26,113 nt of DNA from Vulcanimicrobiota bacterium (lineage in GTDB: Bacteria; Vulcanimicrobiota; Vulcanimicrobiia; Vulcanimicrobiales; Vulcanimicrobiaceae). Numbering within the stretch: position 1 is the first letter of the stretch; each line of letters starts with the position of its first letter. The notes below the pieces were generated by a model. The model did no database searches. It worked only from the letters and a program-made list of their open reading frames with translations, and was not told the origin of the DNA. Both the position numbers and the translations under genes were made by a program. Positions 1-26,113 of this stretch are shown one piece after another. The stretch lies in NCBI GenBank assembly GCA_003167055.1, contig PMUE01000097.1:1-26113 (forward strand), in the 5' to 3' direction.

Positions 1-437
1 CCGTGCGTGATGATCAGCGGCATCGCGTTCGCGTGCGGCGACTTCACGTGGATGAAGTGGATGCCGACGCCGTCGATCTCGGTCGTGAACTGCGGGAGCG
101 CGTTCAGTTTCGCTTCGCACTTGCGCCAGTCGTAATCGGTGCTCCAGTATTTCGCCACCGCCTGCGCGGTGGCCAACTGGACGCCTTGCGATTGGTCGGC
201 TACCAGTTCAGGTGATGACGGCCATCGCGTGGCTTTGATGCGCCCGCGCAGATCGTCGAGCTCCGCTTGCGGAACGTTCACTTTTGGAAACGGGCGAATG
301 GTGGTTGCGCCGCTACTCGGCGGTTGTGTAACTTGTGTCACGGAATTCGACCTCTCTTGGCAGCCGGCGAGACTGAAGGGTACGGCAGCAAACGCTGCCG
401 CGGCGGTGCCGCAAAAGCGGCGACGGTTAAGGCCCAC
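1..437 (-). CDS. Epoxide hydrolase family protein (EHN N-terminal domain), 5' part only; Tat signal plus lipobox; runs off the window edge
   Basis: Not in the ORF track because there is no stop in the window. Manual translation from GTG 437 gives MGLNRRRFCGTAAAAFAAVPFSLAGCQ...IRPFPKVNVPQAELDDLRGRIKATRWP...QGVQLATAQAVAKYWSTDYDWRKCEAKLNALPQFTTEIDGVGIHFIHVKSPHANAMPLIITHG, which is the typical EHN region leading into the HG(WPGS) motif. Confidence 0.85.
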   Translation of the reverse strand, partial: MGLNRRRFCGTAAAAFAAVPFSLAGCQERSNSVTQVTQPPSSGATTIRPFPKVNVPQAELDDLRGRIKATRWPSSPELVADQSQGVQLATAQAVAKYWSTDYDWRKCEAKLNALPQFTTEIDGVGIHFIHVKSPHANAMPLIITH

Positions 438-493
438 CGAGCCACCATAGCAGCATCGCTGGGGAACGCCGTCGAGATTTCCTGGACAGCCAA

Positions 494-1090
494 CTACCGC
501 TTAGGAAGCGCGGGACCGCTTACGAACCTGCTGCCGCGTTCGTAGAAACGCCAAGGCCGGTTCTGCTCGCGGCTCAAACCGATTCGGGTTGTCGCGGCCA
601 CGACGGTGCGATTTTCGGAATCAGACACGCCAAGCCACAACGAAGGATCCGCGCATAAGTCAACCCCGTCATCGCGCAAGGTGATCGCCATGGCGAGGGC
701 CAGCCGCCCTGGACCACGCGCGAGATCGCGCACTGGCGACGAGCCGCGACGCTCCTTCATAAGGTCGATTCCTTCGGTCGGCTCGAGCGCGCGAATCAAC
801 ACGCCGGCGCCCACGCCGGCTCGTTCGCTCGAAACGTTGAGGCAACAATACATTCCGTAGATGAAATACACGTACGCGTGCCCGCGTGCCAGATAGAGTG
901 ACGCGTTTCTTTTCGTCTCGCCGCGAAACGCGTGCCCTGCCGCATCGCCGACCGGATAGGCTTCGGTCTCCACAATGCGGCCGCTGGTGCGGTGCCCACG
1001 AAGATCGTGCACTAACATTTTGCCAATGAGGAAGCGCGCAAGCTTGACGGTGTCGATGGGCAAGTCGCGCCTACGGAGCCGCTTGATCAA
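494..1090 (-). CDS. mpg: DNA-3-methyladenine glycosylase (MPG/AAG family)
   Basis: Motifs [47 protein letters not shown] and PWRFY. Start moved to TTG 1090, which has AGGAG upstream; the ORF-track start at 1300 overlaps the upstream gene. Confidence 0.93.
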
Positions 1091-1107
1091 CCCAGGTCGT
1101 TCTCCTG

Positions 1108-1860
1108 TTACTTTACGCGATCGATCGTGATCGTGTGTTCGACCGTTTGCGAACTGTTCGTGGCGGACGTGAAGGTTTCGCGGTAGGTCGAATGCTCCAG
1201 TGTTCCGGATTGATCGAAGACGGCCTCGACGGCAATGTCGACGATCGAGGTTTTCTCGGCCGAGTCGCTTCGGCTTCGTCCCGATCCGCCCGAGCGCCAT
1301 CCGCCCGTCGATCCGCCGCGGCCTTCGCGACCGGAACGTGATGCGCCATTTTGCTTCGAGTTGCCGTCGGCGATCAGCGTCGCGCCGGTACTGCTACGCA
1401 CCAGATTGACGTCCAAGGGAACGACGACAGGAGCGGGCGATGTCTGCGGAGCGGGCGAGGACGTGCTTGTGGGCGCAGGCGGCGTGATACTCATGGCGGT
1501 CTGAGCGTGATCGCTCCCGTTAAGCGCTCCGGCGAGATGGCCCGGGAAATTCAGTTGCCCCAAGAGCACGACAATCGTCGGTGCCGCAGACCCAACCGGG
1601 TTGGGCGCTGCGAGCGAGAGACTGCCATCGTTTTCGCGGTTCACAAGCACGGCTGCACCAGATGCGCCGGCAAGCCGGGCAAACATGTGCGCGGCCGGCG
1701 TCCAGGTGATCACCAACGTGGAGACGTTCGGCGTTTCCTGCGCGCCCATTGTGGTGGTGACGCGATAGGTAACGCTCTCGCCGGAACGCGCCGGGCCGGC
1801 GAAATAGCTCGGGGAGGCGGCGACTAACGCTGCTGCGAGAAGACCACGGACGAACCACAT
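1108..1860 (-). CDS. Secreted hypothetical protein with Pro/Thr/Ser and Gly/Arg/Ser low-complexity linkers
   Basis: Long ORF with a signal-peptide-like N-terminus ([15 protein letters not shown]). Start uncertain (ATG 1860 or 1884). Confidence 0.7.
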
Positions 1861-1906
1861 ACTGCGCAAGAGCGTATCGTGCAATGCTGGGAGCCGGCTT
1901 CAGACA

Positions 1907-2134
1907 CTACGCGTAGCGGTCAACCTCGTGCTCGGGTGGCTTTTCCCAACGCACAACGGGCGAGACGGCCGGGGCGCGTGTCACATTTGCAAGATCGGGA
2001 TTGATGAGCGCGGGCAAGATCGGCAACGGGAGAGGCAGCGCCGTTGCGGGCGCAAAGCCGTACGTTCTCGAGATCGTCAGTTCGGTTGAAAACGGGTTGA
2101 TTGCTTCAACTGGTCCGATAGGTGAGCTCATCAT
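1907..2134 (-). CDS. Small hypothetical protein (75 aa)
   Basis: ATG lies 9 nt after the STAS stop on the same strand, with GGA upstream, and the ORF fills the gap. No recognisable domain. Confidence 0.45.
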   Translation of the reverse strand: MMSSPIGPVEAINPFSTELTISRTYGFAPATALPLPLPILPALINPDLANVTRAPAVSPVVRWEKPPEHEVDRYA

Positions 2135-2143
2135 GCGTCCGAT

Positions 2144-2578
2144 TCAGATGTCGACGGCGGTCAGGACGCTGGAGATCCATGCCGGAGTCGGGACATCGGT
2201 CCGCACAGCACGTGCCGGCGGCCGCGACGCCTGGATGTCGCCGGTGCAGGCGCGATGAACGACGACGCGTTCACCATCCTCGTGGAGGGCTTCATCGAGC
2301 GTGGCGACGACGCGAGCGAACGTGAAAACGTAAAGAAGCGAAAGCACCTTCTTGACGATTGGCGCGGGACGCACAATCGTCAGCCGGTTGCAGCGTCGGT
2401 CGGCGCGCCGGTTGTGAAGCCGTATGAGCTCGCCGATGAAGGTCGAGTCCAGGTATGTCACCGCGCTCATGTCCAGAACGAGATTCTGCTCATCGCGTAT
2501 CGCGTCGAACTCGGTCCGTAGTTGTGCCTGGTGCGTGAGGTCGTACTCACCGGCGAAGACTTTGACAACGGTAGCCAT
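2144..2578 (-). CDS. STAS-domain protein (anti-sigma factor antagonist-like)
   Basis: GEYDL, LVLDMSAVTYLDST (phosphorylatable Ser motif) and a strong GGAGG RBS. Confidence 0.85.
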   Translation of the reverse strand: MATVVKVFAGEYDLTHQAQLRTEFDAIRDEQNLVLDMSAVTYLDSTFIGELIRLHNRRADRRCNRLTIVRPAPIVKKVLSLLYVFTFARVVATLDEALHEDGERVVVHRACTGDIQASRPPARAVRTDVPTPAWISSVLTAVDI

Positions 2579-2611
2579 ACGTCTCTCCTCCCGTGAAGGC
2601 CGCTCGGCTAT

Positions 2612-2627
2612 CCCTACCCCCCCACCC
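2612..2627 (-). other. Canonical G-quadruplex-forming motif GGGTGGGGGGGTAGGG upstream of the STAS gene
   Basis: The + strand reads ccc-ta-ccccccc-a-ccc, giving four G3 tracts with 1/1/2-nt loops on the - strand. Confidence 0.4.
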
Positions 2628-2704
2628 TACGGCTCGTCGGAGCAGCCAGGTATAGTGTTTTTCACGATTAGCGGCCAACCGCCGCGTAGGTCGAAGATGC
2701 CGGC

Positions 2705-3310
2705 ATGCCCTTCATCCTGGCAGCCGTGCCGCTGGTCGTCGCGCTGGGCGGCTCGACCACCGACGGTTACGGGCTCCCGTCGCCGGCGACGCAGAACTAC
2801 GCCGCACGGTACGCGCAGCATATCCGCGGCTCGCTCGTAAATCTTGCCGTGTCCGGCGCTCAATGTGACGACGTGGTGAACAACCAGATTCCGAAGATGC
2901 CGCGCGGTGCGTCGATCGTGATCCTCGATTGCGGCATCAACGACATCGGCGGCTTCGGCTACACGCCGGAGGGCAAACCGGATGGTTCGAAGCGCACCGC
3001 GCCGGCCAACGACGCGGAGTTGTCAGCCGCACGGAGAGACTTTGCAAATGCGCTTGCGCTCATTCGTGAAAGAGCGCCGTCGGCTACGATCTACCTCGTG
3101 AACCTCCGTCACTGGCAGCGAATGACCGGCATCGAAGCGCCGCAGTTCGCCAAAGACGTGAACGCGTGGAACGTGATGCTGGCGGAAACGGGGCTGCACG
3201 TCGTCAACCTGAGCGGCGATCCGCGCATGTATCGCAAGGCGTATTTCCAAGACGATCTGCTTCACCCCAATGTGGAAGGAAACGCCGCGATCGCTAGCGA
3301 CTTCCACTAA
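2705..3310 (+). CDS. SGNH/GDSL-family hydrolase
   Basis: Block I LGGSTTDG, block II NLAVSGA, block III CGIND and block V DLLHPN. Confidence 0.8.
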   Translation: MPFILAAVPLVVALGGSTTDGYGLPSPATQNYAARYAQHIRGSLVNLAVSGAQCDDVVNNQIPKMPRGASIVILDCGINDIGGFGYTPEGKPDGSKRTAPANDAELSAARRDFANALALIRERAPSATIYLVNLRHWQRMTGIEAPQFAKDVNAWNVMLAETGLHVVNLSGDPRMYRKAYFQDDLLHPNVEGNAAIASDFH

Positions 3311-3314
3311 CGGT

Positions 3315-3557
3315 ATGGACGACGCCAAACGCCTGACGGCCGCGCTCAATGTGGCGGTCAAAAGCCCGCAATTCTCGAACAGCAAGGCGCGCGCGGTCGC
3401 GCGCCAAGCGCCGGCGGTGAATTGGCCCGCAACCAAGGCGCTCAATGCCGATTTCAATCCTGACGTCGACGGCTTTGAATCGTTCGTGATGAACGACGGC
3501 AGCACGTGCGAGTGGTCGTCGGGACAATTTCGCTACGTCACACAAGCGAGAAAATAA
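3315..3557 (+). CDS. Hypothetical protein (80 aa)
   Basis: ATG 4 nt after the SGNH stop, and its stop lies 1 nt before the ggt start, so it fits an operon. Confidence 0.55.
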   Translation: MDDAKRLTAALNVAVKSPQFSNSKARAVARQAPAVNWPATKALNADFNPDVDGFESFVMNDGSTCEWSSGQFRYVTQARK

Positions 3558-3558
3558 C

Positions 3559-5325
3559 ATGAAACGTGCTCTTGTGCTGTGTCTGACCCTTTGCATGCTC
3601 GCGTCCACGCCCGTACCGCCGGCGGTTCCGGCCGATGCTGCCGTGCGCGGAGATCGCTCCGAGGGATGGCTCGCGCAAAGCCGTTCGCCGGTGCTCGCGC
3701 GCAACGGCATCGTCGCCGCGAGCCAACCGCTGGCCGCGGAGGCGGGGCTGCGAATTTTGATGCAGGGCGGCAACGCGATCGATGCGGCGGTCGCGACGGC
3801 CGCGACGCTCAACGTCGTGGAGCCGATGATGGAAGGCATCGGCGGTGACGTCTTCGCCATCATCTATATTGCCAAAGATCGCCGCTACTACGTGCTCAAC
3901 GCGAGCGGTAAGGCGCCCACCGGCGCGACGATCGCGCACTACAACGAGCTCGGCTACGCCTACGATCCGAAGAATTGGGGACCCGGCTCGGGCATGCCGC
4001 GCGGCGGCATCCTCGACGTAACTGTGCCCGGCACGGTGTGGGGCTGGGATGCGGTGCTGCGGCGGTTTGGAACGATGAAGTTCGACCGCGTGCTCGCGCC
4101 GGCAGTCGACTACGCGCAGAACGGCTATGCCGTGTCGGAACGCATCGCGCACGACTGGGTTCTGCCGAACGGACTGCCGCTACGGGGATGCTGCACGCAG
4201 TTGGATCCCGATTCGGTGCGCACGTGGTATCCGGGCGGCGTAGCGCCGAAGACGGGAGAAATTTTTCGCAATCCCGAGCTTGCGCGCTCGCTGCGGCTGT
4301 TGCAGAAAGACGGCGCAGCCGCGTTTTATCGCGGTGAGATTGCCCGCGCAATCGTGGCCAAATCGCGCGCGCTCGGCGGCACGATGACGCTCGATGATCT
4401 GGCGAGTTATCGCGGCGAGTGGATGGAACCGGTCGAATCCGCGTATCACGGCGCGCATGTGTTGGAACTGCCGCCGCCGTCGCAAGGCTTCGCGACAAAT
4501 GAAGCGCTGAACATTCTCGCCGCCTGCGTGCCGAAGGTGGTGCCGGGCGAGACCCTCGCGTCGCTGGGGCCGGCGAATCCCGAATATTGGCATTTGCTGG
4601 TTGAAGCGAAGAAGCTCGCCTACGCTGACCTCTATCGCTACAACGCCGACCCCGACGTTGAGAAAGTACCGCTCGCGCGGCTGTTGTCCGTCGAACACGC
4701 GGAATCGCTGTGCGCGAAAATCGATCCTGACCACGCGTGGACACCCGCTCCACCGGGCGAGCCCTCCGGTGCGGGCGATACGATTGTGCTCTCGACCGCG
4801 GACCGTTGGGGCAACATGGTTTCGTGGGTGAACAGCAATTTCGATCCATTTGGATCGGGACTCACGGTACCGGGTTACGGCTTTATTCTGCACGATCGTG
4901 GTGGTCTGTTTACGTTGGACCCCAAGAGTCCGAATGCGATCGCGCCGCACAAGCGTCCGTTCAACACGCTGATGGCCGGGTTCATCGTGCGCGGCGACCG
5001 CCCACTCATGACGCTCGGGCTGATGGGCGGCGACATGCAAGCACAGGGTCACGAGCAAATCGTGGTCGACATCATCGATCTGGGTGCGAACGTGCAGCAG
5101 GCCGGCGACATTGCGCGCTTCCGGCACGATGAGATTTCCAACGTGCTCTCGCTCGAGTCGCCGCTGTACGATCTCGTTGGCGCACGCTTGAGCGCGATGG
5201 GCGACACCGTGAAGTCGACGACGCGTGCACCCATGGGTGGCTATCAGGCGATCATGCTGCTACCGAACGGCGCGTATGCTGCCGGCTCGGATTTCGGCAA
5301 AGATGGCGAGGCCGTCGGCTGGTAG
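3559..5325 (+). CDS. ggt: Gamma-glutamyltransferase family protein (Ntn hydrolase; YwrD/HpxW-like subfamily), secreted
   Basis: GGNAIDAAVA, GIGGDVF, VTVPG, GDTI (autoprocessing Thr), KRPFNTL, MGGDMQAQGH and AGSDFGKDG, plus an N-terminal signal peptide. Confidence 0.93.
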   Translation: MKRALVLCLTLCMLASTPVPPAVPADAAVRGDRSEGWLAQSRSPVLARNGIVAASQPLAAEAGLRILMQGGNAIDAAVATAATLNVVEPMMEGIGGDVFAIIYIAKDRRYYVLNASGKAPTGATIAHYNELGYAYDPKNWGPGSGMPRGGILDVTVPGTVWGWDAVLRRFGTMKFDRVLAPAVDYAQNGYAVSERIAHDWVLPNGLPLRGCCTQLDPDSVRTWYPGGVAPKTGEIFRNPELARSLRLLQKDGAAAFYRGEIARAIVAKSRALGGTMTLDDLASYRGEWMEPVESAYHGAHVLELPPPSQGFATNEALNILAACVPKVVPGETLASLGPANPEYWHLLVEAKKLAYADLYRYNADPDVEKVPLARLLSVEHAESLCAKIDPDHAWTPAPPGEPSGAGDTIVLSTADRWGNMVSWVNSNFDPFGSGLTVPGYGFILHDRGGLFTLDPKSPNAIAPHKRPFNTLMAGFIVRGDRPLMTLGLMGGDMQAQGHEQIVVDIIDLGANVQQAGDIARFRHDEISNVLSLESPLYDLVGARLSAMGDTVKSTTRAPMGGYQAIMLLPNGAYAAGSDFGKDGEAVGW

Positions 5326-5883
5326 TTAGCCGCCGTGGAATTGCTGCACGGCAAAGACGACGGCAAGTACGATCAAGACAGCGCCGGCGGCTTTCTCGGC
5401 GTTCTTTTCGAAGCGGTGACCGAGCATCGCACCAAAGGCGAGACCGACGAGCGTAAAGCACACCGTCGAGATTGCCACGGTCGTGAACAACGGCATCAGC
5501 GGCAAGTGCAGCGCCGGTAACGCAAACCCAACGCCCAGCGAGTCGAGGCTGATCGACAGCGAGGCGAGCAGTAGACCGCCGGTCGTGGCGACGTTGAACT
5601 CGCGGTCTGCATCCGACGAGAAGCCTTCGCGCAAGATCCACGCGCCGATGCCGGCAAGCACGATTAAGCCGATCCAGCTGGCAATCGCGCCCACGATGTG
5701 GCCGAGGCCCGTACCGAGCGACAGGCCGATGATCTGCATTAGGATCTCGGCCGTTGAGAACGCAAGGCCGAGACGGAGGCGCTGCGGCCACGGCGGTTCC
5801 TTGATCCCGATCGCCACGGAAAGCGCCAGCACGTCGAGCCCAATAGCTAAAGCGACACCGACAATACGAAGTGCCGTGTTCAC
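5326..5883 (-). CDS. mntP: Manganese efflux pump MntP family membrane protein
   Basis: Six hydrophobic segments in two repeats carrying IGLDVLALSVAIG and ISLDSLGVG, the two Asp-containing motifs of the family. Confidence 0.8.
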   Translation of the reverse strand: MNTALRIVGVALAIGLDVLALSVAIGIKEPPWPQRLRLGLAFSTAEILMQIIGLSLGTGLGHIVGAIASWIGLIVLAGIGAWILREGFSSDADREFNVATTGGLLLASLSISLDSLGVGFALPALHLPLMPLFTTVAISTVCFTLVGLAFGAMLGHRFEKNAEKAAGAVLIVLAVVFAVQQFHGG

Positions 5884-5894
5884 CGCGGCCCTAT

Positions 5895-5955
5895 TCTTAA
5901 GGATTTAGTTGACATCCCGGAGTTGTCTGTTGTATCCTCAACTAAAGATTTAGTT
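5895..5955 (+). promoter_or_regulatory. Sigma70-type promoter (TTGACA 5909-5914, TATCCT 5933-5938) bracketed by two operator-like sites
   Basis: Perfect palindrome AACTAAA-GA-TTTAGTT at 5940-5955 and a 12/16-identical copy TCTTAAGGATTTAGTT at 5895-5910 that overlaps the -35 hexamer. GGAGG RBS at 5957-5961. Confidence 0.65.
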
Positions 5956-5966
5956 TGGAGGTCGCC

Positions 5967-6662
5967 ATGCGAATTCTGGCCGTGGTTCTTGCCTGTCTCG
6001 TCGGTTCGGTGGCCGGCACCGTCGGCAGCGCCGCCGTAGCGTCGTCCCACAACCACGATTGGGGTCACGATAACTGCGTAACCGTCAACGCAGCGGGCGC
6101 CGACTGGGCCGGCCGCGATCTGCACGGTCAGCGTCTCGAATATACGGATTTGAGCCGTGGCAACCTGCGCAACGTGAACCTGCGCGATGCGAAGCTGACT
6201 TGCGTTGACTTCCGCGGTGCCGATTTACGCGGCGCCGACCTGCGCGGTGCAGAACTCACCGGCGTCGATTTCGAGGGTGCGCAGCTCGAAGGCGCCGTAT
6301 TCGACGGTGTGCGCGCCGTCGGCATCAGCGCGCCGGACGGAACGCTCAGCGCGCTTTCCAACGAGCAACTGCACGCGCTAATGAACGGCTGCACCGGATG
6401 CAACTTCGCCGACGCCGATCTGCACGGTCGCAACTTGAGCGGCATTCGGCTCACCGGTGCCGACCTGGCCAATGCGAATCTGCGTGGCGCCGATCTGCGC
6501 GGTTCGTATCTCACCGGCGTCGACTTCTCGCACACGCAGCTGGCCGGCGTAAAGCTCGAGAACGCGGCCTTGATCGGCTGCAGCTTTCGCGGCGTCGATC
6601 TCAGTTCAGTTGATTTCTCGACCGCGCGCATGACCGGCGACGACTTCCGCACCCGGCTCTAG
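5967..6662 (+). CDS. Secreted pentapeptide-repeat protein
   Basis: Signal peptide followed by A(D/N)LxG-type tandem repeats (ADLRG etc.) in two blocks separated by a CTGC-containing spacer. GGAGG RBS precedes ATG 5967. Confidence 0.92.
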   Translation: MRILAVVLACLVGSVAGTVGSAAVASSHNHDWGHDNCVTVNAAGADWAGRDLHGQRLEYTDLSRGNLRNVNLRDAKLTCVDFRGADLRGADLRGAELTGVDFEGAQLEGAVFDGVRAVGISAPDGTLSALSNEQLHALMNGCTGCNFADADLHGRNLSGIRLTGADLANANLRGADLRGSYLTGVDFSHTQLAGVKLENAALIGCSFRGVDLSSVDFSTARMTGDDFRTRL

Positions 6663-9214
6663 TCGAGACGGACAAGCTTTAAACGCAGCGCTTTGGCGAT
6701 GGCGCGCGAACGCGAGCCGACCTCGAGTTTCCCCAGGACCCGTTCGACGTGCGTTTCGATCGTGCGCGGACTCACCACTAAACGCTGCGCGATTTCTTTG
6801 TTGCTCAGCCCGTCGACGAGAAGCACCAGGATCTCGCGTTCGCGCGCGGTGAGATCGATGCCGGTGGGCGGCGCTTCGACGAGTTGCTTGGGCAGAATGA
6901 ACGTCGATGCGTAGGCGCGCGCCAAGCGCGCTTCAAAGCGCGGGCCATCGCGGGTGAGAAGCGACAGGGCGGTTTCGAATGCGACGGTGCCTTCGCTTTG
7001 ACCGCGTCGCGCGTTGCCGGCAGCAAGACCGGCGAGTTCGAGTGACACGAGCCCACGACGCGCTTCAAGCAGTGCGTTGAACGGCATGCATGCCGCGAGC
7101 GCCGCATTGCTACGCGCGCGCCCGTCCGCGGCGGCAAGGAATGCCAGCAAATCGTCCGCGTGCGCGAGACCGACCGCGTCATAGGCGTCGATCGGGCGGG
7201 CGCGCGCAACAGCGTCGTTCGCACGCGTGAGAATGCCGGCCGCCGAGGCCGGCGTCGTTAGCAATGCGTAATAAGCCGCTTCCGAAAGCGCAATCGCTTG
7301 CTGTACCGTCGGAATCTCGGGCATGTCGGCTGCCCGCAACGCCAAATCGAGGGCGATCGCGCTATCGTGGCCGAGAAATGCGGCGCGGGCAAGCGCGATT
7401 TCGGCGAATGCGCGTACGCGCGCGGTGTCGCCCGCGTACCAAGCACGTCCGGCGTGTTCGCGCGCCCGGTGAGCGTGACGCACCGCTGCGTCCACGTCGC
7501 CGGCATGGGTCGCAAGCTCGGCGAGGGCAATGTAGAGTGCGGCCTCTTCCGAACGGAGATCGAGCGCCGACGCCAGGCGCGCTGCGTGTTCGGCCGCTTC
7601 GGCCGCGGAATCGATCCGTCCCCACAAGAGCGCCAATCGCGCGAACCACACTAGGGTCAGCGTTTGCAGCACTGCACGGTCGTCGTCTTCGAGCAGACGC
7701 GTCAGTTCGTCGAGCGTGTCCGCGGCAGCGTCGCGCTCGCCGAGCGCGGTCAGTGCATACGCGCGAAGGATCCCGCAGTTGAACCGAGCCGCAACGTCGG
7801 TCATGTCGTCGAGCGGTGTCAACTCGTCGAGCGCGCGTGTGAAATCGAAGGCCATAGCACGAGCCCATCCGCGCAACACGGCCACCGCCGCGACAGCCGA
7901 CGGACCGAGCGGTTCCGCGCGGCGTGCGAGGTCGTCGAGCTCGGCCGCGTCAACATCGATCAAGTGACCAAGATCGTACTCGTACATCTGTGCGCGCGCA
8001 TGAAATGCAATGATCGCGTCGTCTTTCGCGGTCTCGGCAGCACGCGCAAAGGAGCCGCGCGCCTGGTGAGACGCCGTCGCTTTGTCAAGCAAGCCTTCGG
8101 CGTACGAACGCACATCTGCGTCCGGACCGCCGGAATCGATGCGGGCCGCCATCGAGCGCACGCGTGCACGATCGCCGGTAGCGATCGCCGCCTGCGCGTA
8201 GGTGCGCAGAAACGCACCGGCCGTCGCCGCATCGCCGGCGCCGTCGGCATAGTGCAGCGCCGCCGCGTGCTGCCCGCAGCGCGCATGCGCTTCGGCTGCA
8301 CAGCGATGCGCTGCGGTCTCTCCGTTGCGGGCGCGCAACCGCGTTCGCGCCACGTTACGAAGGAGCGGATGAATACGAAAGGAGCCGCGCGTTAACTCGG
8401 CAATGGGTGCGCCGCGTGCGCGCATTTCGGTAACCGCATCCGTGACCCCGGCGAACGCAGCGTGCGTCTCGAGCACGTCGACGTCGACCAGCTGCAGCAC
8501 GCTGAGGTCTTCGAGTACACGCGTGTTGTCGTGACCGAGTTCGTCGAGGATAGCCTTAGCGAAATCGTCCTCGCGCCACCCCGAGAGCGCAAGTGTTGCG
8601 CCGGCGATCCAGCCTTCGGTGAGGCGGCCGATTTCCTCGAGCTCGCCGCTCGTCGGATCCTGTCCGAAGCTTCGCGCTAAAGCGCGCAGCTCGTCGGCAT
8701 CGAGCGCCAGAAAACGGCCGTCGAGCACGCTAACCCGTCTGCCCAGCGAGCTCGCCGGTGCGATGTCGGGTACCGTGCGGCCAAGCACGAGTATGCGCAC
8801 GCCGGCGGGAAGTTCGGCGAGTGCGCTGGTGAGAAATTCGCCAAAAGCTCCGTCACCGTCGAACACGTGCCCGTTGTCGATGACGAGCACGAGTGGGCTA
8901 TCGACGTGCGCCAATTCAGCGGCGAACGAACTCCCGAGGAATGACGGCTGTGCCTGCGCTTCAAACGCGCCGAGCGTCATGCGTCCGAAGTCCTGGCGCA
9001 CCGTGCGTACCGCGTCGACGAGCTCGCGTACAAACGCCGCGCGATGCCAGGGGCGCGCATCGAACCACGCGGCATTGGGAGCGTTCCCAAACGCAAGCGT
9101 CGCCGCGGCGCTCTTCCCCGCGCCCATTGGTGCATGCACGAGCGTAAGCGATGCGCGCTCCACCGACTCGAGTAATTGTTGCTCGACGCGTGGACGTGGA
9201 ATGAGTTCTACCAG
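6659..9214 (-). CDS. MalT-like large ATP-binding LuxR-family transcriptional regulator
   Basis: N-terminal LIPRPR, Walker A GAGKS, Walker B-like LVLVIDN, an Ala-rich helical middle and a C-terminal LuxR HTH (LTAREREILVLLVDGLSNKEIAQRLVVSPRTIETHVERVLGKL). Start uncertain; CTG 9214 proposed. Confidence 0.88.
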   Translation of the reverse strand: MVELIPRPRVEQQLLESVERASLTLVHAPMGAGKSAAATLAFGNAPNAAWFDARPWHRAAFVRELVDAVRTVRQDFGRMTLGAFEAQAQPSFLGSSFAAELAHVDSPLVLVIDNGHVFDGDGAFGEFLTSALAELPAGVRILVLGRTVPDIAPASSLGRRVSVLDGRFLALDADELRALARSFGQDPTSGELEEIGRLTEGWIAGATLALSGWREDDFAKAILDELGHDNTRVLEDLSVLQLVDVDVLETHAAFAGVTDAVTEMRARGAPIAELTRGSFRIHPLLRNVARTRLRARNGETAAHRCAAEAHARCGQHAAALHYADGAGDAATAGAFLRTYAQAAIATGDRARVRSMAARIDSGGPDADVRSYAEGLLDKATASHQARGSFARAAETAKDDAIIAFHARAQMYEYDLGHLIDVDAAELDDLARRAEPLGPSAVAAVAVLRGWARAMAFDFTRALDELTPLDDMTDVAARFNCGILRAYALTALGERDAAADTLDELTRLLEDDDRAVLQTLTLVWFARLALLWGRIDSAAEAAEHAARLASALDLRSEEAALYIALAELATHAGDVDAAVRHAHRAREHAGRAWYAGDTARVRAFAEIALARAAFLGHDSAIALDLALRAADMPEIPTVQQAIALSEAAYYALLTTPASAAGILTRANDAVARARPIDAYDAVGLAHADDLLAFLAAADGRARSNAALAACMPFNALLEARRGLVSLELAGLAAGNARRGQSEGTVAFETALSLLTRDGPRFEARLARAYASTFILPKQLVEAPPTGIDLTAREREILVLLVDGLSNKEIAQRLVVSPRTIETHVERVLGKLEVGSRSRAIAKALRLKLVRLD

Positions 9215-9215
9215 G

Positions 9216-9680
9216 CTAGTCCTCGTGCACCGAGCGCGTGGGGAGATGCTGCAGAAGATACACGAGCGCGCGGCGCAGACCTGCGAAGGTCCGCTCAGCG
9301 AGTTTGCGGCCGACCGCTTCGAAGAAGAGCCGCTCGGGAACATCGAGTCCGCACGCGTAGTGTGCATGAACCGACAGAATCAGGAGTGGACCGAAGCGCC
9401 GGAAGGAGATCGTACCGTTCATCGATGGGAGCGGCGCATCGTCGTCATGTGTCCAGGAAAATGCGAGCGCGCCGGGGGCGCAGCCTTCGGGAACAAAACG
9501 AAATCGCGCTTCGATCGGCGCGCCGTACATCCCGCCGCGCAATCGCAGCGCAAATTCGTCGTGTGGGTGTGCGTCTTGGCCGCACGCAGCCAGCGTTTCG
9601 AGCGGATCCATCGTCCCATGCAGGATCCATACCGCGGATTGCAATTCCGCGAGCCCGTCACGTGTGCGCAGCTTTGCCAT
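9216..9680 (-). CDS. Hypothetical protein (possibly SRPBCC/START-like fold)
   Basis: GGAGG RBS 8 nt before ATG 9680. The beta-rich middle plus a C-terminal helix only loosely resembles helix-grip folds. Confidence 0.6.
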   Translation of the reverse strand: MAKLRTRDGLAELQSAVWILHGTMDPLETLAACGQDAHPHDEFALRLRGGMYGAPIEARFRFVPEGCAPGALAFSWTHDDDAPLPSMNGTISFRRFGPLLILSVHAHYACGLDVPERLFFEAVGRKLAERTFAGLRRALVYLLQHLPTRSVHED

Positions 9681-9815
9681 CGGCCCGGCCTCCGTCTACG
9701 GTGCTTCGTGGTCGTTCGCGGCGCTCCCGGCGCTCGATGCCCCAAGCAGGGAGCTCGACGTTTTTGTGTATTGTTTCCATTCACACCGCAACTTTTTCGT
9801 GGAGGCCTTTTTCAT

Positions 9816-10349
9816 ATGGTATCACCACCGAAAATAGCGAACCCGGCCGCGCTGGGACTCGCGGGCTTTGCACTTACGACCTTCTTGCTCTCAGCAAAAA
9901 ACGCGGGATGGCCAGTCGGCGACGCGTTTCTCGGCTTTGCGTTCTTCTACGGCGGCGCGGCACAACTGCTCGCCGGTATGTGGGAGTTCCCGTCTGGGAA
10001 CACCTTTGGCGCGCTGGCATTTAGCTCGTATGGCGCGTTCTGGTTAGGCACCGGATTCTGGGCGATGTTCGTGACACCGAAGAACCCGAACGATCTCGCC
10101 TACATTCTGTTCGCGTGGATGGTCTTCACGCTATACATGACGATCGAAGCGGTCCGTCACACAGCGTTGCCGGTGAAGTTGGTCTTCATCTTCCTGTCGC
10201 TCACGTTCATCCTGCTCTGGGTCGGTGCAGGCTTCGGCGTCCCCTCGATGATCCAATTCGGCGGCTACGCCGGTATCATCACGGCTGCGCTTGCTTTCTA
10301 CGCCTCGTGGAAAGCGGTGCACGACGCGCATCCGTCCCTGCCGGTCTAA
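9816..10349 (+). CDS. satP: Acetate/succinate uptake transporter, GPR1/FUN34/YaaH (SatP) family
   Basis: ANPAALGLAGF, FYGGAAQLLAG, NTFGALAFSSYGAFW and six TM segments. GGAGG RBS before ATG 9816; this is the tail of the 576-aa ORF in the track. Confidence 0.9.
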   Translation: MVSPPKIANPAALGLAGFALTTFLLSAKNAGWPVGDAFLGFAFFYGGAAQLLAGMWEFPSGNTFGALAFSSYGAFWLGTGFWAMFVTPKNPNDLAYILFAWMVFTLYMTIEAVRHTALPVKLVFIFLSLTFILLWVGAGFGVPSMIQFGGYAGIITAALAFYASWKAVHDAHPSLPV

Positions 10350-10738
10350 GGTGGCGGCGGCGGTGAGGTTTCCGGCTCCGCAGTAAACACGTACTGCTTG
10401 GCCTCCGGGCCAAGCGGCGCGCCGAGTCCGGTGATCGATCCGTCGCTCTGCACTTTTCCTTGTATATGGACACCGCCAAGGGTCGCGATATCCAACCAGA
10501 TATCCGATCCTTGGCTTCCGCCGTGCACTTGCGTCAGCGTTCCGCCGGTCTGGGCGCGATACGTGCCCTGGACGTAGCCGTTGACGATCCAGATGCGCAG
10601 CTCGCCGGCATAGCCGAACGACTGGAAGCGCGGACGAATGTACGTTTGATAGACGTGCTGCGGTGCGGGCGTCGTTTGCGCAACCACCGCCGGCGCAAGT
10701 TCGGCATGGACAACCGCGAGCAATAGCGCAAGAACCAT
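10346..10738 (-). CDS. Secreted hypothetical protein, beta-rich
   Basis: Signal-peptide-like MVLALLLAVVHAELA, Gly-rich beta strands and a poly-Pro tail. Start could be 10738 or 10756. Confidence 0.7.
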   Translation of the reverse strand: MVLALLLAVVHAELAPAVVAQTTPAPQHVYQTYIRPRFQSFGYAGELRIWIVNGYVQGTYRAQTGGTLTQVHGGSQGSDIWLDIATLGGVHIQGKVQSDGSITGLGAPLGPEAKQYVFTAEPETSPPPPP

Positions 10739-10754
10739 CGTGCCCAATGATAGC

Positions 10755-12011
10755 ATGCGCCTCGCGCGCTTTCCTGAACTCGGCGAGCACTCGGTAGCAC
10801 CGCCTGGGTTGCTCCCCTTTGCCGGCATTGACGATGCCGAACGCGAGTTGACCGCGTTGTGCGCCGGCGGCGCGCCGCCGCACGTATTGGCAATGCTTGG
10901 GAACGTACTGGTGCGGCGCGGGCGCTACCTCGACGCCTTGGAGGCGTACCGCAGCGCCGCCGATCGCGACCCGTCCGACGCGCGCGCGCATTTGGCCTGT
11001 GCCGAAATCGCGCACGTCCTCGACGACACCGCAACCAGCCGCAACTATCGCGCTCGCGCGCTCGCGCTCCAGCGCGTCTATCCCGATCCGATGCCGGTGG
11101 GCGCGCGCACGCCGATACTGCTGTTGCTGCGCGACGCGCCTTATAGCGTCAACACGCCCCTGGAATTGTTGCTCGATCGCTCACGCGTTGCCGTGCACAA
11201 GTACTATCTCGAAGGCAGCGAAGACGTCGCGCTGCCGTCCTACGCCGTCGCCTTCACCGCGTTCGGTGCCGCCGAAGCCGCGCGTACGGCGACAGCGCGC
11301 GCGCGCGCGTTTTTTCCCGAAGCGGCCGCTGCAATCAACGATCCAGCGCGCCTAGCGTACACGACGCGGGAAACGCTTGCGACGACGCTGCAGGGCATCG
11401 ACGGGGTCATGGCCTCCCGTGCAGCCGTCGTCTCGAGAGGCGACGCTGCAACGATTGCGCTACCGGCGGTGGTACGTCCGGTGGATACGCATGCCGGCGA
11501 CGGCTTTGCTCTGGTCGAGACGCGTGAGCTGCTGCAAATGCACCTCGCGCGCTTTCCCGCCGAACGCTACCATACTGCCCGATTCGTCAACTATCAAAGC
11601 CGCGACGGACTCCATCGCAAGTTTCGGGTGATCTTCGTCGACGGCGTTGCCTATCCGTACCATCTCGCAATCGCGCCGCAGTGGATGGTCCACTATCGAA
11701 CCAGCCCGATGCGCCAAAGTGCGGCGCTGCGCGACGAGGAGCGCGCCTTTCTCGAAACGCCTTCGCGCGTGCTGCCGTCATGGGAACGTATTATGCCGCA
11801 GATTGCGTCGGCCGTCGGCCTGGACTACTTCGGTATCGATGCGACGGTGTTGCCCGACGGCCGCCTGTTCGTCTTCGAAGCCGACGCTGCGATGCTGGTG
11901 CACGATGAAGACGCGCGCGATGTCTTTAGCTACAAACGTGAGCACGTCGCGCGCATCCGCGAAGCGTTACATTCCGCTATAGCAAACCGTACACATCGAG
12001 AAACGCGTTGA
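10755..12011 (+). CDS. TPR-repeat protein with C-terminal ATP-grasp-like (RimK/GshB-type) domain
   Basis: TPR-like helices (LGNVLVRRGRYLDALEAYRSA...P...AH) followed by an ATP-grasp-like C-terminus (RKFRVIFVDG, GLDYFGIDATV, FVFEADA). Start uncertain. Confidence 0.78.
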   Translation: MRLARFPELGEHSVAPPGLLPFAGIDDAERELTALCAGGAPPHVLAMLGNVLVRRGRYLDALEAYRSAADRDPSDARAHLACAEIAHVLDDTATSRNYRARALALQRVYPDPMPVGARTPILLLLRDAPYSVNTPLELLLDRSRVAVHKYYLEGSEDVALPSYAVAFTAFGAAEAARTATARARAFFPEAAAAINDPARLAYTTRETLATTLQGIDGVMASRAAVVSRGDAATIALPAVVRPVDTHAGDGFALVETRELLQMHLARFPAERYHTARFVNYQSRDGLHRKFRVIFVDGVAYPYHLAIAPQWMVHYRTSPMRQSAALRDEERAFLETPSRVLPSWERIMPQIASAVGLDYFGIDATVLPDGRLFVFEADAAMLVHDEDARDVFSYKREHVARIREALHSAIANRTHRETR

Positions 12012-12687
12012 CCAGCGCCGTCGCCTGGCGTGAGGCAATCTCGTTATAGCTAGCGCGCGCGTCGCAGAAGAAGCCGTGATCGGCTTGGCTGAACACGACT
12101 TGCTCGTGCGTCGCTTTCCCGGCGGTGAGCGCATCGGCGACGGTGCGATACTGGTCGGGCGGGATATGCGAGTCGAGGCCGCCCCAAAACATCAGGATCG
12201 GCGCGCGTTGCGCCTGTGCAAGCGGAAGAAGATCGGGTACGATGCCGCCCCCATAGAACGAAATCGCTGCGCCGAGTTGGACGCGCGCGTTCGCCATGTA
12301 TGCGACTCGCCCGCCCATACAGAATCCGATCGCGCCAATGCGCGGCGCGTCGATGCTCTGCCCACGCAGCCAATTGTACGCCGCGTCGATGTCCGCGTGC
12401 AGTCCATCGGTGCTAAGCCCGGCCATGTGCGGGCGCACGGCTTCGAAATCAGTGTAGCTGCCTTCGAAGCCCGGGCCCGTGCGGTGAAAGAGTTCAGGGG
12501 CAATCGCCAAGAACCCGAGCGCTGCAAAACGGTTCGTAACGTCGCGCACCCACGCGTTCACACCAAAGGCCTCCTGAAAGACCAACATGCCCGCAGTGGG
12601 CGAACCGGATTTTGGACGCGCGACGTAGGCGCGCATGGTCGTGCCGTCGGCAACATTGAGCTCTACGCGATCGGTAGAAGAGGACAC
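11977..12687 (-). CDS. Dienelactone hydrolase family protein
   Basis: QEAFGVN, APELF, GFCMGG nucleophile motif and HGFFCD. AAGGAG RBS before GTG 12687. Confidence 0.92.
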   Translation of the reverse strand: MSSSTDRVELNVADGTTMRAYVARPKSGSPTAGMLVFQEAFGVNAWVRDVTNRFAALGFLAIAPELFHRTGPGFEGSYTDFEAVRPHMAGLSTDGLHADIDAAYNWLRGQSIDAPRIGAIGFCMGGRVAYMANARVQLGAAISFYGGGIVPDLLPLAQAQRAPILMFWGGLDSHIPPDQYRTVADALTAGKATHEQVVFSQADHGFFCDARASYNEIASRQATALVNAFLDVYGLL

Positions 12688-12717
12688 GGATTCTCCTTTT
12701 CGGTACAAGGGTGCTTG

Positions 12718-13074
12718 ATGAGTGTCGTTCTCGAAATCCACCTGGTACTAGCATTCTTGGTCGCGCTGTGTGCCGTGGTGTTCAGTTGGACGCCGAACGG
12801 CCGGCGCGTGGTCAATGCCGTGGTGGCGTTGCAGTTCGTCGTGGGATTGGTCGTTGCTGCGGTGATGGGGGCGCGTCACATGACGATCCCGCCTGCGGTC
12901 TGGCTGCACCTGCTGATCGCCCTTGGGGTTTTGGCGTGCTACGGCATGGCGATGCGTGCCGGAAAACGGGCGGGCGGCGCGACGCTTGCACTGACGCTCT
13001 CCATCATCGGTATTGGGTTGATCGTGATCAATATCGTGATCGGGTGGCGCCTCACGATGCCGGGAGCGGCGTAG
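12718..13074 (+). CDS. Hypothetical membrane protein (4 TM)
   Basis: Hydrophobic C-terminal 118 aa of the 12076 ORF starting at ATG 12718; its stop is 3 nt before the GerMN start. Confidence 0.72.
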   Translation: MSVVLEIHLVLAFLVALCAVVFSWTPNGRRVVNAVVALQFVVGLVVAAVMGARHMTIPPAVWLHLLIALGVLACYGMAMRAGKRAGGATLALTLSIIGIGLIVINIVIGWRLTMPGAA

Positions 13075-13077
13075 CGC

Positions 13078-13599
13078 GTGAAAACTTTGCGCGTACTCTT
13101 CGCCGTCGTCCTTTTCGCAATCGCCGTGGCAGCGGCGTGGTATTTTCTTCGGCCGCATGAAGCCGGTCCCGCCCAGACGCTAACCGTGTACTATACGAAG
13201 CTGGACGGCACCGCGCTCGGGACATGGGATGTTTCGCTTCGCGTCGCGCAGCCCGGCGAGAGCGCCGCGGAGCGCTTGCACGACGTGGCGACCTATGCCG
13301 CGCTGCAATCGGTGGCAGGACCGCCGGCCGGCATTTCGGCGGTGCGCTTCCCCACCGGCACGCGGGTGCGTGATGTCAGCGTGAACGGCGGTACCGCGCT
13401 TGTCGATCTCAGCGGTGACGTCGCGTCCGCGAACGGCGGGACATTCCAAGAAAACGGCGAGTTCAAAGGTCTGGTGTATACGCTAACGGGAATCCCCTCT
13501 ATCAATGCGGTCCAGATTACGATCGAAGGCCGAACTGTAGAGACCCTTCCGGGGGGACATCTTGAGCTCGACGCACCGCTTCGTCGCTCGGATTGGTAG
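13078..13599 (+). CDS. GerMN-domain protein
   Basis: N-terminal TM anchor, FPTGTRVRDVSV.GGTALVDLS, LVYTLTGIPSINAVQITIEG and PL.R. Confidence 0.88.
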   Translation: MKTLRVLFAVVLFAIAVAAAWYFLRPHEAGPAQTLTVYYTKLDGTALGTWDVSLRVAQPGESAAERLHDVATYAALQSVAGPPAGISAVRFPTGTRVRDVSVNGGTALVDLSGDVASANGGTFQENGEFKGLVYTLTGIPSINAVQITIEGRTVETLPGGHLELDAPLRRSDW

Positions 13600-15535
13600 C
13601 GCGATTGCGATCCTCGTGCTGTTCGCAACAACCGTCGTCCGGGCGGACACGGTCAGTTACGCATTCGAACGCTCGACCCTCACCTTCACACATCTGACAC
13701 GCGCGGCCGGCGGCACGGCAATCGGTATCGACGATCCGACGTTGCGCGCATTGCTGAAATCGCTCGGCGCAACCTTGACCTGGCGCTCAGGCGACCGCAG
13801 CGTGTTGATCGCGACCTCGGCGCCCGATGTCATTAGCTTCGGCGTCGGCGATGCTCAGTACAGCGTCGGAGCGCTCACCGCACAAGCGCACTTCGCGCCA
13901 TACTTGAGCGGTAGCGAGGTCTACCTGCCCTTCGACGATCTGCTGCACGCGCTTGGCGTCGGCGCGCAAGATGGCGTGCTCGAGCGTCTGCTGACCTCGG
14001 TCGACGTGCAAGGCTACGGCATCCAAGCCGTACTCATCGCCCACGGCGGCGGCATCTTGCATCCACAGGTCGTTACCGATAGTCCCGATCGCGTGGTGTA
14101 TGAGTTCGACGGCGTCGGCACGACGCTCGCACCGCAGCGCACGATCAACGCCGGCGGCATTCGTTCGGTCGAAATCACCTCATCGGGCACCGCGCGCGAT
14201 CCGAAGACGCTGCTGACGATCGATCTTGCCCCGGGCACGCGCCACGACGCGCCGCAATCAGGGAGCGGCGAATTCGAAGTGGCCTTCGGCGCAAACGGCA
14301 GCGCGCCGCCGCTGGTCGAGCCGCTGCGCGGTTCGGTTGCGGCTGCGCCGGCTGTTCCACCGCCGGCGCCGAACGAGATGGTGACGGCGTCACCGCTCTC
14401 GTCGCCACCGGCGACCGCCGCCGCGGCGGTTGCCACGGTCAACACGGTAAGCGTTCAAGCCGGCAGCGACGGCGCTCAAAGCGTCGCGATTACGGTGACC
14501 GGCGACGCCACCTACGAGTGGCATCGTTTACGAGCGCCCGACAATCGCTTTTGGATCGATATCAAGAACGCGCAACTTGCCGGCGGCCCGCAAGATCAGG
14601 CCGAGGCCAACCCGCTCATCGCGCTGCGCGTACGACAGATCGATCCGCAAACGGTCCGTATCGCCTTGTCGCTTGCGGGCGATAACGCGCTCGACGTGTC
14701 GCCGTCGACAACCGGCGTGAGCATCGACGTCGGCACGGCGATGGTCGCCGAAACCGCGCCGCGCAGCGGAACCGGAACGATCGGTGCGGTGGTTTCCGCA
14801 AACGAACCGCAGACGCTCGTTACGCCGGTACCGGCCGACGAGTACGGCATGAACGGTACGAGCGGCGACGATCAGGGCGAGTGGAAGTTCGGACCGCGTG
14901 GCTATGTGCCGACCAATCCAAAGTTGATCGTCATCGATCCGGGTCACGGCGGCGGCGATCGTGGTTCGATGCACGGCGACCTGCAGGAAGCGGTACTCAA
15001 TCTCGACATGGCCGAACGCGTGCAGGCGATTCTGATCGCGCGCGGCTGGCAGGTTAAAATGACGCGAAGCACCGATCACGATGTGGACGCGACTCCCGCG
15101 AGCACGCAAGCGGCAATCCGGATCGGCCACGACAATGCCGACGCCTACGCGCTTCAAGCACGCGACGACATCGCCAATCAATCCGGCGCGCGGCTTTTCG
15201 TGAGCATTCACTGCAACGCGTACATCAATAGCGGACCGAACGGCGCGACCGTGTACTACTCCAAGCCCGGCGATCTCGCGCTCGCGCAAATCATGGACCG
15301 GGATATCGCAATGAGCAGCCTGGGCGTCAAGGACGACGGCATCGTCAAGAGTCATCTCTACGTGACCTTGCACGCCAACATGCCGGCGGTCCTGATCGAG
15401 ACCGCGTTCCTCTCCAACCCGTCGGACTACGCAAAACTCGACTCTTCCGCGTGGCGGCAACAGATGGCCGAAGCGATTGCCGACGGCATCGATCGCTATG
15501 CCCAAGCCAACCCGGTCGCGAGCAACAACCAATAG
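13562..15535 (+). CDS. N-acetylmuramoyl-L-alanine amidase (AMIN domains + Amidase_3)
   Basis: IDPGHGG, E..LNL, FVSIHCNA and VLIETAFLSN zinc/catalytic motifs; AMIN-like PDRVVYEF and DNRFWIDI segments; signal peptide. Start uncertain. Confidence 0.9.
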   Translation: MSSTHRFVARIGSAIAILVLFATTVVRADTVSYAFERSTLTFTHLTRAAGGTAIGIDDPTLRALLKSLGATLTWRSGDRSVLIATSAPDVISFGVGDAQYSVGALTAQAHFAPYLSGSEVYLPFDDLLHALGVGAQDGVLERLLTSVDVQGYGIQAVLIAHGGGILHPQVVTDSPDRVVYEFDGVGTTLAPQRTINAGGIRSVEITSSGTARDPKTLLTIDLAPGTRHDAPQSGSGEFEVAFGANGSAPPLVEPLRGSVAAAPAVPPPAPNEMVTASPLSSPPATAAAAVATVNTVSVQAGSDGAQSVAITVTGDATYEWHRLRAPDNRFWIDIKNAQLAGGPQDQAEANPLIALRVRQIDPQTVRIALSLAGDNALDVSPSTTGVSIDVGTAMVAETAPRSGTGTIGAVVSANEPQTLVTPVPADEYGMNGTSGDDQGEWKFGPRGYVPTNPKLIVIDPGHGGGDRGSMHGDLQEAVLNLDMAERVQAILIARGWQVKMTRSTDHDVDATPASTQAAIRIGHDNADAYALQARDDIANQSGARLFVSIHCNAYINSGPNGATVYYSKPGDLALAQIMDRDIAMSSLGVKDDGIVKSHLYVTLHANMPAVLIETAFLSNPSDYAKLDSSAWRQQMAEAIADGIDRYAQANPVASNNQ

Positions 15536-16320
15536 TGATCGGACTCTTCGATTCGGGTCTGGGTGGACTGACCGTTCTTCGACGCGTGCGCGAGCGGTTG
15601 CCCGACGTCGACGTGCTATTTTTCGCCGATCAGGCGCACGTGCCGTATGGCGGCCGCGCAGCCGGCGATCTCTTTGCGTTGTTGCAAAATAATCTGGCGT
15701 GGCTCGATGAGCGCGGCGTCGAGGCGATCGTCATGGCGTGCAACACCTCGTGCGCGATCGCCGATCTCTACGGCTGGCCGCCAACCCAGGCCGAGGTCTT
15801 CGACCTCTTGGATTCAGCGACGATCGAGCTGCAACAGCGCGGTGCCCGCCGCATCGGTGTCGTTGCGACCGCTGCGACCGTGCGCTCAGGCGCGTACGGA
15901 CGGCGCATTCGCAATGCGATCCCGGAGAGTGAAGTGTGGGAAGTGGCCGCGCCGGCGCTCGTACCGCTCGTCGAGGCCGGTGAAATCGAAACGGTGGCCG
16001 CGCGTGACGCGGTCGCGCGCGTCTGTGCCGAGCTGCCGCCGGATCTCGATGCGGTCGTCTACGGCTGCACGCACTATCCGGTGCTCGAGTCTCATTTTCG
16101 CGCGGCGCTCGGCGATCGTGTCGAATTGATCGACCCCGCCTTCGTGCAGGCGGCGCGTCTGGCGGAGTTCTTGCAACTCGACGAAGCGCCGATCGGCTCA
16201 GGCACCACGCGCTACGTCACGAGCGGCGATCCCGAACACTTCCGCCGCAGCGTCGCGGCGATTATGGAAGAACAAACACCCGTCGTGAGTGGCCTGGGCT
16301 ACGCTTCGGATGTGACGTAA
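15535..16320 (+). CDS. murI: Glutamate racemase
   Basis: IGLFDSGLGGLTV, PYG, ACNTS and GCTHYP (both catalytic Cys). GTG 15535 overlaps the amidase TAG. Confidence 0.96.
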   Translation: MIGLFDSGLGGLTVLRRVRERLPDVDVLFFADQAHVPYGGRAAGDLFALLQNNLAWLDERGVEAIVMACNTSCAIADLYGWPPTQAEVFDLLDSATIELQQRGARRIGVVATAATVRSGAYGRRIRNAIPESEVWEVAAPALVPLVEAGEIETVAARDAVARVCAELPPDLDAVVYGCTHYPVLESHFRAALGDRVELIDPAFVQAARLAEFLQLDEAPIGSGTTRYVTSGDPEHFRRSVAAIMEEQTPVVSGLGYASDVT

Positions 16321-16330
16321 GCTTCGAGGC

Positions 16331-16825
16331 TCACGCCGGCATCGCAAGGTATTTTTCCACCATCTTCGCTTGCGCTTCCCAGCCTTCGTCGTTGGCTTCG
16401 AACGCGTCGGCGCGACGTTCGATCGGGATGGCGTCGAATCCGGACTCGACGATCGTGAGCTGCGTGCCGCCGTCTTTGGGCTCGAGCATGAACTCGACCA
16501 GCGTCGTCGGCTCCTTCGAATAGTCGTAATTCGGGTCGATGCTGAACGGGTGCCAGCGGAACGAGAACCGGCGCATCGGCTCAATGCGATCGACGATGAA
16601 GCCGAATTTCATACCCGAGTATTTCTCTTGCGTTTTGGCGACCTCGGGATCCACCTTGGTGGGCACGAGGACGCCGGAGATCGGTTGGCCAGGGGCAAAT
16701 TCGCCGTCAAATTGCATGCCGAACCAGGCACCGAACTGCCGTGATTCACTGATAGCGCGCCAGACACGCTCCTGCGGCGCGCGAAGAAATATTCGCTTCA
16801 CGATGCGATCCGTCGATGAAACCAT
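16331..16825 (-). CDS. SRPBCC/AHSA1-family protein
   Basis: IVKRIFLRAPQERVWRAI, FGAWFG, FSFRWHP, PTTLVEF, GTQLTIVESGF and N.EGW. GGAGG RBS before ATG 16825. Confidence 0.9.
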   Translation of the reverse strand: MVSSTDRIVKRIFLRAPQERVWRAISESRQFGAWFGMQFDGEFAPGQPISGVLVPTKVDPEVAKTQEKYSGMKFGFIVDRIEPMRRFSFRWHPFSIDPNYDYSKEPTTLVEFMLEPKDGGTQLTIVESGFDAIPIERRADAFEANDEGWEAQAKMVEKYLAMPA

Positions 16826-16852
16826 ATGCAACCTCCAGGTTGCATATTAGCA
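16824..16852 (-). promoter_or_regulatory. Palindromic operator overlapping the extended -10 promoter and RBS of the SRPBCC gene
   Basis: Perfect inverted repeat ATATGCAACC-N4-GGTTGCATAT at 16824-16847, and TGnTAATAT on the - strand at 16852-16844. Confidence 0.65.
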
Positions 16853-16880
16853 CACGCGAGTTAGGAAAACAAGGCGCGCT

Positions 16881-16917
16881 TTGTCATCCCGAGCGTAGAG
16901 AGCGAAGCGAACGTAGT
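16881..16917 (+). repeat. REP/REPIN-like repeat, left (truncated) copy
   Basis: TTGTCATCCCGAGCGTAGAGAGCGAAGCGAACGTAGT resembles GTCATCC.GAGCG..GCGA-type extragenic repeats. Its first 16 nt match the reverse complement of 18171-18186 exactly. Confidence 0.6.
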
Positions 16918-16973
16918 GTGCCCGGACCGTGCCCACTCGGCGCTCATCCGTCAGAGCGTAGCCCCAGAGCCCG

Positions 16974-16982
16974 TGCTAGAAT
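16974..16982 (+). promoter_or_regulatory. Candidate extended -10 promoter (TGCTAGAAT)
   Basis: TGn plus TAGAAT about 60 nt upstream of a TAAGGAG RBS/GTG start at 17042. Confidence 0.4.
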
Positions 16983-17041
16983 GGTCGCGGCGATCGTCAG
17001 AAACAAGCTGCGCATCGCGTGCGCATTAAGGAGAGCAGCAC

Positions 17042-17221
17042 GTGATCTACGAGAGCATTACCAAAGAACGGTTAGCCATCTTCGCCGTCATCATCACGAT
17101 GCTGGTGCTACAGATGCGCCTACCGTCACACGAACTGCCCAAAAGTGGGACTCTTGCCGGGCCTTGTGCTCATCGCACGCTCCTAAGATCGATATACATG
17201 CTCGCGACCCCAAAAGGTTAG
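17042..17221 (+). pseudogene. Probable remnant of a TMEM175/DUF1211-family K+ channel gene
   Basis: TAAGGAG RBS at 17027-17033. The N-terminus TKERLAIFAVIITMLVLQMRLP resembles the family start RLEAFSDxxFAxxITxxVLxxxxP without the EAFSD segment; similarity is lost afterwards and the ORF stops at 59 aa. Confidence 0.42.
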
Positions 17222-17420
17222 GGTGGACCAAGGCGTGCGGGCTCAAGATCGGCGACACAACATCAATACCTAAGCGATCTCGCGGAGGCTCAGAATCGGA
17301 ACTGCCACTGCGTCGAACAACCTGTTCCCACAGGCTATGGGCTGCTCGGCTCAGGGACGCTCCTCTAACGAATAGAAGGGTCCGCGCAGGGGAGAGCACC
17401 TTAGCTTGTTGTGGAGATAA

Positions 17421-17519
17421 ATGACCGAATACGATTCAAGTGCCGACGACGCAGAAATCGTGGATAACTACCGCCTTGTCGCAGATGATACCGGAATACA
17501 ATTGGCGCTCTCAAGCTAG
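17421..17519 (+). CDS. Possible 32-aa acidic peptide or gene fragment
   Basis: GGAG 4 nt before ATG; MTEYDSSADDAEIVDNYRLVADDTGIQLALSS. No other support. Confidence 0.22.
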   Translation: MTEYDSSADDAEIVDNYRLVADDTGIQLALSS

Positions 17520-17675
17520 CGCAAAGCGACTTTGCTCCCTCGGCTGTAGCTGCGGGGCAACTAGTTATCAGGCGGTCAGCGGTGCCCAATTGCGGCCCAA
17601 CAGCGGCGACCTTCTTCGCCTCCCGGTTGTGGCTATCTGTCGGCCAAAGCGATCCCGTCACTCGCCTCAGCCGAA

Positions 17676-18092
17676 TTAGCAGCCCGTTTTTGACGAGGTG
17701 CGATTGAGCTCCATCATGACTTCACGCGGCGCAAGGCTTCGAACTTGATACATCTGGTGATAATCCGCGTCGCACAGTGTGCACACCACTTCTCGACCGT
17801 TATTCCCGATGATCAAATAGTGGCCGCCCACCATCTCCCTACGCAGGCCGAAACTCAGTTGGCACATCGGCGCCTGGCCCGCGGGCATCGAGTCGATGCG
17901 TATCGATGTGGCGCGCTCCCAACTCAAACTGTCACTCTTCTGACCTGGTTGCAGTTTGAGGTAGCCGTTCGCTGAGTTTATCTGCACCGGAATAGGCAGG
18001 AGATTGTATATTCGCGCCGCCGGAGCGGGGCGTGCGCACGCCAGGAAAAGAACAGCAGCGATCCAAGCGAATGTGATGCGCTTAAGGTTCAT
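17676..18092 (-). CDS. Secreted hypothetical protein with four Cys in the mature part (138 aa)
   Basis: GAAGGA RBS before ATG 18092; signal peptide MNLKRITFAWIAAVLFLACARPAPA. The upstream part of the track ORF is read-through across the repeat and the MCP end. Confidence 0.75.
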   Translation of the reverse strand: MNLKRITFAWIAAVLFLACARPAPAARIYNLLPIPVQINSANGYLKLQPGQKSDSLSWERATSIRIDSMPAGQAPMCQLSFGLRREMVGGHYLIIGNNGREVVCTLCDADYHQMYQVRSLAPREVMMELNRTSSKTGC

Positions 18093-18170
18093 CGTGAATT
18101 CCTTCCGGATGGCACAAACAAAGATGCCGCCAGGTTGATTCGGGGCACGCCGCTGCGGACCCGCTATTGG

Positions 18171-18186
18171 ACGCTCGGGATGACAA
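18171..18186 (-). repeat. REP/REPIN-like repeat, right (truncated) inverted copy
   Basis: ACGCTCGGGATGACAA is the reverse complement of 16881-16896 and starts 9 nt past the chemoreceptor stop codon. Confidence 0.6.
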
Positions 18187-18195
18187 GAGAGGGGG

Positions 18196-20838
18196 CTAGG
18201 AAAATAGGGCGCGGCGTTGGCGCTCGAGTTCAACGGTTGAACTGAGCGCGGCGCGGCTATCTTGGGCGTGTGATTCGACCAGGGCCGCCATCTGCGAGTA
18301 ATCGCCGTACATCGCGTAGGCGCGGCGCGCTTCGTCGTTGGCGGCGTCCTCGGCTTGTTCGAGCGTGAATTGCGCCGAGCTGGCAAACTGCTCGATGCGC
18401 CCGAAGGCTTCTTGCGCCATACGCGCCTGACGCGCGCTGTGCTCGGCTTTCGCTACGCCGTTTTCGATCGCGACGCCGGCGGATTTGCCGCGCGCTTCGA
18501 GATCGCTGAGGACTTTGCGAATGTCTAGCGTCGAGGCCTTGGTCTTGTCGGCAAGACTGCGCACCTCACCGGCGACGACATTGAAGCCTTTGCCGTGGTC
18601 ACCGGCGCGCGCAGCCTCGATCGCCGCGTTGAGCGCGAGCAAGTTCGTTTTGTCCGAGACCGAGCGCACCAGATTGATGATCTCGAAGATCTGATGCATC
18701 GATTTCGCGAACTGGTCGAGCGCATTACGGCTCTGCACCGCCATCGACGAAAGCACGTTGATCGTGTCGATCAGCTCGCCGACGGTGTCACGCATGACGC
18801 GCACCTGCGGGGCGACCTGCTCGAAGCGCTCCCCAAGGCCGAGAAAGTCCTTGGCGAGTTTCTCGTTCGAACCGCTCAGAGCCATGGATTGCTGCGAGAG
18901 CCCGTTCAGGCTCGAGATCTGCGACCGCGATTGAGTGCCGATCGTATCGCCGGTCGCGCGTACCGAGTTGACCGAACGGTCGATCGACTCGATGATATCG
19001 TTAAGAGTGAAGCCGTGCGTTGCGTCGTGCGAGCCGAGGTTGACGCGCGGACGCCAAGCGTCCAGATTGCGGTTGAGCAAGAGCCGGAACACGTCGGTCG
19101 GGAAGAGCGGTTCCATGCGCTCCCACACGAAGCGCGACGTCTTGACGAAGTCCTCGCGCTCGTCCGGCTGCAGCTCGTGCACCTCGAGGTGTTTGCGCAG
19201 CTCGGTCAGCGCGCGCAGATCGTCTTCGGCGGAGATGCGGCGGTGATACTGCCTGGCTTCGCTGAAAGCTTGCTGGACGAGCTCGCGGTCGGACGCCGGC
19301 AACAGGTGCCAACGCTCGATATTCCCCAGCACGATCTGGGTGTTGTAGGTGTGCGCGGTCAGCGAAAGGTAGCGCTGCACTTCATACAGACGCGCGCCGA
19401 GGGTGTTGGCGAGCGGGTTTTCTTGCGCATCGACTTCGTGGTTTTGCAGCGAGCGGTAGACGTCGTTGAAGCCGATAACCTTGGGCGAGGCGCCGAGCGC
19501 GTGCATCAGCGCGAGGTACACGACCGAATCTTGAATGCGTACCCGCATCTTGCGCATGTCCGAAGGACGGCGGATCGGATGTAAGCTGTTGGTGAAGTGA
19601 CGCAGCCCGTTCTCGAAAAAGCCCAGGCCGTGCAGCCCGAACGACTCGAACGATGAGAGGATGTGTTCGCCGAGCGGACCGTCGAGCAACCGGTGCGCCG
19701 ATTCACGGTCGGGAAAGACGAACGGCAGATCGAGCAATTGGGCGAGCGGCACGAGCGCGCCGGCGACGTACGTCGTCACGCTGACCATATCGAGTTCACC
19801 CGAGCGCACGCGCAGGAGCGCTTCCATCTCGCTGCCACCGGTAAACGGAATCTCCAACTCGATACGCAAGCGTCCTTCGGAGAGCTCGAGCGTGCGCTCC
19901 GCCACATATTCCCATGCCCGCGATGGCGGATAGCCCGGCGGCAGAAGCGTCGCGATTTTGATCGTCGTGTGTTCGCTCTTCGACGCGGTACGCGAACGCG
20001 AGATGTATTCGATCTCTGCGCCGTAGTACGCGAGACGCTGCGTCGCGAAGGCGGATTCGAGTGCTTCGCGCCCCTGAGCGGCGGCAACGTTTGCAAGACC
20101 GTCGGTTGATTTGCGCATTGCTTCGGCGGCGTGACTGTGATCGCGGCCACTGATCACCGCACGATCGATCGTGACCGAGAGATCCGCCGCAAGCTCAGCA
20201 ATTTCTGCCAGCGACGTCCGGGCGATTTCGGCCAGCGGGGCCGACGCCGCCGAGCGCTCGGCGTTCTCGCGCACCGCTTTAATCGTCGCTTCCGCTTCGC
20301 GTTGAATCTCGACGACGAGATTCTTGATCACGGAGGTCGATTCGTTCGTCGTCTTTGCGAGCCGGCCGACTTCACCGGCGACGACGGCAAAACCGAGGCC
20401 ATGCTGTCCGGCACGCGCGGCTTCGATCGCGGCATTGAGCGCGAGCAGCTGCGTTTCGTCGCTGACGTCTTCGACAAATTCCGTCATGCGGCCGATCTCG
20501 CTCATCAAGCGACCGAAATCGTCCATTGCGATGGCGGTGTCGGCGGAAAGATCGGCCAGCTGTTGCACCGAGGTCAAAAGATTCTCGACGACTTCGAACG
20601 AGTTGCCCAAATCCGATGCGGCGGCACGCGCGGACGCTTGCGCGGACTGCAGCCGTTCGGCCGTTTCGCGTGAGGCCGACGCAAGCGTCCCGGCAGTGTC
20701 CGAGAGCGCCACCATCAGCGTGGTCTGCTCTTGCGCGGTGGCGGCGATCGCCTCCGAGGCCTGGCGGACCGCGTCGACCGCGGTAGCGATGCTCGCGTTG
20801 AAGCGATCGAAGAGTTCGTCCTCGCGCGTTGAGATCAT
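18196..20838 (-). CDS. Soluble methyl-accepting chemotaxis protein with MA - DctP (TRAP solute-binding) - MA architecture
   Basis: Two hairpin-tip signatures ([29 protein letters not shown] at aa ~129-157 and [30 protein letters not shown] at aa ~731-760) flank a DctP-like domain (aa ~291-590: [28 protein letters not shown]...VDAQENP). No TM segment or signal peptide is visible. Confidence 0.92.
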
Positions 20839-21581
20839 GACTTCGGCCTATTCGCCGGACCGAGGAACCATCCATAGGCCGCGTAGCCGCGATAATGCGG
20901 CTGCGAGCCATAGCTGCGGCCCGCCGAGAAGAGCAGGCCGTGGACCGCGCCGAGCATATGCGTGTAGCCCACGCCGATATCTGACTGCGCATAGTCGTCG
21001 TGCGGCGTAGTCCGGGTAAACTCCATTCCAATAGTATCGTCCGGGCTCAGCGGATACGTAGCCGCAAGGCCGGCCTGCCAATCACCGTTTCCCGTCTCGT
21101 CCCGACCGAAATCGAAGCCGCCGCCGCCGAAGATCGTCACCTTGCCAACCGTCTTCTGTGCCCACAGCGGCAGAAACAGCGTGCCGTGCCCTTGGCCGAC
21201 TCCGGAAGCGCCCGTCGCGAAGGTCACCTGCGGATAGAACGAGATCTGCGGTGAGCGCGCGGTCTCTTGCATGAATCGAACCTTGAGGCCGCTTTCGAAA
21301 TCCTCGAGCCCATAGGCGCTGGGCGTGCCGGGCGCGGTCTGTTGCGCATCGCCGAAATGCGCCGAGAACTGCACGTTGGGCATCAACCCATAGTTGATTT
21401 CCAAGAACGGCAGCTCCGACGTCGCTACGCCGACATCTTGATGGGTAGCCGCTCCGGAATAGATCTCATAGTTGCGATAGTCTGTCGGCGCCGGATCATC
21501 GGTATCATACGGCGGTCCGGCGAGCACGTGTAAGGGAAAGGCGGCTGCGCAAAGCGCGAGCAATCCGGCGATCAACCTCAT
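20835..21581 (-). CDS. Putative outer-membrane beta-barrel 'transporter'-family protein
   Basis: Signal peptide, [10 protein letters not shown]-terminal motif, alternating aromatic/hydrophobic strands and YAAYGWF near the C-terminus. TGA overlaps the MCP ATG (ATGA). Confidence 0.68.
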
Positions 21582-21592
21582 AGCATTGTATG

Positions 21593-22237
21593 CTAAATGG
21601 GGAGCGTTTCACCCACATGAAAGATGTGGAAGAAGAGCACGGTCGAGACGGTAGCCAATGCCGCGCCCGCGATGACCTGGAGCAACGTATGAGCTTTAAG
21701 GTAGACGCGCGCCCAGCAGACCATCGGAATCAGGATCAGAAACGGTAGCGTCTGATTGCCGTAGAGCAGGGTAAGCGCGACCAGCGGAGCGGTGATGCCG
21801 ATGGCGTGCGTACTGATCTTCCAATAGCGCGTGATGTACTGAACGATCAGGGTGGACAGCGTGTAGGCTGCCATGGCCGCGATCATGATCCGCGGCGCGT
21901 GGGTGAGCCACATCGCAATCGTCCCCAGCAGATAGAACACCACGAACGCTCCAAATACGGATTCACGCTCGTGGCGGACCGACATATCCAAATCGGAGAC
22001 GCGATCGCTGCCGTACAGCCAGAAGACGTAGAGCATAGGCCCGATCGACGTGAAGAACGTCGAGAGGGCCAGCAGCCACCAAAAATCCAGCGTCCCGCGA
22101 GCACTCGCGTGCGCAAGGATGACGAAAAGCGCGAGCGCGGTTAAGAACGGATTGAAGATCGTCGAGAGAATGCGCGCCAGGTCGCGCCACGCCCGCCGGT
22201 TCTTGATCGGGACGGTCTCTTGCAACGGATCGTACAT
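21593..22237 (-). CDS. PAP2-superfamily-like integral membrane protein
   Basis: Multiple TM helices plus KISTH and WARVYLKAHT..QV, which resemble the PAP2 C2/C3 motifs. Start could be 22237 or TTG 22225. Confidence 0.68.
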   Translation of the reverse strand: MYDPLQETVPIKNRRAWRDLARILSTIFNPFLTALALFVILAHASARGTLDFWWLLALSTFFTSIGPMLYVFWLYGSDRVSDLDMSVRHERESVFGAFVVFYLLGTIAMWLTHAPRIMIAAMAAYTLSTLIVQYITRYWKISTHAIGITAPLVALTLLYGNQTLPFLILIPMVCWARVYLKAHTLLQVIAGAALATVSTVLFFHIFHVGETLPI

Positions 22238-22287
22238 TCGCCCGCTAGATTGGCCTCTGGGGGGTCCCCTCCCCCCGGGCAAGCGGG

Positions 22288-22305
22288 GCCGGGAGCGCTC
22301 CCGGC
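22288..22305. repeat. 18-bp perfect palindrome in the PAP2/dxs divergent intergenic region
   Basis: GCCGGGAGCGCTCCCGGC. Confidence 0.5.
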
Positions 22306-22324
22306 GAACCTTCGGCGGTCAATT

Positions 22325-24235
22325 ATGGTGATCGAACGCATCGAAACCCCTGCCGACGTCAAGCGCCTTTCGCGCGACGAACTGGACGTGCTTGCTCGCG
22401 AAATTCGCGACATGCTGGTCGTGACGTGCTCGCGCAACGGCGGGCATCTGGCGCCAAATTTGGGCGTGGTCGAGTTGACGATCGCGCTGCATCGTGTGCT
22501 CAACCTTCCCGGCGACAAGCTCGTGTGGGATGTTTCGCATCAAGCCTACGTTCATAAAATCCTCAGCGGCCGGCGCGATCGCTTCCACACCTTGCGCAAA
22601 GGCGGCGGCATCTCCGGGTTTGCCATGCGCAGTGAGTCGCCGTACGATCAATTCGGCGCCGGTCATGCGTCGACGTCGGTCTCCGCAGCCTATGGGATGG
22701 CGGTGGCGCGCGATCTTGCCGGGCGCGACGAAACGGTCGTCGCGGTGCTTGGCGACGGCGCGCTGACGGGCGGACTCGCGTATGAAGCGCTCAACAACGC
22801 CGGACAACTCGATTCGAATTTCATCGTCATCCTCAACGACAACGAGATGTCGATCGCGCCCAATGTGGGATCGATCGCCTCGTACTTGTCGGTGCTGCGC
22901 ACCAAGCCGCTCGCAAATTTCGTACGCGAACGCGCCAAGGACGTCTTCGAGCACATCCCGTTCGGGGGTGCTGCGCGCAAGGCGTTCGCCAGTGCCGAGA
23001 TGGGGGCGATGCGCTTCGTGGCGCCATCCGAGAAAACCGCCGTCATATTCGAAGAGCTGGGCTTTCGCTACATGGGCCCGTTCGACGGTCATAACTTAGA
23101 CACCATGATCGATGCGCTCGAGACGGCCAGGAACGTCGATCGTCCCGTGTTGCTGCACGTGCGTACGCTCAAAGGCAAAGGATACGAGCCCGCCGAGAAA
23201 GATTCGCGCACGTTTCACGGCGTCTCGAGCGCGTTCGACGTCGAGAACGGCAAGCTCGAGATCAAGCCCGACGCGCGACCCACGTTTTCGGACGTCTTCG
23301 CCGGCGCGCTGATCGAACTGGCAAAAGACAATCCCAAGCTTATCGCAATCACCGCTGCGATGCCCGACGGCACCAAGCTCTCGAAGTTTGCAAAGCAGTT
23401 TCCGGAGCGCTTCTTCGACGTCGGCATCGCTGAGGCGCACGCGGTCTGCATGGCGGCGGGAGCCGCGACCAGCGGCCTGCAGCCGGTTTGTGCAATCTAC
23501 TCGACGTTTCTGCAACGCGCGTACGACCAAATCGTGCACGACGTCTGCGTGCAGAATCTTCCGGTCGTCTTTTGCATGGATCGCGCGGGCTTTGTCGGCG
23601 ACGACGGGCCCACGCACATGGGTCTCTACGATATCGCCTACCTGCGCACACTGCCGAACATGTCGGTGATGGCGCCGCGCAACGAAGACGAGTTGCTGCC
23701 GATGCTCGCGCACGCGCTCTCGCGCAATGCCCCGGTGGGAATCCGCTATCCGCGCGGTTCGACCAGCGGCCGGCATCGCGACCCGGTCGCGCCGATCGAA
23801 CACGGCAAAGCCGAGGTCCTGCGCAAGGGAAGCGGCGTGGCGATGCTCGCACTCGGCAACACCGTCGACGTTGCCTTGGACGCCTACGACTTGCTGGCTA
23901 GCGGCGAGTTTGGCCGCTCGGACCGGTTGCCGACCGTGGTCAACGCCCGCTTTGCCAAACCGATCGACGAGGCGCTCATCGCCGAGTTGGCCGCCGACCA
24001 TGATCTGATCCTTACGCTCGAGGAACACTCACTCGCAGGCGGCTTTGGGTCGGCGGTCGTAGAGAAGGTGTCGGATTTGGGCCTTTCGGTCCGGGTGCAG
24101 CGCATCGGCGTCGCCGACGTGCTGGTGCACCACGATTCCCAGCCCAGTCAACGTGCGCTCTTCGGGCTCTCCGCGCAAGCGATCGCGGAGCGGCTCGCGC
24201 GCGCGCTCGACCCGCATCAGGAGATACATCGTTGA
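22325..24235 (+). CDS. dxs: 1-deoxy-D-xylulose-5-phosphate synthase
   Basis: GGHLAPNLGVVELT, WDVSHQAYVHK, GHASTS, GDGALTGG.AYEALN, ILNDNEMSI, GPFDGH, DVGIAEAH, YSTFLQRAYDQ and DRAGFVGDDGPTH. Confidence 0.97.
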   Translation: MVIERIETPADVKRLSRDELDVLAREIRDMLVVTCSRNGGHLAPNLGVVELTIALHRVLNLPGDKLVWDVSHQAYVHKILSGRRDRFHTLRKGGGISGFAMRSESPYDQFGAGHASTSVSAAYGMAVARDLAGRDETVVAVLGDGALTGGLAYEALNNAGQLDSNFIVILNDNEMSIAPNVGSIASYLSVLRTKPLANFVRERAKDVFEHIPFGGAARKAFASAEMGAMRFVAPSEKTAVIFEELGFRYMGPFDGHNLDTMIDALETARNVDRPVLLHVRTLKGKGYEPAEKDSRTFHGVSSAFDVENGKLEIKPDARPTFSDVFAGALIELAKDNPKLIAITAAMPDGTKLSKFAKQFPERFFDVGIAEAHAVCMAAGAATSGLQPVCAIYSTFLQRAYDQIVHDVCVQNLPVVFCMDRAGFVGDDGPTHMGLYDIAYLRTLPNMSVMAPRNEDELLPMLAHALSRNAPVGIRYPRGSTSGRHRDPVAPIEHGKAEVLRKGSGVAMLALGNTVDVALDAYDLLASGEFGRSDRLPTVVNARFAKPIDEALIAELAADHDLILTLEEHSLAGGFGSAVVEKVSDLGLSVRVQRIGVADVLVHHDSQPSQRALFGLSAQAIAERLARALDPHQEIHR

Positions 24236-24591
24236 CCTTTTTACTCGCTGCCGCTGCGAAAGCGGCTCCGGCTGCTGCCAAGGCTGCTCCGCTCACCGTG
24301 CAACAACCGCTGACGCAGGCGCCGGCCGTGGTGCCGCAAACGGTGGTGCAGGCGCACGCCAGCTGGTTGACCCACGGCGTCGCCGGTATCTTTATCATTG
24401 CGGCGGTCGCGCTCGTCGCGCTGCTCGCGGTACAGACAACCAAACAAGAGGGTTTGTCCGGCACGATCGGCGGACGGGTTGAATCGGCTTACGGACGCAT
24501 GGGCGCAGAAGAACAGCTCAAGCGCGTCACCGGCTTTACGGCCGTCGTGTTCGTCGTCACCGGCTTCATTCTCTCACTGACGGGGATCTAA
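24232..24591 (+). CDS. secG: Preprotein translocase subunit SecG with an Ala/Pro-rich N-terminal extension
   Basis: Two TM segments flanking LAVQTTKQEGLSGTIGG and the E..LKRVT motif. CAGGAG RBS; TTG overlaps the dxs TGA. Confidence 0.8.
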   Translation: MTFLLAAAAKAAPAAAKAAPLTVQQPLTQAPAVVPQTVVQAHASWLTHGVAGIFIIAAVALVALLAVQTTKQEGLSGTIGGRVESAYGRMGAEEQLKRVTGFTAVVFVVTGFILSLTGI

Positions 24592-24603
24592 ACGCTGTCG
24601 TCG

Positions 24604-25575
24604 TTGCTCGACGTTCGCAATCTCCGCACGACGTTCCGTACGGAGGATGGCCCGGTTACGGCCGTCAATGGGCTTTCGTTTTCACTTCAGGCCGGGGAAA
24701 CGCTCGGTATCGTCGGGGAATCCGGGTCGGGGAAATCCGTCACCGCACTTTCGATCATGCGATTGCTTTCGCGCAACGCCACCGTGACGAGCGACGGCAT
24801 CACGTTCAACGGTGAGGACCTCACCGCCAAGACCGAAGCCCAGATGCGCAAGATCCGCGGCCATCAAATCGCGATGATCTTTCAAGATCCGATGACGAGC
24901 CTCAATCCGGTGCTCACCGTCGGCGAGCAGATCGCCGAAGCCGTGCGGCTGCACTTGGGATACTCGCGCTCCGAATCGCGCATCAAGGCGATCGAGATGC
25001 TCAAGAAGGTGCGTATCCCGTCGGCCGAACGACGGATCGACGACTATCCGCATCAATTCTCCGGGGGGATGCGCCAACGCGTGATGATCGGGATGGCGCT
25101 CTCGTGCAATCCGCAGGTGCTCATCGCCGACGAACCCACCACTGCGCTCGACGTGACGATTCAGGCACAGATTCTCGAGTTGATGAACGAGATGCAGCGC
25201 GAGACCGGGGCGGCAATCATTCTGATCACCCACGACCTGGGTGTGGTTGCCGAAGTCTGCAAGAACGTGCTCGTCATGTACGGCGGCAATTTGGTCGAGT
25301 ACGGGACCGCCGATCAGATCTTTGCCGAGCCGAAGATGCCGTACACGCAAGGCCTTCTCGCCTCGCTGCCGCGGCTGGACGATAACACGCATCGGCGCCT
25401 GCAACCGATCAAAGGTCAACCGCCCAACCTGCTCAATCTGCCGCCGGGCTGCGCGTTCGCGCCGCGCTGCGCGCAGCGCATGCCGGTCTGTGCGCAGCCG
25501 GTGCACCTCTACGAATTCGAAGGCGGCCACGAAGCGCGTTGCTGGCTGTACGACGGAAAGGTGCCATGTCGCTAG
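24604..25575 (+). CDS. oppD: Oligopeptide/dipeptide ABC transporter ATP-binding protein (OppD/DppD)
   Basis: [51 protein letters not shown] and a C-terminal Cys cluster ([10 protein letters not shown]...C...RC). Confidence 0.93.
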
Positions 25576-26113
25576 TCGAGGTCCGCGGTCTCGTCAAGTA
25601 TTTCCCGATTCATGCGGGCCTGCTATCGCGGCACGTCGCCGACGTCAAAGCCGTCGATGGCGTGAGCTTTGACATCGACGCCGGCGAAACACTCGGGCTG
25701 GTGGGTGAATCCGGTTCCGGGAAGACGACGATCGGGCGCATGCTGTTGCATTTGCTGCCGGTGACCAGCGGTTCGATCAAATACGATGGTGCCGAAATCA
25801 CCACGATGCGCTCCGATGACATCCGCCGCCTGCGCAGCCAGATTCAGATCATCTTTCAGGATCCGTTCGCATCACTCAATCCACGCATGACCGTGGGTGA
25901 GATCATTGGTGAGCCGCTGCGGATTCACGGTATCGCCCGGGGCGCGGCCGCGCCGGCGCGCGTCCAGGAGCTGCTGCAGCTCGTCGGATTGCGACCCTAT
26001 AGCGCCAACCGCTACCCGCATGAATTTTCCGGCGGTCAACGCCAGCGCGTCGCGATGGGCCGCGCGTTGGTGCGCGACACGAAGCTGTTTCTGTTCGACG
26101 AGCCGCTCTCCAA
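25566..26113 (+). CDS. oppF: Oligopeptide ABC transporter ATP-binding protein (OppF/DppF), 5' part; final ~65 nt are MalK-like
   Basis: Manual translation from ATG 25566: [14 protein letters not shown]...VKAVDGVSF...GESGSGKTT...FQDPFASLNPRMTVG...YPHEFSGGQRQRVAMGRALVRDTKLFLFDEPLS. No stop in the window. Confidence 0.85.
   Translation, partial: MSLVEVRGLVKYFPIHAGLLSRHVADVKAVDGVSFDIDAGETLGLVGESGSGKTTIGRMLLHLLPVTSGSIKYDGAEITTMRSDDIRRLRSQIQIIFQDPFASLNPRMTVGEIIGEPLRIHGIARGAAAPARVQELLQLVGLRPYSANRYPHEFSGGQRQRVAMGRALVRDTKLFLFDEPLS

What the first reader, a model, noticed from the sequence alone, without database searches (positions are those of the whole stretch)
18196..20838. Single-chain, membrane-free chemoreceptor with two signalling hairpins clamped around a TRAP (DctP) ligand-binding domain
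Seen in sequence: 880 aa with no TM or signal segment; MA hairpin 1 (aa ~8-280, nt ~20817-19999), a DctP-like domain (aa ~291-590, nt ~19968-19069) and MA hairpin 2 (aa ~610-880, nt ~19011-18199). Both hairpins are about 270 aa with centred tips, and both connect to the DctP domain. The DctP part keeps residues in the positions of the carboxylate-binding Arg, Phe and Asn of SiaP/DctP proteins (RVR434IQ, F457, EN474P). Established: chemoreceptors work as dimers of two hairpins; DctP domains are normally periplasmic Venus-flytrap binders of organic acids; double-signalling-domain receptors such as Vibrio cholerae DosM scaffold cytoplasmic arrays. Inference: either one chain forms an intramolecular pseudo-dimer gated by flytrap closure on a cytoplasmic carboxylate metabolite, or the hairpins point in opposite directions and bridge the two baseplates of a cytoplasmic array with a ligand-sensing hinge. 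I do not know of this architecture being characterised.
Basis: partly seen in the sequence, partly recalled or inferred. Interest (0 to 1): 0.9.

Follow-up and report, generated by a model that had tools for sequence, protein, structure and literature searches.

The report
Soluble two-hairpin chemoreceptor with TRAP-type sensor
This gene encodes a membrane-free chemotaxis receptor in which a binding domain normally used outside the cell by TRAP transporters sits between two signalling hairpins. The design is real, found so far only in one bacterial phylum, and unstudied, and it probably lets the cell steer by an internal organic acid.

Summary
Window 18196-20838 (-) encodes an 880-aa protein with no membrane segment. 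It has MCPsignal (aa 2-284), DctP (292-588), a disordered 23-aa linker, and a second MCPsignal (612-879). The carboxylate-binding residues R413, R434, F457 and N474 are invariant across the family.

It is not a misjoin. Full-length orthologues occur in 37 of 301 Eremiobacterota genomes, including closed ones, and this scan met the same design before on other DNA (e1-2987007).

New here:
- Hairpin 1 plus DctP is a widespread, unstudied module. Single-hairpin MCP-DctP proteins, soluble or membrane-anchored, occur in several phyla, with both arginines always kept.
- Hairpin 2 arose inside that lineage.
- Closed genomes of the genus have one flagellar CheA/CheW, CheB and CheR, no triple CheW and no TRAP membrane subunit.

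How the hairpins pack is unresolved. AlphaFold2 packs them into one intramolecular four-helix bundle, but it does the same to a genuine DosM orthologue, so that model is uninformative. A 2+2 chain competition gave hetero-pairing with weak support only (0.50, best control 0.00). The rigid hairpin 1 junction, floppy hairpin 2 linker and single methylation-type site fit a single-chain pseudo-dimer slightly better than a DosM-like double-ended rod.

Verdict: a new variant of known kinds.

The parts
18196..20838 (-). Whole gene: 880-aa soluble chemoreceptor (MCPsignal-DctP-MCPsignal), stop codon at 18196-18198
   Evidence: 99% identical orthologue in a closed genome of the same genus
19987..20835 (-). 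Hairpin 1 (aa 2-284): N-arm 2-142, tip near 144-147, C-arm 144-284. This is the better conserved hairpin. Its C-arm end (F264, Q267, R268, L269, Y271, Y272, G273, E275) is invariant.
   Evidence: Pfam MCPsignal 94 bits; AF2 secondary structure; conservation
20389..20424 (-). Tip 1 (aa 139-150, [12 protein letters not shown]), the canonical kinase/CheW-contact hairpin turn
   Evidence: invariant in the family
20713..20742 (-). The only consensus methylation-type site (aa 33-42 window; Q36-E37 pair within [10 protein letters not shown]) in the N-arm of hairpin 1
   Evidence: motif scan plus conservation: Q in 78 of 80 and E in 73 of 80 sequences. No conserved equivalent in hairpin 2.
19966..19986 (-). 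Short junction (aa 285-291) from the hairpin 1 C-arm into the first DctP strand; length varies by only 1-2 residues
19075..19965 (-). DctP / TRAP-type solute-binding domain (aa 292-588), cytoplasmic by topology
   Evidence: Pfam DctP 224 bits, TIGR00787 212 bits; VIA-align Z 36.2, rmsd 2.1 A over 304 residues to apo IseP 8t9t_A; phmmer 1e-51 to 4P47
19600..19602 (-). R413, equivalent to R152 of 4P47 (supports the carboxylate)
   Evidence: invariant; R in 31 of 31 MCP-DctP fusion proteins from several phyla
19537..19539 (-). R434, equivalent to R173 of 4P47 and R147 of SiaP (salt bridge to the ligand carboxylate)
   Evidence: invariant; R in 31 of 31 fusion proteins
19468..19470 (-). F457, the aromatic lid residue (Y196 of 4P47)
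   Evidence: invariant inside the family, variable between subfamilies
19417..19419 (-). N474 in the QENP motif (N213 of 4P47)
   Evidence: invariant
19006..19074 (-). Disordered, sequence-variable linker (aa 589-611) from DctP to hairpin 2; length conserved to within about 3 residues
   Evidence: pLDDT below 50 for aa 599-608; indels confined to this stretch and the 285-290 junction; lowest conservation of any segment
18199..19005 (-). Hairpin 2 (aa 612-880): N-arm 612-744, tip near 746-749, C-arm 750-879. It evolves faster than hairpin 1 and has no conserved methylation-type site.
   Evidence: Pfam MCPsignal 103 bits

Best explanation
The gene encodes a cytoplasmic chemoreceptor. It senses an intracellular organic acid (a carboxylate whose identity is unknown) with a TRAP-type Venus-flytrap domain and reports to the cell's single flagellar CheA/CheW/CheY pathway. 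This would be a form of metabolism-dependent taxis. The sensing unit is hairpin 1 plus DctP: the hairpin 1 C-arm runs almost directly (7 residues) through an invariant helical end into the first DctP strand, so flytrap closure would act on that helix. Hairpin 1 also carries the only methylation-type site for CheR/CheB adaptation. Hairpin 2 is a diverged copy from the same hairpin lineage, tied on by a 23-residue floppy linker. In the favoured reading it folds back and pairs in register with hairpin 1. One chain would then form one four-helix 'dimer-equivalent' bundle with two tips at one end and a single sensor at the other. Shown: the domains, the cytoplasmic topology, the preserved ligand-binding residues, family conservation, the origin of hairpin 2, and the presence of one Che pathway. 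Inferred: ligand class, signalling through the C-arm, and above all the intramolecular pairing.
For: Domains and topology. DctP fold and binding residues; both arginines are kept in 31 of 31 MCP-DctP fusions. It is a sensor rather than a transporter part: this is the only DctP in the genome, DctM was not found in it, and DctM is absent from 4 of 5 closed or near-closed relatives. Pathway: one CheA with an adjacent CheW in a fliP-flhB-flhA-PilZ-cheY-cheC/X-cheA-cheW cluster, plus CheB and CheR. Hairpin 1 + DctP as the core module: single-hairpin MCP-DctP proteins align to aa 14-580 in the same phylum and in Sporomusa, Sulfuricaulis, Rokubacteria and Rhodocyclales. Hairpin 1, hairpin 2 and the paralogue hairpin form one clade (99/98 support). 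Pairing: single-chain four-helix bundles superpose across both hairpins of the AF2 model (6z0c_A, 199 of 199 residues, rmsd 3.2 A, model range 86-809). In a 2xH1 + 2xH2 competition, ESMFold2 put H1 against H2 along the whole length: score 0.50, best of 3 controls 0.00, verdict 'weak support'. That mark was reached by 58 of 80 solved complexes and 2 of 110 mismatches, but scores of 0.60 or under came from only 7 of the 80 and from both mismatches. Asymmetry: rigid conserved junction against variable linker, and a methylation-type site only in hairpin 1. In-register covariation between the C-arm of H1 and the N-arm of H2 (18 of the top 120 pairs against 7.3% background, peaking at zero shift) is as strong as for the certain N1-C1 contact.
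Against: The AF2 monomer result carries little weight. A genuine F9 DosM orthologue (P0104, next to a 511-aa CheW-only protein and F9 che genes) is also folded back into an intramolecular bundle, yet cryo-ET describes DosM as an extended rod with a tip at each end (PMC7534058). The complex score is only 'weak support', used my own alignment, and used a 2+2 design unlike the tool's calibration. The covariation test is underpowered, its positive controls barely pass, and many pairs reflect a single clade split. Arm lengths never vary in the family, so length co-variation could not be tested. The top of hairpin 2 is poorly conserved although it would pack on the very conserved top of hairpin 1. 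No ligand, binding partner or expression data exist. The same genus also has another soluble double-hairpin receptor without DctP, which keeps DosM-like two-layer arrays plausible.
Confidence: 0.45

Rival explanations
1. Double-ended receptor, DosM-like in how it works. Two chains dimerise so that hairpin 1 pairs with hairpin 1' and hairpin 2 with hairpin 2'. The bundles point in opposite directions and insert into two CheA/CheW baseplates of a cytoplasmic sandwich array, with a layer of DctP sensors in the middle. Hairpin 1 would be the sensing and adapting half, and hairpin 2 a scaffold half.
For: There is precedent: DosM spans two baseplates, and cytoplasmic arrays are two-layered (PMC7534058; PMC9321776). 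The single-hairpin MCP-DctP relatives must form H:H' homodimers, so H1:H1' pairing is the ancestral state. The variable top of hairpin 2, its lack of a methylation site and its floppy tether fit a signal-blind scaffold, as in DosM homologues, of which 98% lack sensors. Closed genomes of the same genus also carry a second soluble double-hairpin receptor. The AF2 fold-back is uninformative.
Against: No triple CheW and only one CheA/CheW pair in closed genomes. The gene is not in a che cluster. In DosM the two hairpins are joined helix-to-helix (300 residues tip to tip, arms 150/150), which gives a rigid strut. Here a 297-aa domain and a disordered 23-aa linker intervene, which makes a poor strut. 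The 2+2 competition chose H1:H2 rather than H1:H1 + H2:H2 in all three runs, with weak support.
Confidence: 0.3
2. Domain-swapped dimer. Hairpin 1 of one chain pairs with hairpin 2 of a second chain and vice versa. This gives two hetero four-helix bundles and two DctP domains per particle, or open-ended chains that could stitch neighbouring receptor units together in an array.
For: It rests on the same hetero-pairing evidence as the pseudo-dimer, which cannot tell cis from trans. The 23-aa linker is long enough for either. The orthologue in G115 reads as two ORFs broken exactly in the linker. If that break is genuine, hairpin 2 can work in trans.
Against: Nothing favours trans over cis, and an intramolecular partner has the higher effective concentration. 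The G115 split may be a one-base assembly error.
Confidence: 0.12
3. Not a working chemoreceptor. Either it is an assembly chimera, or a decaying fusion, or a TRAP transporter binding protein as most databases label it.
For: Source annotations call family members 'DctP family TRAP transporter solute-binding subunit'.
Against: The frame is intact and 54-99% identical in 37 genomes, including single-contig ones, with conserved synteny. Both tips and the ligand residues are invariant. There is no signal peptide. No DctM was found in the genome or in most closed relatives.
Confidence: 0.03

Closest known systems
DosM (Vibrio cholerae VC1403) and its F9-class orthologues, e.g. P0104
   Same: A soluble chemoreceptor with two MCP signalling hairpins in one chain. 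The hairpins are non-identical and derive from an internal duplication.
   Different: DosM hairpins are fused helix-to-helix (300 residues tip to tip). 98% have no sensor, and they sit beside a triple CheW and F9 che genes. Here a 297-aa DctP domain and a disordered linker separate the hairpins. There is no triple CheW, the only CheA is in a flagellar cluster, and the hairpins are not specifically related to DosM hairpins in the tree.
Single-hairpin MCP-DctP proteins (uncharacterised; e.g. Sporomusa acidovorans WP_093796093.1, Sulfuricaulis WP_368428486.1, Eremiobacterota paralogues L022:8115-9938 and L023:8130-9932)
   Same: An MCP hairpin whose C-arm leads straight into a DctP domain that is cytoplasmic by topology. 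Both carboxylate-binding arginines are kept. The Eremiobacterota soluble forms share a clade with hairpins 1 and 2.
   Different: They end after DctP and have no second hairpin, so they must homodimerise with two sensors per bundle. Many are anchored by two N-terminal membrane helices, with or without HAMP. The hairpins of those in other phyla are not specifically related, so the fusion probably arose more than once.
TRAP transporter solute-binding proteins (DctP, SiaP, IseP; PDB 4P47, 8T9T)
   Same: The fold (Z 36, rmsd 2.1 A), 27-35% identity, and the conserved Arg/Arg/aromatic/Asn carboxylate site.
   Different: Those proteins are exported, free-standing and deliver ligand to DctQM. This domain has no signal peptide, is embedded between cytoplasmic domains, and DctM was not found in the genome. 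Reviews state that SBPs are extracytosolic (PMC8050422).
Soluble chemoreceptors with a sensor after the signalling hairpin (e.g. Helicobacter TlpD with a C-terminal CZB domain; from my own knowledge, not tested here)
   Same: No membrane segment, with input entering through the C-terminal arm of the hairpin.
   Different: A different sensor fold, one hairpin, homodimeric.

Membership tests
Methyl-accepting chemotaxis protein signalling domain (PF00015) | Profile match above the gathering score, with the canonical hairpin tip | tested here: met
   Two matches of 94 and 103 bits against a cut-off of 34.6. Both tips carry [22 protein letters not shown] and are invariant.
Methyl-accepting chemotaxis protein signalling domain (PF00015) | Cognate CheA/CheW and adaptation enzymes in the genome | tested here: met
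   CheA is split over contigs C373 and C332 with CheW beside it, and CheB and CheR are on C307. There is one CheA plus one CheW in closed genomes of the genus.
Methyl-accepting chemotaxis protein signalling domain (PF00015) | Physical binding to CheA/CheW, methylation, and control of kinase activity | not testable with these tools
   One consensus methylation-type motif in hairpin 1 only. No biochemical data.
Cytoplasmic (class IV) chemoreceptors | No transmembrane segment or signal peptide | tested here: met
   The highest 19-residue hydropathy mean is 1.62, inside the DctP core. The AF2 model has no membrane-like helix outside the domains.
DctP / TRAP solute-binding protein family (PF03480, TIGR00787) | Sequence profile and fold | tested here: met
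   224 bits (Pfam) and 212.5 bits against a cut-off of 175 (TIGR00787). Z 36.2 to 8t9t_A.
DctP / TRAP solute-binding protein family (PF03480, TIGR00787) | Conserved carboxylate-binding arginines, aromatic lid and asparagine | tested here: met
   R413, R434, F457 and N474 align to R152, R173, Y196 and N213 of 4P47 and are invariant.
TRAP transporter (as a working transporter subunit) | An exported binding protein with partner DctQ/DctM membrane subunits | tested here: not met
   No signal peptide. DctM was not found in the 74%-complete genome and is absent from 4 of 5 closed or near-closed relatives that carry the gene.
DosM / F9-class double signalling domain receptor | Two signalling domains in direct tandem, without a sensor | tested here: not met
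   Two domains are present, but they are separated by DctP plus a linker: tip-to-tip distance is 602 aa against 300 in P0104, P0116 and P0121.
DosM / F9-class double signalling domain receptor | Concatenated triple CheW (CheW3) and an F9 che gene cluster | tested here: not met
   Only CheA-P5 and one single-domain CheW in closed genomes of the genus. Neighbours are an amidase, a racemase-family protein, PAP2, Dxs and an Opp ATPase. The positive control P0104 does have a 511-aa CheW-only neighbour.
DosM / F9-class double signalling domain receptor | Spans two baseplates as an extended rod | not testable with these tools
   Prediction cannot decide. AF2 folds even the DosM orthologue back on itself.

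The most novel reading that the evidence does not exclude
A natural single-chain chemoreceptor 'dimer'. One polypeptide supplies both hairpins of the four-helix signalling bundle, so that a monomeric, asymmetric Venus-flytrap sensor is coupled one-to-one to the bundle. This would hard-wire the half-of-sites asymmetry that ordinary homodimeric receptors only show transiently, and it would read out an intracellular metabolite. Together with the wider single-hairpin MCP-DctP group, it would also establish that TRAP-type binding domains work as cytoplasmic sensors, against the textbook view that they are extracytoplasmic.
Probability: 0.4. Interest if true: 0.8.

Novelty: new variant of a known kind. 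Interest (0 to 1): 0.62.

Why it matters
Chemoreceptor signalling is understood almost entirely from symmetric homodimers with outside-facing sensors. This protein offers a natural test of three open points:
- whether one sensor on one helix of the bundle is enough to control the kinase;
- how soluble receptors sense the metabolic state of the cell;
- how double-hairpin receptors are arranged when they are not rigid DosM struts.

It also shows, together with single-hairpin relatives in cultured bacteria such as Sporomusa acidovorans, that a whole group of chemoreceptors is mislabelled in databases as 'TRAP transporter substrate-binding proteins'. TRAP-type binding domains appear to have been recruited repeatedly as cytoplasmic sensors. 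For Eremiobacterota, a widespread and scarcely cultured soil phylum, it points to taxis guided by an internal organic acid.

Tried and rejected
1. Reading the hairpin packing from the AF2 model. The tool returns no coordinates, so I inferred packing from which solved single-chain four-helix bundles superpose across both hairpins. That worked. However, the same test on a genuine DosM orthologue showed that fold-back is AF2's default for a lone double-hairpin chain, so I do not count it as evidence for the pseudo-dimer.

2. Complex prediction with 2 copies of each hairpin. Score 0.50, best of 3 controls 0.00, verdict 'weak support'. The mark was reached by 58 of 80 solved complexes and 2 of 110 mismatches, but scores of 0.60 or under came from only 7 of the 80 and from both mismatches. 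My own alignment and a 2+2 design differ from the calibration. I treat it as a hint only.

3. Covariation (MI with APC) between hairpins on 80 sequences. The positive controls were barely significant. The C1-N2 in-register signal (p about 0.003 before correction for 18 tests) is suggestive but confounded by phylogeny.

4. Co-variation of arm lengths. There are no indels in any arm across the family, so there was nothing to test.

5. Net charge complementarity. Both hairpins are acidic (medians -16 and -4), which is not decisive.

6. Ligand identity from the nearest solved structures. The best sequence match, 4P47, is an apo structure, and the others bind assorted sugar acids, pantoate or erythronate that were often co-purified. 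No assignment beyond 'carboxylate' is justified.

7. Functional hints from gene neighbours. There are none. The synteny is with housekeeping genes, and the upstream 248-aa gene is confined to the genus.

8. Literature. Searches found no description of MCP-DctP fusions and none in the supplements of the DosM census. Briegel et al. 2016 (PMC5027440) is not held, so the DosM structure is cited through PMC7534058 and PMC9321776.

9. Misassembly was rejected on conservation, without read mapping.
Full report
**1. The observation**

Window 18196-20838 on the minus strand is one open frame of 880 codons.

Domain matches:
- Pfam finds MCPsignal twice (aa 103-248 at 94 bits; aa 704-851 at 103 bits) and DctP once (aa 297-575 at 224-227 bits). 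All are far above the curated cut-offs.
- NCBIfam's DctP subfamily model TIGR00787 scores 212.5 against a cut-off of 175.

There is no membrane segment. The highest 19-residue hydropathy mean is 1.62, and it lies in the DctP core.

The two hairpin tips (EAARAG at aa 139 and 741) are centred. The hairpins align with each other over about 255 residues with a single 3-residue gap.

An AlphaFold2 model built on 64 family members (pLDDT 83.6, pTM 0.62) gives these segments:
- helices 2-142 and 144-284;
- a seven-residue junction;
- the alpha/beta domain 292-588;
- a disordered stretch 589-611 (pLDDT below 50 at 599-608);
- helices 612-744 and 750-879.

**2. The central domain**

It superposes on solved TRAP binding proteins at Z 25-36. 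The best match is apo IseP (8t9t_A): Z 36.2, rmsd 2.1 A, 304 of 308 residues. By sequence the nearest solved protein is 4P47 (E 1e-51).

PMC11668362 names R152, R173, N213 and an aromatic residue at position 196 of 4P47 as the conserved carboxylate-binding set. In the HMMER alignment these fall on R413, R434, N474 and F457 of this protein (codons verified). All four are invariant in the family. No ligand more specific than 'an organic acid' can be inferred.

**3. Real gene, narrow family**

A search of 5.8 billion proteins returned about 90 clusters with the same length and the same Pfam pair, at 53-93% identity. All named ones come from Eremiobacterota MAGs (Baltobacteraceae, Vulcanimicrobiaceae, Velthaea), apart from one MAG labelled Verrucomicrobiae.

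In a sample of 301 genomes of the phylum, 41 have a match at E below 1e-80. Of these, 37 have the full-length gene, 4 have only a shorter paralogue, and 10 of 10 genomes in the window's own genus carry the full-length gene. Single-contig genomes carry it at 92-99% identity.

Synteny is kept across genera: cell-wall amidase and racemase-family gene on one side, PAP2 phosphatase, Dxs and an Opp ATPase on the other. A misjoin is excluded.

In the exhaustive search of 1.84 billion 50%-identity representatives, only one other full-length representative appears (P0068). The double-hairpin form is therefore a small, phylum-restricted family.

This scan met the same design before in another genome (e1-2987007). 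My independent checks agree with that note.

**4. A wider module found here**

The exhaustive search and the phylum census show many proteins that match aa 14-580 in one stretch, that is hairpin 1 plus DctP, and then end. They come in two forms:
- Soluble, 570-620 aa. These include paralogues in Eremiobacterota (Pfam MCPsignal + DctP).
- 670-727 aa, with two close N-terminal membrane helices, sometimes a HAMP domain, then the hairpin and a C-terminal DctP that must be cytoplasmic.

Named members come from Sporomusa acidovorans (a cultured Firmicute), Sulfuricaulis, Rokubacteria and Rhodocyclales. Databases call them TRAP substrate-binding proteins.

In 31 such proteins both arginines are present 31 times out of 31, while the aromatic lid varies. 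This is as expected for working sensors with different ligands. Reviews of solute-binding proteins in signalling describe them as extracytosolic (PMC8050422). I found no paper on these fusions.

**5. Origin of hairpin 2**

In a maximum-likelihood tree of 67 hairpins, hairpin 1, hairpin 2 and the Eremiobacterota single-hairpin paralogues form one clade (support 99/98). That clade excludes the genome's own membrane receptors, DosM-type hairpins and the MCP-DctP proteins of other phyla. Hairpin 2 is thus a diverged copy from the same lineage, added after the DctP domain. It was not captured from another receptor. The fusions in other phyla probably arose independently.

Hairpin 2 evolves faster than hairpin 1: mean top-residue frequency is 0.68-0.73 against 0.77-0.80, and the tree branches are longer.

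**6. Asymmetry of the two connections**

- The end of the hairpin 1 C-arm is one of the most conserved stretches of the protein (F264, Q267, R268, L269, Y271, Y272, G273 and E275 are invariant). It is helical up to aa 284, seven residues before the first DctP strand.
- The DctP-to-hairpin 2 connection is the least conserved segment and is predicted to be disordered. Its length is nevertheless held within about 3 residues.
- The only consensus methylation-type motif ([10 protein letters not shown]; Q36 in 78 of 80 sequences, E37 in 73 of 80) is in hairpin 1.

Input and adaptation therefore both appear to belong to hairpin 1. Hairpin 2 looks like a structural partner.

**7. The pathway it can talk to**

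The MAG (74% complete, 394 contigs) has CheA (split over two contigs), CheW, CheB, CheR and at least four other receptors, three of them with membrane helices.

Closed genomes of the genus have exactly one CheA with one CheW beside it, inside a cluster fliP ... flhB-flhA-PilZ-cheY-cheC/X-cheA-cheW. The likely output is therefore flagellar rotation. I could not assign the formal F class.

No TRAP membrane subunit (DctM) was found in the MAG, and none is present in 4 of 5 closed or near-closed relatives. This gene holds the only DctP domain in the MAG. The domain is a dedicated sensor, not a transporter part.

**8. How the hairpins are arranged**

This is the crux, and it is unresolved.

(a) In the AF2 monomer model the hairpins lie side by side, tips together. 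Solved single-chain four-helix bundles superpose on stretches drawn from both hairpins, symmetrically about the two tips. Examples are 6z0c_A (199 of 199 residues, rmsd 3.2 A, model range 86-809) and 6n63_A (141 of 141 residues, range 77-818).

(b) As a control I modelled P0104, a 643-aa double-hairpin protein. It sits next to a 511-aa CheW-only protein, cheB, cheR, cheY and cheA, which is the F9 signature given in PMC9321776. AF2 breaks its helix exactly at the hairpin boundary (aa 343-345) and also folds it back into one bundle: 1yo7_B, 117 of 120 residues, rmsd 1.8 A, range 165-524, with tips at 193 and 493. Cryo-ET describes DosM as an extended rod with a tip at each end (PMC7534058). The AF2 monomer outcome is therefore a default and says little.

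(c) In a competition with two copies of each hairpin (aa 25-268 and 627-870), ESMFold2 laid hairpin 2 against hairpin 1 along the whole length. About four residues per heptad on both arms were in contact, in all three runs. The score was 0.50, the best of 3 controls 0.00, and the verdict 'weak support'. That mark was reached by 58 of 80 solved complexes and 2 of 110 mismatches. Scores of 0.60 or under came from only 7 of those 80 and from both mismatches. The job also differs from the calibration.

(d) Covariation between the hairpin 1 C-arm and the hairpin 2 N-arm is enriched at equal height above the tips: 18 of the top 120 pairs against 7.3% expected, with 2-11 at other register shifts. That is as strong as for the certain intra-hairpin contact (15 of 120). 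The test is underpowered and confounded by phylogeny.

(e) Mechanistic reasoning (inference). A disordered 23-residue tether cannot pass a conformational signal. Hairpin 2 is therefore either the passive half of one bundle whose active helix is the hairpin 1 C-arm, or a signal-blind scaffold reaching a second baseplate. By my rough estimate, one DctP per bundle fits the roughly 21 nm2 per receptor dimer of a 12-nm array lattice better than two do. That would give a reason to evolve a single-chain form from the homodimeric single-hairpin ancestor.

(f) Against this, closed genomes of the genus carry a second soluble double-hairpin receptor of 888 aa, without DctP and with degenerate tips. DosM-like arrays therefore remain plausible in this lineage even without a triple CheW.

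My weights are:
- pseudo-dimer in cis: about 0.45;
- double-ended: about 0.30;
- domain-swapped hetero-pairing: about 0.12.

**9. Comparison with known systems**

It is a member of the MCP signalling-domain family and of the DctP fold family, with all tested features met. It is not a working TRAP transporter subunit, since it has no export signal and no DctM was found. It is not a member of the DosM/F9 group: its hairpins are not in tandem, it has a sensor, and there is no triple CheW or F9 cluster. It may still work like DosM.

Its nearest relatives are the uncharacterised single-hairpin MCP-DctP proteins. It is best filed as a new variant of known kinds that combines three known parts in an undescribed way.

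**10. Limits**

There is no biochemical, expression or imaging evidence. Heptad and F classes were not assigned. The ligand is unknown.

Noticed in passing
L022:8115-9938 (+), L023:8130-9932 (-); proteins P0244-P0254, P0260, P0262, P0091-P0093: There is a broad, unstudied group of chemoreceptors with one signalling hairpin followed by a DctP domain that is cytoplasmic by topology. Some are soluble (570-620 aa) and some are anchored by two N-terminal membrane helices (670-727 aa). They occur in Eremiobacterota, Sporomusa acidovorans, Sulfuricaulis, Rokubacteria and Rhodocyclales, and databases label them TRAP substrate-binding proteins. Both carboxylate-binding arginines are kept in 31 of 31.
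   Followed up: partly
L030:5654-8320 (-) (closed genome G136 of the same genus; also in G202): A second soluble double-hairpin receptor of 888 aa. It has degenerate tips at about aa 190 and 521 (tip-to-tip about 330 aa), no DctP, and a C-terminal region of about 230 aa with no Pfam match. It was not found in the window's own incomplete genome.
   Followed up: partly
model mcd811d0dda3b of P0104 (L029:8001-9932): The AlphaFold2 monomer model folds a genuine F9 DosM orthologue back into a single intramolecular four-helix bundle, breaking the helix at aa 343-345. Cryo-ET describes DosM as an extended two-tipped rod. This is a caution for anyone reading monomer models of double-hairpin receptors.
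   Followed up: yes
L026 about 9342 (genome G115): The orthologue reads as two overlapping ORFs (aa 1-609 and 608-879 equivalents), with the frame change exactly in the variable linker. This is either a one-base assembly error or a natural split of hairpin 2 from the sensor unit.
   Followed up: no
window 20835-21581 (-): A 248-aa ORF whose stop overlaps the receptor's start codon (ATGA). It has a signal-peptide-like N-terminus, a beta-rich and Gly/Tyr-rich sequence (outer-membrane barrel-like), and no Pfam match. It is found only in the same genus; in other genera the PAP2 gene abuts the receptor gene directly.
   Followed up: partly
window 22220-24235 (+): The true gene here is 1-deoxy-D-xylulose-5-phosphate synthase (Dxs, 375 bits). 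The long minus-strand ORFs 22319-23092 and 23096-24028 are shadow frames, which are less conserved than the plus-strand frame.
   Followed up: yes
window 16320-18196: About 1.9 kb lies between the racemase-family gene and the 3' end of the receptor gene. Its only ORFs have no family match and no conservation outside the genus. The 236-aa ORF 17676-18386 is conserved only where it overlaps the receptor gene.
   Followed up: no
genome contig C135: 5374-7731 (+) and 10806-13088 (+): Two nearly identical membrane chemoreceptors (760-785 aa) lie a few kb apart, with a CheW between them. About 207 residues follow the tip, against 135-143 in the soluble receptor, so they belong to a longer length class.
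   Followed up: no
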